A stretch of 64,000 nt of DNA from an uncultured beta proteobacterium. GTDB taxonomy: Bacteria > Pseudomonadota > Gammaproteobacteria > Burkholderiales > Burkholderiaceae. The position numbers and the translations under genes were made by a program. Below, in pieces: positions 1 to 64,000 of the stretch; the first letter of the stretch is position 1, and the number at the start of each line of letters is the position of its first letter. The notes below the pieces were generated by a model. It was given only the letters and a program-made list of their open reading frames with translations, was not told the DNA's origin and made no database searches. The stretch is from positions 1,167,706-1,231,705 of the forward strand of contig CAWDLJ010000004.1 in assembly GCA_963803225.1 (NCBI GenBank), given 5' to 3'.

Positions 1-713
1 TCGTCGACGACGACGTTGAACTGCGCGACCTGCTGCGCGACTATCTCGCCCGCCAGGGCATGGAAGTGTCGGTGCTGCACGACGCGGGCTCCCTCGAACG
101 GCGCCTCGAACGCGAGCGCCCGGACCTGATCGTGCTCGACCTGATGATGCCCGGCGTGGACGGCCTCACCGCGCTGCGCAAGCTGCGCGCGTCGGGCGAC
201 GATATCCCCGTCATCATGCTGACCGCGCGCGCGGACGATGTGGACCGCATCGTCGGCCTCGAACTGGGCGCCGATGACTACCTCGGCAAGCCGTTCAACC
301 CGCGCGAGCTGCTCGCGCGCGTGCAGGCCGTGCTGCGCCGGCGCCGCACCATGCCGTCGGCGGCCGCGCCCGAGCAGCGCGAGCCGTTCTCGTTCGGTCG
401 CTTCACGCTCGATTTCCAGTCGCGCACGCTGCATCAGGAAGGCCGCCCGCTCGTACTGTCGGGCAGCGAATTCGCGTTGCTGAAGATCTTCGTCAACCAT
501 CCGATGCGCACGCTCACGCGCGAGCGCCTGCTCGAATTGCTGCACGGGCCCGAGTACGACGGCACCGACCGCGGCATCGACGTGCAGGTGTGGCGCCTGC
601 GCCGCATCCTCGAAACCGATCCCTCCACGCCCCGTTTCATCCAGACCGTGCGCGGGCGCGGCTATGTGTTCGTGCCGGACGGCGAACAGAGTCCCCATGC
701 GCCGGCCGGTTGA
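1..713 (+). CDS. OmpR-family response regulator (5' end outside window)
   Basis: Frame is open from the window start (VDDDVELRDLL...). REC motif LIVLDLMMPG and winged-helix C-terminus (IQTVRGRGY). Confidence 0.93.
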   Translation, partial: VDDDVELRDLLRDYLARQGMEVSVLHDAGSLERRLERERPDLIVLDLMMPGVDGLTALRKLRASGDDIPVIMLTARADDVDRIVGLELGADDYLGKPFNPRELLARVQAVLRRRRTMPSAAAPEQREPFSFGRFTLDFQSRTLHQEGRPLVLSGSEFALLKIFVNHPMRTLTRERLLELLHGPEYDGTDRGIDVQVWRLRRILETDPSTPRFIQTVRGRGYVFVPDGEQSPHAPAG

Positions 714-2013
714 TTCACTGTTCGGACGCCTTGCGCTGGTCTTCATCGGCGTCCTCCTGATCTCGCATATTGCGTGGTTCGCGCTGATGCGCCTCGAGCG
801 CAACCAGATGCAGGTCCATTACGCGGTCGAAGAGGCGGCCTTCCTCGTCGACTCCGTGCGCCAGCACGTGCAGCGCACGCCGGACTTGCCGCTGCCGTCG
901 CGCGTGCGGCTCGTCGAGCCCGACAATCCGCTGGTGCCGCCGCCCCCGAACGAGGATACGCCGGCGCCGCTGCGCCGCTTCATCGAGGATGTGCAGGACC
1001 GCATGCCGGCCGGCGCCGAGGTGCGCGCGGGCCAGCCGGGCGGGCCGCCCACGCTGTGGGTGAAGGCGCCCGGCGACCCGCGCTGGATCGTCGTGCCGGT
1101 GCAGCCGCTGCGCCTGATGCGGCCGATCGACCGCGCGATACCGTGGTTCGTGCTGATCTTTTGCGCGGCGGTGATCGCGGCGCTCGTGGCCGCGTGGCAA
1201 TTGCAGCAGCCGCTGAGCGCGCTCGCGCTCGCCGTCACGCGCTTTGGCCGCGGGCTGCCGGTGCCGCCCGTGCCCGAGCGCGGGCCGCGCGAGATGCGTC
1301 TGCTCACGCACGGCTTCAACCAGATGGTGCAGGAAGTCGCGCGCACCGATAACGATCGCGCGGTGATGCTCGCGGGGGTCGCCCACGATCTGAAGACGCC
1401 GCTCGCGCGGCTGCGCCTGCGCGCGGAAATGATGGACGATGCACGCACGCGCGACGGCGTCGTGCGCGACGTCGAATCGATGGCGCACATCGTCGACCAG
1501 TTTCTCGCGTTCGCGCACGACAGTCCCGACCGCAGCGCGCCCGTCGAGGTGGACGAGCAGTGCCTGCGCATCGTGCGCAACTACCGTTCGGTGGGCGGCG
1601 ACACGATCGTCCAGACCCGCCTCGAAGCCGGCCCCGAGTTCCAGCTGCCGACCGCCACGCTGGAACGGGTGCTGTCGAACCTGCTCGACAACGCCCACGC
1701 GTATGGCGCGCCGCCGGTCGTCATCGAGACCGCGCGCACGCCTGAAGGCTTCATGCTGAGTGTGCGCGACCACGGCACGGGCATCGCCAGCGAGCAGGTC
1801 GAACACGCGAGCCGCCCATTCGTGCGGCTCGATCCGGCGCGCGGCGGCAACGGCCACAGCGGGCTCGGGCTCGCGATCGTCGAGCGGCTGGTGCGCCGCG
1901 TCGGCGGCGAGTGGGAGATTGGCAACGCGGATGGCGCCGGGCTGCGCGTGCGCATGACGTTCCCGTTCGAGGCGGTGCAGCGCACCGTGGCGGAAGCAGC
2001 CAACGCGTGGTGA
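697..2013 (+). CDS. EnvZ-like sensor histidine kinase
   Basis: Two TM segments, HAMP, H-box AHDLKTPL, N/G boxes (NLLDNA, DHGTGI, GLGLAIV). Start overlaps the regulator 3' end. Confidence 0.92.
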   Translation: MRRPVDSLFGRLALVFIGVLLISHIAWFALMRLERNQMQVHYAVEEAAFLVDSVRQHVQRTPDLPLPSRVRLVEPDNPLVPPPPNEDTPAPLRRFIEDVQDRMPAGAEVRAGQPGGPPTLWVKAPGDPRWIVVPVQPLRLMRPIDRAIPWFVLIFCAAVIAALVAAWQLQQPLSALALAVTRFGRGLPVPPVPERGPREMRLLTHGFNQMVQEVARTDNDRAVMLAGVAHDLKTPLARLRLRAEMMDDARTRDGVVRDVESMAHIVDQFLAFAHDSPDRSAPVEVDEQCLRIVRNYRSVGGDTIVQTRLEAGPEFQLPTATLERVLSNLLDNAHAYGAPPVVIETARTPEGFMLSVRDHGTGIASEQVEHASRPFVRLDPARGGNGHSGLGLAIVERLVRRVGGEWEIGNADGAGLRVRMTFPFEAVQRTVAEAANAW

Positions 2014-2074
2014 GCGGGACGGCGCAAACAGCGCACACAGCGCACACAGCGCCGCCCGGTCCTGGCTGGGCCGC

Positions 2075-2341
2075 TTACGCGGCGAACAGCGCTTCGAGCG
2101 ACGCGGCCGCGTCGCTGTCCACCGTGTTGTAGGTGACGGTCGTCGCCTCGAAGATGTAATGCGTCGTATAGCGGCCGATGCGCTCCAGAATCTCTTCCTG
2201 GATCAACTCGGGTGCCGCGTCGAGCTTCAGGTACCAGGCGGTCGATGAGAGTCGCGTCTGGAACGCGCCGTATTCGACCATCAGCGTGTCGAATGCGCTC
2301 GCATCCTGATCGCGGCAGACGATGACGAGATTTCCCTTCAT
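2075..2341 (-). CDS. Small hypothetical protein (88 aa)
   Basis: Host-like codon usage, AGGAGG SD upstream, fills the gap between two genes. Confidence 0.7.
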   Translation of the reverse strand: MKGNLVIVCRDQDASAFDTLMVEYGAFQTRLSSTAWYLKLDAAPELIQEEILERIGRYTTHYIFEATTVTYNTVDSDAAASLEALFAA

Positions 2342-2422
2342 GCGAACCTCCTGAGCGGACGGCGTCCCCCGATGGGCGCCTTCGCGTCCATCATAACGCG
2401 CCGCAGCACGCAGGCTTTGCGC

Positions 2423-4105
2423 TCACCACGTGGTGGTCGTGGCGGCGCGCGGGGTGGGGATGGCTTCGTCGGGCGGGATGGGTTCGCAGCGGTCGCGCCC
2501 GTGCGACTTCGCCAGATAGAGCGCCAGGTCGGCGCGGCTCATCAGGCTCTCGGGCTGGTCGAGCCGGTGCAGCTCGGTGATGCCGATGCTCACGCTCAGG
2601 TTCGCTTCGGCGGGCAGGTCGATGCAGGCGCGGTCGTGCACCTGCAGGCGCAGACGTTCGACCACTTCGAGGCCGGCCGCCAGACTCGTCGCGGGCAGCA
2701 GCAGGCCGAATTCCTCGCCGCCGAGACGGCCGACCGCATCGTCGGTGCGCAGCTGCGCGCGGCAGGTATCGACGAAGTGGCGCAGCGCGCGGTCGCCGGC
2801 CGGGTGGCCGAAGCGGTCGTTGATCTGCTTGAAGTAGTCGAGGTCGGCGATCGCCATGCAAAGCGGCGTGCCGAGCGCCGTGGCTCGGTCGATTTCGTGG
2901 CGCAGCAGGTCGAGGAAGTAGCGGCGCGAGAGCGCGCCGGTCAGCGCGTCGTCGCGCGCCTCGGCCGCGAGCAGCGCGTTGGCCGATTTGAGCTGCTCGG
3001 CGAGATCGCGCGTCGCGCGGTGCAGACGTCGCTCGCGCACCCACGACACCGTGATCACGGCGGCCAGCGCCACGCTTCCCGCGAGCGAGAGGAAGATCAG
3101 CAGCCGGTCGCGCTTGTGGTTCGCGAGCAGTTCGGGCCAGGCGGTGAGCGGATCGACGAGGTGCGCCGACAAGCCGGAGTTCAGGCCGCCGCGCGACTCG
3201 TAGAGCGCGGGCGAATGCTGGCCCGGCAGCTCGACGAGTCCGGTGGCTTCGCCGCGCGGGATCCACGGCGCCTCGTCCTCGACGGTGCGCGCGGCGGGGC
3301 GCAGCGCGATCGGCGCGAAGTGCTCGCGCAGGTAGGTGCTCACGCGCTCGACGGCGTTCATTTCCTCGACGTGCGCGCCGGGGATCGCGAGCCCTTCGAG
3401 CGTGCTGTTGTGCGCCATGATGATGACGCCGTTGCTGTCCGATACGAAGGTGCCCGGGTGCGCCACCCAGTGGCGCAGCCGCGCGATGCCGACCTTGGCG
3501 ACCACGGCGCCGACTAGCAGGCCATCGTCGTAGACCGGCGCGGCGACGAAGATGCCGGGCTCGCCGCTCGTCGTGCCGACCCCGTAGGTCTCGGCGAATG
3601 CGCCGAGCAGGGTGTCGGCCAGGTACGCGCGCGGGCGCATGTCGATGCCGACGTACGAGACCTTGTCGCGCGCGTTGCTCGACGCGATGCACACGCCGTT
3701 GGTGTTGATGAGCCAGATCGCGTCGAGTCCCGAGAAGCCCTGGGCGTCGTGCAGGAAGTCGTTCACGCCATCGAGTCCGGGCGACTTGAGCAGATCCGCG
3801 CGGCGCGTCTGTTCCGACGAGTTGTTGTTCGACGCGTACTGCGCGCTCGCCGAAAGGGCTTCCTGGACGACCCGTGTCTCGGCCATCGTGGCCGGAATCG
3901 CGCGCGACATCGCGAGGTCGCTCGCGATCACCTCAGCCATGTTGTCGACGACCGAACTGCTCATCTGCTGCTGCCCATGCAGCGCCGAGTCGAGCTCCTG
4001 ACGAACCATGTGATCGGCGATCAGATCGGCGGCCGCCCAGCAGACGAGCGCCACCAGCGCCACCCCGATGGGGGCGGCGGCCTGGCGCAGGAGTCTGCTT
4101 TTCAT
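2423..4105 (-). CDS. Membrane diguanylate cyclase (periplasmic Cache-like domain + GGDEF)
   Basis: Two TM helices, DALTG, DLDYFKQINDRFGHPAGD, GRLGGEEF. Confidence 0.9.
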   Translation of the reverse strand: MKSRLLRQAAAPIGVALVALVCWAAADLIADHMVRQELDSALHGQQQMSSSVVDNMAEVIASDLAMSRAIPATMAETRVVQEALSASAQYASNNNSSEQTRRADLLKSPGLDGVNDFLHDAQGFSGLDAIWLINTNGVCIASSNARDKVSYVGIDMRPRAYLADTLLGAFAETYGVGTTSGEPGIFVAAPVYDDGLLVGAVVAKVGIARLRHWVAHPGTFVSDSNGVIIMAHNSTLEGLAIPGAHVEEMNAVERVSTYLREHFAPIALRPAARTVEDEAPWIPRGEATGLVELPGQHSPALYESRGGLNSGLSAHLVDPLTAWPELLANHKRDRLLIFLSLAGSVALAAVITVSWVRERRLHRATRDLAEQLKSANALLAAEARDDALTGALSRRYFLDLLRHEIDRATALGTPLCMAIADLDYFKQINDRFGHPAGDRALRHFVDTCRAQLRTDDAVGRLGGEEFGLLLPATSLAAGLEVVERLRLQVHDRACIDLPAEANLSVSIGITELHRLDQPESLMSRADLALYLAKSHGRDRCEPIPPDEAIPTPRAATTTTW

Positions 4106-4518
4106 CGGTTGATCGATCCCATCTGAGCGTTTGTTTGGCGAGCCGCGCGGGTGCGAATCCGGCTTTGGGCGCCGTCGCCCGCCGGTCCTGGTCGCCGCTG
4201 AGCGCCGATTTTAACTCCGCCAAGGCCGCTGCGCCTGGGTTCGTGGCTTTCTGGCGCCACTTTTGGGCATGCCGTGTACCGCGCGAGGTTGTGCCTGTCA
4301 CACAGGTTGTAGTAGTGTCGTGCCGTCCTTAGCAGGGCGCCCCCCGCGCTGGCGGGCCGGCAGATCGCGCTGCTGCGTCGTTCACGAACCTTTGTACCCA
4401 TGCGTTCCTCCATGTCTGACTTCCGCTCGACGGTTCCCCAGCGTGCGCTGCGCGCCGCGTCACCGCCCCCTGCGCTGGCTGCCTGTAGCCGGCCCGCTTC
4501 ACACCCGGGGGTGCGCTG

Positions 4519-6285
4519 ATGGACTTCAGCTTCAGCAACCTGAACCGCACCGCGAACGCCTCGGCGTGGCGGCTCTTGCCCAACGGCTGGGACTTCGTCG
4601 CGTTCCCGCTGATCCTGTGCGGCATCGCGATGGCGGCGGTCGGTTTCCACGAGACCATGGCGCCGATCTCGACGCTCAAGACCCAGGTCATCTCGCTCGA
4701 TCCGTCCAACCTGCCCGAGTACGCGATGCGCACGACGCTGCGCATGCTCGCCGCGATGGTCGCCTCGCTCGCGTTCACGCTCGTCTACGGCACGCTCGCC
4801 GCGAAGAGCCGGCGCGCCGGCATGGTGCTCGTGCCGATCCTCGACATCTTGCAGTCGGTGCCGGTACTCGGCTATATCTCGTTTACCGTTACGTTCTTCC
4901 TCGCACTGGTGCCATCGCGCGTGCTCGGTGCCGAACTGGCCGCGATCTTCGCGATCTTCACGAGCCAGGCCTGGAACATGACGTTCAGCTTCTACCAGTC
5001 GCTGCGCACGGTGCCGCGCGATCTGGACGAAGTCTCGCGCGGCTTTCACCTGACCGGCTGGCAGCGTTTCTGGAAGCTCGAAGTGCCGTTCTCGATGCCG
5101 GGCCTCATCTGGAACATGATGATGTCGATGTCGGGCGGCTGGTTCTTCGTGGTGGCCTCCGAGGCGATCACGGTCGGCAACAACACGATCACGCTGCCCG
5201 GCATCGGCGCGTACCTCGCCCAGGCCATCACCGAGAAGGACCTGCATGCGGTCGGCTGGGTGATCCTGACGATGGTGGTCGTGATTCTCGCGTACGACCA
5301 GTTGCTGTTCCGTCCGCTCGTCGCGTGGGCCGACAAGTTCCGCATGGAGAACACCAGTTCGGGCGACGCGCCGCAATCCTGGCTGCTCGACCTGATCCGC
5401 CGCACGCGTCTCATCAACCGTTTGCTCGTGCCGATGGGCTGGCTCATCGCGAAGACCGCGCGCCTGCCGCTGCAACTGCCCGCGCTACCGATGATCCAGC
5501 GCGCGGCGCCGCTCGCCGTGGGCTCGGGCGGCAAGCGCTCGCGGCTCGGCGACGTGGTCTGGTCGGTGCTCGTGCTCGCCGTCACGGTCTACGTGGTCTG
5601 GCGCGTCGTGGGCTACGTGCGTACCGGCGTCACGCTCGACGAAGTCGGCCACGTGCTCGTGCTCGGTCTCATCACGCTGCTGCGCGTGGTGCTGCTGATC
5701 GCGATCGCCTCGGTGATCTGGGTGCCGCTCGGCGTGCTGATCGGGCTGCGCCCGGCGCTCGCCGAGAAGATCCAGCCGCTCGCGCAGTTCCTCGCGGCGT
5801 TCCCGGCCAACCTGCTGTTCCCGGTGTTCGTGATCGTCATCGTGCGATTCCACCTCAATCCGGACATCTGGCTCTCGCCGCTGATCGTGCTCGGGACCCA
5901 GTGGTATATCCTGTTCAACGTGATCGCAGGTGCGAGCGCCTATCCGAACGACTATCGCGAGGCGGCGCGCAACTTCCAGATCCGCGGCTGGCAATGGTGG
6001 CGCCAGGTGATGCTGCCGGGCGTGTTTCCGTATTACGTGACGGGCGCGATCACGGCGTCGGGCGGCGCCTGGAACGCGAGTATCGTCGCGGAGTTCGTGC
6101 AGTGGGGCGACACCAAGGTCGCCGCGCACGGTCTCGGTGCGTATATCGCCGAGACCACGGCGGCCGGCGACTACCCCAAGATCATTCTGGGCATCGCCGT
6201 GATGTCGCTGTTCGTGACCCTGTTCAACCGCCTGCTGTGGCGTCCGATGTACGCCTACGCTGAGGCGAAGCTGCGGCTCGATTGA
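4519..6285 (+). CDS. ABC transporter permease, double SsuC/NitT-type module
   Basis: Many TM segments, two BPD_transp-like halves with EAA-type loops. Confidence 0.88.
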   Translation: MDFSFSNLNRTANASAWRLLPNGWDFVAFPLILCGIAMAAVGFHETMAPISTLKTQVISLDPSNLPEYAMRTTLRMLAAMVASLAFTLVYGTLAAKSRRAGMVLVPILDILQSVPVLGYISFTVTFFLALVPSRVLGAELAAIFAIFTSQAWNMTFSFYQSLRTVPRDLDEVSRGFHLTGWQRFWKLEVPFSMPGLIWNMMMSMSGGWFFVVASEAITVGNNTITLPGIGAYLAQAITEKDLHAVGWVILTMVVVILAYDQLLFRPLVAWADKFRMENTSSGDAPQSWLLDLIRRTRLINRLLVPMGWLIAKTARLPLQLPALPMIQRAAPLAVGSGGKRSRLGDVVWSVLVLAVTVYVVWRVVGYVRTGVTLDEVGHVLVLGLITLLRVVLLIAIASVIWVPLGVLIGLRPALAEKIQPLAQFLAAFPANLLFPVFVIVIVRFHLNPDIWLSPLIVLGTQWYILFNVIAGASAYPNDYREAARNFQIRGWQWWRQVMLPGVFPYYVTGAITASGGAWNASIVAEFVQWGDTKVAAHGLGAYIAETTAAGDYPKIILGIAVMSLFVTLFNRLLWRPMYAYAEAKLRLD

Positions 6286-6307
6286 GCCCGAAATCAAGGC
6301 AAATGCG

Positions 6308-7651
6308 ATGCAAAATCCCAAGACCCTGAGTGCCGGCGACCTGCAGAGCGCCGGCTCCCCCCCGCGCCTCGGCGAAGAAATCCTGTGCGTGAAGGACGTG
6401 TGCCGCGGGTTCAACAAGACCCAGGGCGAACTGCTCGTCCTCGACGACGCCAACCTGTCGCTGCGCGAGGGCGAGATCGTCGGGCTGCTCGGCCGCTCCG
6501 GCTCGGGCAAGTCCACACTGTTGCGCATCATCGCCGGGCTGATCGAGCCGACGGCGGGCGAGGTGACGTGGCGCGGCAAGCCGGTCGACGGCCCCGCCGA
6601 GGGCGTCGCGATGGTGTTCCAGACCTTCGCGCTGTTTCCGTGGCTCACCGTGCTGCAGAACGTGGAAGCGGGCCTCGAGGCGCAGGGCGTCGGCGCGCGC
6701 GAGCGGCGCGAACGCGCGCTCGCGGCGATCGACCTGATCGGTCTCGACGGCTTCGAGAACGCTTATCCGCGCGAGCTGTCGGGCGGCATGCGCCAGCGCG
6801 TGGGCTTTGCGCGCGCGCTCGTCGTGGACCCGATGCTCATGCTGATGGACGAGCCGTTCTCGGCGCTCGACGTGCTGACGGCCGAGACGCTGCGTACCGA
6901 CCTGCTCGATCTGTGGACGCAAGGGCGCCTGCCGATCAAGTCGGTGCTGATCGTCACGCACAACATCGAGGAAGCGGTGTTCATGTGCGACCGCATCCTC
7001 GTGCTGTCGTCGAATCCTGGGCGTGTCGTCGCCGAGATCAAGGTGCCGTTCAAGCATCCGCGCAACCGGCTCGACCCGGCGTTCCGCAAGCTCGTCGACG
7101 ACATCTACGCGAAGATGACCGCGCGCCAGACCGACGAGGCCACCAAGAAGGGACTCGAGCTGGGCAGCTGGCTGCCGCGCGTGTCGACCAACCTGATGGC
7201 CGGTCTCATCGAGACGCTCGCCGCCGCGCCGTATCACGGCCGTGCGGACATGCCGGAAATCGCGCGCTCGCTGCATCTCGAAGTCGACGATCTGTTCCCG
7301 ATCGCCGAAGTGCTGCAGAACCTGGGCTTTGCCGACGTACGTGAAGGCGATGTGCTGCTCACGCCGCCTGCACGCGTGTTCGCCGAGTTCGGCACGCAGG
7401 AGCGCAAGATGATGTTCGCCGAGCATCTGTTGCGGCACGTGCCGCTCGCGGCGCGGATCAAGAAGGTGCTCAACGAGCGCCCGGGCCATCGCGCACCGCG
7501 CGTGCGCTTCGAACAGGAACTGGAAGACTCGCTCTCGGACGGTGCCGCGGAAGAGACGCTCGACACCGTGATCGACTGGGGCCGTTACGGCGAGATCTTT
7601 TCGTATAACGACCAGTCGGAGATCTTCAGTCTCGAGGACGTCGAGTCCTGA
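6308..7651 (+). CDS. NitT/TauT-family ABC ATPase with C-terminal AAA-associated extension
   Basis: Walker A GRSGSGKST, signature LSGGMRQR, Walker B LMLMDEPF, about 150-aa C-terminal extension. Confidence 0.9.
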   Translation: MQNPKTLSAGDLQSAGSPPRLGEEILCVKDVCRGFNKTQGELLVLDDANLSLREGEIVGLLGRSGSGKSTLLRIIAGLIEPTAGEVTWRGKPVDGPAEGVAMVFQTFALFPWLTVLQNVEAGLEAQGVGARERRERALAAIDLIGLDGFENAYPRELSGGMRQRVGFARALVVDPMLMLMDEPFSALDVLTAETLRTDLLDLWTQGRLPIKSVLIVTHNIEEAVFMCDRILVLSSNPGRVVAEIKVPFKHPRNRLDPAFRKLVDDIYAKMTARQTDEATKKGLELGSWLPRVSTNLMAGLIETLAAAPYHGRADMPEIARSLHLEVDDLFPIAEVLQNLGFADVREGDVLLTPPARVFAEFGTQERKMMFAEHLLRHVPLAARIKKVLNERPGHRAPRVRFEQELEDSLSDGAAEETLDTVIDWGRYGEIFSYNDQSEIFSLEDVES

Positions 7652-7688
7652 AGTTCATTTGCGGCGCCCCGGGCCGGTCCCGGCGGCG

Positions 7689-9107
7689 TCAGCTCCATTC
7701 CACCGTGTCCCGTTGATCCGGCCTGGCGCCGGATGGATCGGCACATGGCACGCCGGGCAGCGCAAGGGTCGCCACGAGACCGCTGGTTCCGTCGTCGCGA
7801 TTTGCCAGCACGACCTTGCCGCCATATTTGGCAACCACCGTCCTGACGATGGACAAGCCGAGCCCGCTGCCGTCCACGACACCCTGGTTGAGCCGGAAGA
7901 AGCGATCGAATACCCGTTCGAGCGAGGCTTGCGGGATGCCTGGCCCGGTGTCGGTCACCCGCACGATGACTTCTACGCCCTGGCCGTCCGGCGCGACCTG
8001 CTGGAACAGGTCGATGTCCACGCATCCACCTTCGGGCGTATAGCGCAGGGCGTTCTGCAGCAGATTGCTCACGGCGATGCTCAAGTCCTCTTCGCGCGCT
8101 GCGACGCGCGCCGGCTCGAAGCGTTTGAAGCCCAGATCGATCGAGCGCCGCACGGCGATCGGCAGCATGTCGGCGAGCAGTCCCTGGAACATCCCGCGCA
8201 TGTCGACGCTCACGAGCGTCGCGCTGTCGACCTGGGCGTCAGCCCGCGCCAGCCCGAGCAACTGGTGAACCATGGCGGCGTTGCGCGCAACCGCGTTGCT
8301 CAGTTCGCGCTCGCGTTCGGCGCGGGCCGCCGGGTCGGGGGCATTGCGCAGATTGTCGACACGCAACTGAAGGGCGGCGAGCGGCGTGCGCATCTCGTGG
8401 GCCGCGTCGGCGATGAAGCGCTTCTCGGCATCGATGCCGGCTTCCAGTCGCGCGATCATCCGGTTGATCGAATCGGCGAAAGGACGGACCTCGTCGGGCA
8501 TCTGCAGGACGTCGAGTGGCTTGAGCCGCGCGACGCCGAGCGCCTCGACATCGGCTCGCGCGCGCTCGAGCGGCGCGAGACTCGCGCGCACGAGCAGCAC
8601 GATCGCCAGCCAGACCAGCGGAATCCGGATCAGTCCGGGCACCAGGCTTTCCAGCGCGGAGTGCATCGCAGTCTGTTCGCGGTACGCGAGCGGCTGGCCG
8701 ACCTGGTAGGTCAGCGCGCCGTCGTCGTGACGCAGGGTGTAAAGGCGATAGATTTGACCGTCGACGGATTCCTCGGAGAAGCCGGCAGGCGCGTTGCGAT
8801 CGAACAGGACGGAGTCGTCGGTGTTGTCGGTCGGGGTCGAGATATCGCGTTTCCACACCTGCCCCACGAAGCCGTCGACAGAATGCTGCGGCGGCCCGTC
8901 GGTACCGAGCGCGCCCACTTTGCCGGCAGCCAGCCACACGGCCGCGCCTTGCAGATGCGAGTCCATCAGATCGTCGATATGCCGCCTCGACAGCCAGAAG
9001 CTGGCTGCGGCGTCGAGCACGCTCACGAGCACGAGCAGCGTGGTCAGCGTGATGACGATGCGCTTCTTCAGCGATCCAGCTTGGCGGGGGCGATGAGCTT
9101 CAGACAT
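7689..9107 (-). CDS. QseC/PmrB-like sensor histidine kinase (no adjacent response regulator)
   Basis: H-box AAHEMRTPL, NLLQNALRY, DTGPGI, GSGLGLSIV. Confidence 0.9.
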   Translation of the reverse strand: MSEAHRPRQAGSLKKRIVITLTTLLVLVSVLDAAASFWLSRRHIDDLMDSHLQGAAVWLAAGKVGALGTDGPPQHSVDGFVGQVWKRDISTPTDNTDDSVLFDRNAPAGFSEESVDGQIYRLYTLRHDDGALTYQVGQPLAYREQTAMHSALESLVPGLIRIPLVWLAIVLLVRASLAPLERARADVEALGVARLKPLDVLQMPDEVRPFADSINRMIARLEAGIDAEKRFIADAAHEMRTPLAALQLRVDNLRNAPDPAARAERERELSNAVARNAAMVHQLLGLARADAQVDSATLVSVDMRGMFQGLLADMLPIAVRRSIDLGFKRFEPARVAAREEDLSIAVSNLLQNALRYTPEGGCVDIDLFQQVAPDGQGVEVIVRVTDTGPGIPQASLERVFDRFFRLNQGVVDGSGLGLSIVRTVVAKYGGKVVLANRDDGTSGLVATLALPGVPCADPSGARPDQRDTVEWS

Positions 9108-9239
9108 CGAGGTGGCTTTGACGTGTCGAGTGCAGGACCACGGAGATGGTCCGAACTCACCTCAGGCTAGCTCAGGAAAGTTAGCTTAAGGTGAGCGCAC
9201 GGGAGGCGGCGCCTGAGTTCGCGGCAATGATGGGTGTGC

Positions 9240-10424
9240 TCAGAACGGCGCGACGCGTGCTTGTTCGACTGAAACGGGGGCAGCTGAAGTACCGGCGCTC
9301 GCCGGGTGTGCCGGTGCCGGGTTGGCCGGCGCGACCTTGGCAATTTCGGCCGATGACAACCCGGTGGTGCCGTCTTCCGCCCCGCCCGCCACGAGCACTT
9401 CGCCGTTTGGCAGCGCAGTACCGACCAGATACGCACGCGACACGCTCATCTCGCCGGCGTAAGTCCATTTGTTGCTGACAGGATCGTAAAGCTCCGTCGA
9501 CGATGCAAACTCGCCGTTCACATACTGGCCGCCGGTGGCAAGGACCTGGCCATCGGGAAGCACTGCGCTCGTGAAATAAGCCCGGATGCTGTTCATGTTG
9601 CCGGCATAGGACCACGAATTGGTGGCCGGGTCGTACAGGTCAGCCGAGGGCGCCTGTACACCGCCCGCCACGAGCACCTTTCCGCCCGGCAGCAGGTTGG
9701 CGCTCGCGCCCACGCGTGCCGTGCTCATCACGCCTGCGGGCGACCACTTATTGGTCGACGGGTCGTAGAGCTCGGCAGCCGTATTGCCGTTGGCGGTAGG
9801 ATTCATGCCGCCCGCCACCAGCACTTTGCCGTTCGGGAGCAGCGTGCCGACAAAGTCGCAGCGGGCAAACTGCATGTTCGCGGCGCGAGCCCATTTGGCG
9901 GTCGCGGGGTCATACAGCTCCGCCGACGACACGCATTCCCGCGACGAGGCGCCACCCGCTACCAGCACCTTGCCGCCGGGCAGCGCTACAGCGACCGCTC
10001 TGGCTCGCGCAACATGCATGCTGCCGGTGCTGGACCAGCTATTGGTCGAAGGCGCGTACAGTTCGGCGCTCGCATCCGGCTTGCCGGCCTGGTTGAGTCC
10101 ACCCGCTACCAGCACCTCGCCGTTGGGTAGTTGCACGCTCAACGGCCACGCCCGTGGCACGGTCATGGTCCCGGCGCTGCTCCACTGGTTGCTGGCTGAA
10201 TCGTACAGTTCAGCCGAGGCGAGATTGCTGCCTGGCTGCGACGCGCCACCCACGACGAGCAACTTGCCGTTCGAAAGCAGCGTCGCCGAAGCGCTTGCCC
10301 GTGCGACCGACATGCTTGCCGCCGGCGTCCAGCTGACGCCGGATCCGGCCGCGTTGCTGACGCTGGCATAACAACAGAGGATGGCAGCCATGGCGGCTAC
10401 TGAGTAGTGCTTCGTGTTCGTCAT
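9240..10424 (-). CDS. Secreted seven-repeat Kelch beta-propeller protein
   Basis: Signal peptide MTNTKHYSVAAMAAILCC..., seven W-x-M-x-R...L-x-G-x-VLV-x-GG...AELYD repeats, Pro/Ala tail. Confidence 0.85.
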   Translation of the reverse strand: MTNTKHYSVAAMAAILCCYASVSNAAGSGVSWTPAASMSVARASASATLLSNGKLLVVGGASQPGSNLASAELYDSASNQWSSAGTMTVPRAWPLSVQLPNGEVLVAGGLNQAGKPDASAELYAPSTNSWSSTGSMHVARARAVAVALPGGKVLVAGGASSRECVSSAELYDPATAKWARAANMQFARCDFVGTLLPNGKVLVAGGMNPTANGNTAAELYDPSTNKWSPAGVMSTARVGASANLLPGGKVLVAGGVQAPSADLYDPATNSWSYAGNMNSIRAYFTSAVLPDGQVLATGGQYVNGEFASSTELYDPVSNKWTYAGEMSVSRAYLVGTALPNGEVLVAGGAEDGTTGLSSAEIAKVAPANPAPAHPASAGTSAAPVSVEQARVAPF

Positions 10425-10594
10425 AGATCGAGCGCGCGGGGAGTGGGACAAGAAGGCCGTGACTGACTGGCCAAGTCGACACGGAACACACACTCACGGT
10501 AGCACCCCCGCGTGAGCGGAGAATGATGAAGCCGCATCATCGTGAGCTAATTCTGCGCGGCTAGTCTGGCCCTGTTGAGATAGGGGACGAGCAG

Positions 10595-11896
10595 ATGAAC
10601 ACTACCAGCGAAACAGTCGTCGACGTGGCCGCCAGGCGCCGCGAGCCGACCCGCGTGCGCGCCGTGCTGGCGAGCGCGGTCGGCAATGCGATGGAGTGGT
10701 ACGACTTCGCCATCTACGGCTTGATGGCGAAGGTGCTGGCCCAGAATTTCTTCCCGGCGCACGACGCCACCATCTCGCTGATCCTCACGTATGGTGCGTT
10801 CGCGCTGTCCTTTCTCGCACGCCCGGTGGGCGCCGCGCTGTTCGGACACATCGGCGACAAGCACGGACGCCGGCCGGCCCTCATCCTCTCGGCGGGCGCG
10901 ATGGCGCTGTGCAGTGCGCTCGTCGGCCTGCTGCCGGTGTATCGCGAAGCAGGGCTGCTTGCACCCGTGCTGCTCGTCGTGTTGCGGCTGATTCAGGGCT
11001 TGTCGGTCGGCGGCGAACACGCGACTTCGGCGATCGTGCTCGTCGAGCAAGCCGCGAAGAAACGGCGCGGTTTCCTGAGCAGCTTCGCGGTGGTGGCGGT
11101 CGCGGCGGGCACGCTGACCGGGTCGGCCGTCGATGCCGTGCTCAGTTCGATGCTGTCGCCTGCCGCGATGCTCGAGTGGGGCTGGCGCGTTCCGTTCCTG
11201 CTCGGCGTGGTGCTCGGCGGCGTCGCATTGGCGTTGCGCAAGACGAGCCTCGCGCATGAAGCTGAATCCGCGCCGGTCGCAATGCCCGTCGTCGAGGCGC
11301 TGCGCACGGACTGGCGGGCCATGACGCGCGCCTTCGTGCTGGCGATGGCGCCGGGCGCGGGGTTCTATCTGACTTTCATCTATCTGCCGACCTTTCTTCA
11401 GCACGTCGACGGCATGCACCCGGCGATCGCACTGCGGCTCAATACCCTCAGCATGATCGTCATGATGGTGCTCACGCCGCTGTTTGGCCTGATCTCTGAT
11501 CGCATCGGCAGGAAGCCGGTGCTCGCGACGGCGCTGGTCGGATTCGTGTTGTTGTCCTATCCGATTTTCACGCTGTTGCTGAGCGGGCAGTTTGCGCTTA
11601 TCGCCTTCGGCCAGATCGGGCTCGCCGTGCTGAATGCGATTTACAGCGGCGCGGCGCTCGTCGCGCTCGCCGAGATGTTCGAGCGTCGCATCCGCTGCTC
11701 GGCGATGTCGTTGAGCCTGAACGCGGGCATGGGGCTGATCGGCGGCACGGCGCCGGTCATTGCGGTCTACCTCGTGCGTTGCCTCAACGATCCGGCGGGG
11801 CCCGCGTTCTACCTGATGTTCATTGCGCTGCTGGTGCTGGTGTTCGGCGTGGCCGGCTGGAAGCCCTGCGCTGAGGTGCGCGCCGAAGCGTCCTGA
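10595..11896 (+). CDS. MFS transporter, MHS/ProP family
   Basis: GNAMEWYDF, GDKHGRR and DRIGRK motifs, about 12 TM segments. Confidence 0.9.
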   Translation: MNTTSETVVDVAARRREPTRVRAVLASAVGNAMEWYDFAIYGLMAKVLAQNFFPAHDATISLILTYGAFALSFLARPVGAALFGHIGDKHGRRPALILSAGAMALCSALVGLLPVYREAGLLAPVLLVVLRLIQGLSVGGEHATSAIVLVEQAAKKRRGFLSSFAVVAVAAGTLTGSAVDAVLSSMLSPAAMLEWGWRVPFLLGVVLGGVALALRKTSLAHEAESAPVAMPVVEALRTDWRAMTRAFVLAMAPGAGFYLTFIYLPTFLQHVDGMHPAIALRLNTLSMIVMMVLTPLFGLISDRIGRKPVLATALVGFVLLSYPIFTLLLSGQFALIAFGQIGLAVLNAIYSGAALVALAEMFERRIRCSAMSLSLNAGMGLIGGTAPVIAVYLVRCLNDPAGPAFYLMFIALLVLVFGVAGWKPCAEVRAEAS

Positions 11897-11916
11897 GGGT
11901 GGGCAACAGTGCCGCG

Positions 11917-12468
11917 TTACTGAAGTGCGCCCCAGCGCTCGACCGCCGGCTCCGCCGAGGCCCACTTCCAGCTGCCGCTGTCCTGCCGGCACGTGCTGGC
12001 CGAGAACCACTGTTCGGGCGAGCCGGGCGCGTCGCCATCGACGACCGAGAACACGAATTCCTTGCACAGCGCGAGCGACGAGGCGAACGCGCGCACCACG
12101 CGCACTTCGCCGTGGCCGTTCTCGACCGGCAGCGTATGGGCGACGCGCCAGGGCTGCGTGCCGCCGACCGGCAGCGCGCCGGCGGTGGCCGCGATCAGAT
12201 CCTGCTGGTCCGTGTGCATGGTGCGCATGAAGCGGTTGACGGCTTCGTCGGTGGCCGCCTGCACGACGATGCCGACGCCGATGCCGACCGCCGGATTCGC
12301 GGTCACGAGGCCCGAGGCGGCAGCGGCGGCCGCACCGCTCGCCGCGCCGATCGACGTGCAGCCGTCGAGCAGCGCGGCCGCGCCGAGACAAAGCGCGCCA
12401 CCCGCGAGCCAGCGCGCGAGAAGCCGTGAATGTCCGCGATGCGGCGCCCGCCCGGCACGCGCCATCAT
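11917..12468 (-). CDS. Lipoprotein with glycine-zipper and 17-kDa-antigen-like C-terminal domain (paralog 2)
   Basis: Lipobox LDGC. Its ATG overlaps the TGA of the upstream paralog (ATGA). Ends WKWASAEPAVERWGALQ. Confidence 0.8.
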   Translation of the reverse strand: MMARAGRAPHRGHSRLLARWLAGGALCLGAAALLDGCTSIGAASGAAAAAASGLVTANPAVGIGVGIVVQAATDEAVNRFMRTMHTDQQDLIAATAGALPVGGTQPWRVAHTLPVENGHGEVRVVRAFASSLALCKEFVFSVVDGDAPGSPEQWFSASTCRQDSGSWKWASAEPAVERWGALQ

Positions 12469-13004
12469 TGCAGCGCTCCCCAGCGTTGGGTCGCCGGTTC
12501 CGCCGAGGCCCATTTCCACTGGCTGCCGTCACGGCAGATCGAGGCGACGTAGAACGCACTCGAGGCGGCCGCTTTCTGCGTGGCCGGTTGATCGACGGAG
12601 AAGACGATTTCCTTGCAGTCGAGCGCGCCCGAGCTGATCGCGCGGCTGACCGTGACGCGGCCGTGCTCGTCGTCCTCGATCGGCACCGAGTGGGTGATCG
12701 ACCACGGCGCGACTGCGCCGACATCGAGCGGCCCGGCCGCGAGTGCGATGCTGTCCTGGGTGTTGCGATGGACGACCCGCTCGGAGTACTGAACGCCGGC
12801 GCGCGCGGCCGCGACGGCGCCGAGGCCGATGCCGGTCGCGACGGCGGCGTTGTCGGTGACCTTGGCGGCGATGGCCGCGCCGGCGATACCCGCGCCCGCC
12901 TGGGCGCCTTCGGAGTAGAGCGAACTACAGCCGCCCAAGCCGCCCAGCGACAAGGCGGCGGTGGCCGCGATCAAAGCCCAGGCGGCGCAACGTCGGTATT
13001 GCAT
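12465..13004 (-). CDS. Lipoprotein with glycine-zipper and 17-kDa-antigen-like C-terminal domain (paralog 1)
   Basis: Lipobox LGGC. Ends WKWASAEPATQRWGALQ. Confidence 0.8.
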   Translation of the reverse strand: MQYRRCAAWALIAATAALSLGGLGGCSSLYSEGAQAGAGIAGAAIAAKVTDNAAVATGIGLGAVAAARAGVQYSERVVHRNTQDSIALAAGPLDVGAVAPWSITHSVPIEDDEHGRVTVSRAISSGALDCKEIVFSVDQPATQKAAASSAFYVASICRDGSQWKWASAEPATQRWGALQ

Positions 13005-13065
13005 GTTCTCGTCCTGCGTCTGGCGCGGTACCCGTGTGACGGGCACGGCGCGTGTGTTCAATGGC

Positions 13066-13081
13066 GCAGGCATTGTGCCGG
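13066..13081 (-). promoter_or_regulatory. Sigma-54 -24/-12 promoter for the lipoprotein pair
   Basis: Minus strand reads CCGGCACAATGCCTGC (GG-N10-GC), about 60 bp upstream of the ATG at 13004. Confidence 0.6.
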
Positions 13082-13167
13082 ATGCGCTTTGTCAGCGGGA
13101 CGAAAAAAGTGCAAGAAATTGCAAAAGAGCGAGCCGCAAGCACCGGCTGCGTGCTGCGATGGCGGCG

Positions 13168-14187
13168 CTACGCTTCGTCGTCGGGCGGGGGCGGCGTGTC
13201 TTCGGTGCCGTAGCTGCCGAGCCGGTTATAGAGCGTCTTCAGGCTCACGCCGAGTGTGCGCGCGGCGAGCCGCTTGTCGCCGCCGCAGTAGCGCAGGGTG
13301 CCGAGGATGATCTGCTTTTGCGCATCGGCGAGCGGCGTGCCGATCCAGACGCTCATCGCGTCGCCCTGGGTAACGGGCTTCTTCACCTTCGAGGCGAGCT
13401 GCGGATGCGCGACCTCGACGACTTTCTCCGCGAGGATGAATGCGCGATACACGGCGTTCTTCAGCTCGCGCACGTTGCCGGGCCACGACCAGCTGCGCAG
13501 CGCCTCGAGCGTGCGTTTGCTGAACGCCTTGCGGGTGCCTTCCTGCTCGTTGAACTCGGCAAGGAATAGTTGCGCGAGCAACTCACGGTCCTGCTCGCGC
13601 TCGCGCAATGGCGGCGCGCGCAGCGGAAACACGGCGAGCCGGTACAGCAGGTCTTCGCGCAGGCAGTTCTCCTTCACGGCGACGACCGGATCGCGGTTGG
13701 TGGCCGCGACGATGCGCACGTCGCCCTGAATCGCATCGTTGCCGCCGACGCGGAAAAATTCACCGGTCTCGAGCGCGCGCAGCAGCTTGACCTGATGGAC
13801 GGGCGCCATCTCGGTGATCTCGTCGAGAAAGAGCGTGCCGCCGCGCGCGTATTCGAAGTGCCCCGTGCGTTCCTGCACGGCGCCCGTGAAGCTGCCTTTT
13901 TCGTGACCGAACAACTCGGCCTCGATCAACTCGGTCGGAATCGCGCCGCAGTTCACGGCGACGAACGGCCCGTCGCGGCGCGTGCTGCGCTGATGGATGG
14001 TGCGCGCAATCAGCTCCTTGCCGGTGCCCGATTCGCCGACGATGAGGGCAGTTGCTTCCGTGATCGCCACGCGCTCGATCTGCGCGTACAGTTCCTGCAT
14101 GACAGTCGATGAGCCGTACAGCAGGCCATACGACTGCAGGCCGGCCACGCGTACCGCGGCCGGCGAGTCCAGCTCGGTTGACGGCAT
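13168..14187 (-). CDS. Sigma-54 enhancer-binding protein lacking an N-terminal regulatory domain (AAA+ and Fis HTH only)
   Basis: GESGTGKE, GSFTGA (GAFTGA variant), LFLDEI, WPGNVREL, HTH GVSLKTLYNRL. Only about 25 aa precede the AAA domain. Confidence 0.88.
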   Translation of the reverse strand: MPSTELDSPAAVRVAGLQSYGLLYGSSTVMQELYAQIERVAITEATALIVGESGTGKELIARTIHQRSTRRDGPFVAVNCGAIPTELIEAELFGHEKGSFTGAVQERTGHFEYARGGTLFLDEITEMAPVHQVKLLRALETGEFFRVGGNDAIQGDVRIVAATNRDPVVAVKENCLREDLLYRLAVFPLRAPPLREREQDRELLAQLFLAEFNEQEGTRKAFSKRTLEALRSWSWPGNVRELKNAVYRAFILAEKVVEVAHPQLASKVKKPVTQGDAMSVWIGTPLADAQKQIILGTLRYCGGDKRLAARTLGVSLKTLYNRLGSYGTEDTPPPPDDEA

Positions 14188-14349
14188 AACAGTTGAGTCC
14201 TGCAAAGTACTGCGCTGCCTGAGACAGGCAGCGCGTTGTCGGGGGGCTCGAGCGTCGGCGACACGGTTTGTCCCGCCGACAGTCGAGTTCGATCCTGTAG
14301 ACATTTAACCACTGCCTTGCATGACAGGGCAATCGACGCCGCAGCCGAC

Positions 14350-14366
14350 CCGGCACGATTGATGCT
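14350..14366 (+). promoter_or_regulatory. Sigma-54 promoter
   Basis: CCGGCACGATTGATGCT (GG 14352-53, GC 14364-65). Confidence 0.65.
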
Positions 14367-14425
14367 GATGGAACTCATTCATGTCGACGCGATCGACAGG
14401 CTGAATGCGTTTGAGGAGGAATGAC

Positions 14426-14704
14426 ATGTCCAGACAGAAAGTTGGCATATTCGGGGCTCTCGTGGCTGTGGGCGGTGTACTTGCGTGGCGTTGGGCGCAG
14501 CGGCACCGGAGTTCGCAGGCGGGGCTCAATCGCGAACTGAGCCGCTGGGAAGACGAAGGCGGCTCGCTCGCGACCAGCACCCAGACGGCGCCGTCGCACC
14601 CGACGCCCCTTGCTTCGGCAGTCGGTGCCATGGGCGAGCGCAGCAACGGCGCGGCGGGTCAGGCATGGCCGTTTCCGCAAACCGATACACGTAACCAATC
14701 GTGA
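14426..14704 (+). CDS. Small membrane-anchored protein with RWEDEGG motif
   Basis: GAGGAGGA SD, N-terminal TM segment, sigma-54 promoter upstream. Confidence 0.72.
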   Translation: MSRQKVGIFGALVAVGGVLAWRWAQRHRSSQAGLNRELSRWEDEGGSLATSTQTAPSHPTPLASAVGAMGERSNGAAGQAWPFPQTDTRNQS

Positions 14705-14963
14705 GCAGGCTTGCATCTTACATCTCGAATACGTCTATAATAGGTTGGATTCACAACAATCATGGTTTGGGTGGCCGCTTACCCGCAACATTGTTGCAGC
14801 GGCGACCTTAATAAGGCGGTTTGCCATGTTCTGGCAGTGGCCCGTTGTTGCGGGACGCTGACCCGTTTCGTACTCCATTGCAGCGTTGCAGCTGGGCGCG
14901 CCGAGAGGCGCCGCCGGCAGCGGCCGCATGGAGCCATTCACCTTGACAGGCTGACGAGACGCG

Positions 14964-16361
14964 ATGCCACATGTATTGATTGTCGATGACGATGCCGGCA
15001 CCCGTGAGGCGCTAGCGGAAGTCGTGAGCGCCGACGGCCTCACCACTGCGCTGGCGGGGGATCTGCGCGAAGCGCGCATCCAGCTCGTGCGGCAGATGCC
15101 CGATGTCGTGTTCACCGATTTGAAGCTGCCCGACGGCAGCGGCATGGATCTGTTCCAGGATCTCGACCCGCGCTCGGGCGTGGAGGTCGTGGTCATCACG
15201 GGCCACGCGACGGTCGAGTCCGCCGTCGAAGCGCTCAAGTCCGGCGCGACCGATTACCTCGTCAAGCCAATCAACCTGCAGCGCGTGAAGGCGATCCTCA
15301 ATCGCATGCCGCGTCCGGGCGACCTGAAAGCCGAGATCGGCAACCTGCGCGGCGAGTTGCGGCGCATGGGCCGCTTCGGGCTGATGCTCGGCAGCTCGCC
15401 GGTGATGCAGTCGGTCTACGACCAGGTCGGACGCGTCGCGCCGACGGCGGCATCGGTGATGCTGGTTGGCGAATCCGGCACCGGCAAGGAAGTCGCCGCG
15501 CAGACCGTGCACCAGCTGAGCCTGCGCCGCAAGCACGAGTTTCTCGCCGTGAACTGCGGCGCAATCTCGCCAAACCTGATCGAGTCCGAAATGTTCGGCC
15601 ACGAGCGCGGCTCGTTTACCGGCGCCGATCGTCAGCACAAGGGCTATTTCGAGCGCGCGAACGGCGGCACGCTGTTCCTCGACGAAATCACCGAAATGCC
15701 GATCGAGCTGCAGGTCAAGCTGCTGCGCGTGCTCGAAACGGGCGTTTTCATGCGGGTCGGCACCACCAAGGAAATCGAGACCGACGTGCGCCTGATCGCC
15801 GCCACCAATCGCGATCCGGAGCAGGCGGTCGCCGACGGCAAGCTGCGGCTCGATCTCTATCACCGGCTCAATGTGTTCCCGATCAGCCTGCCGCCGCTGC
15901 GCGAGCGCGGCAAGGATGTCGAACTGCTCGCCCAGGCGTTTCTCGACGACTTGAACGAGCGGCACGGCACGCGCAAGATCTTCCCGCCCGCTGTGCGCGA
16001 CATGCTGCAGTCCTATGCGTGGCCCGGCAACGTGCGCGAGCTGAAGAACTACGTGCAGCGCGCGCACATCATGTCGGGGCCGGAATCGGACCTGACGGCC
16101 GTGGTGCCGTTGCAGATCTCGTTGTCGCGGCCCGCAGCCGGGACGGCCGTCACGATTGCGTTCGGCACATCGCTCGCCGATGCCGACCGCCAGCTGATTC
16201 TCGCGACGCTCGACCAGTGCGGCGGCGTGAAGACGCGGGCGGCCGAAATCCTCGGCATCAGTCTCAAGACGCTCTATAACCGGCTCGTCGAGTACGGCAA
16301 CGAGACGGGCAAGGGCGGTGCAGCCGATACGCTCGCCGAGTCGCGCGTGGCTGGCGTGTAG
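14964..16361 (+). CDS. NtrC-family sigma-54 response regulator (REC-AAA+-HTH)
   Basis: REC domain (VDDD, DLKLPDG), GESGTGKE, GSFTGA, HTH. Confidence 0.93.
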   Translation: MPHVLIVDDDAGTREALAEVVSADGLTTALAGDLREARIQLVRQMPDVVFTDLKLPDGSGMDLFQDLDPRSGVEVVVITGHATVESAVEALKSGATDYLVKPINLQRVKAILNRMPRPGDLKAEIGNLRGELRRMGRFGLMLGSSPVMQSVYDQVGRVAPTAASVMLVGESGTGKEVAAQTVHQLSLRRKHEFLAVNCGAISPNLIESEMFGHERGSFTGADRQHKGYFERANGGTLFLDEITEMPIELQVKLLRVLETGVFMRVGTTKEIETDVRLIAATNRDPEQAVADGKLRLDLYHRLNVFPISLPPLRERGKDVELLAQAFLDDLNERHGTRKIFPPAVRDMLQSYAWPGNVRELKNYVQRAHIMSGPESDLTAVVPLQISLSRPAAGTAVTIAFGTSLADADRQLILATLDQCGGVKTRAAEILGISLKTLYNRLVEYGNETGKGGAADTLAESRVAGV

Positions 16362-16383
16362 CACGTTTCCCGGGTGGCGGTGC

Positions 16384-16400
16384 GCGGCACATCGCTTGCG
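16384..16400 (+). promoter_or_regulatory. Sigma-54 promoter
   Basis: GCGGCACATCGCTTGCG (GG 16386-87, GC 16398-99). Confidence 0.65.
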
Positions 16401-16434
16401 CAACCGCTGCGCAAGACGCCACAAGGAGTGGACG

Positions 16435-16626
16435 ATGCGCACGCCTCAATTTTCCGCTTCGGCGCGCTGGCCCCTGCCGCGCGCCGCCCATACGCCGCAA
16501 CCCGACGAACCGCCGGTCGAACCCGGCGAACCCGATGCGCCCCCGATCGGCGATCCGCCGAGCCCTCCCGGCGAAGTGCCGCGCGCCGTCCCACGGCGCA
16601 CTCCATCACCTCGCGCTTTTATGTAA
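16435..16626 (+). CDS. Small Pro-rich protein (63 aa)
   Basis: AAGGAG SD just upstream of the ATG, sigma-54 promoter immediately upstream. Confidence 0.55.
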   Translation: MRTPQFSASARWPLPRAAHTPQPDEPPVEPGEPDAPPIGDPPSPPGEVPRAVPRRTPSPRAFM

Positions 16627-16731
16627 TCGATACAAAGGGGATGCGCTTTTTACCGGCAAATTCGCGCACCTGACTCTAGACTATGGAAAAGCCACCGTCC
16701 TGGTGGCGGCCTTCCTGCTGGAGGCATCGAA

Positions 16732-16956
16732 ATGAGACACCCTGCATTGCGCCGCTCGGCGCGTCATTCGGGCAAGCGCGGTCCTCGTGACTCGGAGGCG
16801 AAAAGCGGCGCGGCGCTGCCCGGCGCGAGCCCCGACCCTGACGGCCAGAATCGCCCAGCCCCCGCCACCCCGCCGGACGGCGAGCACAACCAGGGCGGCA
16901 CACGCGCGGAAGGGCTCGAGTACCAGCGCGATCTCGGCTCCGAACAGGACGCCTGA
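16732..16956 (+). CDS. Small hydrophilic disordered protein (74 aa)
   Basis: GGAGG SD; ends GLEYQRDLGSEQDA. Confidence 0.6.
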   Translation: MRHPALRRSARHSGKRGPRDSEAKSGAALPGASPDPDGQNRPAPATPPDGEHNQGGTRAEGLEYQRDLGSEQDA

Positions 16957-17088
16957 CAGCCACCGATGCGTGCGGGCGCACTTCGACTCGCACGCATACC
17001 GACCCTTGATCCGGATTGGCGCGTTCATGCGCGGCATGCGTTCGTCTGCAGCGTGCCCAATGACGCGCATTTTTGTGTTTTGCGCACT

Positions 17089-17105
17089 GCGGCATGATGT
17101 TTGCT
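17089..17105 (+). promoter_or_regulatory. Sigma-54 promoter for otsA
   Basis: GCGGCATGATGTTTGCT (GG 17091-92, GC 17103-04), followed by a GAGGAGG SD. Confidence 0.65.
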
Positions 17106-17155
17106 CTGTTCGTTGGGCAACGTCGCACGCAATACATTGAGGAGGCAAAGCCACA

Positions 17156-18580
17156 ATGGGCAGACTGATCGTAGTATCGAATCGCGTGGCACCCATTCAG
17201 GAAGGACGCCCGGCAGCAGGCGGCCTCGCGATCGGCGTACTGGACGCACTCAAGGAAACCGGTGGTGTGTGGTTCGGCTGGAGCGGCGAGACCGTCACCG
17301 AGCCGTCCGCCCCCGTGATCGAGCAGCAAGGCAGCGTCACCTACGCGACCGTCGGTCTGACGCGGCGCGATTACGACCAGTACTATCGCGGTTTCTCGAA
17401 CACCACGCTCTGGCCGACCTTCCACTACCGCACCGACCTCGCGCGCTATGAGCGCCAGGAATACGGCGGCTATCTGCGCGTGAACGTCACGCTCGCGCGC
17501 CAGTTGTTGCCGCTCATCGAGCCCGACGATGTGATCTGGGTGCACGACTATCATCTGCTGCCGTTCGCGCGCTGCCTGCGCGATCTGGGCGTGAAGAATC
17601 CGATCGGCTTCTTCCTGCATATCCCGTTTCCGGTGCCGGAAGTGCTGCGCTCCGTGCCGCCGCACGAGGAACTCATCAAGTTCATGTGCCACTACGACGT
17701 CGTCGGCTTCCAGACCGATTCCGATCGTCAGGCTTTCCTCGACTACATCGAGCGCGGTGGCCACGGCACCTCGAGCGATGACGGCATGGTCCACGGCTAC
17801 GGACGGTTCCTCAAGGTCGGCGCCTATCCGATCGGCATCTATCCCGATGCCATCGAGCAAGCGGCAGCGCAGTACAGCGATCGCAAGCCGGTGCGCACCC
17901 TGCGCGAGGCGATGCGCGGACGCAGGCTGATCATGAGTGTCGACCGGCTCGATTATTCGAAGGGTCTGGTCGAGCGCTTCCAGTCCTTCGAGCGGCTCCT
18001 GCAGAACGGCCCGGGCTGGCATGGCCGCGTGTCGCTCGTGCAGATCGCGCCGCCGACGCGCTCGGACGTGCAGACCTACCAGACCATTCGACGCAACCTC
18101 GAAGGCGAGGCGGGGCGCATCAACGGCCGCTTCGCCCAGCTCGACTGGACGCCGATCCAGTACCTGAACCGCAAGTACGAACGCAACTTGCTGATGGCGC
18201 TGTTCCGGCTGTCGCAGGTGGGTTATGTGACGCCGCTGCGCGACGGCATGAATCTCGTCGCCAAGGAGTACGTGGCGTCGCAGGATCCGGCCGATCCGGG
18301 TGTGCTCGTGCTGTCGCAGTTCGCGGGCGCCGCCGAGCAGTTGCCGGGCGCGCTCGTCGTCAATCCTTACGATTTGGCGCAGACGGCCGAGGCTCTGGAG
18401 CGTGCGCTGTCGATGCCGCTCGCCGAACGCCAGGCGCGCCATGGCGACATGATGGCGTCGCTCAGGGAGAACAACTTGTCGGTCTGGCGCGATACGTTCC
18501 TGGCCGACCTGCGCAGCGTGGCGACGGCGGCTTCGGTGACGGCCAACGCGAAGCTGCGTTCGGCGGCGAAGGCGGCTTGA
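17156..18580 (+). CDS. otsA: Trehalose-6-phosphate synthase
   Basis: [46 protein letters not shown] motifs. Confidence 0.96.
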
Positions 18581-18609
18581 GGCGCGCGCTTCGCACAATG
18601 ACCTACCCG

Positions 18610-18642
18610 CACGGCGGCCTTCTTCAGGCCGCCGTGTTTTTT
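18610..18642 (+). terminator. Rho-independent terminator after otsA
   Basis: CACGGCGGCCT-TCTTC-AGGCCGCCGTG followed by T6. Confidence 0.85.
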
Positions 18643-18661
18643 GCGTCGTAGGCTGAGTCGC

Positions 18662-19237
18662 TCAGGCGTGCTGCTGCTTGAATTCGGCGTAGGGCGTCGG
18701 CGCGGCGGTCGGATCGAAATCGGCCCAATGGCCGCCTTGCCAGCGTCCCGATGCCCGCTCGATATCGGCGCCGCCCGCTTCGCGCAGGATCTCGGCAGCG
18801 CTTGCCTGATTCTCGGCATCGACGTGCACGGCGAGCAGCACACCGGAGTTGCGTGTCTCGTGCTGCACGCGGGCGTAATGCTCGTGGGCGCGCTGCCGCT
18901 GCCATAGCTGGCCGCCGAACGCGCCGAGCCAGGCGCCGACGCCCGCTGCGATCACCATGACCGGCAACGAAGTGCCGAATCCTCCGAAGATCACCACGCC
19001 GAGCACCGCGCCCGCCACGCTGCCCAGCATGACGCTGTGGCTGTGGTGATGCGCCGCGAGCGAGCGCGTGGAAGCGGCCCGTTCGAGTTGCTCGTGGTGG
19101 TGGCGGGCGTGCTGCCCGCGCGGATTGACGAAGAAGAGGTTGACGTCCTCGTCGATGAAGCCGCTGGCGAACAACTTGTCGGCGGCGGCTTCGGCGGCGG
19201 GGAATGTCGTGAAACGTCCAGCGACGATCAGTGACAT
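18662..19237 (-). CDS. General-stress-type membrane protein with glycine zipper
   Basis: IVAGRF...AAEAAA N-terminus, GxxxG hydrophobic hairpin, GVLLAVHV C-terminal motif. Confidence 0.7.
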   Translation of the reverse strand: MSLIVAGRFTTFPAAEAAADKLFASGFIDEDVNLFFVNPRGQHARHHHEQLERAASTRSLAAHHHSHSVMLGSVAGAVLGVVIFGGFGTSLPVMVIAAGVGAWLGAFGGQLWQRQRAHEHYARVQHETRNSGVLLAVHVDAENQASAAEILREAGGADIERASGRWQGGHWADFDPTAAPTPYAEFKQQHA

Positions 19238-19355
19238 GGAAGTCCCCTTGGCATGGTCGATGAACCCGACCAGGAAGTACGGCGCGGACGTCGCCGCGTC
19301 GCTACGTCGTTGGACAGCGTGCGCGGCGTGAAGTGCGATGCGCGCGTTGCGCGTT

Positions 19356-20804
19356 TCAGCGCTGCTGGCCGGTCGATGGCGCCGCGTTGCGCGGCATCAG
19401 CCGCAGCACGCTCACGCATGCCGCCGCCAGCGAGAACGCGGTCGCCGTGAGCAGTGCGATCATCGGTCCGTGCTGCGGCGCGACACCGAAGATCAGCGCG
19501 ACCAGCGCCGCGCCGAGGGTCTGGCCGGTGAGGCGCGCCGTGCCGAGCATGCCGCTCGCGCCGCCGCTGCGCTCGCGCGGCGCCGACGCCAGCATCTGGC
19601 GGTTGTTGGGCGACTGGAAGAGGCCGAAGCCGGCACCGCACAGCGCCATGCGCCAGCAGATGTCGAAGCTCGCCGGATGGCCGCCCAGCAGCGCGAGCGA
19701 GAGCAGGCCCGCGGCGAAGATCGCCAGTCCGATACCGCCGAGCAGTCCCGCCGGATAGCGGTCCGACAGCACCCCGGCGAGCGGCGCGGCACCGATGATG
19801 ACGAGCGGCCAGGGCGTCATCAGGAGGCCGGTGGCGACCTGCGAGAGTCCGAGCGTGTCCTGCAGCATGAACGGCAGCGCGACGAAGGCGAGCATCTGCG
19901 CGCAGAACGAGCAGATCGAGGTGCCGATCGACAGCGCGAAGACAGGAATGCGCAGCAGATCGACGGGCAACAGCGGCGCGGGCTGATCGAGCTGGCGGCG
20001 CACGAAGAACCAGCCGATCACGACCGCGCCGAGCAACTCGGCCGCCACGTAGCGGCGCGATTCGCCGTGCCCGAGGCCGTCGACGGCGAAGATCAGGAGA
20101 CCGAAGACGAACGCGTTCATCACGGCGCTCAGGTAGTCGTACCGCCCCTTGTGGCGCACGTTGGCCGGCAGCGCGCGCAGCCCGCGCACGAGCGCGGCGA
20201 TGCCGATCGGCACGTTGATCGCAAAGAGCCACGGCCACGAGGCGATCGCGAGCACGCCCGAGGCGAGCGTCGGCCCGACGGCCGAGGCGACCGCGACGAC
20301 CATCGCGTTGATGGCCACGCCGCGGCCCAGATGCTCGCGCGGATAGATCATGCGCACGAGCGCGGTGTTTACGCTCATGATGCCGGCGCCGCCGAAGCCC
20401 TGGATCATGCGGGCGAGTGCGAGCGTCGGCAGCGAGGTGGCGAGTGCGCAGCCAAGCGAGGCCACGGTGAAGAGCGCGAGCCCGCCCAGATAGACACGGC
20501 GGTAGCCGATGCGGTCGCCGAGCGAGGCGAGCGGCAGCAGCGAAATGGTGACCGCGAGCTGATAGGCGTTGACGATCCAGATCGAGTCGGCAGCGCTCGC
20601 GTTCAGGTTGCGCGCGATGGTCGGCAGCGCGACGTTGGCGATGGCGCCGTCGAGCACCGCAAGCGTGATGCCGAGCGCGACCACGAGAATCGCGTGATAG
20701 CGCTGGGGCAAGGGCAGGCCGCTATCGGCTGGGGACAACGCGGGCTCGTCGGCCTTGGCGGCGGACGCGGTGGCGGGGCGGGAAGAGTCGGACGATGTGC
20801 GCAT
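19356..20804 (-). CDS. DHA2-family MFS efflux transporter (YebQ-like)
   Basis: LDGAIANVALPTI, GDRIGYRR, about 14 TM segments. Confidence 0.9.
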   Translation of the reverse strand: MRTSSDSSRPATASAAKADEPALSPADSGLPLPQRYHAILVVALGITLAVLDGAIANVALPTIARNLNASAADSIWIVNAYQLAVTISLLPLASLGDRIGYRRVYLGGLALFTVASLGCALATSLPTLALARMIQGFGGAGIMSVNTALVRMIYPREHLGRGVAINAMVVAVASAVGPTLASGVLAIASWPWLFAINVPIGIAALVRGLRALPANVRHKGRYDYLSAVMNAFVFGLLIFAVDGLGHGESRRYVAAELLGAVVIGWFFVRRQLDQPAPLLPVDLLRIPVFALSIGTSICSFCAQMLAFVALPFMLQDTLGLSQVATGLLMTPWPLVIIGAAPLAGVLSDRYPAGLLGGIGLAIFAAGLLSLALLGGHPASFDICWRMALCGAGFGLFQSPNNRQMLASAPRERSGGASGMLGTARLTGQTLGAALVALIFGVAPQHGPMIALLTATAFSLAAACVSVLRLMPRNAAPSTGQQR

Positions 20805-20888
20805 CGAAAGTGGGAAGGCGCGGCGCCGCTGCATTGGCACCGCGCGTGCGGCGAGCGCGAGTCCGGGCGAGACGTGCGCCGCCTCGGC

Positions 20889-21392
20889 TTACTTGAGTTC
20901 GTAAAGGCCGATGTAGGTGGTCGAATCGAGTTCGTTCAGGTGCGTCATGAAGCGCGCGACGGCATTCGTGGTGTCGAGCGTGACCGGCAGTTGCGCCACC
21001 TTCAGCGCATGGATGCGATAGATGTAGCGGTGCGGCTTGTCTCCGCGCGGCGGCGCGGCGCCACCGAAGCCGACCGTGCCGTAGTCGTTGTGCACCTGCA
21101 CGGCGCCTTGCGGCAGCAGGCTGCCGTCGGCCTTGCCGGCGTTGCGCGCGAGCGAGCGCACGTCGGCGGGAATGTTGACGACGACCCAGTGCCAGAAGCC
21201 GCTGCCGGTGGGCGCGTCCGGATCGTAGACGGTCAGCGCGAAGCTTTGCGTGTCGTCGGGCGGGGCTTCCCATTGCAGTGCGGGCGAGATGTTGTCGCCG
21301 TCGACGCCGAATGCCCGATTGTCGAATTCCTGGGCTTTCGGCATGAAGCCGTTGGCCGGAAAGTCGTCGGACCAGATGCGAAAGTCAGCCAT
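20889..21392 (-). CDS. YbhB/YbcL family (PEBP/RKIP-like) protein
   Basis: DPDAPTGSGFWHW, GAAPPRGDKPHRY. Confidence 0.92.
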   Translation of the reverse strand: MADFRIWSDDFPANGFMPKAQEFDNRAFGVDGDNISPALQWEAPPDDTQSFALTVYDPDAPTGSGFWHWVVVNIPADVRSLARNAGKADGSLLPQGAVQVHNDYGTVGFGGAAPPRGDKPHRYIYRIHALKVAQLPVTLDTTNAVARFMTHLNELDSTTYIGLYELK

Positions 21393-21514
21393 CGGATGCC
21401 TCCTTGAAGGATGGTTCTGTGGTGGATGGACAGGCCATGCGCGCACGCGTTGGCACGGCGCAGGCGATCCGGTCGAGTTTATCACCGGGCGGCGGCGGGC
21501 AACCGCGTGTTGCG

Positions 21515-21976
21515 TCATGTACGCCGCGCGCCGCGCTCCTCGAACCACGTCGATTCACCGCTCGCGAGCCACGCGGCGAGCCGCTCGACGCTCGCCTCGG
21601 GATCGCTCGCCTCGCCGCGCAGCGCGCACTCCCAGACCACCGCGATGCGCCAGCCCTGGGCCGCGAGCGCGGCGAGCGCGCGAGCATCGTTGGTGCGATT
21701 GCGGTTGATCTTCTCGCGCCAGAACTCGGGACGCGTCTTTGGCCACTTGAAGAACGCGCAGTCGTGGCCGTGCCAGAAACAGCCGTGCACGAACACCACC
21801 GCGCGGTAGCGCGGCAACACGATGTCGGGGCGCCCGGGCAGCTCGCGCACGTCGAGCCGGAAACGAAAACCGCGCCGATGCAGCAGGCTGCGGATGAGCC
21901 GTTCGGGCTGCGTGTTGCGTGCGCGGATGCCGGACATCATCCGGCTGCGGGTCGCGGCGTCGACGACATCGACCAT
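21515..21976 (-). CDS. vsr: Very short patch repair endonuclease
   Basis: RSRMMSGIR, LPGRPDIV, FVHGCFWHGH, FWREKI. Confidence 0.94.
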   Translation of the reverse strand: MVDVVDAATRSRMMSGIRARNTQPERLIRSLLHRRGFRFRLDVRELPGRPDIVLPRYRAVVFVHGCFWHGHDCAFFKWPKTRPEFWREKINRNRTNDARALAALAAQGWRIAVVWECALRGEASDPEASVERLAAWLASGESTWFEERGARRT

Positions 21977-21993
21977 GACGCCGCTTCTCTCGC

Positions 21994-23271
21994 TCAGGCC
22001 GCGAGCGGCGCGACCTTGGTGCGGCCGGCGGTGCGGCGCGCTGCCGGTTGGGTCGTCGCGCCGAACGGCAGATGTTCGAGCATCGAGCGGGCGACCTCGC
22101 GCATCACCGGCATCACGACGCTGTTGCCGAACTGGCGATAAGCCTGGGTGTCGCTCACGGGAATGCGGAAGGTATCGGGAAAGCCCATCAGCCGCGCGCA
22201 TTCGCGCGGTGTGAGACGGCGCGGGCGCATCTCGTTGCCTTGGTGCACGAGGATCTCGCTGCCGTCCTTGTGATAGCGCGCCGAAAGCGTGCGCGTCACG
22301 CTATGCGCGTGCGCCATGCCGAAGCCAAAGCCGTTGCCCGCCGCGCGATGCTTCTGCGCGTACGCCTGCAGATAGGTCCAGAGGCCGGGCGTGAGCGTGT
22401 ACTTGGGCTGCACGCGGCGCGCCGCGTGGTCGAAGAAGCGCTCGCCGTCCCACGGCAGCAGCGGCTCGCTGCCGTCCGTGCGATGCAGGATCGCGCCGAG
22501 ACGCGGACCCTCGGCGGGCAGGCGCAGCGCATCCCACGAGAACTCGCGCGGCTCGCGAAAGCCCGCGATGATGATGCGCTCGCGATGCTGCGGCGTGAAA
22601 TGGCGCCCATCGATCACGCGATAGTGGACGTCATAGCCCAGTTCGTCGCGCAGCACCTGCAGGATCACCTCGAAGGTGCGGCCGCGATCGTGCGACAGCA
22701 GGTTCTTCACGTTCTCGAGCAAAAAGGCGGCGGGCCGCTTCTCGGCGATGATACGGGCGACATCGAAAAAGAGCGTGCCCTGCGTCGTGCACTCGAACCC
22801 GTGCGGGCGGCCGAGCGCGTTCTTCTTGGAGACCCCGGCGATCGAGAACGGCTGGCATGGAAAGCCCGCGAGCAGCACGTCGTGATCGGGCACGTCGGCG
22901 GCCGGAAACGAGACGATGTCGCCGATGAAGGTGTGCGCCTCGCCGTAGTTCTCGACATAGGTCTTGCGCGAGAACGCGTTCCACTCGCTCGTGAACACGC
23001 ATTCGCCGCCGTGCGCCTCGAAGCCCATGCGAATGCCGCCGATGCCGGCGAACAGATCGATGAAGCTAAAGCGCGCGGGGGCCGCAGCGGCGCTCGCGCC
23101 GGTCTGCAGCAACTCGCGCAGCGCGGCTTCGAGCATCGCGGGACACGGCGTCTCGCCGCTTTCCCATCGACGGATGGTCTTGACGTCCTTGCCGACGTGT
23201 TCGGCGATCTGCCGCTGGGTGAAACGTTGACGCGCCTGCTGAAGCAGATCTCGCGGAGTGGCCGTGGGCAC
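21994..23271 (-). CDS. dcm: C5 DNA cytosine methyltransferase with N-terminal XRE-type HTH
   Basis: DLFAGIGG, catalytic [19 protein letters not shown], Dcm-like TRD ([11 protein letters not shown]), FGNSV. N-terminal [14 protein letters not shown]...TIRRWESG. Confidence 0.92.
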
Positions 23272-23350
23272 AGATGTCCTCGCTGGGTATTTTGGCGGAC
23301 ATTATGACCGATAGGCGACCCGCGGTCGCGGGAGAATTTGTGCTGGCGCC

Positions 23351-23622
23351 GCTCAGCCGCTCAGCCGCTCAGCCGCTCAGCCGCTCAGCCGCTCAGCCGC
23401 TCAGCCGCTCAGCCGCTCAGCCGCTCAGACGCTCAGACGCTCAGACGCTCAGACGCTCAGACGCTCAGACGCTCAGACGCTCAGACGCTCAGACGCTCAG
23501 ACGCTCAGACGCTCAGACGCTCAGACGCTCAGACGCTCAGACGCTCAGACGCTCAGACGCTCAGACGCTCAGACGCTCAGACGCTCAGACGCTCAGACGC
23601 TCAGACGCTCAGACGCTCAGAC
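23351..23622. repeat. 8-bp VNTR: (GCTCAGCC)x9 followed by (GCTCAGAC)x25
   Basis: Counted directly: 23351-23422 and 23423-23622, 272 bp, no spacers. Confidence 0.98.
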
Positions 23623-23958
23623 GGCCGCGCCGCCCGCAGCCTGAATGCGGGGCGCCGCGTTTTCGTATTGCAGGTCGTAGTGATCGAGTTGCAGCAGCAG
23701 ACTGTCGATTTCGCACAGCTGCGCCTTGCTCACGTGCCCGGTGTCGAGCAGACGATGCAGACGCTTGCGCCAGTAGTCGGCGGGCAGGATGGGACCCGCG
23801 AGGTCGCCGCGCAACGACAGCGGCATCACGCGCCGGATGTGCGCGATGTCGTGATCGATCAGGGTCGAAGTGAGCAGACCGGCGGGGAGGGGACGGGGCG
23901 AGTCCATGAGCGCTATTACGGACGCGCCCGGGAATACTTGAGCCCCTTTTTTCTCCAT
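23617..23958 (-). CDS. Hypothetical protein (stop codon supplied by the VNTR)
   Basis: Protein-like DHDIAHIRRVM...YWRKRL segment; start uncertain. Confidence 0.6.
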   Translation of the reverse strand: MEKKGAQVFPGASVIALMDSPRPLPAGLLTSTLIDHDIAHIRRVMPLSLRGDLAGPILPADYWRKRLHRLLDTGHVSKAQLCEIDSLLLQLDHYDLQYENAAPRIQAAGGAAV

Positions 23959-24203
23959 GTTTACCCGCGGCTCGCGCATAGCACGCACTGGTGCGGGTCG
24001 ACGGGGAGGTTCAGCCGAGAAAAAGCATCGCCAGCGACGAAAACACGACCGCGGCAAGCAGGGCGATCACGGCGAAGATGTAGGGAGAGGTCATGGCAGG
24101 GCGCTCACACGAACGGCTTACGGGATGCCGTCGATGGCTGCCATAGTATTCCGGCGTCAGAAAGGCAACTGTTAACAATTGACAAACCGGCCCGGTTGCC
24201 CGC

Positions 24204-24485
24204 TCAACCTTCTGCGGGCGGCGGCGCGTCGGACTCGTACGGTGCGGCGACGGCGCCTTCGAAGAACCGGCGGGTCGCCTCGAACGACTGCAGCATCGGC
24301 TCGGGCCAGGGCGTCTGGAGCATGACGGCCTGATGATTTTCGAATGCCGAGGTGAGCAGCTTCGTGAGTTCGGGCGAGCGCAGATGGCGCAGCAGCACGC
24401 TCACGGCGATGGCCGTCGCCTGGCTCGCGCCGGCGGTCTGCAGTTCGGAAGCGGTGAGTGCGGCGACTTGCTTGTTGATGTCCAT
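24204..24485 (-). CDS. Hypothetical protein (93 aa)
   Basis: Host-like codon usage, GAGAGG SD upstream. Confidence 0.7.
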   Translation of the reverse strand: MDINKQVAALTASELQTAGASQATAIAVSVLLRHLRSPELTKLLTSAFENHQAVMLQTPWPEPMLQSFEATRRFFEGAVAAPYESDAPPPAEG

Positions 24486-24649
24486 GATGACTGGCCTCTC
24501 GTGAGCAGATTCTGCGGAGCAGGGAGGAATGCGGGGTTGGAAAACGGCTGGGCCGGCGCGGGCAGCGTGCGCCGCGCGGTGTTGCGCTTGGGAAACGTTG
24601 CGTTGGCAGTACGGATGCGGCGAACGGCGCTCGCCGATGGACCATTCGA

Positions 24650-24668
24650 TGGTCCCCCTGACAGGAAT
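24650..24668. repeat. Distal att site (duplicated tRNA 3' end)
   Basis: Exact 19-bp match to 31056-31074. Confidence 0.95.
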
Positions 24669-24779
24669 TTTGGTCCCTGTTTCGCTCCTAGGGGCCGTGG
24701 TGGTCCGCAGCCCTGAAACCCAAGCCTATCAATCCTCACAGCCCTAGTCAATCCCTGAGGGTCTGAGGACTCACATCGG

Positions 24780-24817
24780 CCCGTTGGTACAGCCAGAGGT
24801 CACCCGTTGGTACAGTC
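24780..24817. repeat. Putative integrase arm-type sites, left arm
   Basis: CCCGTTGGTACAG at 24780 and 24803; the same core recurs at the right end. Confidence 0.6.
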
Positions 24818-25230
24818 AATATATTAGGGACATAAGGGGTCCACGGATACCGGGCGCTCCCCCCTGGGGGTCACCCTTTGGGCGCGAAGGCCCCCCACTT
24901 CCAAGCAGTCGCTACAGAAAGTCCCCAACTAGGCCCCGGCCCCCCTGGGGGTCCCGTTATAGGAAAAGAGGTCCCCCCTTGTCCGCTGGGTTCCATGGGG
25001 AAAAGTCCAAATCGAGTATTACGATTCCGTAAGGTCTTTGGAATTCCCACGGGGGGCACTCTCACGACGAGCGTCCAACAACAACGAACAACTCGAAGGT
25101 TTAACACTTTCGTTGAAGTGGGTGCCGGGCAGTACTTTAGGTACCGGTACCTCGCCCCGCATGGATTCAAGATCGGTTTGAAAAATTCCAACGCGCTACT
25201 CCTCCACTCAAGCAGTCGGACCGAGCTTCC

Positions 25231-25710
25231 TCATTGCGCCCGAAGTAGCTTCGTCTTCTGCGCCTGAAACTCTGCGTCCGTGATGACCCCTTCATCCTTC
25301 AGCGCCTTGAGCTTTTCGAGGTTCGTATAAAGGTCGCCACTTTGCTGGCGTGGCTCAAGCCCCTTTACAGTCTCGTTGACCTCTAAATGTTGGGTTGGCG
25401 GCCTCGCGCTATCGAAATCTCCCTTCTTCCCGTAGCTCACTACACGCCCATTTCTGATTGCGATGAAGTAGTCATCGGGGAAGTTGCCGTCAGCAGCTAT
25501 GACCGTCTTTACCCAGCGATACTGGAGATACTCTAGGTCACCACTGGCAGAAATCGACTTTGGCTCGCCCAATGTGTGGATGACCTCATCTCGCGTCATA
25601 CCAACCGAGACTTTGTTTAGTTGGTCGGCCGTGCCAAAGATCATTGCCATGCAGCCAGTCAGCAAAACCGCCGCGCTACATAGCAGTGCCGTTATCAGTG
25701 TCCTTCTCAT
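25231..25710 (-). CDS. Lipoprotein: SmpA/BamE-like domain + C-terminal SHOCT
   Basis: Lipobox LTGC, VGMTRDEVIHTLGEP, LEKLKALKDEGVITDAEFQAQKTKLL. Confidence 0.82.
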   Translation of the reverse strand: MRRTLITALLCSAAVLLTGCMAMIFGTADQLNKVSVGMTRDEVIHTLGEPKSISASGDLEYLQYRWVKTVIAADGNFPDDYFIAIRNGRVVSYGKKGDFDSARPPTQHLEVNETVKGLEPRQQSGDLYTNLEKLKALKDEGVITDAEFQAQKTKLLRAQ

Positions 25711-25813
25711 GCCAACCTCGTTCCTTCGTTGTTTGAATTGACCGCGCGACACTCATGGGAATAGGGGCGCGTCCGAAGACACCGGGCAGGCCCCTCACGC
25801 GCACCACGGTCGA

Positions 25814-26152
25814 TTACATGGCCTTCAAGATTTCCTGTTTCTTCGCGGCGTATTCTTTTTCCGTGATCAGCCCTTGCTTGTACATGCTGCTTAGCTCAGC
25901 GAGCTTCTGAGCAGAGGGTGTGGCAGTCACGACAGGCTGGGCTGCGGGGCAAGACCCAGCGCATACCTTCAGCGATTCATTGCAGTGAATTTGTTCCGCT
26001 ATCGGAAAGAGCTTGAATCCCGTGGTGCAGGTCGAGTACTCCGATGAGCAACGTTGAGCGCAGGTTGAATCGAGCTTGCTTAGATCGAGGTCAGGAGCCG
26101 ATACGCAGCCGGTCAGCGCCGTCAAGAGGACGGCAATAGTCAATCTCTTCAT
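25814..26152 (-). CDS. Lipoprotein: six-Cys domain + C-terminal SHOCT
   Basis: Lipobox LTGC, C-x3-C-x6-C...C-x6-C-x3-C, LAELSSMYKQGLITEKEYAAKKQEIL. Confidence 0.8.
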   Translation of the reverse strand: MKRLTIAVLLTALTGCVSAPDLDLSKLDSTCAQRCSSEYSTCTTGFKLFPIAEQIHCNESLKVCAGSCPAAQPVVTATPSAQKLAELSSMYKQGLITEKEYAAKKQEILKAM

Positions 26153-26294
26153 CAATTCCCCGAATGCGGTCTTTTGGCTTTTTGTCTGGGCGCTAGCCCA
26201 TAGGGACCCCGTGGCGGGACCCCGCAACATTCTAAGGGACGACTGCAGGAAGGTGTGCCGGTGTTTTTAACAACGCAGCGACGGGACGAAATGT

Positions 26295-26417
26295 AGGCTC
26301 ACAAGGTATACATTGGAGCTACCCACTTTGATAGCCAAATACAATGGCTCAAAAGGTTGACCGTGTTCTGAGCTACCTTTACTATTGAGCCATACAAGTT
26401 TTGAGCCACTTAGCTCA
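26295..26417. promoter_or_regulatory. res-like site upstream of the resolvase
   Basis: Six G(G/A)CTCA/TGAGC(C/T)A half-sites, including a perfect inverted repeat TGGCTCAAAA (26345-54) / TTTTGAGCCA (26399-408). Confidence 0.6.
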
Positions 26418-26436
26418 CCAGACACCGAGACCGACC

Positions 26437-27075
26437 ATGAACGCGACCACCACAGCAGCGAAGACGATCACCCTGTATTACGGACGTATCTCAACCACGG
26501 ACGGCCAGACCTCAGCAAGCCAGTATGACGACGCAGCAAAGCAGGGCGTAAGCGCCAAGCACGTCCATGTTGATGAAGGCGTGAGCGGTTACCACGTTGC
26601 CCCCATGGAGCGCAAGGAGTGGGCGCGAGTGATGGACAAACTGAGCGAAGGTGGCGTGCTCTATGTTCGCTGGCTCGACCGTATCAGCCGTAACTACGAC
26701 ATGCTTTCCAAGACCATGAAGGAATTGATGGACATGGGCGTCAAGGTCGTATGCACGCTCAACGGCATGGTGTTTGATGGCACGGCAACGGATGCAATCT
26801 CCAAGGCCACCCGAGACGCAGTGCTGGCGTTCATGGCCGCTCAAGGCGAGGCCGATTACCTCAATCGTCGTGAGATGCAAAAGCGCGGCATTGCGACCGC
26901 TCAGGCCCAAGGGAAAGAGATGGGACGTCCCAAGGCCGCAGAGGCATCCGTGGTGGTCGCATGGCGCACCGAGCACGGCGCAAGTATCAAGGAGACCGCA
27001 GAACATTTTGGTATCGGCATTGCCACGGTCAAGCGGTATTGCGCTGGTCGTGCCCACGGCCACTCAGCGGCCTAA
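26437..27075 (+). CDS. Small serine recombinase (resolvase/invertase)
   Basis: YGRIST catalytic Ser, LDRISRN, GRPK linker, C-terminal HTH. Confidence 0.92.
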   Translation: MNATTTAAKTITLYYGRISTTDGQTSASQYDDAAKQGVSAKHVHVDEGVSGYHVAPMERKEWARVMDKLSEGGVLYVRWLDRISRNYDMLSKTMKELMDMGVKVVCTLNGMVFDGTATDAISKATRDAVLAFMAAQGEADYLNRREMQKRGIATAQAQGKEMGRPKAAEASVVVAWRTEHGASIKETAEHFGIGIATVKRYCAGRAHGHSAA

Positions 27076-27147
27076 GGGTCCAAGGGGGGCGGCGCGAGTT
27101 TGCCCCACTAATCACACACACAAACAACCAGCGAGGAGTAGTAAGAG

Positions 27148-27492
27148 ATGTTGACGTATGCACAAGAGCGAGCCCTACAGCTATCACCCGAGGACCTCAC
27201 AGAGTGGCGCAAGAAACCCACGGCAGAGAAGCACCGCGACATTGTTGAGTGGCGAACCAAATATGACGAGACGATTAGCACGACCGCACGGCACTTTGGC
27301 GTAAGTCCTAGCTACGTGGGCGCAGCATGGCGCAAGGCCGGTATGTCAGGCTTTTGGCGCATTGGGACAGGTCTGGATAGCAGCGAGGCCCTAAGGCTTG
27401 CAAAGGACTACGGGAGCGCAGACGACCATTGCAAGGCCGCATTGCTCCTCAGTAGCGCCTTGGAGTGGCAAACGAGCAACGAAGCCGCATAA
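27148..27492 (+). CDS. HTH protein resembling the resolvase DNA-binding domain
   Basis: GAGGAG SD. IVEWRTKYDETISTTARHFGVS aligns with the resolvase VVAWRTEHGASIKETAEHFGIG. Confidence 0.7.
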   Translation: MLTYAQERALQLSPEDLTEWRKKPTAEKHRDIVEWRTKYDETISTTARHFGVSPSYVGAAWRKAGMSGFWRIGTGLDSSEALRLAKDYGSADDHCKAALLLSSALEWQTSNEAA

Positions 27493-27554
27493 ACGCGCCG
27501 CCGAATCATAAACTTCTAACCCTGTATCAACTACCGACTAAGGACCTGCAGAGT

Positions 27555-27761
27555 ATGAGTATCAAGCAAGTGTTAATCGGGGCATTGATTGTGACCATCC
27601 CCGTGGCCGCATGGGCCGCTTGGCAGTACAAGACTGGCGTAGACCTCCAACACAGCATCGAAGTCTGCAGCGGTCCCCATGGTTTGCCCTTTCCGGGGTA
27701 CACGATGGAGGAGACACGCCGGATGTGCGTAGTCGCTGAAATGCATGCACTAGGACACTGA
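27555..27761 (+). CDS. Small single-TM protein (68 aa)
   Basis: N-terminal hydrophobic helix, two Cys, followed by a hairpin at about 27827-27852. Confidence 0.55.
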   Translation: MSIKQVLIGALIVTIPVAAWAAWQYKTGVDLQHSIEVCSGPHGLPFPGYTMEETRRMCVVAEMHALGH

Positions 27762-27875
27762 TCACACACAGAAGCGAAGCTGAGAAGCGCGGAGCGATGC
27801 TCCTTGACGCCCCGCACACACACAACACCAAGGGACCCTCAGGGGTCCTTTGTCATTTCATATAGCGAAATTATC

Positions 27876-28274
27876 ATGACGGAACACATCACGGGACGGA
27901 AGCGCGGCCCCGATAAGAAGCCACGCAAGCGCAGGACCGACAACCCAGCGAGTTACCTTCCCAAGACCGCAGACGCCCACCGGACAGCCAGGGAGCTAGG
28001 CAAGCGCCCCGGAAGGCCCCACGGGAGCCGCAACGGATGGACCAGGGAGGAGCGGGCGCTTGAGTGGGAACTGGCACGGGCCAAGGCGCGGATTGAGGTC
28101 GCATTCTATGAAGCCACGGGGGCGCTTGCCACCGGGGAAGCCCTAAGGGTGCTGTACAAAGCGATTGATCCTGATTTGTGGTCGAGAGTAGCGCAGATGC
28201 GCGAACACCGGCAGCGGCGACTAGAGGCCCTCAGGCTGACACCTTCAAGCGGCACTGCTCATTCCACATTGTGA
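27876..28274 (+). CDS. Basic DNA-binding protein, possibly related to T7-like small terminase
   Basis: K/R-rich N-terminus and GKRPGRPHGSRNGW motif followed by helical segments. Family assignment is from memory of similar phage proteins only. Confidence 0.5.
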   Translation: MTEHITGRKRGPDKKPRKRRTDNPASYLPKTADAHRTARELGKRPGRPHGSRNGWTREERALEWELARAKARIEVAFYEATGALATGEALRVLYKAIDPDLWSRVAQMREHRQRRLEALRLTPSSGTAHSTL

Positions 28275-28688
28275 AATAGATAAGCATTAGACGTGGTTTG
28301 GGAGACGGTCCTTTCAACACGGCAGACGGACCCCTAGGACCTCTCAGGCCACCACGCTACAACCGTGTTTTAGCCGCTCCCGAGGCCCCGGGAATACCAG
28401 AGGCAGGGTGAGCAGCGACAAGCCGTCCTAGCGGAGCCTTTGCACAGAAAATGAGCATGTATGCATTTCTGCGACCGAAGTGACCGAGCGCCGCAGGATT
28501 CACCGAAGAACCCCAAGGTGTTCCAAGCACTGATAACCACCATATAACCACAAGATAATCAGCGGATAATCCGGTCCAGCAGTTAAAATAGTGTGGGGCA
28601 TAATGGGGGAGATAATCGAAGATCGATTTTAAGACCCCTGTAGGATACTGGGGAACGGCCTAAGCATCTGACCAGTAGAGGAACCACT

Positions 28689-28707
28689 CTAGATGACCTA
28701 CTATAGG
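28689..28707 (+). promoter_or_regulatory. T7-like phage RNA polymerase promoter-like motif
   Basis: CTAGATGACCTACTATAGG, 13/19 identical to T7 TAATACGACTCACTATAGG, with ACTATAGG intact. Confidence 0.35.
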
Positions 28708-28793
28708 ACCCCTTTGTGGTCTGAGACCCTTGCTGGTATTGACCTACAGCGCTTTGATAGTAGACCATTTGCTTTGTAGACCATCTCTGTTAC

Positions 28794-28909
28794 CCTAAAC
28801 CTAAGGTTCCTAAGGAATCTAAGGAAGTACTAGGGATTCTTAGGAAGTACCTAGGTATTATTTATGTATAAGTAAGGTACAACCTTAGTACCTCCTTGGA
28901 ATCCTAAGG
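28794..28909. repeat. Degenerate CTAAGG/CTAGG array
   Basis: CCTAAAC 28794; CTAAGG 28801, 28810, 28819; CTAGGG 28830; CTTAGG 28839; CCTAGG 28850; CCTAAGG 28903. Confidence 0.75.
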
Positions 28910-28972
28910 TAACCAGTAGAGTCCCTAGATTATCTCTGGTAGAAACATCATTGATAATAACTCAGGAGTAAA

Positions 28973-29030
28973 TCCATGGGTCCATGGGTCCATGGGTCCA
29001 TGGGTCCATGGGTCCATGGGTCCATGGGTC
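28973..29030. repeat. (TCCATGGG)x7 tandem repeat
   Basis: Counted directly; each unit contains the palindrome CCATGG. Confidence 0.97.
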
Positions 29031-29071
29031 ACCGAGGGGTCCAGACAGCCTCAGAAGGGCCACCTGTCCAG

Positions 29072-29148
29072 AGGCCCCTAGAAGCCGCTGGAGACCTCTG
29101 GGCACCCCTACATACCTCCAAGGGTCAACCCGCGGCTTCTAGGGGCCT
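29072..29148. repeat. Perfect 17-bp inverted repeat, 43-nt spacer
   Basis: AGGCCCCTAGAAGCCGC (29072-88) / GCGGCTTCTAGGGGCCT (29132-48). Confidence 0.95.
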
Positions 29149-29308
29149 ATAGAGAGGTCAGAAAGGCATTCCTTGGCGGGGGCCTAACCTCACTTTCACT
29201 CTGCAGCCCAACTTTGGACGTTTTCGGTCCTCCGAGACGCATCCGAGGGTCCCCGAGATGCCGGGTAGGTCAATAGTGGTCCGTGGGGTTTTATTATCCC
29301 GTGCGTTG

Positions 29309-29384
29309 ATTATCTCGGTCCCATTATCTCAGCCCCATTATCTCAGCCCCATTATCTCAGCCCCATTATCTCGGTCCCATTATC
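29309..29384. repeat. 14-bp tandem repeat x5 plus a partial copy, ATTATCTC(GGTCCC/AGCCCC)
   Basis: Units at 29309, 29323, 29337, 29351, 29365; partial at 29379. Confidence 0.95.
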
Positions 29385-29468
29385 GGGGGCTAGTTTATCC
29401 GAGGGATGGTCGAGGTCGTAAGACCGATTAACTCCCAAGTAACTCCCACGGACAAACCAGGCAGATAA

Positions 29469-30923
29469 TCACTCCTCCAGGTGTTTCTCCAATACCGCAG
29501 CCTTATTAATCCACTCAGCCAAAACAGTTAATGGATAACCAGTCCCGTAACTCGCTCCAACCCCAGGTGTTGAATGACCGAGTATTGCGTCCTGTATTGA
29601 ATCAGGGCATTGGGCGGCGCGAAGCCGGTCCTTGAGACCATGGCGCAGGGAGTGATTACCCAGCTTGGTGCCCATTAGGCCGTCCTGGGCCCTAACCCAC
29701 TTGACCAGTGAGGCGCTGACCGAATCATTCTTACCGGCGCGACCGGGGAATAAGGGGCACCGCTCGCTGGTCACAGCAAGCTGTTCCGCGCTTCCTAGCT
29801 CATTGGCATCCGCACTCAGCCCGAGCGCCACCTTAGCGGCCTCCACGGCCCGAGGACTCAGCGGCACCACGCGGGTAGACCCAGGGGTCTTGAGGGACCG
29901 CCACGGATGCCCTTGGATTCTCAGGGACGCCAGGGGGCCTGACAGGTCGAGGTCCGCAGCAGCAAGACCGACTATCTCAGCCAACCGTGCGCCGGTCTCA
30001 GCCACCAGCGTGAGAATGCAGCGCAGGGGGTCAAGGCCCTTGGTCTCAGACCAGTGGTCTAACGCCGCATACAGGTGCCGGTACTGATCAACGGTGAAGG
30101 TCTCCCGCTCCTTGGCGTCCTTGCCCTGGTCCGGTATCTCCACCTGGGCGAACACGTTCTCAATCCTGAATTCATTCTCTTTGATGGCACGCCCGAAGGC
30201 CGCACGTAGGGTGGTGAGGTAACGCCCTACAGTGGTGGTCGAGACCGCCTTACCGCCTAGCGAGCCACGGCGAGGGTGCCTCTCAGCGTGCCCGCCCTCT
30301 AGCAGCCACACCACAAAACCATTCACGTCCGGACGCCGCACCTTGCGCATGTCCCTATCACCCTCGAGGTACGCGACCAGATACCCAAACACAAGCCGTG
30401 CGTCTTTCTCGGTCGATGGCCTGGCCGTGATGTATTGATCGAGACAGTCGGTGAGGGTGAATGGTGTGCGGCCCTGGTACGCCTGCAGGGCGGCGCGGTG
30501 CGCTGGCGGTAGGTTCCGGTCCAGTTCCTGGGGCGTGGCCTCCGTGGCCTCTCTCAAGTGGGGCGGTAGCTGGGCCTCCAACATGTCCTCAAAGGCCCAC
30601 CGTGCGCCGTCCTCAGACTCCTTGAGGTCCACGGGGTCTGTGCCACGCCCGACCAGTAGCCGGTGAGCCTGATCCCTGATAGGCACAGGGGCGGGGTTCC
30701 GAGGAGTGCCACTCCGTGCCTCTCTCAGCGCCTCCCACGCCTGGTCCTGTGCGGTGACATGATCGGCAATCAACCGTGCCGCCTGCCGGGGGTCTCGAGT
30801 CCCAAGGGAGAACTGTATCCACGTCTTGCCGACCACGGACACCAGGTCCTTGGGGACCTTACGCTTGAACCAGAGGGACGCCGTACCGGGTCTAGACCAC
30901 AGATAGCGGATTGACACAGACAT
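29469..30923 (-). CDS. Tyrosine integrase with N-terminal DUF6538-like arm domain
   Basis: TGARLAEI, SLKTPGSTRVVP, HSLRH, LGH, YG-x-GY; N-terminus WFKRKVPKDL...SLGTRD. Confidence 0.93.
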   Translation of the reverse strand: MSVSIRYLWSRPGTASLWFKRKVPKDLVSVVGKTWIQFSLGTRDPRQAARLIADHVTAQDQAWEALREARSGTPRNPAPVPIRDQAHRLLVGRGTDPVDLKESEDGARWAFEDMLEAQLPPHLREATEATPQELDRNLPPAHRAALQAYQGRTPFTLTDCLDQYITARPSTEKDARLVFGYLVAYLEGDRDMRKVRRPDVNGFVVWLLEGGHAERHPRRGSLGGKAVSTTTVGRYLTTLRAAFGRAIKENEFRIENVFAQVEIPDQGKDAKERETFTVDQYRHLYAALDHWSETKGLDPLRCILTLVAETGARLAEIVGLAAADLDLSGPLASLRIQGHPWRSLKTPGSTRVVPLSPRAVEAAKVALGLSADANELGSAEQLAVTSERCPLFPGRAGKNDSVSASLVKWVRAQDGLMGTKLGNHSLRHGLKDRLRAAQCPDSIQDAILGHSTPGVGASYGTGYPLTVLAEWINKAAVLEKHLEE

Positions 30924-30954
30924 GATGTTGCTGACACGAATGACGGGCATCGGA

Positions 30955-30985
30955 TTGGTACAGTCGTAGGTACAGTTCTAGGTAC
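30955..30985. repeat. Putative integrase arm-type sites, right arm
   Basis: TTGGTACAGTC 30955, AGGTACAGT 30968, AGGTAC 30980. Confidence 0.6.
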
Positions 30986-31055
30986 GCTACAGACTACCTT
31001 GAGACCCTTGGAGCCTTGCTGGGCGGTACTTTCAGCCCGATTGGGGCCTTGTTCC

Positions 31056-31130
31056 TGGTCCCCCTGACAGGAATCGAACCTGTATCTAGCGCTTAGGAGG
31101 CACTTGTTCTATCCATTGAACTACAGGGAG
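31056..31130 (-). tRNA. tRNA-Arg(CCT)
   Basis: Cloverleaf with CTCCCTG/CAGGGGG acceptor stem, CT-CCT-AA anticodon loop, GTTCGATTC T-loop, encoded CCA. Confidence 0.97.
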
Positions 31131-31304
31131 AGCACGGCGGTTTCCGCTCTTGTGCCACGTTCCCAAGTGACCCGTCGTGGCGCGGAATCAGGACGATCCG
31201 GTCGGCGCGTGGCGCCGCGGACGCGTGCCGCAGGACCCGGAGTATAGCAAACGCGTCAGGACGCGAAAATGCACGCGCGCGTCGTGTGCGACGCGTGGGG
31301 AAAC

Positions 31305-31487
31305 TCAGAACTCGACGACGGCGAATTCGGCCTTGCCCACGTCGCACAGCGGGCAGCGCCAGTCCGCCTCGATGTCGGCGAAACGCGTGCCCGGGGCGAT
31401 GCCTTCGTCAGGCAAACCTTCTTCTTCGTTGTAAATCCAGCCGCAGATCACGCAGACCCAGCTTTTGTATTCGATGACTTCGCTCAC
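31305..31487 (-). CDS. Rubredoxin
   Basis: CVICGWIY...CPLC motif; GTG start assumed. Confidence 0.93.
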   Translation of the reverse strand: MSEVIEYKSWVCVICGWIYNEEEGLPDEGIAPGTRFADIEADWRCPLCDVGKAEFAVVEF

Positions 31488-31677
31488 AGCGTACCTTCCA
31501 TTCCGATAAACGCCGCTCATCTGGCCCCGCTTCGAGGCGCTCTGGCGGCGAGCAACCTGCGATCTTACCGGAATTCGCGGCGCCGCCAGCGCGTGATATC
31601 GCCGCGGCGATGTATGCTTTTGAGAGCAGGGCGTCGTGCGGCAGGCTCATCGATTCACCACTGACGAGGAGAACAAG

Positions 31678-32079
31678 ATGATCGGCAAACATTGGCTGGC
31701 AGGCGCTGCCTGCGTCTCGCTGCTGGCGCTGAGCAGCGTCGCGCGGGCTGACGGCGTGTCCTTCGTCGAGCCGCAGGACGGTGCGACGGTCACGAGCCCC
31801 GTGCACGTGAAGTTCGCGGTCGACGGCATGACGGTCGCCCCCGCCGGGACGATGACGCCGGGCACCGGGCATCATCATCTGCTGATCGACAGTGGTCCGC
31901 TGGCGAAGGGCACGGTCGTGCCCGCCAACGACAAGTCGATCCACTACGGCAAGGGCCAAACCGAGACCGACGTGCCGCTCGCGCCCGGCGATCACACGCT
32001 GACCGCGCAATTCGCCGACGGCGCGCACCGTTCCTACGGGCCCGACTGGAGCAAGACCATCACCGTGCACGTGAAGTAG
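31678..32079 (+). CDS. DUF4399-like periplasmic protein
   Basis: Signal peptide, GHHHLLID, HYGKGQTET. Confidence 0.85.
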   Translation: MIGKHWLAGAACVSLLALSSVARADGVSFVEPQDGATVTSPVHVKFAVDGMTVAPAGTMTPGTGHHHLLIDSGPLAKGTVVPANDKSIHYGKGQTETDVPLAPGDHTLTAQFADGAHRSYGPDWSKTITVHVK

Positions 32080-32184
32080 CCACGCGCTCACGCGGGGGGT
32101 ATCAGGGGTGCGGGCGTCACGACCGGTCGGGGCGCCCGGTACAATGCGCCCATTCCGGTTCAACGCAGGTCTCCTGTTCTCCTC

Positions 32185-34110
32185 ATGTCGCTCTATTCCA
32201 TCACCGGCGCCCAGCTCGCGTTCGGCCACGTCGCGCTCCTCGATCACGCCGATTTCTCGCTCGAGGCGGGTGAGCGGGTCGGGCTGATCGGCCGTAACGG
32301 CGCGGGCAAGTCCTCGCTGCTGAAAATCGTCGCCGAACTCGCCAAACCTGACGACGGCCTCATCACGCGTCAGCAGAGTCTCTCGACGGTCTACGTGCCG
32401 CAGGAGCCCGAGTTCGAGGCCGACCTGTCGGTGTTCGACGCCGTCGCTTCCGGCCTCATTGCGGCGCGCGCGCTGCTCGACGAATACGATCGCGTCGCGC
32501 ACGAACTCGCCGATACCCCCGAAGGCGCCGCCCACGACGCGCTGCTCGCGCGCATGAACACGCTGCAATCGTCGCTCGATACGAGCGATGCGTGGAACTG
32601 GCGCACGCGCGTGTCGACGACGCTTGCGCAGATCGGGCTCGACGGCGACATGCGCGTCGATGCGTTGTCGGGCGGCATGCGCAAGCGCGTGGCGCTCGCA
32701 CGCGCGCTCGTCGTGCAGCCCGACGTGCTGCTGCTCGACGAACCGACCAACCACCTCGACTTCGATGGCATCCGCTGGCTCGAAGAGCTGCTGGTCACGC
32801 AGCGCGCGAGCCTCTTGTTCATCACCCACGACCGTGCGTTCCTCGATCGCGTCGCCACGCGCATCGTCGAACTCGATCGGGGGCGGCTGCTCTCGTATCC
32901 GGGTAACTTCTCGCAGTATCAGGAGCGCAAGGCGCAGCAGCTCGAAGTCGAGCGCGTCGAAAACGACAAGTTCGACAAACTGCTCGCGCAGGAAGAAGTG
33001 TGGATCCGCAAGGGCGTCGAGGCGCGCCGCACGCGCAGCGTCGGGCGCATCGCGCGGCTCGTGCAGATGCGCGGCGAGCGCGCCGAGCGCCGCAACGTGC
33101 AGGGCAACGTGAAGCTCGACGTCGCGCAGGGCGAGAAGTCCGGCAAGATCGTCGCGGAACTCACGGATGTCGTGAAGCGTTACGGTGGTCGCACCATCGT
33201 CGAGCGTTTCACGGGCACGGTCATGCGCGGCGACAAGATCGGCTTTGTCGGGCCGAACGGCGCCGGCAAGACCACGCTGCTCAAGCTGATCCTCGGCGAA
33301 CTGAAGCCCGACGACGGCACGGTGCGCGTGGGCACCAATATGCAGGTCGCGTATTTCGACCAGATGCGCGCGCAACTCGACCTCGACAAGACCCTCGCCG
33401 ATACCATCAGCCCGGGCAGCGACTGGGTCGAGATCAACGGCGCGAAAAAGCACGTGATGAGCTATCTCGGCGACTTTCTGTTCGCGCCCGAGCGCGCGCG
33501 CTCGCCGGTCAAGTCGCTGTCGGGCGGCGAGCGCAACCGGCTGTTGCTCGCGCGGCTCTTCGCGCGGCCCGCGAACGTGCTCGTGCTCGACGAGCCGACC
33601 AACGACCTCGATATCCCGACGCTCGAACTGCTCGAAGAACTGCTCGCCGAGTACGACGGCACCGTGCTGCTGGTGAGCCATGATCGCGCGTTTCTCGACA
33701 ACGTGGTGACTTCGGTGATCGCGGCCGAGGGTGCGGGCCTGTGGCGCGAATATGTCGGCGGCTTTACCGACTGGCAGACGCAGAGCGCGCGTTCGCAGCA
33801 GCTGGCCGACACGCGCGCGCCGCGCGAGCCGGTCAAGGAAGGCGCCGCGAAGGACAGCGCGGCGGGCCGCAACGCGCAGCGCAGCGTCAAGCTGTCGTTC
33901 AAGGAGCAACGCGAACTCGACGAGCTGCCCAAGCGCATCGAGGCGCTGGAGACCGAGCAGAAGACCATCGGCGCGCAACTCGAGGACGGCTCGATCTTCG
34001 CGAAGGATGCCCAGGAGGGCGCGCGGCTCACCGATCGCTATGCGGCGATCGACGAGGAGTTGCTGGTGGCGCTGGAGCGCTGGGAGGAGCTGGAGGGTAA
34101 GCGCAAGTAA
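32185..34110 (+). CDS. uup: ABC-F ATPase Uup
   Basis: Two ABC cassettes, KARRT-like linker (GVEARRTR), C-terminal coiled coil, no TM segments. Confidence 0.9.
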   Translation: MSLYSITGAQLAFGHVALLDHADFSLEAGERVGLIGRNGAGKSSLLKIVAELAKPDDGLITRQQSLSTVYVPQEPEFEADLSVFDAVASGLIAARALLDEYDRVAHELADTPEGAAHDALLARMNTLQSSLDTSDAWNWRTRVSTTLAQIGLDGDMRVDALSGGMRKRVALARALVVQPDVLLLDEPTNHLDFDGIRWLEELLVTQRASLLFITHDRAFLDRVATRIVELDRGRLLSYPGNFSQYQERKAQQLEVERVENDKFDKLLAQEEVWIRKGVEARRTRSVGRIARLVQMRGERAERRNVQGNVKLDVAQGEKSGKIVAELTDVVKRYGGRTIVERFTGTVMRGDKIGFVGPNGAGKTTLLKLILGELKPDDGTVRVGTNMQVAYFDQMRAQLDLDKTLADTISPGSDWVEINGAKKHVMSYLGDFLFAPERARSPVKSLSGGERNRLLLARLFARPANVLVLDEPTNDLDIPTLELLEELLAEYDGTVLLVSHDRAFLDNVVTSVIAAEGAGLWREYVGGFTDWQTQSARSQQLADTRAPREPVKEGAAKDSAAGRNAQRSVKLSFKEQRELDELPKRIEALETEQKTIGAQLEDGSIFAKDAQEGARLTDRYAAIDEELLVALERWEELEGKRK

Positions 34111-34295
34111 GGCGCGCCACACGCGGGCCTTCACCAATCGGCCAGTGCGCCGTTATCCAAATTGCCGTGCGAGCCCAAATCAGTACAATACCTCGCGAAC
34201 CAACCCGCGACGGCGTTGCGGATCGCGCCTGCCCGTGGGGCGGGCAGGCGATCCACTGCGTTGTTTCGTTTCGCTTTTTTTGAACACTCAACGCC

Positions 34296-34330
34296 TTGTC
34301 CACGCACATGTCCACAGGACCTGTGGACAA
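34296..34330. promoter_or_regulatory. Three DnaA-box-like 9-mers upstream of parE
   Basis: TTGTCCACG, ATGTCCACA and TGTGGACAA; the last two form a 10-bp inverted repeat. Confidence 0.5.
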
Positions 34331-34360
34331 CTACGATGAAACCGACGGACCGGATTCGCC

Positions 34361-36349
34361 ATGTCTACGAAGAAGTCAAACGCTGCCTACAGCGAAGCGT
34401 CGATCAAGGTGCTCAAGGGCCTCGAGCCCGTCCGGCAGCGGCCGGGCATGTACACGCGCACCGAGAATCCGCTGCACATCATCCAGGAAGTCATCGACAA
34501 CGCCTCTGACGAAGCGCTCGGCGGCTACGGCAAGCGCATCACGGTCACGCTGCACGCGGACCAGTCGGTCTCGGTCGAGGACGACGGCCGCGGCATTCCG
34601 TTCGGCCTGCACCCCGACGAGCGCGTGCCGGTCGTCGAGATCGTTTTTACGCGGCTGCACGCGGGCGGCAAGTTCGACAAGGCCGCCGGCGGCGCCTACA
34701 CGTTCTCGGGCGGCCTGCACGGCGTGGGCGTGTCGGTGACCAACGCGCTGTCCACGCGCCTCGACGTCACGGTCTGGCGCGATGGCAAGGTCGCCGAAAT
34801 CGGCTTCGCCAACGGCGATGTCGTGAAGCCGCTGCAATCGCGCAACGCGGCCCGCGACGAAAAGAAAACCGGCACGCGCGTCACGGCGTGGGCCGATCCG
34901 AAATACTTCGATTCGCCGAACCTGCCGTTCGGCGAGCTGCAGCGTCTGCTGCGCTCGAAGGCAGTGCTGCTGCCCGGTGTCGAGGTCGAGCTCGTCAACG
35001 AGAAAACCGGCGAGAGGCAGAGCTGGAAGTACGAAGACGGGCTGCGCGGCTACCTGCTCGAAGGCATGGGCGACAGCGATCTGCTGATTCCGCTCTTCGA
35101 AGGCGAGCGCTATGCCGACAACTCGCGTGCGTCGGACGACACGACTTTCGCGGAGGGCGAGGGCGCCGCATGGGTCGTCGCGTGGAGCGAGGAAGGCACG
35201 CTCACGCGCGAATCGTACGTGAACCTGATTCCGACGCCGGCTGGCGGCACCCACGAATCGGGCCTGCGCGATGGTCTGTTCCAGGCGGTCAAGAGCTTCG
35301 TCGAGCTGCACAACCTGCAGCCGAAGGGCGTGAAGCTGCTCGCCGAAGACGTGTTCGCGCGCGTGTCGTTTGTGCTCTCGGCGAAGGTGCTCGATCCGCA
35401 GTTCCAGGGGCAAATCAAGGAGCGCCTGAATAGCCGCGACGCCGTGAAGCTCGTCTCGTCGTTCGCGCGTCCTGCGCTCGAACTGTGGCTCAACCAGCAC
35501 GTCGAGCACGGCAAGAAGCTCGCCGATCTCGTCATCAAGCAGGCTCAGGCGCGCACGCGCGCGGGCCAGAAGGTCGAGAAGCGCAAGAGCTCGGGCGTGG
35601 CCGTGCTGCCGGGCAAGCTGACCGACTGCGAATCGACCGATATCGCGCGCAACGAACTGTTCCTCGTCGAGGGCGACTCGGCGGGCGGCTCGGCGAAGAT
35701 GGGCCGCGACAAGGAATACCAGGCAATCCTGCCGCTGCGCGGCAAGGTGCTCAACACGTGGGAGACCGAGCGCGACCGCCTGTTCGCGAACAACGAGGTG
35801 CACGACATCTCGGTGGCGATCGGCGTCGATCCGCACGGTCCCGACGATACGATCGATCTCTCGAATCTGCGTTACGGCAAGATCTGCATTCTCTCGGACG
35901 CGGACGTCGACGGCTCGCACATCCAGGTGCTGCTGCTCACGCTGTTCTTCAAGCACTTCCCGCAGCTGATCGAGCGCGGCCATGTGTGCGTGGCGCGCCC
36001 GCCGTTGTTCCGCGTCGATGCACCCGCGCGCGGCAAGAAGCCCGCGCAGAAGCTCTACGCGCTCGACGACGGCGAACTCGAAGCGATCCTCGACAAGCTG
36101 CGCAAGGACGGCGTGCGCGACACGCAATGGGCGATCAGCCGCTTCAAAGGCCTCGGCGAAATGAGCGCCGAGCAGCTCTGGGACACGACGATGAACCCCG
36201 ACACGCGGCGTCTGTCGCCGGTGGCGCTCGGCGCACTCGACTTCGACGCGACGGTCGCGCGCATGACCATGCTGATGGGCAAGGGCGAGGCGGCCTCGCG
36301 GCGCAGCTGGATCGAAGAGAAGGGCAACGAAGTCGAAGCGGACATCTGA
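34361..36349 (+). CDS. parE: DNA topoisomerase IV subunit B
   Basis: EVIDNASDE, LHAGGKF, VEGDSAGGS, PLRGK, DADVDG. Confidence 0.96.
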   Translation: MSTKKSNAAYSEASIKVLKGLEPVRQRPGMYTRTENPLHIIQEVIDNASDEALGGYGKRITVTLHADQSVSVEDDGRGIPFGLHPDERVPVVEIVFTRLHAGGKFDKAAGGAYTFSGGLHGVGVSVTNALSTRLDVTVWRDGKVAEIGFANGDVVKPLQSRNAARDEKKTGTRVTAWADPKYFDSPNLPFGELQRLLRSKAVLLPGVEVELVNEKTGERQSWKYEDGLRGYLLEGMGDSDLLIPLFEGERYADNSRASDDTTFAEGEGAAWVVAWSEEGTLTRESYVNLIPTPAGGTHESGLRDGLFQAVKSFVELHNLQPKGVKLLAEDVFARVSFVLSAKVLDPQFQGQIKERLNSRDAVKLVSSFARPALELWLNQHVEHGKKLADLVIKQAQARTRAGQKVEKRKSSGVAVLPGKLTDCESTDIARNELFLVEGDSAGGSAKMGRDKEYQAILPLRGKVLNTWETERDRLFANNEVHDISVAIGVDPHGPDDTIDLSNLRYGKICILSDADVDGSHIQVLLLTLFFKHFPQLIERGHVCVARPPLFRVDAPARGKKPAQKLYALDDGELEAILDKLRKDGVRDTQWAISRFKGLGEMSAEQLWDTTMNPDTRRLSPVALGALDFDATVARMTMLMGKGEAASRRSWIEEKGNEVEADI

Positions 36350-36391
36350 GGCGCGAACGCTTTCGCGCGACCACGGACACGGATTGATTGA

Positions 36392-38716
<2,325 letters not shown>

Positions 38717-38958
38717 ACGGCGCGGCATGCGGCGTGCGCAGGCCTTGAGCGCGCACGCTGCAGGTCGGCCCCGCGCCGGCGTGGAATAATGCGGTGCGCC
38801 TTGCGCATCGAAGTACAACATCCGCAATACGGCACAAGACGACACTGAACTCGCGCACGCGCCCACGGGTCGAACGCACTTCATCGAGCCTGCAACGTGC
38901 GCCGTCCGCGGCGCGCGCAGCGGCCGGGTCGTCCACATACAACAAAGGGAATACGGGC

Positions 38959-39417
38959 ATGGGCCACGCGATCGAAGTCGCGCTCTTTCTGCATCTGCTG
39001 GGTGTCGCCGTGTGGGTCGGCGGCATGGTGTTCGCGCACTTCTGCTTGCGCCCCGCGCTCGAAGACCTCTCGCCGCAATTGCGGCTGCCGTTGTGGGAGT
39101 CGGTGTTCGGCCGCTTCTTCAACTGGGTCGCGGGTGCGGTGCTCGTGATCCTCATCACCGGCGGTTTTCTGCTCATGCAGTTCGGCGGCGGCCATGCGAG
39201 CTGGCAATTGCACGCGATGGCCGGGCTCGGCGTGATCATGATGCTGATCTACGGCCACATCCGCTTCGCGCTCTTTCCGCGCATCCGCCGCGCAGTGCAG
39301 GCGCAGAGCTGGCCCGATGGCGCGCGCGCGGTCGGCACCGTGCGCCGTCTCGTCGTCATCAATCTCGTGCTCGGCATCGTGACGATCGGCGTCGCGGTGA
39401 TGTCGCGCGGCTTCTGA
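38959..39417 (+). CDS. CopD-like four-TM membrane protein
   Basis: LHLLGVAVWVGG motif, four TM segments. Confidence 0.8.
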   Translation: MGHAIEVALFLHLLGVAVWVGGMVFAHFCLRPALEDLSPQLRLPLWESVFGRFFNWVAGAVLVILITGGFLLMQFGGGHASWQLHAMAGLGVIMMLIYGHIRFALFPRIRRAVQAQSWPDGARAVGTVRRLVVINLVLGIVTIGVAVMSRGF

Positions 39418-39439
39418 CGCGGACGTCCAGACGCGCTCG

Positions 39440-40390
39440 CTATAGCCGTTCGGCGAGCGCGTAGCGCTGCATGCAGCGCTCCATGCCGTCGAGGAACGCC
39501 TGCTCGGCGGCATTCATCTTGCGCTCGCGATGCCACAGCAAGTGGATATCGACATCGATGAGCCCTTCTTCGGGCGGCAGCCGCCACAGGCGCTGCTGCG
39601 CGAGGTCCTCGCGGACCGTGTGCTCGGGCAGGCAGCCGATGCCGAAGCCCGCGAAAATCAGCCGCCGCACTTCATCGAGGCTCGGCGACGACGCCACGAT
39701 CCTCCCCGTGAAGCCCTTCTGATCGCGAAACACCGTGAGCGGCGACAGGCTGTCGCCGATCTGGTCGCTCGTGAACGAGACGAAGTTCTCGGCGAGCAAA
39801 TCCTCCATGCGCAATTGCGAGCGTCCGAACAGCCGATGGTGACGGCCGCAGAAGATCGCATAGCGCTGGCGCAGGAAACCGCGCATCTCCAGCTTCTCGA
39901 CCGCCGTGCGGCACAGGCTCAGGCCCGCGGTCGCGGTCTTTTGCAGCAGCGATGAAATGATCTCCGATGCGCGCATCACCTCGATCTGCAGATCGACACG
40001 CGGATAGGTCGCGTGAAACTCGGCCAGAAATTCGTCGTACACACGCGATTCGATGCGGCTCACCGTCAATAGCCGGATCGACCCGGTGATTTCCTCGGTG
40101 CGCTCGTCGAGTTCGGTTTCGAGCCGCGAGATGTTGCCGTAGATGTCGCTCGCGATCCGGTAGACCTCTTCACCCGCCTGGGTCGGCACGAACTGCGCGC
40201 CGCGCCGCTCGATCAACTTGCGTCCGAGCGCTTCCTCGAGGCGGCGCAGCGCCTGGCTCACGGCCGGCTGCGTCACGTAGAGGCGCGCCGCCGCGCGCGA
40301 CAGGCTGCGCTCCTGCATGATCGCGAGATAGGTGCGCGGCAGGTTCCAGTCGAGCCGGTCGTTCAGAAAGCGGGTCGCGTCGGCACGCAT
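39440..40390 (-). CDS. LysR-family regulator
   Basis: N-terminal HTH SLSRAAARLYVTQPAVS. Confidence 0.93.
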   Translation of the reverse strand: MRADATRFLNDRLDWNLPRTYLAIMQERSLSRAAARLYVTQPAVSQALRRLEEALGRKLIERRGAQFVPTQAGEEVYRIASDIYGNISRLETELDERTEEITGSIRLLTVSRIESRVYDEFLAEFHATYPRVDLQIEVMRASEIISSLLQKTATAGLSLCRTAVEKLEMRGFLRQRYAIFCGRHHRLFGRSQLRMEDLLAENFVSFTSDQIGDSLSPLTVFRDQKGFTGRIVASSPSLDEVRRLIFAGFGIGCLPEHTVREDLAQQRLWRLPPEEGLIDVDIHLLWHRERKMNAAEQAFLDGMERCMQRYALAERL

Positions 40391-40529
40391 GTCGTGATCC
40401 TTCGATGGGCGAGGTATTAGCCAAATTTATGTGGCGAATAATAACTCGAAATTTGACTAATGTTTTGTGGAAGGGGATAAAGCTCTCACGCGCCGACATA
40501 TCGTCGGCATGGGACTGGAGACACCCGCA

Positions 40530-41840
40530 ATGACCCCCAATAACGCCGCCACGCGCCAGCCGGTGCGTGCCGCCGCCGCTGCTTTCATCGGCACGATGAT
40601 CGAGTGGTACGACTTCTACATCTATGCGACCGCCGCCGCGCTCGTGTTCGGCGAGCTGTATTTCCCGTCGCACGACCGCTTCGTGAGCACCATGGCGTCG
40701 TTCGCCACCTTTGCCGTCGGCTTCTTCGCGCGGCCGCTCGGCGGGCTGATCTTCGGCCATCTCGGCGACCGCATCGGGCGCAAGAAAGCGCTCATGACCA
40801 CGCTGATGATGATGGGCGTCGCGACCGTCTGTGTGGGCCTCTTGCCGTCCTATGAGCGCGTGGGCATCGTCGCGCCGGTGCTGCTGGTGCTGCTGCGGGT
40901 GGTGCAGGGCATCGCCGTCGGCGGCGAATGGGGCGGCGCGGTGCTGATGGCGGGCGAGCATGCGCCCGTTGGCCGCCGCACGTTCTTCGCGTCGTTCGCG
41001 CAGCTCGGCAGCCCGGCCGGCCTGATCCTCTCGCTGATCGCGTTCCGCTCGGTCACCTCGCTCGACAAGGCCGATTTCCTCGCGTGGGGCTGGCGTCTGC
41101 CGTTCCTCATCTCGGCGGTGCTGCTGGTGGTCGGCATCATGATCCGGCTCGGCGTGAACGAGTCGCCCGAGTTCGAAAAACTCAAGGTCGCCCAGCGGAC
41201 CGTCAAGTTGCCCATCGCCGAAGTGTTCCGCTCGGCGTCGGGGCTCGTGTTCCTGTGCATCGGCGCGAATACGATCGGCATCGCCGGCGTCTACTTCACC
41301 AACACTTTCATGATCGCGTACACGACGCAGTACGTCGGCATCACGCGCTCGCTGATCCTCGACTGCCTGTTCGCGGTCGCGATCATCCAGTTCCTCGCTC
41401 AGCCGCTCGCCGCCTGGCTCGCCGAGCGCATGGGCAGCGCGCGCTTTCTCAAGTGCGCCGCGCTCGCCGCGATGGTCTCGCCGTATCCGATGTTCGTACT
41501 CGTGCAGACGGGCCGTGTCGTGCCGATGGTGATCGGCATCGCCATCGCGGTCGTCTGCATGGCGAGCTTCTATTCGGTGATCGCGGGCTTCGTCTCGGGC
41601 GTGTTCCCGACGCGTGTGCGCTATTCGGCGATCTCGATTGCCTACCAGGTATGCGGTGCGATCGCGGGCGGCCTCACGCCGCTCATCGGCACCTGGCTCG
41701 CGCATCAATACGCGGGGCAGTGGTGGCCGCTGGCGCTGTTCTATACGGGGCTCGCGAGCGTTTCGCTCTTGTGCATCGTCGGGCTCGACGCGCGTCGCGC
41801 GAGCCACGCAGAAGCTGCCGAGCCGTTGCGCGCGCACTGA
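40530..41840 (+). CDS. MHS-family MFS transporter
   Basis: IEWYDF, GDRIGRK, GGEWGGA. Confidence 0.92.
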   Translation: MTPNNAATRQPVRAAAAAFIGTMIEWYDFYIYATAAALVFGELYFPSHDRFVSTMASFATFAVGFFARPLGGLIFGHLGDRIGRKKALMTTLMMMGVATVCVGLLPSYERVGIVAPVLLVLLRVVQGIAVGGEWGGAVLMAGEHAPVGRRTFFASFAQLGSPAGLILSLIAFRSVTSLDKADFLAWGWRLPFLISAVLLVVGIMIRLGVNESPEFEKLKVAQRTVKLPIAEVFRSASGLVFLCIGANTIGIAGVYFTNTFMIAYTTQYVGITRSLILDCLFAVAIIQFLAQPLAAWLAERMGSARFLKCAALAAMVSPYPMFVLVQTGRVVPMVIGIAIAVVCMASFYSVIAGFVSGVFPTRVRYSAISIAYQVCGAIAGGLTPLIGTWLAHQYAGQWWPLALFYTGLASVSLLCIVGLDARRASHAEAAEPLRAH

Positions 41841-41871
41841 TTATTGTTTTGAATCAAGCGGATTCGATGTG

Positions 41872-43131
41872 ATGAAAGACCTCCTGCAAATCGACGGCGC
41901 GCGCCTGTGGGCGAGCCTCATGGACATGGCGAAGATCGGCGCGACAGCCGGCGGCGGGGTGCGCCGCCTCGCGCTCACTGACGAGGACCGGCGCGGCCGC
42001 GAGCTGTTCGTGCAATGGTGCCGCGACGCGGGCATGACGGTGTGGACCGATGAAATCGGCAACCTGTTCGCGCGCCGCGCGGGCACCGACGAGCACGCCG
42101 CGCCCGTGCTGATGGGCAGTCATCTCGACACGCAGCCCGAGGGCGGCCGTTTCGACGGCGTCTACGGTGTGCTCGCGGCGCTCGAAGTGGTGCGCGCGCT
42201 CAACGACGCGAACGTGCGCACCGCAAAGCCCATCGAGATCTGTTCGTGGACCAACGAGGAAGGCGTGCGCTTCACGCCCGCCATGCTGGGCTCGGCGGTC
42301 TTCACGGGCGCGATGTCGCCGGCCGACGCGCTCGCGCGCACGGATGCCGACGGCGTCACACTCGGTGCCGCGCTCGATGCGTGCGGCGCACGCGGCACGC
42401 GCGCGGTCACGGGCGTCGCCGTCGATGCCTATTTCGAGGCGCATATCGAGCAAGGCCCGATCCTCGAAGCGAACGGCACGACGATCGGCGTCGTGACGGG
42501 AGGCCAGGCGATCCGCTGGTTCGACGTGACGGTCAAGGGCGTGGCCGCGCATGCGGGCACGACGCCGATGCCGTATCGCAAGGACGCGTTCTTCGGCGCC
42601 GCGCAGATGGCGCGCGAGATCGAGGCGATGATCGCGCGCTACGCGCCGCGCGGCCTCGTCACGATCGGCCAGGTGCAGGTGGCCAACGCGTCGCGCAACA
42701 CGATCGCGGCCAACCTGACCTTCAGCGTCGATCTGCGCCATCACGACGACGCGCAACTCGACGCGATGGAGCGCGATCTGCGCGCGCTGGTCGCCGAGGT
42801 CGCGGCCGCGCGTGGTCTCGCGGCCGACGTCACGCATTGCTGGACGAGCCCCGCGACACCGTTCGATCCCGCCTGCGTCGGGCTGGTCGCCGAGGCGAGC
42901 GCAAAGCTCGGCTATAGCCACGAGCGCATCGTAAGCGGCGCGGGCCACGACGCCATCCATCTCGCGCGCTATTGCCCGACGGCGATGGTGTTCATTCCGT
43001 GCGTCGGCGGCCTCTCGCACAATGAGGCCGAGGACGCCCTGCCCGAGGACGTCACGCACGGCGCCAATGTCCTGCTCAACGCCGTCGCCGCGCGCGCGCT
43101 TGCGCGCATCGACGCGGCGGCGAGCGCCTGA
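41872..43131 (+). CDS. M20 Zn amidohydrolase (N-carbamoyl-amino acid/allantoate type)
   Basis: GSHLDTQ, DGVYG, NEEG, EAHIEQG, HAGTTPM, GAGHDA. Confidence 0.92.
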   Translation: MKDLLQIDGARLWASLMDMAKIGATAGGGVRRLALTDEDRRGRELFVQWCRDAGMTVWTDEIGNLFARRAGTDEHAAPVLMGSHLDTQPEGGRFDGVYGVLAALEVVRALNDANVRTAKPIEICSWTNEEGVRFTPAMLGSAVFTGAMSPADALARTDADGVTLGAALDACGARGTRAVTGVAVDAYFEAHIEQGPILEANGTTIGVVTGGQAIRWFDVTVKGVAAHAGTTPMPYRKDAFFGAAQMAREIEAMIARYAPRGLVTIGQVQVANASRNTIAANLTFSVDLRHHDDAQLDAMERDLRALVAEVAAARGLAADVTHCWTSPATPFDPACVGLVAEASAKLGYSHERIVSGAGHDAIHLARYCPTAMVFIPCVGGLSHNEAEDALPEDVTHGANVLLNAVAARALARIDAAASA

Positions 43132-43154
43132 GAACCATCGAGGAGATCCTTGCC

Positions 43155-44186
43155 ATGCTGACCTGGTTCCATCCCGAACAATTGCTGCACCATCCGAAGT
43201 CCTATCTGTCGCGCGGCCAGATGCGCTCGCCGCAGGAAGTGCCCGAGCGTGCCGCGCGTTTGGTCGCCGCCGTGCGCTCGCTCGATTTCGATCTGCGCGA
43301 GCCCGCCGATTTCGGCTGTGCGCCGCTCGCCGCCGTGCACGACATGAACTACCTGCGCTTTCTCGAAGAGGCGCACGGCGAATGGCTGAGCATGCCCGAC
43401 GACTGGGGCGACGAAGTAATGTCGAACATCTATGTGCGCGAGCCCAATCCGCTGCGCGGGGTGCTTGCGCAAGCTGCGCGCTATCTGGCCGACGGTAGCT
43501 GTCCGGTCGGCGCGAACACGTGGCGCGCTGCGTACTGGTCGGCGCAAAGCGCGCTCGCGGCGGCCGCCGCGATCAACGACGGTGCGCGCGAAAGCTACGC
43601 GTTGTGCCGGCCACCGGGCCATCACGCGCGCGCCGATGCGGCGGGTGGCTTCTGCTACCTGAACAACGCGGCGATCGCCGCGCAGTCGTTGCGCAGCCGC
43701 TTCAAGCGCGTCGCGATCCTCGACACGGACATGCATCACGGCCAGGGCGTCCAGGAGATTTTCTACGGCCGCGACGACGTGCTCTATGTGTCGATCCACG
43801 GCGACCCGACCAACTTCTATCCGGTCGTCGCGGGCTATGAGGACGAGCGCGGCGCGGGCGTGGGCGAGGGCTTCAACGTCAATCTGCCGATGCCGCACGG
43901 CGCGAGCGAGGACGCGTTCTTCGAGCGCGTCGATGCCGCGCTGCGCGTGCTCGCGCGCTTCGAGCCCGATGCGATCGTGCTCGCGCTCGGCTTCGACATC
44001 TACAAGGACGATCCGCAATCGAAGGTCGCGGTCACGACGCCGGGCTTCGGGCGACTCGGCTCGGCGATCGGCGCGCTCGGCCTGCCGACGGCGATCGTGC
44101 AGGAAGGCGGCTATCACCTCGCGAGTCTCGAAGACAACGCGCGCGCGTTCTTTGGTGGTTTCAGCGCGGCGCGCCGCACCGCGTGA
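43155..44186 (+). CDS. HDAC-family acetylpolyamine amidohydrolase-like protein
   Basis: RPPGHHA, GFCYLNN, DTDMHHGQG, EGGY. Confidence 0.92.
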   Translation: MLTWFHPEQLLHHPKSYLSRGQMRSPQEVPERAARLVAAVRSLDFDLREPADFGCAPLAAVHDMNYLRFLEEAHGEWLSMPDDWGDEVMSNIYVREPNPLRGVLAQAARYLADGSCPVGANTWRAAYWSAQSALAAAAAINDGARESYALCRPPGHHARADAAGGFCYLNNAAIAAQSLRSRFKRVAILDTDMHHGQGVQEIFYGRDDVLYVSIHGDPTNFYPVVAGYEDERGAGVGEGFNVNLPMPHGASEDAFFERVDAALRVLARFEPDAIVLALGFDIYKDDPQSKVAVTTPGFGRLGSAIGALGLPTAIVQEGGYHLASLEDNARAFFGGFSAARRTA

Positions 44187-44198
44187 AGTAAGTCTCGA

Positions 44199-46556
44199 TT
44201 AGCGCGACGTCGAAGTATCGTCGTCGCGCGCGCCGTGTGCGATCTCGGCCAGATGCGCCATGCCGCACACGCCGAAGCGCTCGATCAGCACCGGCACGCC
44301 GTCGGCCGGCACGGGGCGCGAGAACAGGAAGCCTTGCGCCTCGATCGGACCGAGCGCCGAGAGCCACGCGATCTGCTCTTCGGTCTCGGTGCCTTCGACG
44401 ACGACCGTGAGCCCGAGCGAGCGCGCGAGGTTGACGATCGCCGACACCATCACGCACACGCTGCGATCGGCGGGAATGGCCTGCACGAACGAGCGATCGA
44501 CCTTGAGCGTGTCGACTGCGAAGCGGTTCAGATACGAGAGCGACGAGTAGCCGGTGCCGAAGTCGTCGAGCGCGACGCGTACGCCGAGGCGCTTCAGCGC
44601 GAAGATTTTCTCGGAGACGAGATCGGGATATTCCATCATCGCGGTCTCGGTGATTTCGAGTTCGAGCCGGTGCGCCGCGATGCCGGTTTCCTCGATGGCC
44701 TGGGCGATGGTCTCGTAGAGATCGCCGCGCCAGAACTGCACCGCCGAGATATTGACGGCGAGCGTGAGCGTCTCGAAGCCCTGCTGCTGCCATTGCGCGA
44801 GCTGCGCGCAGGCGGTGCGGATCACGAAGTCGCCGACCGGCACGATGAGTCCGGTCGTCTCGGCCACGGGAATGAATTCGCTTGCCGGAATCAGTCCGTA
44901 CTGCGGATGGTTCCAGCGCGCGAGCGCCTCGAAGCCGGTGATGCAGCGCCGGTGCAAGTCGATCTTCGGCTGATAGGCGAGAAAGAGCTGGCCTTCGTCG
45001 AGTGCGACGCGCAGTTGCTGCTCCCACTTCATCAGGTGATCGGCGCGATGCGCGAGCTGCGGCGAATAGAACCGGAAGCAGTTGCGGCCCGCTTCCTTCG
45101 CGGCGTACATCGCGAGGTCCGCTTTCTTGAGCAAGTCGATCTCGCTCTCGTGCGCAACCGCGTAGAGCGCGATACCGATGCTCGCGTGCAGCACGAACGC
45201 GCTGCCGCGCACTTCGAACGGCTGCGAGAAGGCGGCGCTCGCCGCTTCGGCGAGCGCGACGGCGCGTTTCTCGATGTCGTCGCCCTTCAGGATCACGACG
45301 AATTCATCGCCACCGATGCGCGCGAGCGTGCCCGCATGGCCCACCGCCGAGTCGAGGCGCGCGGCGCTCATCTGCAGGACCACGTCGCCGGCGTTGTGGC
45401 CGAGCGTGTCGTTGACGGTCTTGAAGTTGTCGAGGTCGATGAAGAGGATCGCGAGATGGCCGAGGTTGCCGGGCTGCGCGACTTCGTGGCGTAGCCGCTG
45501 CATCGTCGAGTAGCGGTTGGGCAGGCCCGTGAGCAGGTCGTGGCGCACGAGTTCGGTCATCTCGCGCTCGCGGCCGAGCAGCTTGCCGATCAGCCCGGTG
45601 GCGACGCCGAAGAACGACAGCATCGCGAGCGAGATGAACGTCGCCATCAGCAGATAGACGTCGCGCGTGTGGTTGTAGTCGGCGAATTCCTCGGCCTGCG
45701 AAAGACCCACCAGCACGCCGAGCGGATAGCCGTCGATGTGGCGATACGAAACGATGCGCGTCACGCTGTCGAGCGGATCGGTGTAGATGCCCGACACATG
45801 CTCGGACATCGGATAGACGCCGCTTGCCGAGAAGGTGCCCGCCGGATTGTCGGCGCTGCCGGTGCGCCGCGCGAGCACGGTGCCCGCGTCCGAGATCACG
45901 GCGATCACGCCGTCCCGGCCAATGGCCGCGTTGTTGTAGAAGTCGCTCGTGAAGTAGCTCGGGTCTTCGGACACGACCACCACGCCCGCGAACGAGCCAT
46001 CGGGGTGATTGAGACGGCGCGTCATCTGCAGCGTCCAGTGGCCCGAGAGGCGGCCGAGCACCGGCTTGCTGATATAGAGCTGGTCGTCGTTCTCGTGCTC
46101 GTGCACGCGGAAGTGCTCGCGATCGGACAGGTCGATCGGCTTCGGATTCGGATCGGCGGTGTTGGCGATGAGCCGCCCATGCTCGTCGATCAGCGACACC
46201 TGCACGAGCGAGTCGCTCTGCACGACGCCTTTCTCGACCGTGCTCGCGAGGTCGAAATGTCCGGGCGACTTTTCGAATTCGTATTTGACGAAGCGCGTGA
46301 TCTGGTCGACCTGGTGGATCGCCTTGACCGTGTGCTGTTCGAGTGCGGCCGAGAGAATCGCGGCCGATGCCGTGGCCTCGCGCAGCGTCGCTTCTTTCTC
46401 GACTGAGAGGCGCGTGAAGATCACGGCCCACAGCAGCACCAGCACGAGCATGCCGAGCGCGGGGATCGCGAGCAGCGCGCGGGTCCGTTTGGGCGCGACG
46501 CCGGGTTCCCGGCGCAGGCCGAATTCGCGTGTATCGGATTGACCGGGCCGATTCAT
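44199..46556 (-). CDS. Cache-GGDEF-EAL c-di-GMP enzyme
   Basis: Two TM segments, GGDEF intact, EAL and DDFGTGYSSL. Confidence 0.93.
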   Translation of the reverse strand: MNRPGQSDTREFGLRREPGVAPKRTRALLAIPALGMLVLVLLWAVIFTRLSVEKEATLREATASAAILSAALEQHTVKAIHQVDQITRFVKYEFEKSPGHFDLASTVEKGVVQSDSLVQVSLIDEHGRLIANTADPNPKPIDLSDREHFRVHEHENDDQLYISKPVLGRLSGHWTLQMTRRLNHPDGSFAGVVVVSEDPSYFTSDFYNNAAIGRDGVIAVISDAGTVLARRTGSADNPAGTFSASGVYPMSEHVSGIYTDPLDSVTRIVSYRHIDGYPLGVLVGLSQAEEFADYNHTRDVYLLMATFISLAMLSFFGVATGLIGKLLGREREMTELVRHDLLTGLPNRYSTMQRLRHEVAQPGNLGHLAILFIDLDNFKTVNDTLGHNAGDVVLQMSAARLDSAVGHAGTLARIGGDEFVVILKGDDIEKRAVALAEAASAAFSQPFEVRGSAFVLHASIGIALYAVAHESEIDLLKKADLAMYAAKEAGRNCFRFYSPQLAHRADHLMKWEQQLRVALDEGQLFLAYQPKIDLHRRCITGFEALARWNHPQYGLIPASEFIPVAETTGLIVPVGDFVIRTACAQLAQWQQQGFETLTLAVNISAVQFWRGDLYETIAQAIEETGIAAHRLELEITETAMMEYPDLVSEKIFALKRLGVRVALDDFGTGYSSLSYLNRFAVDTLKVDRSFVQAIPADRSVCVMVSAIVNLARSLGLTVVVEGTETEEQIAWLSALGPIEAQGFLFSRPVPADGVPVLIERFGVCGMAHLAEIAHGARDDDTSTSR

Positions 46557-46905
46557 CGAGCCGCCGGCGCAATAGGACCGGCGCGCCGCAGAGGCGGCTG
46601 CGCGTACTGCGACGGAGCAGTCGGAGTCATTGGCGGCATGTTGTACAGGTGACGGCCCGGGAGACAGTGCTGATTAATGGTCGTGCCTCGGCGCGCAAAA
46701 AGCGCGCAGACGCATCGGCCGGCTCGCGCCGGCCCGGCTCTTCGATATTACTGAATGGGAATAGATTAAGGAAGCGGCGTCGGCCCGGGTATACGCGCGG
46801 CCGCGCCTTTGATTCATTGCGCATCATGCGAGCCAGCACGCTTCGCTGGCGTATCGCGCGAGCTTGGGGTGAGCGTGCCCTTGTCTGGTGCGCGCGGGCA
46901 GCCGC

Positions 46906-47790
46906 TCAGGCGAGCCGGAAGGTGCCGTCGACGACCGTCACCGAGGCGCCGCCGACCCAGGTGCGCGCGACGCCATCGTCGTACACGATGCTCACCCGGC
47001 CGTCGCGGCCGAGCGCGGTGCCCTGGCGTACCGTGTAGCGCGCGCCGGGGCGGCGCTCTTGCAGCGTGAGCAGGCCGGCAATGGCCGCGTTGGCGCTGCC
47101 CGTCACCGGATCCTCGCCGATGCCCAAGCGCTCGCCCGCCATGAGACAGCGCACCTCGAACGTCGCGGGGCCGTCCGCCGGATGCGGGCCATAGGCGGCG
47201 AGACCATGCGCGCCGACCGCCTGCACGAGCGCGGTGAGCGCGACGGGATCGGGGTCGAGCGCGAGGCACGCCGCCGCCGATTCCATGCGCACGACGAGCC
47301 ACGGCGCGCCGTTGTCGACGCCGCTCGGCGCGGCGGAGAAATCGATCGCACTGCTGTCGAGCGCGGCGGCGAGCGCATCGTATTGCGCGGCGGGCAACGG
47401 GGTCAGGCGTGCGGGCGGCGCGTTGAAGGCCCAGGCGCCGCCTTCCTGCGCGGCGAGTTCGACGAGCCCCGCCGCGCATTGCTGGACGAGGCGGCCTGCT
47501 TGCCTGGGCTGATAGCCGCTTTCGAGCAGCGCGTGGGCCGTGCCGAGCGTCGGATGGCCCGCGAACGGCAACTCGCCGCCGGGCGTGAAGATGCGCACGC
47601 GATAGTCGGCCTGCGGCTCGGTCGGCGCGAGCAGGAAGGTGGTTTCGGAGAGATTGGTCCAGCGGGCGATGGCTTGCATCTGGCGCTCGTCGAGCGCATC
47701 GGCGTCGAACACGACGGCAAGCGGATTGCCCTTGAATGGCGTCGACGTGAACACGTCGACCTGCTTGAAGCGCACAGTGTGGGCTGGCAT
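46906..47790 (-). CDS. PhzF-family isomerase
   Basis: VDVF...GNPLAV, NLSET, ELPFAGHPTLG, EDPVTGSA. Confidence 0.93.
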   Translation of the reverse strand: MPAHTVRFKQVDVFTSTPFKGNPLAVVFDADALDERQMQAIARWTNLSETTFLLAPTEPQADYRVRIFTPGGELPFAGHPTLGTAHALLESGYQPRQAGRLVQQCAAGLVELAAQEGGAWAFNAPPARLTPLPAAQYDALAAALDSSAIDFSAAPSGVDNGAPWLVVRMESAAACLALDPDPVALTALVQAVGAHGLAAYGPHPADGPATFEVRCLMAGERLGIGEDPVTGSANAAIAGLLTLQERRPGARYTVRQGTALGRDGRVSIVYDDGVARTWVGGASVTVVDGTFRLA

Positions 47791-47924
47791 GGGAAAAGGC
47801 ACTCCGGCAAACGGGGGAGAGTGCCGTGCGCCGTGCCGTCCCGGACTTGTCCGCGTGGGGCGGCGCGAGGCCGCACGGCGTGCCGCGCAGCGCGTGTCGA
47901 AACGCGCTGCGCGGTGCTTCAGGC

Positions 47925-48389
47925 TTACTCGACTTCGGCGATCATCTCGATCTCGACGCACGCGCCGAGCGGAATCTGCGCGACGCCGAACGCCGAGCGC
48001 GCGTGCTTGCCCTTCTCGCCGAACACCTCGGCGATCAGCTCCGATGCGCCGTTGGTGACGACGTGCTGCTCGGTGAACGTGAGCGTCGAATTGACGAGGC
48101 TCATCAGCTTGACGATGCGCTTGACCTTGTTGAGGTCGCCCGTGTGGGTGTGCAGCGTCGCGAGCAGATCGATCGCGATCGAGCGCGCGGCGGCCTGGCC
48201 TTCCGCGGTCGTGAGCGAGTCGCCGAGCTTGCCGGCCCACACCTTGCCGTCCTTCTTGGCGATGTGACCCGAGAGGTACACCGTGTTGCCGCTTTGCGCG
48301 CTCATCACGTAGGCGGCCGCCGGCGCGCCGGCCTGGGGCAGTTCGATGCCGAGTTGTTCGAGGCGGTCGTAGATGTTGTTGTCAGCCAT
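47925..48389 (-). CDS. RidA/YjgF-family protein
   Basis: VYLSGHI, HARSAFGVAQIP. Confidence 0.9.
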   Translation of the reverse strand: MADNNIYDRLEQLGIELPQAGAPAAAYVMSAQSGNTVYLSGHIAKKDGKVWAGKLGDSLTTAEGQAAARSIAIDLLATLHTHTGDLNKVKRIVKLMSLVNSTLTFTEQHVVTNGASELIAEVFGEKGKHARSAFGVAQIPLGACVEIEMIAEVE

Positions 48390-48467
48390 GATCGGAATCC
48401 TTGTGCGAGAGGGGAAACGGGGAAAAGCGCGCGACGGGCCGCGCGCCTTGCGTGCTTGGCTGCGTGC

Positions 48468-49667
48468 TTAACTGCGTGCGCGGATCAGCGCGGCGAGCTT
48501 CGCGACGCCTTCGTCGATCTTCGCGGGCGGCACGGTCACGAACGACAGGCGCAGCGTGTTGTGGCGCGCCTCGTTGGCGAAGAACGGCGCGCCCGGCACG
48601 AACGCGACGTTTTGCGCGACGGCTTCTTCGAGCAGCTTCATCGTGTCGATCGACTCCGGCACCGACACCCAGATGAACATGCCGCCTTCCGGACGATTCC
48701 AGCTCACGCCCTCGGGCATGTGGCGTTCGAGCGAGGCGTGCATGGCCTCGCACTGGTCGCGGTAGAGCGCGCGCACCTTCGGCACGTGCGTGTCGAGAAA
48801 GCCATCTTTCACGACTTCGTGGACGATGCGCTGGGTGAAGCTCGGCGTGTGCAGGTCGGTGGCCTGCTTGGCCTGCACGAGTTTGAAGTGCAGGTCCTCG
48901 GGCGCAATGATGTAGCCCACGCGCAGGCCCGGTGCGAGCACCTTCGAGAACGAGCCGAGATGGACGATGTGTTCGGGCGCCATCGAGAGCAGCGTCGGCA
49001 GCGGGGTGCCCGCGTAGTCGAGCGCGCCGTACGGATCGTCCTCGATGACCGGGAATGGCGCGCGCTTCGCGAACTCGGCGAGCGCCTGGCGGCGTTCGAG
49101 CGGCAGGCGGCGGCCAGTCGGGTTCTGGAAGTTCGGGATCGCGTAGAGCAGACGCGCGCCGGCCGTGAGTTCGGGCGTGAGCGCCTCGGGGATGAGGCCC
49201 TTGTCGTCGGTCGGCATCTGCACGTAGTGCGGCTGATAGAGCGAGAACGACTGCAGCGCGCCGAGGTAGGTCGGCGTTTCGACGAGCACCGGGCTGCCTT
49301 CGCAGACCAGCACCTTGCCGATCAGGTCGAGCGCCTGCTGCGAGCCGGTCGTGATCAGCACCTGCGACGCACGGATCTTCGCGCCGCCCACCGAATGGCG
49401 CTCGGCGACCCATTCGCGCAACGGCAGGTAGCCTTCGGTTGCGCTGTACTGGAGCGCGCCGGCGGGTTCGTCGCGCAGGATGCGGTCGGCGGCCGCGCGC
49501 ATTTCCTCGGCCGGGAAAGTGGCGGGCGAGGGCAGGCCGCCCGCGAACGAGATGACTTCGGGGCGTTCGGTGACCTTGAGGATTTCGCGAATCGCCGAGC
49601 TGGTCAGCTTGCGGGCGCGCTCAGACAGTTGCCAAGCCCGCGGGGCTTGAAGATCGCTTTGGTCCAT
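48468..49667 (-). CDS. PLP-dependent aminotransferase class I/II (LysN/Aro8-like)
   Basis: ISFAGGLP, NFQNPTG, EDDPY, GSFSKVLAPGLRVG. Confidence 0.92.
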   Translation of the reverse strand: MDQSDLQAPRAWQLSERARKLTSSAIREILKVTERPEVISFAGGLPSPATFPAEEMRAAADRILRDEPAGALQYSATEGYLPLREWVAERHSVGGAKIRASQVLITTGSQQALDLIGKVLVCEGSPVLVETPTYLGALQSFSLYQPHYVQMPTDDKGLIPEALTPELTAGARLLYAIPNFQNPTGRRLPLERRQALAEFAKRAPFPVIEDDPYGALDYAGTPLPTLLSMAPEHIVHLGSFSKVLAPGLRVGYIIAPEDLHFKLVQAKQATDLHTPSFTQRIVHEVVKDGFLDTHVPKVRALYRDQCEAMHASLERHMPEGVSWNRPEGGMFIWVSVPESIDTMKLLEEAVAQNVAFVPGAPFFANEARHNTLRLSFVTVPPAKIDEGVAKLAALIRARS

Positions 49668-49766
49668 GAGGTCTCCTGGTCGGTCAGTCTTGCAGTGAAT
49701 CGGATCAATGGGGCAAAAACGGGGACGCTTGCCGCGTCCGGAAACCTTCGATTATGACGCGAATCG

Positions 49767-50675
49767 TCAGGTCGCGCGCGCCGGAACGGGTACGGTGCGC
49801 ACGGTGGCGCGCCGTCCGAGCATGACGGTGGCGATCACGGCGGCCGCGTAGAGCCATGCGGTGGGTGCGACATGCTCGCCGAAGAACAGCGCTGAGAACG
49901 CCATCGTGAAGAAGATTTGCAGCAGCTGGACCTGGCCCACGCGCGCGGTGCCGCCCATTGCGAGGCCCGCGTACCACGCGAAAAAACCGATGAACTGCGA
50001 GAAGAGCGTCACATAGCCGAAGGCGAGCCACGTCTTGAGCGCGACCGGCTCCGGATGCAGCACGTGATGCTGCCACGCGAGCCAGCCGACCGGCAGCACG
50101 AGAACCGGTGCCGACACGACGAGCGCCCAGCAGATCACCTGCCAGCCGCCCAGCTCGCGCGCGAGCCGCGCGCCTTCCGCATAGCCGAGCGCGCCGATGC
50201 CGACCGCGACGAGCATCAGGAAGTCGCCCGCCTGCAGCGAGCCGCCGCCCGCCTGGAACGCGAACGCGACGACCAGTGCGCTGCCGGCGAGCGCGCTCGC
50301 CCAGAACGCCTTCGAGGGCCGCTCGTGCGAGAGCCACGCCGCGTAGATCGCGACCGCGAGCGGCTGCAAACCGTTGACGATGGCGCCGTGCGAGGCGGGC
50401 ACGCTCTTCATGGCCCACGCCGAAAACACCGGAAACGCGACGATCACGCCAAGCGAGACGACCGCGAGGCCCTTGAGCTGGCGCCGGTTCGGCCAGCGCT
50501 CGCGGCGCCACGCGAGCAGCAGCGCGGCCGGCACGGCGGCGGCGAGCGCCCGGCCGAGGCCGTTGAGGAGCGGATGGAATTCGGTGACGACGATGCGCGT
50601 CATCGGCAGCGTGAGGCTGAAAATCATCACGCCGACGAGGCCGAGCAGCATGCCTTGGGTTTCACGTGCTTTCAT
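49767..50675 (-). CDS. EamA/DMT transporter
   Basis: Ten TM segments in two EamA repeats. Confidence 0.9.
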   Translation of the reverse strand: MKARETQGMLLGLVGVMIFSLTLPMTRIVVTEFHPLLNGLGRALAAAVPAALLLAWRRERWPNRRQLKGLAVVSLGVIVAFPVFSAWAMKSVPASHGAIVNGLQPLAVAIYAAWLSHERPSKAFWASALAGSALVVAFAFQAGGGSLQAGDFLMLVAVGIGALGYAEGARLARELGGWQVICWALVVSAPVLVLPVGWLAWQHHVLHPEPVALKTWLAFGYVTLFSQFIGFFAWYAGLAMGGTARVGQVQLLQIFFTMAFSALFFGEHVAPTAWLYAAAVIATVMLGRRATVRTVPVPARAT

Positions 50676-51456
50676 GGGTTTCGGTATCGGGGGACGGAGT
50701 CGCGCTCGCCGCGGCCTTGCGCGACCTGGCAGCGCGCGCGGGGCGGGCGGCGCTCGGTTCGGGCTCGGCGAGGGTCGGCAGCCCGCCGAGCGTGCGCGGG
50801 CCGTCCGGGGTTTCGAATTCGGCGGCGAGCGTGGGCGTGCCGTCGGTGGGTTGCAGGTCGATCAGATGGGCCGCGCCGAGCCACGCGAGTTGTTCGGCGA
50901 GCAAGGCCGCCTGCGGATGCCAGCCCTGGAGCTTCTTCAGCGCGATACCCGTTTCAGGCAGCAGCGCCGCCGGATGGCGCGCCGTGTCCCACTGGATCAG
51001 CGAGGGCAGGACGCCGTCGCCCGCGCCTTGCCAGCAGGGGAAGGCGCCATCGGCGGGTACGGTCAGCGTCCAGCTCAGTTCGCCGCGCGACATTGCCATG
51101 CCAGGCGCGATGCGCGCCGGATACTGTGTCTGCCAGCGCGTGAGGCTGCGCGGACGCTCGACGCGGGCGACCCAGTGCGACAGGTACGGCCCCTTGGCGA
51201 GACGCGCGGCCACGGCTTCGTCATCGAGCGCGAACCAGCGCGGGCGTCCCTCGCCGCGCGCGTCCGGGTCGATTGCGATCACCTCCAGATACACGCCGCC
51301 CCACAGGCCGACGAGCCGGTTGTGCGTGCGCATCAGCGCATGGGCGCCGCCGCCCGAGGGCGTGACGCCGAGCGCGGCGGCGACGTACTCCACGCCTTCT
51401 TCGAGCGTGCGGGCGGAGACGACGAGGTGATCGAGCTGAATCAGGGGTGCGGTCAT
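50662..51456 (-). CDS. VOC/glyoxalase-like protein
   Basis: LDHLVV, GGAH...THNRL, YLEVIAID. Confidence 0.88.
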   Translation of the reverse strand: MTAPLIQLDHLVVSARTLEEGVEYVAAALGVTPSGGGAHALMRTHNRLVGLWGGVYLEVIAIDPDARGEGRPRWFALDDEAVAARLAKGPYLSHWVARVERPRSLTRWQTQYPARIAPGMAMSRGELSWTLTVPADGAFPCWQGAGDGVLPSLIQWDTARHPAALLPETGIALKKLQGWHPQAALLAEQLAWLGAAHLIDLQPTDGTPTLAAEFETPDGPRTLGGLPTLAEPEPSAARPARAARSRKAAASATPSPDTETHEST

Positions 51457-51586
51457 GGAGTTCAATCAAACGGGTGAGCCCACGGCGAGCGTTGGCGCTC
51501 GCCGCGGCGGGGCCGTCAGCATAACGCGCTCGCACGTGCTTGCTTGAGCGACGGCAACCCGAGCGTCAAATGTATCGGGAGGGACC

Positions 51587-51629
51587 AGCACAGTAACGGT
51601 ACAATCGACCCGATAGTGTTCGGTACAGT
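51587..51629. promoter_or_regulatory. Candidate MocR operator repeats
   Basis: CAGCACAGT, CGGTACAAT and CGGTACAGT in the divergent promoter region. Confidence 0.45.
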
Positions 51630-51639
51630 TGGAGCCGCC

Positions 51640-53145
51640 ATGTCGTCCGTCCCGCTCGACCAGATTCCCGCCCCCCATGACGCCGCCTCGCTCACGCTGG
51701 TGGACCAGCTCGTGCAGTGGGGCCGCCGCCGTATCGAGGAACGCGTGTTCCGCCCCGGCATGCGCATGCCGTCCATCCGCAAGCTCGCGCTCGACAAGGG
51801 CGTGTCGCGCTTTACCGTCGTCGAGGCCTATGAGCGGCTGGTCGCGCAGGGTTATCTCGATTCGCGGCGCGGCTCGGGCTTCTATGTGCGCGAGCGTCTC
51901 GCGCTCGTGAGTCCGGGCGAGCGGCGCGCTGCGCCGGCCGGCGCCGCCAACGACGCGCCGGTGGCCGTGGCGCTCGAACGCGCGCCGGCGCCGAGCACGA
52001 TCGACGTCGTCTGGCTGTTGCGCAACATGCTGCACGCCTCGACGCGGCCCGAAAAAGGGCCGGGGCTCGGCTACCTGCCGGGCCGCTGGCTCGACGGCGA
52101 GCTGATCACCGGCGCGCTGCGCTCGCTCGGGCGGCAAAGCGGCGCGCAGCTGCTCGGCTTCGGCTCGCCGCAGGGTTTCCTGCCGCTGCGCCAGCAATTG
52201 CAGACGCGTCTCGAAGAACTCGAAATCGGCGCTTCGCCCGAGCAGATGGTGCTCGTCTCGGGCGTGACCCAGGCCATCGACCTGCTCGCGCGCCTCTACG
52301 TCGAGCCCGGCGACACGGTGGTCGTCGGCGACCCCGCCTGGTTCCAGATGTTCGGCCGCTTCGCGGCGCAAGGCGCGCGGCTCGTCGGCCTGCCGTACAC
52401 GCCCGAGGGGCCCGATCTCGACGCGTTCGAGGCGCTGGTGCAGACGTGGCGCCCGAAGATGCTCGTGATCAACTCGGTGCTGCAGAATCCGACCGGCACC
52501 TCGCTCACGGCCGCCCAGGCGTTCCGCATCCTGCGCCTCGCCGAGCAATACGATTTCATCGTCGTCGAGGACGACATCTACGGCGACCTGTGTCCGGCCG
52601 GCTATCCGGCCACGCGGCTCGCGAGCCTCGACCAGCTGCGCCGCGTGATCTATCTCGGCAGCTTCTCGAAGACGCTCGCCCCGAACCTGCGCGTGGGCTT
52701 CATCGCCGCGCGCCGCGAAGTCGTCGACGCGGTCAGCGACCAGAAAATGCTGGTCGGCATGACGAGTCCCGAACTCAACGAGCGCGTGCTCTATCGCGTG
52801 CTGACCGAGGGCCATTACCGGCGCCATGTCGAGCGCCTGCGCGGGCGGCTCGACGGCGTGCGCGACAAGACTGCGCGGATGCTCGAACGGGTGGGCCTGA
52901 AGCTCTTCATGTCGCCCGGTGCGGGCATGTTCCTGTGGGCCGACACCGGCGTCGATGCCGACGCGCTCACGGCGGCCGGCCACGAGGCCGGCTTCCTGCT
53001 GGCGCCAGGCAGTCTCTTTTCGCCGCACCAGTCGCCGACCACGTGGATGCGCTTCAACGTCGCCAATTGCGGCGACCCGGCGCTCGCCACGTTCCTCGCG
53101 CGCTACCTGGACGGCGTCACGCGCCGGGGCGCGAGCGCCCCTTGA
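51640..53145 (+). CDS. MocR/GabR-family GntR-PLP regulator
   Basis: w[12 protein letters not shown]...[24 protein letters not shown]. Confidence 0.93.
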
Positions 53146-53254
53146 AAGCCGCCGGCCACATCCCCATATGCGCGCCCAGCACGCGCGCGGCATCGACCGG
53201 GCGCGCCCGGACGCGAACACACATCGCTGCAACATTCAGAGAGGAAACCCGACC

Positions 53255-55162
53255 GTGGCACAAGAAACCATGAGCTTCCAGGCAGAAGTGAAACAGCTTC
53301 TGCACCTGATGATCCACTCGCTTTACAGCAACAAGGAAATTTTCCTGCGCGAGCTGATCTCCAACGCGTCGGACGCCGCCGACAAGCTGCGCTTCGAGGC
53401 CATCGCCGACAGCGCGCTCTACGAGAACGATGCGAACCTGCGCATCCGCATCGCCTACGACAAGGCCGCGCGCACCCTCACGATCGACGACAACGGCATC
53501 GGCATGAGCCATGACGAGGCGGTCGCGAACCTCGGCACGATCGCGCGCTCGGGCACCAAGGAGTTCTTCGGCAAGCTCTCGGGCGACCAGCAGAAGGACG
53601 CGGCGCTGATCGGCCAGTTCGGCGTCGGCTTCTATTCGGGCTTCATCGTCGCGGACCGCATCACGGTCGAGAGCCGCCGCGCGGGTCTGCCGGCTGCCGA
53701 GGGCGTGCGCTGGGAAAGCCACGGCGAGGGCGACTTCACCGTCGAGACGATCGAGCGCGCGCCGCGCGGCACGACCATCACGCTGCATCTGCGCGCGGAC
53801 GAGGACGAGCTGCTGTCGTCGTGGAAGCTCAAGCAGATCATCCAGAAGTACTCGGACCACGTGGCGCTCCCCATCCTCATGCAGAGGGAAGAATGGGACG
53901 CGGAAAAGAGCGAGATGGTCGCGCGCGACGAAGACGAGACCGTCAACCAGGCGAGCGCCCTGTGGACGCGCTCGAAGAACGACATCACCGACGAGCAGTA
54001 TCAGCAGTTCTACCAGCACATCGCGCACGATCACGACAATCCGCTCAGCTGGACGCATAACCGCGTCGAAGGCCGCAGCGAATATACGCAGTTGCTGTAC
54101 GTGCCCGCGCATGCGCCGTTCGATCTGTGGAACCGCGATCATCGCGGCGGTCTGAAGCTCTATGTGAAGCGCGTGTTCATCATGGACGAAGCCGAGCAGT
54201 TGCTGCCGGCGTATCTGCGTTTCGTGAAGGGCGTGGTCGATTCGAGCGATCTGCCGCTCAACGTTTCGCGCGAAATCCTGCAGGAAAGCCGCGACGTGCG
54301 CGCGATCCGCGATGGCGTCACGAAGCGCGTGCTGTCGATGCTCGACGACATGGCGAACGCGCAGACCGACGTCGAAGCGAAGGGCGAAGAGAAGGCGAAG
54401 TACACGACCTTCTGGAGCGAGTTCGGCCAGGTGCTCAAGGAAGGCGTCGGCGAGGACCACGCGAACCGCGAGCGCATCGCCAAGCTGCTGCGCTTCGCTT
54501 CGACGCATAACGACAGCAGCGAGCAGACCGTGTCGTTCGCCGACTACGTCGCGCGCATGAAGCCCGAGCAGACCAAGATCTACTACGTCACCGCCGACAC
54601 GTGGCAGGCCGCGAAGAACAGCCCGCACCTCGAAGTGTTCCGCAAGAAGGGCGTCGAAGTGCTGCTGCTCACCGATCGCGTCGACGAGTGGATGCTGTCG
54701 TCGCTGAGCGAATTCGACGGCAAGCCGCTCGCGAGCGTCGCGCGCGGCGACCTCGATCTCGGCGCGCTCAACGATGAAGAAAAGGCGCAGCAGGAGAAGG
54801 TCGGCGAAGACTTCAAGCCGCTCGTCGAGAAGATGAAGGAAGCGCTCAAGGACAAGGCCAAGGACGTGCGTCTCACGTTCCGCCTCACCGATTCGCCGTC
54901 GTGCCTCGTCGCCGACGAAGGCGACATGAGCGGCTATCTGCAGCGCATGCTCAAGGCCGCGGGCCAGCAGGCGCCGATGTTCCATCCGATTCTCGAAGTG
55001 AACCCCGAGCATCCGCTCGTGAAGGCGCTCTCGACCGACAGCGCGGACTTCGCGGACTGGTGCCATCTGCTGTTCGATCAGGCGCTGCTCGCGGAAGGCG
55101 GCGCGCTCGAAGACCCGTCGAGCTTCGTGAAGCGCACCAACGCGCTGCTGCTCGCGCGTTGA
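53255..55162 (+). CDS. htpG: Chaperone HtpG (Hsp90)
   Basis: [34 protein letters not shown]. Confidence 0.97.
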
Positions 55163-55189
55163 GTCGCGCGGTGGACCGCTGAGGTCCTG

Positions 55190-55227
55190 AAACACCCCGC
55201 CTGGCACGCACCGGCGGGGTGTTTTTT
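55190..55227 (+). terminator. Rho-independent terminator after htpG
   Basis: AAACACCCCGCC...GGCGGGGTGTTT followed by T tract. Confidence 0.85.
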
Positions 55228-55313
55228 CGTATGGGTTTTGAGACGGCTATCGCGGGCGTGGCAGTAAGTTGTGCGCTTGCCGATTGTCTGGCGCCACGAG
55301 AGCGCCGCCGCTC

Positions 55314-57122
55314 ATGAACCCGAACTCCCCGAACACCGAACGCCCCACCGATGATCCGTTTCGCGATGTCTGGATGACCTTGCGCGAGCGCGGCGTCGGG
55401 GCCGCGCAAGCCCTTGCCGCGAGGTTCGACGCGCTCGGCGTTACATCGCTGCTCGAAGCGGATCTGCGCGCGAGCGCGGGCACGCTCGACGCTGCGTATC
55501 GCCACGCATGGCAAGCCGCCGATGCGCTCACGCGCGGCGCGCGCTACGTGCGCCTTGCGCTGTTCGCCGATGCGCAGGGCCAGGAGGCAGCAGCGCGCCA
55601 CTATCTCGACGAAGCCGCGCGCCTCTTTCCCGTCGATGAAGCGCTGCAGTGGGCCGGCTGGCTCGCTGACTGCTGCGGCGAGCGCGATGCCGCGTTGCGG
55701 CTGGTCGCCGTATCGACGGTTCGTCACGCGCACGACATGGACGCGCAATGCCGCATCGCGGCGGCGCTCGAACCCGTCGGCGACGCCGGCTCGCGCGCCG
55801 TGCGCCGCGATGCGCTGCTGCGCGCGTGGCAGTTGGCGGGCGACACCGCGAACGCGGCGCCGCTTGCGCTGCAAGTAGTACTCGCGTGCCGTGCCATGGG
55901 CGACTGGAGCACCATCGAACAGATCAGCACCGCGATGCTCGCGCGCGACGCGACGAACGCGGAGTTCGCGTGGCAACTCGCGAATGCCCAGTGGCATCGC
56001 TTCGATGCGGCTGCAGCCGTCGCCACGATGCGCGCGCTCGATCGCGCGGCGCCCGGCAATGCCGACGTGCTGGCGGCGCTGGCGTATTTCGTCGCCGAAG
56101 AGGCGCGCTACGACGAAGCAGCACGACTCGACGAAGCCGCGCTCGCCATCGCGCCACAGCACACGGACGCCGCCGTCGATCTCGCGCAGCTCGAATTGCG
56201 CCGTGGCGCGTGGGAGACCGGCTGGCCGCGCTACGAGGCGCGCCTCGCGCGCCGTGACCGCGAGGCGAACAACGTCGTCACGCTGATGAGCACGGTCGCA
56301 CCGCGCTGGCGCGGCGAGCCGCTCGCGGGACGCACGCTCGTCGTCTACAGCGAGCAGGGTAACGGCGACGACATCCAGATGATGCGCTTCATCGCGCCGC
56401 TCGCAGCACGAGTACGCGACGAAGGCGGCCAACTGGTGCTGGCCTGCCGGCGCGCGCTGCGCGGCCTGTTCTCGCGCCATTACGTCCCGTGCGTGGCCAT
56501 CGAGGACGGTGCGCTGCGCCGCCCCGACTTCTGCTTGCCGATGATGAGCGTGCCGCTGATGCTGAACCTGCAGCCGGTGCAGGTGAGGGGCGTGCCCTAC
56601 CTGCGCGCCGATGAAGCGCGCATCGCCGCATGGCGCCAACTGATCGAAGCGGCGACGCCGCAGCGCGCCGCGCTGCAGGTCGGCCTCGCGTGGCGCGGCA
56701 GTCCCACGCATCGCCGTGACGCGCAACGCTCGATGGGGCTCGACACGCTCGCACCGCTCCTTGCGCTTGCGCACGTCGTATTCCATCCGCTCACGCCGGG
56801 CCAGACCGCGCTGCCTGCGCCGGCCCTGTGCTGCGATCTGACCTCGCACTATCGCGACGACTTCGAGGACGTCGCCGCGCACCTGAGCGCGCTCGATGCG
56901 GTCGTGACGATCGACAGCGCGCCGTTGCACCTGGGCGGCGCGCTCGGCGTGCCGGTGCTGGCGATGCTCGATCGCGTCTCGCACTGGTGCTGGGGCACGG
57001 GTGAAACGCAAGCGTGGTACGACAGCGTGCAGGTGTTCCGGCAGACGCGTGCGGGCGAGTGGGGCGACGTGCTCGCGCGGGTGATCGAACGCCTGAGCGG
57101 CATGGGTCGTCCGCACGCCTGA
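55314..57122 (+). CDS. TPR protein with C-terminal GT9-like glycosyltransferase domain
   Basis: Helical repeats, W-x-G-x-PLAGRTL, EQG-x-GD-x-IQ, GLAW-x-[13 protein letters not shown]. Confidence 0.8.
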
Positions 57123-57175
57123 CGGGGTGGCGCGCCGGGCGCGCCGATGCGCAGTGGCGACTTATAATGCGCGCC

Positions 57176-57844
57176 ATGCCTATTCGTTTCGATGCCGCCG
57201 ATGCGCACTGGCGCGCCACGCCGCTGCCCGCTTTCACTCGACACCAGCGCGACTGGCTGACGCGCGGTGGTTCGCTCACCGCGCATCTGCGCACGCTCGG
57301 CGCAGTCGAGGTGCGCATCACGCGCGAGGTGGTCGCGCTGCCATGGTCCGATGAATGCGCGGCGCTGGCACTCGCGCCGCGCGCACCGGTATGGGTGCGC
57401 GAAGTCGTGCTCTCGGTCGATGGCGTGCCTTACGTCGCCGCGCACAGCATCACGCCGCTCGCCGCGAGCCTCGGCATCTGGCAGGCGATGCGGCGCCTGC
57501 GCACCCGTCCGCTCGCGGAACTGCTCTATAGCGACAGCAGCGTCGCGCGCTCGGCGCTCGTGAGCCGGCGCATTGCCGCCCATCATCCGCTGCACGCGCT
57601 CGCCGCGCGCGAGAGCGTCGAGCGCGCGCCTCACACCTTCGTGGCGCGGCGCTCGGTGTTCGAGCGACACGGTGCACCGCTGATGGTCACCGAATGCATG
57701 TTGCCGGCGCTATGGGCGCATCTGGCCGGCGCGATGGCGCCGCGCGGCACGCATCCGGGACGCGAACGCGGAGCGCTGGACCATACGTCGGCGCGCTCGC
57801 AAGGGGGCTCGACGCTCGCGCGCAAGGACAAGGACGCGCGATGA
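57176..57844 (+). CDS. ubiC: Chorismate pyruvate-lyase
   Basis: [28 protein letters not shown]...PLMVTE; usual position after htpG. Confidence 0.85.
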
Positions 57845-57884
57845 GGCACGGGCGCGGACTGTGCTCACCGGCGAGCGTGGCTTG

Positions 57885-58382
57885 ATGCTCAAGCGCTCGT
57901 TCGCCCCGGTGGTGGATCGGCATACGCGGGTGCTGATTCTTGGCAGCCTGCCCGGCGAGATATCGCTCGCGCAGAGCCAGTATTACGCGCATAAGCAGAA
58001 CAAGTTCTGGGCGCTGGTGGGCGAGGTGATCGGGCGCGATCTGGTTGGCATGGACTATCTCAGTCGACTCGATACGTTGCTCGCACATCGCATCGGCCTG
58101 TGGGATGTCGTGGCCGAAGCACGGCGCGTCGGTAGTCTCGATAGCAGTATACGTGAGCATGCGAGCAACGATCTCGTCGCGCTCGTGGACACCTTGCCGA
58201 GTCTGGTTGCCATCGCGTTCAATGGGGGCACTGCCGAGCGGATCGGGACGCGTGCACTCGGTGCGAAGGCCAGTCAATATCGACTCGTTCGTTTGCCTTC
58301 GAGCAGTCCGGCGCACGCGGCAGTTTCTTATAAGGAAAAAATGGCGGACTGGCGTCGACTTCAGCAATACTTGGCGCACTGA
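57885..58382 (+). CDS. UDG-superfamily DNA-deoxyinosine/mismatch glycosylase
   Basis: LILGSLPG-x-SL, YYAH-x-N-x-FW, IGLWDVV, FNG, LPSSSPA. Confidence 0.88.
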   Translation: MLKRSFAPVVDRHTRVLILGSLPGEISLAQSQYYAHKQNKFWALVGEVIGRDLVGMDYLSRLDTLLAHRIGLWDVVAEARRVGSLDSSIREHASNDLVALVDTLPSLVAIAFNGGTAERIGTRALGAKASQYRLVRLPSSSPAHAAVSYKEKMADWRRLQQYLAH

Positions 58383-58507
58383 TTCGATATTGAATTGCTG
58401 GGCAGAATACCGGTTAGCGCGCGTGGAATGACCACCTATTGTCGTTGTATCCGAAGCCGACGAGCAAGGTCGTGCACTGCTGGCTGACTGGCTCGTGCGT
58501 CGGTTTC

Positions 58508-58549
58508 TGGCGATGCAACGCCCGCTCTTCGCCAGGCGTTGCATCGCCA
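58508..58549. other. Perfect 15-bp hairpin downstream of the antitoxin
   Basis: TGGCGATGCAACGCC / GGCGTTGCATCGCCA with a 12-nt loop. Confidence 0.8.
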
Positions 58550-58551
58550 AA

Positions 58552-58851
58552 TCAGACGTGGTCGGGAGCCGGCGCGGCGGTGAGCTTTACGCCAAGTGCA
58601 TGAAGCAGTTTGAACACTGTCTCGAGCTTCGGTTTTGATCCGGGGGCAAGAGTTTTGTAGAGGCTTTCTCTACCCAGCCCGGCGTCAGCCGCAACTTTTG
58701 CTATGCCACGGGCTTTGGCTACATCCGCGATGGCCGCGACTAACAGGTCCGCGTCCCCTTGCTCGAGAGCAGCATTCAGGTATTCAGCAATCATTTCCTC
58801 GCTGTCGAGGTAATCGGTCACGTCAAAGCGTGAGATTTCATACTTATTCAT
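58552..58851 (-). CDS. HTH antitoxin, HI1420-like addiction module antidote
   Basis: FDVTDYLDSEEMIAEYL, VAADAGLGRESLYKTL. Confidence 0.9.
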   Translation of the reverse strand: MNKYEISRFDVTDYLDSEEMIAEYLNAALEQGDADLLVAAIADVAKARGIAKVAADAGLGRESLYKTLAPGSKPKLETVFKLLHALGVKLTAAPAPDHV

Positions 58852-59153
58852 GGCTGCTCCTTGGCAATCTCGGCCCAAAGGGTCGCGGCGCGTTTGATGT
58901 CCACTTTCTGGGTGGACTTGTCGCCACCGCACAGCAATAGATAAACGATCCGGCCTTCTCGAGCAAAATAGACTCGGTAACCGGGACCGAAGTCAATTCT
59001 CATCTCACATACACCGTGGTCCAGCACCTTGTAGTCGCCGAGGTTGCCGAGTTCGGCATTCCGGATGCGAACCAGAATCCGTGCGCGAGCCCTCAGATCC
59101 TTTAGTTCAGCAAGCCACCGGCTGAACTCCGCCGTGCGATTGATCGTGTTCAT
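58848..59153 (-). CDS. RelE-like toxin, HI1419-like addiction module killer
   Basis: GNLGD, EMRIDFGPGYRVYF, LLCGGDKSTQ; ATGA overlap with the antitoxin. Confidence 0.9.
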   Translation of the reverse strand: MNTINRTAEFSRWLAELKDLRARARILVRIRNAELGNLGDYKVLDHGVCEMRIDFGPGYRVYFAREGRIVYLLLCGGDKSTQKVDIKRAATLWAEIAKEQP

Positions 59154-59360
59154 GCATTGATTGTATCCTATTGGATACAGATGACAAGGAGAGATCAGGT
59201 TTTCTTTCTTGTGACTGAGCGTTGCTCCAACATCGCATCGACCTGTGGGATGTCGTGGCTGAAGCGCAGTGCACGAACCACCACCGTCCTTCCCTTGTTG
59301 TGCAATCGAAAGCCCGCATTCCTAGAATGGCCGACGCAGACAACCACAACGATCCCGACC

Positions 59361-60101
59361 ATGAGAAAAACAAAGACGCTGTTCCTGTCATTGCTCGTCG
59401 CTCCCGCTTTCGGCTACGCCGCATCGGTCCCGGCGCCGGCGCTCCAGCCCGGCGATACGTGGACCTATGTCGACACCGTGGAAACCGCACCGAACGGATG
59501 GCGCCAGTCGCATGACGAGATCGTCGTGTTGCGTACGACCTCGGATCACATCTATTTCGAATCGAAGCAGGCGGGCTCCACGCAGGCCGCGCGCGAGCTG
59601 ATCGCAGGCGCGGACTGGAGTCGCTCGCGCAACGTGAACGGCTCTGAAACGCTCGTCAACCGGCCCTTGTCGTTTCCGCTTTCGAGCGGCAAGAGCTGGG
59701 ACGTGAAGTACACCGAGCTGCATCCCAACGTGCAGCATAGTTCGGAATCCTTTGATACGCACTTCAAGGTGGTGGGTCCCGAAACGATCGAGGTCGCCGG
59801 CGGCAAGTTCGAGACGATCAAGGTCGAGGCGGAAGGGGACTGGACCGCGGAAGTCGCGCCTGCGCAGGTGGCCTCGTCGATGGCGATTCACAATCAGGCC
59901 GGCGCGACCGTCGTGGCGCAGGCCCGCAACGTCGCACCGGTCACCGCGACCGGACGCACGTATATGGCTTTCTGGTACGCACCGGATGTCGGCCGCTGGG
60001 TGAAGTCGGTCGAGGAGTACTACGGCAGCAATGGCCAGCGCAACCAGCGTTTCTCGAGCGAACTCGAATCGTTCAAGCACGGCGCGTCGCAGCAACAGTA
60101 G
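59361..60101 (+). CDS. Secreted beta-rich hypothetical protein
   Basis: Signal peptide, LQPGDTWTY, E-x-I-x-V-x-GGKFET, WYAPDVGRWVK. Confidence 0.78.
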   Translation: MRKTKTLFLSLLVAPAFGYAASVPAPALQPGDTWTYVDTVETAPNGWRQSHDEIVVLRTTSDHIYFESKQAGSTQAARELIAGADWSRSRNVNGSETLVNRPLSFPLSSGKSWDVKYTELHPNVQHSSESFDTHFKVVGPETIEVAGGKFETIKVEAEGDWTAEVAPAQVASSMAIHNQAGATVVAQARNVAPVTATGRTYMAFWYAPDVGRWVKSVEEYYGSNGQRNQRFSSELESFKHGASQQQ

Positions 60102-60286
60102 TTGCGCAGGCAAGCTTACGGGCCCCGTTATTCCCGCGTAAGCCGCGCGCAAGGGCCGGTCATATTCCGCAATCAAGTTTTGCCCCGTTCCTGCTAACTT
60201 CTGGCGGTCGGCGCCGTTACCGAAGACCCGCGAAGTTTGAAGCGGTCGGCGCCGGCGTGATCGAGCTTTGGGAAAGGGAATTTTTG

Positions 60287-61798
60287 ATGTCGACGACGCG
60301 CGATACGCGGCCCGGGAGCGCGCAGCAATGGATGGACGAAGGCACCGCGTGCGTGGCGCGCGGCGATCTCGACCGCGCGGTTGAGTGCTACCGCCGCGCG
60401 GTGATGCTGGAACCGGCCCATGCGGGCGCTGCGAAGGCACTGGGCGCCGCGCTGATGCAACAAGGGTGTCTCGATGATGCGCTCGCGGTCTATCGCGATG
60501 CGTGCGAGCGCATAAGTGACGATGCGGACCTGTGGCACGCGCGCGGCTGGGCGCTCGAACAAATGGGCAAGCCCGCCGACGCCGTGACGAGCTATCGCGA
60601 AGCGCTGCGCCTGAACCGCGGCGCGGACGGCTCGTTCAACAATCTCGGCAACTGTCTGCAAACCCTCGGCCGCTTCGACGAGGCGCACGAGGCGTACCGC
60701 TCGGCGATCCAGCTCGCGCCGCAATGCGGACTCTACTACCGCAACCTCGTACAGACGCATCGTCTGAAGCCCGACGATCCGTGCTTCAGCGCGCTCGAAC
60801 GTCTGGCGACCGAGGGGCACGGCCAGCCCGTGCCAAACCAGATCGAAGCAAACTTTGCCTTCGGTCAGGCGCTCGCCGACATCGGACAGAACGACCGCTC
60901 GTTCACACATCAGATGATGGCCAACGCACTCGCGCGTCAGCGCACGGCCTACGATGAGGCCATAACGCTAGGCCTTTTCGCGCAGTTGCCCGGTTTTTTC
61001 CCGGCGCGTACGCTGCGCGCAAAGCACGGGCTCGGCGATGCCTCGGATGCGCCGGTCTTCGTGATCGGTATGCCGCGCTCCGGCTCGACGCTGATCGAGC
61101 AGATCCTCGCGAGCCATCCCGCTGTATTCGGTCTCGGCGAATGCCCCGACTTCGGCAAGGCGCTCTCGGCGGCCATCGTGCAAGGTGACGCCAACGATGC
61201 CGGCAAGCTCAGTCTCGAAGGTCTCGATGCTTCGAGTGCCGCGCAATGGTCGGCGCTCGGCGCCGACTATCTGCGCCGGATCGCGGAGCAACCGGGCGCA
61301 GACGGGTCATCGCGGCGCATCGTCGACAAGTACTTGTTCAACTTCATGAACGTCGGTTTCATTCATCTCGCGTTGCCGAACGCGCGCTTCATCCATAGCC
61401 GCCGCTCGCCGCTCGATACTTGTCTGTCGATCTTTTCGCGTCCACTGCGCGACGTACCCTTCGGTCAGGATCTCGGTGAACTCGGCCGCTACTATCGCGC
61501 CTACGACGCATTGATGGCGCATTGGCGCCGCGTGCTGCCCGAGGGCGTGATGCTCGAGGTGCAGTACGAAGATCTCGTCGACGATCTCGAGGGCAACGTG
61601 CGCCGCATGCTCGCGCATTGCGGCCTCGACTGGGACGCGCGCTGCCTCGCGTTTCATCGCACCGAGCGCGAAGTGCACACGGCCAGCGCGCTGCAGGTGC
61701 GCACGCCGATCTATCGCAGCTCGCTCGCGCGCTGGCGCCCGGACGCGGCGCTGCTGCGGCCGCTCATCGATGGACTGGGGCCGGCACTCGCGTCCTGA
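60287..61798 (+). CDS. TPR + sulfotransferase-family protein
   Basis: TPR repeats, PAPS-binding PVFVIGMPRSGSTL, VDKYL, DTCLS, YEDLV. Confidence 0.88.
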   Translation: MSTTRDTRPGSAQQWMDEGTACVARGDLDRAVECYRRAVMLEPAHAGAAKALGAALMQQGCLDDALAVYRDACERISDDADLWHARGWALEQMGKPADAVTSYREALRLNRGADGSFNNLGNCLQTLGRFDEAHEAYRSAIQLAPQCGLYYRNLVQTHRLKPDDPCFSALERLATEGHGQPVPNQIEANFAFGQALADIGQNDRSFTHQMMANALARQRTAYDEAITLGLFAQLPGFFPARTLRAKHGLGDASDAPVFVIGMPRSGSTLIEQILASHPAVFGLGECPDFGKALSAAIVQGDANDAGKLSLEGLDASSAAQWSALGADYLRRIAEQPGADGSSRRIVDKYLFNFMNVGFIHLALPNARFIHSRRSPLDTCLSIFSRPLRDVPFGQDLGELGRYYRAYDALMAHWRRVLPEGVMLEVQYEDLVDDLEGNVRRMLAHCGLDWDARCLAFHRTEREVHTASALQVRTPIYRSSLARWRPDAALLRPLIDGLGPALAS

Positions 61799-61888
61799 GC
61801 GCTTTTTCAACGGGGCGTTCGCGCGAGAGTGCTATCCTCTCGTCCGGTTCAACCTGCGCAATCTGCGTTCTCACGCGAAAGTTTCCCT

Positions 61889-62797
61889 ATGACGACTCTT
61901 ATCAAGCGCGCTTCGGCTGAAGCGCGCGCGTTCGCCCAGACGCGCGACGAAGCCCCGACGACGAACAAGCGCGCGGCATCCCGTGCGAAGCGCGCCGACG
62001 ATGCCCTCGACGACGCCCCGGTGATCGACGCGCCGCGCAAGCCGCGCTTCGCGCCGGTCACGTTCTCGGAAGAGGGTGGCGTGCGCTATCTGCACTTCGG
62101 CACCGAATGGGTGCAAGGCGCGATGCGCCTGAAGAAGCCGGAGCACATCGAGCTCGAATACGCGCAGCAAATGATGGCGTGGCTGCTCTTTCTCGCGACG
62201 CCCGAGCGCATCGTGCAACTCGGTCTCGGCGCGGCTGCGCTCACCAAGTTCGCGCATCGCTATCTGCGGCCCGCGAAGGTCGAAGCGGTCGAGCTCAATC
62301 CCGCTGTCGTGGTCGCCGCACGCACGATGTTCGAACTGCCCGCCGACGACGCGCGCCTCACGGTGCACGAGCGCGACGCATGGGACTTCGTGCAGGACCG
62401 CGCAAATCACGGCACGATCGGCGCATTGCAGATCGACGTGTATGACGCGACCGCACGCGGCCCGGTGCTCGACAGCGTCGCGTTCTATCGCGCGGTGCGT
62501 GCGTGTCTCACCGACGCGGGCGTCGCGACGATCAACCTGTTCGGCGACCATCCGAGCTTCGTGCGCAACATGAAGCGCCTGAACGAGGCATTCGAGGGTC
62601 GCGTGATCGCATTGCCCGAAGTTCACGACGGCAATCGCGTCGCGCTCGCCTTCTCGGGCCCGGCGCTCGAGGTGCCATATGCACTGCTGGAAAAGCGCGC
62701 GCGAGTGCTCGAAACGAAGCTCGGCTTGCCTGCCGCGCAGTGGCTGAAGGGATTGCGCGAATCGAGCGGTCAGAACGGCGAGAACTTCTCGATCTGA
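61889..62797 (+). CDS. Spermidine synthase-like methyltransferase
   Basis: QLGLGAAAL SAM-binding loop, VELNP, IDVYD. Confidence 0.85.
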   Translation: MTTLIKRASAEARAFAQTRDEAPTTNKRAASRAKRADDALDDAPVIDAPRKPRFAPVTFSEEGGVRYLHFGTEWVQGAMRLKKPEHIELEYAQQMMAWLLFLATPERIVQLGLGAAALTKFAHRYLRPAKVEAVELNPAVVVAARTMFELPADDARLTVHERDAWDFVQDRANHGTIGALQIDVYDATARGPVLDSVAFYRAVRACLTDAGVATINLFGDHPSFVRNMKRLNEAFEGRVIALPEVHDGNRVALAFSGPALEVPYALLEKRARVLETKLGLPAAQWLKGLRESSGQNGENFSI

Positions 62798-62843
62798 TCG
62801 CGGCAGCGGGGACACCCTGTCCCCGCACAAGAGGACGCGCTAT

Positions 62844-62875
62844 AGCGCCGGCCATCGAGGCCGGCGCTTTTTTTT
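62844..62875 (+). terminator. Rho-independent terminator
   Basis: AGCGCCGGCC-ATCGA-GGCCGGCGCT followed by T tract. Confidence 0.85.
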
Positions 62876-64000
62876 GGTTCATCGACGATTACCGGGGAAC
62901 GCGGCGCGGATCTTCAGGAAGAAGTACTCCTCGTCGCGGTAGCCGTAAGCTCGCCGCTTGATGACCTTGATGGTGTTGTTGATCCCTTCGACGATGCTGG
63001 TGTTCAGCGCATGGCGGCAGCGCGCCACAATCCCGTGCCAGTAGCCTTGCAGGCGCCGGGCGAACAGTTGCAGAGCGTCAATTCCGCTTTGCCGGGCTTG
63101 CTCGAGCCATTGCTCCCAGGCCTCTTGTGCCTGGGTGGGGTTACGCTGGAACCACAGACGCTTGAGCTCGTCACGCAGCACGTAGACACACATCAACGGC
63201 TCATTGGCCGCCAGTAATTCCTTCAGGTGCACCGACTGGTCGGGCTTCAGATTGCGGTGGTTGCGCAGCAGCAGCCAGCGGCTGGACTTCAGGATCTTGC
63301 GCGCGGGCCGGTCATGGCGAAGCTGGTTGGCCTGATCGACCCGTACCCGGTCGATCACTTCGCGTCCGTATTTGGCCACCACATGAAACAGGTCGTAGAC
63401 GATTTCAGCCTGCGGGCAATGTGCGTTGATCTCCAGCTCGTAGGCCGTTGTCATGTCGATTGCAACCGCCTCGATGCGCTCAGCAACGCCCGCCGGCAAC
63501 TGTTCGAAGAAGGCCCGGGCCGTCTCGCGTGAGCGTCCCTGTCCGATCCAGAGCACCTGCCGGCCCACAGGATCGACCACCACCGTGGCGTAACGATGGC
63601 CTTTATGGAGCGCAAACTCGTCCATCGCCAGGTAGCGGATGGTCGACCAGTCTGGCTCGACCACACGCGCACGCAAGCGCATCTTGTCGATCGATTTGAC
63701 CGTGTGCCAGCCCAGACCGTAGAAAGCCGCCACCGCCTGTACGCTGGCCGCCTGCAGCAGCTTCTCGCACGCCTTCGCAAAACGCTCGGTCACCCGCTGA
63801 TAACGGCCCAGCCAGTCCAGCTTCTCCAGCCGTGGGCCACCGCAGTGCTCACACCAGACCCGCCGGCGCGGGACATGCAGCACGACCCGGTACTCAAACA
63901 GGGGTAGATCGCGCACTCGCCGCACGGTGGTCTCGTGGATCTGCTGGCAACGCGCGCCGCACTGCTCGCAGTACATGACCTTGCCGGCCGGCTTCAGATA
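62876..64000 (-). mobile_element. ISL3-family insertion sequence (left part outside window); transposase 62879..>64000
   Basis: Zn finger (CEQC...CEHC), DEF, AVAIDM, DLFHV, EGINNTIKVIKRRAYGY. Element end GGTTC at 62876. Confidence 0.93.

What the first reader, a model, noticed from the sequence alone, without database searches (positions are those of the whole stretch)
28689..28909. T7-like promoter followed by a CTAAGG array, matching the order at a T7 right end
A motif with 13/19 identity to the T7 promoter and an intact ACTATAGG start is followed about 90 bp downstream by eight CCTAAAC/CTAAGG/CTAGG units, seven of them at 7-11 bp spacing. In T7 the phiOR promoter precedes arrays of CCTAAAG heptamers flanking the terminal repeat, and transcription through them is needed for packaging. 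The island encodes no RNAP, so such a promoter would fire only on helper infection, acting as both sensor and pac signal.
Basis: partly seen in the sequence, partly recalled or inferred. Interest (0 to 1): 0.68.

Follow-up and report, generated by a model that had tools for sequence, protein, structure and literature searches.

The report
Phage-like repeat module in a mini-island
A unique array of CTAAGG repeats sits in the non-coding part of a 6.4-kb island; the "T7 promoter" beside it is a chance match, but related islands carry arrays of SP6-type phage promoters, so the family may hitch-hike on T7/SP6-group phages.

Summary
The CTAAGG array is real. It has 8 units in 111 bp (28794-28909); the next densest place in the 7.4-Mb genome has 2. 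The "T7-like promoter" at 28689 is not significant. A 13/19 match occurs 4 times in the window, 168 times in the genome, and in 17% of shuffles of the local non-coding DNA.

Both features lie in a 1.2-kb repeat-rich non-coding module of a 6.4-kb island (24651-31074). The island is inserted in tRNA-Arg(CCT) and carries an integrase, a resolvase, two SHOCT proteins and a small basic protein, P0001. It encodes no RNAP, terminase, capsid or Rep protein.

P0001 defines a rare family of small Paraburkholderia and soil elements with variable defence cargo. All of them keep a long non-coding stretch after the P0001 gene. In the relatives this stretch holds up to 12 or more co-oriented units that match the SP6 promoter, up to 19/23 (0 of 300 shuffles). 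A consensus built only from these units retrieves SP6's own promoters.

The window's array is homologous to an array in relative L007. Reverse-complemented, it resembles the CCTTAGT array beside SP6's terminal repeat. CCTAAGG also occurs twice in T7's right-end array.

No Burkholderiales T7-like phage or prophage examined has such promoters or arrays, and the window's own units are degenerate. The function is inferred, not shown.

The parts
24651..24669 (+). attL: 19-bp direct repeat TGGTCCCCCTGACAGGAAT, a copy of the tRNA-Arg 3' end
   Evidence: identical to 31056-31074
24782..24820 (+). Two arm-type repeats CCCGTTGGTACAG
   Evidence: the same GGTACAG motif lies next to attR and in L002
25231..26230 (-). 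Two SHOCT-domain proteins (25231-25752 and 25814-26230), the island's cargo
   Evidence: PF09851; no PADLOC hit
26401..27075 (+). Small serine recombinase (resolvase/invertase)
   Evidence: PF00239, phrog_125; the gene is syntenic in all relatives
27148..27761 (+). Two small ORFs: 114 aa (27148-27492) and 98 aa (27465-27761), the second with a hydrophobic stretch that may span the membrane (read by eye)
27876..28274 (+). P0001: 132-aa basic protein with invariant RGPDKKPRKRRTDNPAxYLP and GSRNGW motifs; marker of the element family
28275..28530 (+). Conserved non-coding leader (AAGCATTAG..GTCTTT..AACA; CGCAGGATTCACCG.AGAACCC.AGGTG)
   Evidence: alignment with L003, L004, L006, L007 and L009
28532..28616 (+). 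Left cluster of GATAAY boxes (4, plus one ATATAAC) at 11-bp spacing
28619..28795 (+). Degenerate co-oriented promoter-like units ending in xTAGRx (28640, 28675, 28703, 28760, 28776); the unit at 28619-28650 is the clearest homologue of the relatives' SP6-like units
28689..28711 (+).
   Evidence: chance level; one of the xTAGRx units
28794..28909 (+). CTAAGG array: seven units on the left arm, an AT-rich centre (28845-28874), and a right arm of CCTTAG / CCTTGG / CCTAAGG
28929..28958 (.). ATTATC-N18-GATAAT inverted repeat
28973..29030 (+). (TCCATGGG)x7 perfect 8-bp tandem repeat; the CCATGGG motif also occurs as single copies in the relatives' repeat units
29062..29158 (.). 30-bp GC-rich inverted repeat (87% complementary, 37 nt between the arms)
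29293..29398 (+). Right cluster of RTTATC boxes, including five 14-bp tandem repeats ATTATCTCAGCCCC; inverted relative to the left cluster
29469..30950 (-). Tyrosine integrase (DUF6538 + Phage_integrase)
   Evidence: 64% identical to the integrase of L002, which sits at the same tRNA
30955..30990 (+). Three arm-type repeats GGTACAGTC / GGTACAGTT / GGTACGCTA at 12-bp spacing
31056..31130 (-). tRNA-Arg(CCT); its 3' end (31056-31074) is attR

Best explanation
The stretch 28689-28909 is one segment of a 1.2-kb cis-acting, non-coding module. The module belongs to a 6.4-kb integrative element that encodes no replication, packaging or RNAP genes.

Its vocabulary is that of the non-coding control DNA of T7/SP6-group podophages. 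It has co-oriented single-subunit-RNAP-promoter-like units, which are degenerate in this copy but clear SP6-type units in homologous elements. These are followed by an array of CCTAAGG/CCTTAG heptamers, like the arrays that flank the terminal repeats of T7 and SP6.

Inferred mechanism, none of it shown. When a podophage of this group infects, its RNAP fires at the units. This transcribes the module and, in relatives, the downstream Zn-ribbon and EndoVII-like genes, and it primes phage-type replication. The heptamer array, with its AT-rich centre, then acts as the site where the excised element is processed or packaged, or where its DNA is opened. The element would thus behave like a natural T7-type phagemid or satellite. 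P0001, the only strongly conserved protein, is a likely architectural DNA binder of the AT-rich boxes.

The 'promoter' at 28689 is just one weak member of the unit series, not a T7 promoter.
For: Shown:
- The array is unique in the genome.
- It is homologous over about 100 bp to an array in relative L007, which likewise follows the promoter-like units.
- The P0001 gene followed by a long non-coding stretch is conserved in L003, L004, L006, L007, L009 and L160.
- The relatives' units are strictly co-oriented: 20 of 20 lie on the plus strand and none on the minus strand.
- The units match the SP6 promoter at 17-19/23 in L006, L007 and L160, which 0 of 300 shuffles reach.
- SP6's own promoters were confirmed in NC_004831.
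- A consensus derived only from the units hits SP6 7 times forward, 0 reverse and 0 in the control. It hits 0-1 times in T7 and in seven Burkholderiales Autographiviridae.
- The window's array, reverse-complemented, aligns to SP6's post-terminal-repeat CCTTAGT array with score 31 against 18.6+-2.8 in shuffles. This is the reciprocal best hit in the 64-kb window.
- T7's right-end array contains CCTAAGG twice, about 290-320 bp downstream of phiOR.
- The island has no RNAP, terminase, capsid or Rep gene.
- Relatives carry anti-phage cargo typical of satellites: PD-Lambda-5, AbiJ-like and NucC-like proteins.

Precedent: plasmids carrying only a T7 origin, pac signal and terminal repeat are replicated, packaged and transduced by T7 (PMC13236587).
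Against: - The window's own units do not score with the relatives' unit matrix. The best score in the island is 8 bits, on the minus strand, against 13-33 bits for the relatives' units.
- Their best SP6 match is 14/23, P = 0.32.
- In the relatives' units the -4..-1 TATA positions are poorly conserved, whereas the outer blocks GAWTTA and GAAGA are strong. This pattern also fits a bipartite protein-binding site.
- No candidate helper exists. Eight Burkholderiales T7-like phages and three prophages of the genus lack the motifs. IMG/VR scans gave only chance-level single hits.
- k-mer sharing with the T7 concatemer junction is only marginal (P about 0.06).
- The SP6 array match is in the opposite orientation, and matching one array to another inflates scores.
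- No terminal-repeat equivalent was identified.
- The window copy lacks the downstream genes that relatives have, and it contains perfect VNTRs, which suggests decay.
- The comparison with SP6 was chosen post hoc from four promoter consensuses.
Confidence: 0.38

Rival explanations
1. A self-contained iteron-type site, acting as a replication origin or a partition/architectural centre of the excised circle. It would be bound by the element's own P0001 through its AT-hook-like RGPDKKPRKRR / GRxxGSRNGW arms, or by the resolvase or the HTH protein, and would be independent of any T7-group phage. CTAAGG iterons at about one helical turn flank an AT-rich unwinding centre, as in SaPI-type origins. 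The GATAAY/RTTATC clusters would be further binding boxes.
For: - Short repeats at 9-11 bp spacing form two inverted arms around the AT-richest 30-mer of the island.
- There are 14 GATAAY/RTTATC boxes in 1.2 kb, the densest cluster in the genome (15 against the next 6). The left and right clusters are inverted relative to each other.
- The module always follows the P0001 gene directly.
- P0001 has conserved basic motifs and a confident helical domain.
- The relatives' units begin with the AT-rich box GAWTTA.
- Poor conservation of the TATA positions fits a bipartite binding site.
Against: - No Rep, helicase, primase or ParA gene is in the island.
- P0001 is only 132 aa and has no fold or family match to initiators or centromere binders.
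- The invariant P0001 motifs contrast with very different repeat units between elements.
- This reading does not explain the 19/23 matches to the SP6 promoter or the strict co-orientation.
Confidence: 0.25
2. A regulatory region for host RNA polymerase. The units and arrays would be operators or UP-like elements that control the operon downstream of P0001 in relatives (Zn-ribbon and EndoVII-like genes). In the window that operon has been deleted, leaving an orphan control region.
For: - In relatives the module lies directly upstream of co-oriented genes.
- By eye, the start of the Zn-ribbon gene itself looks like a unit: GATTTATCACATTATGAAAAAGAAAG in L006, and likewise in L160.
- The window lacks those genes.
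Against: - No good sigma-70 promoter falls in the array. The scan gave only 9/12 matches elsewhere in the region.
- Twelve to twenty tandem operators over 0.6-1.8 kb is unusual.
- The region has been retained in the window despite loss of the operon.
Confidence: 0.15
3. Non-functional decaying DNA. The window's module would be a degenerate remnant in which slippage created the CTAAGG, TCCATGGG and ATTATCTCAGCCCC arrays, with no present role.
For: - Perfect VNTRs, 7 x 8 bp and 5 x 14 bp.
- The host genome also has an unrelated 8-bp VNTR at 23351-23622.
- The units are degenerate relative to those of relatives.
- The downstream genes are lost.
Against: - The CTAAGG array is imperfect and dyad-symmetric, not a simple slippage product.
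- It is homologous to the array in L007.
- The integrase, att sites and arm sites are intact.
Confidence: 0.14
4. Exactly: 28689-28711 is a functional T7-type promoter whose transcription through the array is the pac signal for a T7-like helper.
For: ACTATAGG is intact and rare in this genome, with 16 copies. The order promoter-then-array resembles phiOR followed by the right-end array in T7.
Against: The 13/19 match is at chance level, and upstream specificity positions match at only 5/11. MAFFT did not place the site in register with the family units. No phage with this consensus was found.
Confidence: 0.05

Closest known systems
T7 phagemids: the concatemer-junction cis elements of T7 (phiOR, right-end and left-end heptamer arrays, terminal repeat; Chung & Hinkle 1990, cited in PMC13236587)
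   Same: DNA with no phage genes, carrying phage-RNAP promoter-like units followed by an array of CCTAA(A/G)G-type heptamers. T7's right-end array itself contains CCTAAGG twice. [quoted passage not shown]
   Different: This is a natural chromosomal island with its own integrase and resolvase. No terminal-repeat equivalent was identified. The promoter match to T7 is at chance level. Array spacing is 9-12 bp here, but looks wider in T7, roughly 12-30 bp by eye. The host is Paraburkholderia and no matching phage is known.
SP6 (Zindervirus) promoters and the post-terminal-repeat CCTTAGT array
   Same: The relatives' units share the SP6 promoter architecture: A(A/T)TTAGG at -17..-11, C at -7 and -5, and GAAGA at +1..+5, up to 19/23. 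The reverse complement of the window's array shares the ACTTCCTTAG unit with SP6's left-end array.
   Different: Positions -10..-8 and -4..-1 differ or vary. The array is in the opposite orientation and more tightly spaced. SP6 infects Salmonella. The window's own units are degenerate.
Minimal phage satellites (PICMI, PICI, P4-like)
   Same: A small tRNA-integrated element with an integrase and few genes. Relatives carry defence cargo. The element would depend on a helper for any particle.
   Different: There is no AlpA/Fis, primase-Rep, terS or capsid-remodelling gene. The core is resolvase, P0001 and a repeat module. The proposed helper type (Autographiviridae) and the sensing route (phage RNAP promoters) are not described for known satellites in the searches I could run.
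SaPI-type or iteron replication origins
   Same: Two sets of 6-7-bp repeats flank an AT-rich segment, next to the gene of a DNA-binding protein.
   Different: No Rep or helicase is encoded, and P0001 is unrelated to known initiators.

Membership tests
T7-group single-subunit RNAP promoter (the site at 28689-28711) | 23-bp consensus with a conserved -12..-8 specificity block and -17..-13 AT-rich block, matched beyond chance | tested here: not met
   13/19 overall (5/11 upstream). There are 4 such sites in the window and 168 in the genome, and 17% of shuffles give one. Against the 23-mer, P = 0.85.
T7-group single-subunit RNAP promoter (the site at 28689-28711) | -4..+2 TATAGG initiation core | tested here: met
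   ACTATAGG is present; there are 16 copies in the genome.
T7-group single-subunit RNAP promoter (the site at 28689-28711) | A cognate RNAP is available (in cis, in the genome, or in a known phage of the host) and its genome uses the same consensus repeatedly | tested here: not met
   No PF00940 hit in the host genome. Prophages G085, G236 and G225, Bp-AMP1, Paku, JG068, RSB1, RS-PI-1, Anchaing and RS-PII-1 lack it. An unknown helper cannot be excluded.
SP6-class promoter (units in relatives L006, L007, L160) | Match to the SP6 consensus beyond chance, co-oriented and multi-copy | tested here: met
   17-19/23, reached by 0 of 300 shuffles. There are 4-8 sites of >=14/23 on the plus strand and 0 on the minus strand. 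The unit-derived consensus retrieves SP6 promoters.
SP6-class promoter (units in relatives L006, L007, L160) | Conserved TATA at -4..-1 | tested here: inconclusive
   Information content at these positions is low in the 20-unit matrix. Individual units do have CTATAG.
SP6-class promoter (units in relatives L006, L007, L160) | Initiation by a phage RNAP | not testable with these tools
T7/SP6 heptamer arrays next to the terminal repeat | An array of six or more related heptamers within a few hundred bp | tested here: met
   8 units in 111 bp. With the same pattern, T7's left-end array as positive control gives 6 in 120 bp.
T7/SP6 heptamer arrays next to the terminal repeat | Unit sequence shared with the phage arrays | tested here: met
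   CCTAAGG occurs twice in T7's right-end array. The reverse complement aligns to SP6's CCTTAGT array, P<0.004, and this is the reciprocal best hit. Orientation is opposite for SP6.
T7/SP6 heptamer arrays next to the terminal repeat | Adjacent to a direct terminal repeat or genome end of packaged DNA | not testable with these tools
   No virion DNA or read data are available, and no terminal-repeat-like sequence was identified.
Phage satellite (PICI / PICMI / P4-like) | Integrase plus att sites, small size, no structural genes | tested here: met
Phage satellite (PICI / PICMI / P4-like) | Family hallmark genes (AlpA/Fis/primase-Rep, terS, capsid-size or Psu/Sid/Delta genes) | tested here: not met
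   No such Pfam, PHROG or NCBIfam hits. P0001 has no terminase-like sequence or fold.
Phage satellite (PICI / PICMI / P4-like) | Helper-dependent induction and transfer | not testable with these tools
   Experimental.
Iteron replication origin | Direct repeats plus an AT-rich unwinding element | tested here: met
Iteron replication origin | A cognate Rep initiator encoded alongside | tested here: not met
   No Rep, primase or helicase in the island. P0001 is unclassifiable.

The most novel reading that the evidence does not exclude
A rare family of small integrative islands in Paraburkholderia and soil bacteria are natural 'phagemids' of an undiscovered SP6/T7-group podophage. They carry no RNAP, replication or packaging genes. 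Instead they carry arrays of up to a dozen or more helper-RNAP promoters, which would act as infection sensor, RNAP sink and replication primer. They also carry concatemer-junction-like heptamer arrays as a processing or packaging signal, and they ferry variable anti-phage cargo. The window holds a minimal, partly degenerate member.
Probability: 0.3. Interest if true: 0.85.

Novelty: new variant of a known kind. Interest (0 to 1): 0.6.

Why it matters
Known satellites parasitise mostly temperate or large virulent phages, and they encode proteins to redirect replication and packaging.

An element that relies only on cis-mimicry of a T7/SP6-group phage would be a new minimal strategy of molecular parasitism. 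It would use the phage's own RNAP promoters as trigger and its terminal arrays as packaging or processing signal.

Such an element would also be a natural counterpart of laboratory T7 phagemids, and a route for defence-gene transfer by strictly lytic podophages.

The SP6-like units give a cheap direct test, because SP6 RNAP is commercial. They would also predict the promoter specificity of an unknown Paraburkholderia podophage.

If the rival iteron reading is right instead, P0001 would define a new small DNA-binding family with its own site arrays.

Tried and rejected
Searches that found nothing useful:
- Island DNA against 50,697 phage and 72,556 plasmid records, and sub-regions at E<=1-10: only chance hits.
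- Non-coding module against 61 related genomes: only itself.
- Rfam: only spurious miRNA-like hits on the tandem repeats.
- IMG/VR pattern scans (CCATTATCTCAGCCCCATTATCTC, GAATTAGTCNACCNNNNNGAA, GACACTNTAGAAGAG): nothing, or single chance-level hits.
- P0001 as small terminase: no Pfam, PHROG, NCBIfam, PADLOC or PDB sequence hit. The AF2 model (pLDDT 76) has no Foldseek hit with E<0.6 in PDB or BFVD.
- P0001 or other element proteins in T7-like prophages, Bp-AMP1 or T7: none, apart from a weak gp2.5-like hit for L005.
- The module as a decayed copy of the relatives' downstream genes: no tblastn signal.
- The genome-contig scan with the integrase gave one locus (L002) with the same tRNA site and arm sites but unrelated cargo.
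- The metagenome scan gave one further relative, L160.

Readings considered and set aside:
- The array as integrase arm sites. AGGTAC occurs three times in it, but GGTACAG occurs only next to the att sites, and the array lies 2.2 kb from the core.
- Sigma-54 and DnaA-box readings of the units. Inspected by eye and dropped, not computed.
- k-mer sharing with the T7 junction is only marginal, P about 0.06.

Full report
**Observation**

The sequence is as described. CTAGATGACCTACTATAGGACCC starts at 28689 and matches the T7 promoter 19-mer at 13/19, with ACTATAGG intact.

The match is not more than chance. Four sites of >=13/19 occur in the 64-kb window and 168 in the 7.45-Mb genome. In 17% of shuffles of the local 1.2-kb non-coding DNA at least one such site appears. 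Against the full 23-mer the region's best score is 13/23, with P = 0.85.

The array is real. Units CCTAAAC, CTAAGG, CTAGG and CTTAGG start at 28794, 28801, 28810, 28819, 28830, 28839, 28851 and 28904. That is 8 in 111 bp, while no other place in the genome has more than 2. With the same pattern, T7's own left-end array as a positive control gives 6 in 120 bp.

The array has two arms, 28809-28835 and 28883-28909, that are 81% complementary. They surround the AT-richest 30-mer of the island, 28845-28874.

**Context**

The host DNA is about 67% GC, and 25-31 kb is a 52-62% GC island.

- tRNA-Arg(CCT) lies at 31056-31130 on the minus strand.
- Its 3' 19 bp (TGGTCCCCCTGACAGGAAT) recur at 24651, so the element spans 24651-31074.
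- It encodes a DUF6538/tyrosine integrase (29469-30950, minus strand), with GGTACAG arm-type repeats next to both att sites.
- It also encodes a small serine recombinase, two SHOCT proteins, two small ORFs, and a 132-aa basic protein, P0001 (27876-28274).
- It has no RNAP, terminase, capsid, primase or Rep gene.
- The host genome has no single-subunit RNAP.

From 28275 to 28468... more precisely from 28275 to 29468 there is no credible ORF. The stretch holds, in order:
- a leader;
- GATAAY boxes at 11-bp spacing;
- a series of xTAGRx units, one of which is the 'promoter';
- the CTAAGG array;
- an ATTATC-N18-GATAAT palindrome;
- (TCCATGGG)x7;
- a 30-bp inverted repeat;
- seven RTTATC boxes, five of them as 14-bp tandem repeats.

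The GATAAY/RTTATC boxes number 14 in 1.2 kb, the densest cluster in the genome. The left and right clusters are inverted relative to each other.

**Relatives**

P0001 has no family, PDB or fold match. It belongs to a tiny family: 14 clusters among 1.84 billion representatives. Among 213 species representatives of the genus, only this genome has it.

Homologues occur in three Paraburkholderia assemblies and several soil-metagenome contigs. In all of them the order resolvase, small ORF, P0001, long non-coding stretch is kept. The integrase varies: DUF6538 type in L004, a large serine recombinase in L003.

Downstream of the stretch, relatives have Zn-ribbon and EndoVII/HNH-like genes. The window lacks these, with no remnant detectable.

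Cargo differs and is often anti-phage: PD-Lambda-5 and a gp2.5-like SSB in L005, a NucC-like nuclease in L004, and an AbiJ-like protein in L160.

The first 250 nt of the non-coding stretch are alignable across the family. The window's CTAAGG array region aligns over about 100 bp with L007 3600-3700: GAAGACCGTCTTTG..CTAAAG..CTAAGG..CTAGG.AGTACCTAGGT.

**The unexpected part**

In L003, L004, L006, L007 and L160 the non-coding stretch is filled with co-oriented units of about 30-48 bp. A matrix built from them finds 20 copies on the plus strand and none on the minus strand.

Their consensus is GA(A/T)TTA(G/C)-N4-C-N-C-N4-GAAGA. This has the architecture of the SP6 promoter. Individual units match ATTTAGGTGACACTATAGAAGAG at 17/23 (L006), 18/23 (L007, with 8 sites of >=14) and 19/23 (L160: ATTTAGGTCGCACTATTGAAGAA). 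None of 300 dinucleotide shuffles reaches these values, and the minus strands have no such sites.

SP6's own promoters were confirmed in NC_004831: 8 forward and 0 reverse. A degenerate pattern taken only from the elements' units hits SP6 7 times forward, 6 of them its promoters, with 0 reverse and 0 control hits. It hits 0-1 times in T7, Bp-AMP1, Paku, JG068, RSB1, RS-PI-1, Anchaing and RS-PII-1, and at control level in four Paraburkholderia genomes.

Caveats:
- SP6 was picked post hoc among four consensuses.
- The TATA positions are weakly conserved in the units.
- The window's own units are degenerate. The clearest is 28619-28650, GATTTTAAGACCCCTGTAGGATAC, which resembles L160's GATTTAAGACGTACCGTAGGAGGAAGC. 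The best matrix score in the island is only 8 bits.

**The array compared with phage ends**

T7's record shows phiOR at 39229. From about 39510, some 290 bp downstream, lies an array containing CCTAAGG twice and CCTAAAG several times, leading into the terminal repeat.

SP6 has a 174-bp terminal repeat followed by about ten CCTTAGT-type units.

The reverse complement of the window's array aligns to that SP6 array:
- window: CCCTAGT-ACTTCCTTAG-A--TTCCTTAG
- SP6: CCTTAGTCACTTCCTTAGTAGCTTCCTTAG

The score is 31 against 18.6+-2.8 in shuffles, and none of 300 shuffles reaches it. L007's array gives P = 0.013. Used as a query, the SP6 array finds the window's array as its best place in the 64 kb.

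A second SP6 region, a TAGG-rich leader 35 nt after the promoter at 37773, aligns even better and in the same orientation.

These are array-to-array comparisons, so the scores are inflated by repetition. k-mer sharing with the T7 junction is only marginal, P about 0.06.

Bp-AMP1 and the three T7-like prophages found in the genus (3 of 213 genomes) have no such arrays. They use other promoter-like repeats, for example CTAAACCCTGACTCTCGCTCTAC and GATTTCATGACCCTCTGACAGAC.

**Interpretation**

The stated promoter is not supported. The array is a genuine, conserved cis element.

The best-supported reading (confidence about 0.38) is that the module is a cis-acting mimic of the control and end regions of a T7/SP6-group podophage, carried by a satellite-like island. 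T7 is known to replicate, package and transduce plasmids carrying only such cis elements (PMC13236587, citing Chung & Hinkle 1990).

Every functional step in this reading is inferred: RNAP firing, replication priming, and processing or packaging at the array. No helper is known.

Rival readings:
- an autonomous iteron-type site bound by P0001 (0.25);
- a host-RNAP regulatory region orphaned by deletion (0.15);
- decaying DNA (0.14);

**Novelty**

Literature searches found no satellite of Autographiviridae and no promoter-array islands. I rate the finding a new variant of a known kind, phage satellite or hitch-hiker, and note that the evidence is comparative only.

Noticed in passing
L006 2320-2700; L007 2400-3620; L160 6680-7260; L003 7850-8010: Arrays of 4 to 12 or more co-oriented units with SP6-promoter architecture (up to 19/23), in non-coding DNA of islands that encode no RNAP. 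A consensus built only from them retrieves SP6's own promoters.
   Followed up: partly
window 23351-23622: A long 8-bp VNTR, GCTCAGCC x ~9 then GCTCAGAC x ~25, just outside the island in host DNA.
   Followed up: no
window 28973-29030: Perfect (TCCATGGG)x7. The CCATGGG motif occurs as single copies inside the relatives' larger repeat units (L006 GGCCCATGGGACAAG; L160 AGCCCCATGGGACAAGG), so it looks like a unit piece expanded by slippage.
   Followed up: partly
window 27876-28274 and P0004-P0024: P0001 family: invariant RGPDKKPRKRRTDNPAxYLP and GSRNGW motifs plus a confident three-helix domain. Only 14 clusters in 1.84 billion representatives, and no known relatives by sequence or fold.
   Followed up: yes
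L005 4006-4512 and 9407-11787; L004 10452-11615; L160 10050-10970: Related elements carry a T7 gp2.5-like SSB, a PD-Lambda-5_A-like protein next to a D12 methyltransferase, a NucC/PD-DExK-like nuclease (DUF6602), and an AbiJ-like protein (AbiJ_NTD4 + DUF7014). This is variable defence cargo on a shared core.
   Followed up: partly
L002 7824-9628: A betaproteobacterial MAG has a 64%-identical DUF6538 integrase at the same tRNA-Arg(CCT), with the same TAGGTACAG arm repeats but entirely different cargo. The integration module is exchanged independently of the core.
   Followed up: partly
G085:C1 ~1.668-1.722 Mb; G236:C1 ~0.662-0.716 Mb; G225:C21 ~146-196 kb: T7-like (Okabevirinae-like, RNAP 67% identical to Bp-AMP1) prophages occur in 3 of 213 Paraburkholderia species representatives. 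Each has its own repeated promoter-like 20-24-mers.
   Followed up: partly
SP6 NC_004831 37809-37853: A TAGG-rich leader 35 nt downstream of an SP6 promoter is the best match in the SP6 genome to the window's CTAAGG array, and it is in the same orientation. Its role in SP6 is unknown to me.
   Followed up: no
L006 2750-2790; L160 7330-7370: The start of the Zn-ribbon gene that follows the unit array (GATTTATCACATTATGAAAAAGAAAG) itself looks like a unit. This hints that the units arose by duplication of a promoter and start region, or that the gene is driven from the last unit.
   Followed up: no
window 28929-28958: ATTATC-N18-GATAAT inverted repeat, 28-30 bp. From memory, this resembles the size and TTATC/GATAA ends of serine-recombinase crossover sites. 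It could be a site for the island's resolvase.
   Followed up: no
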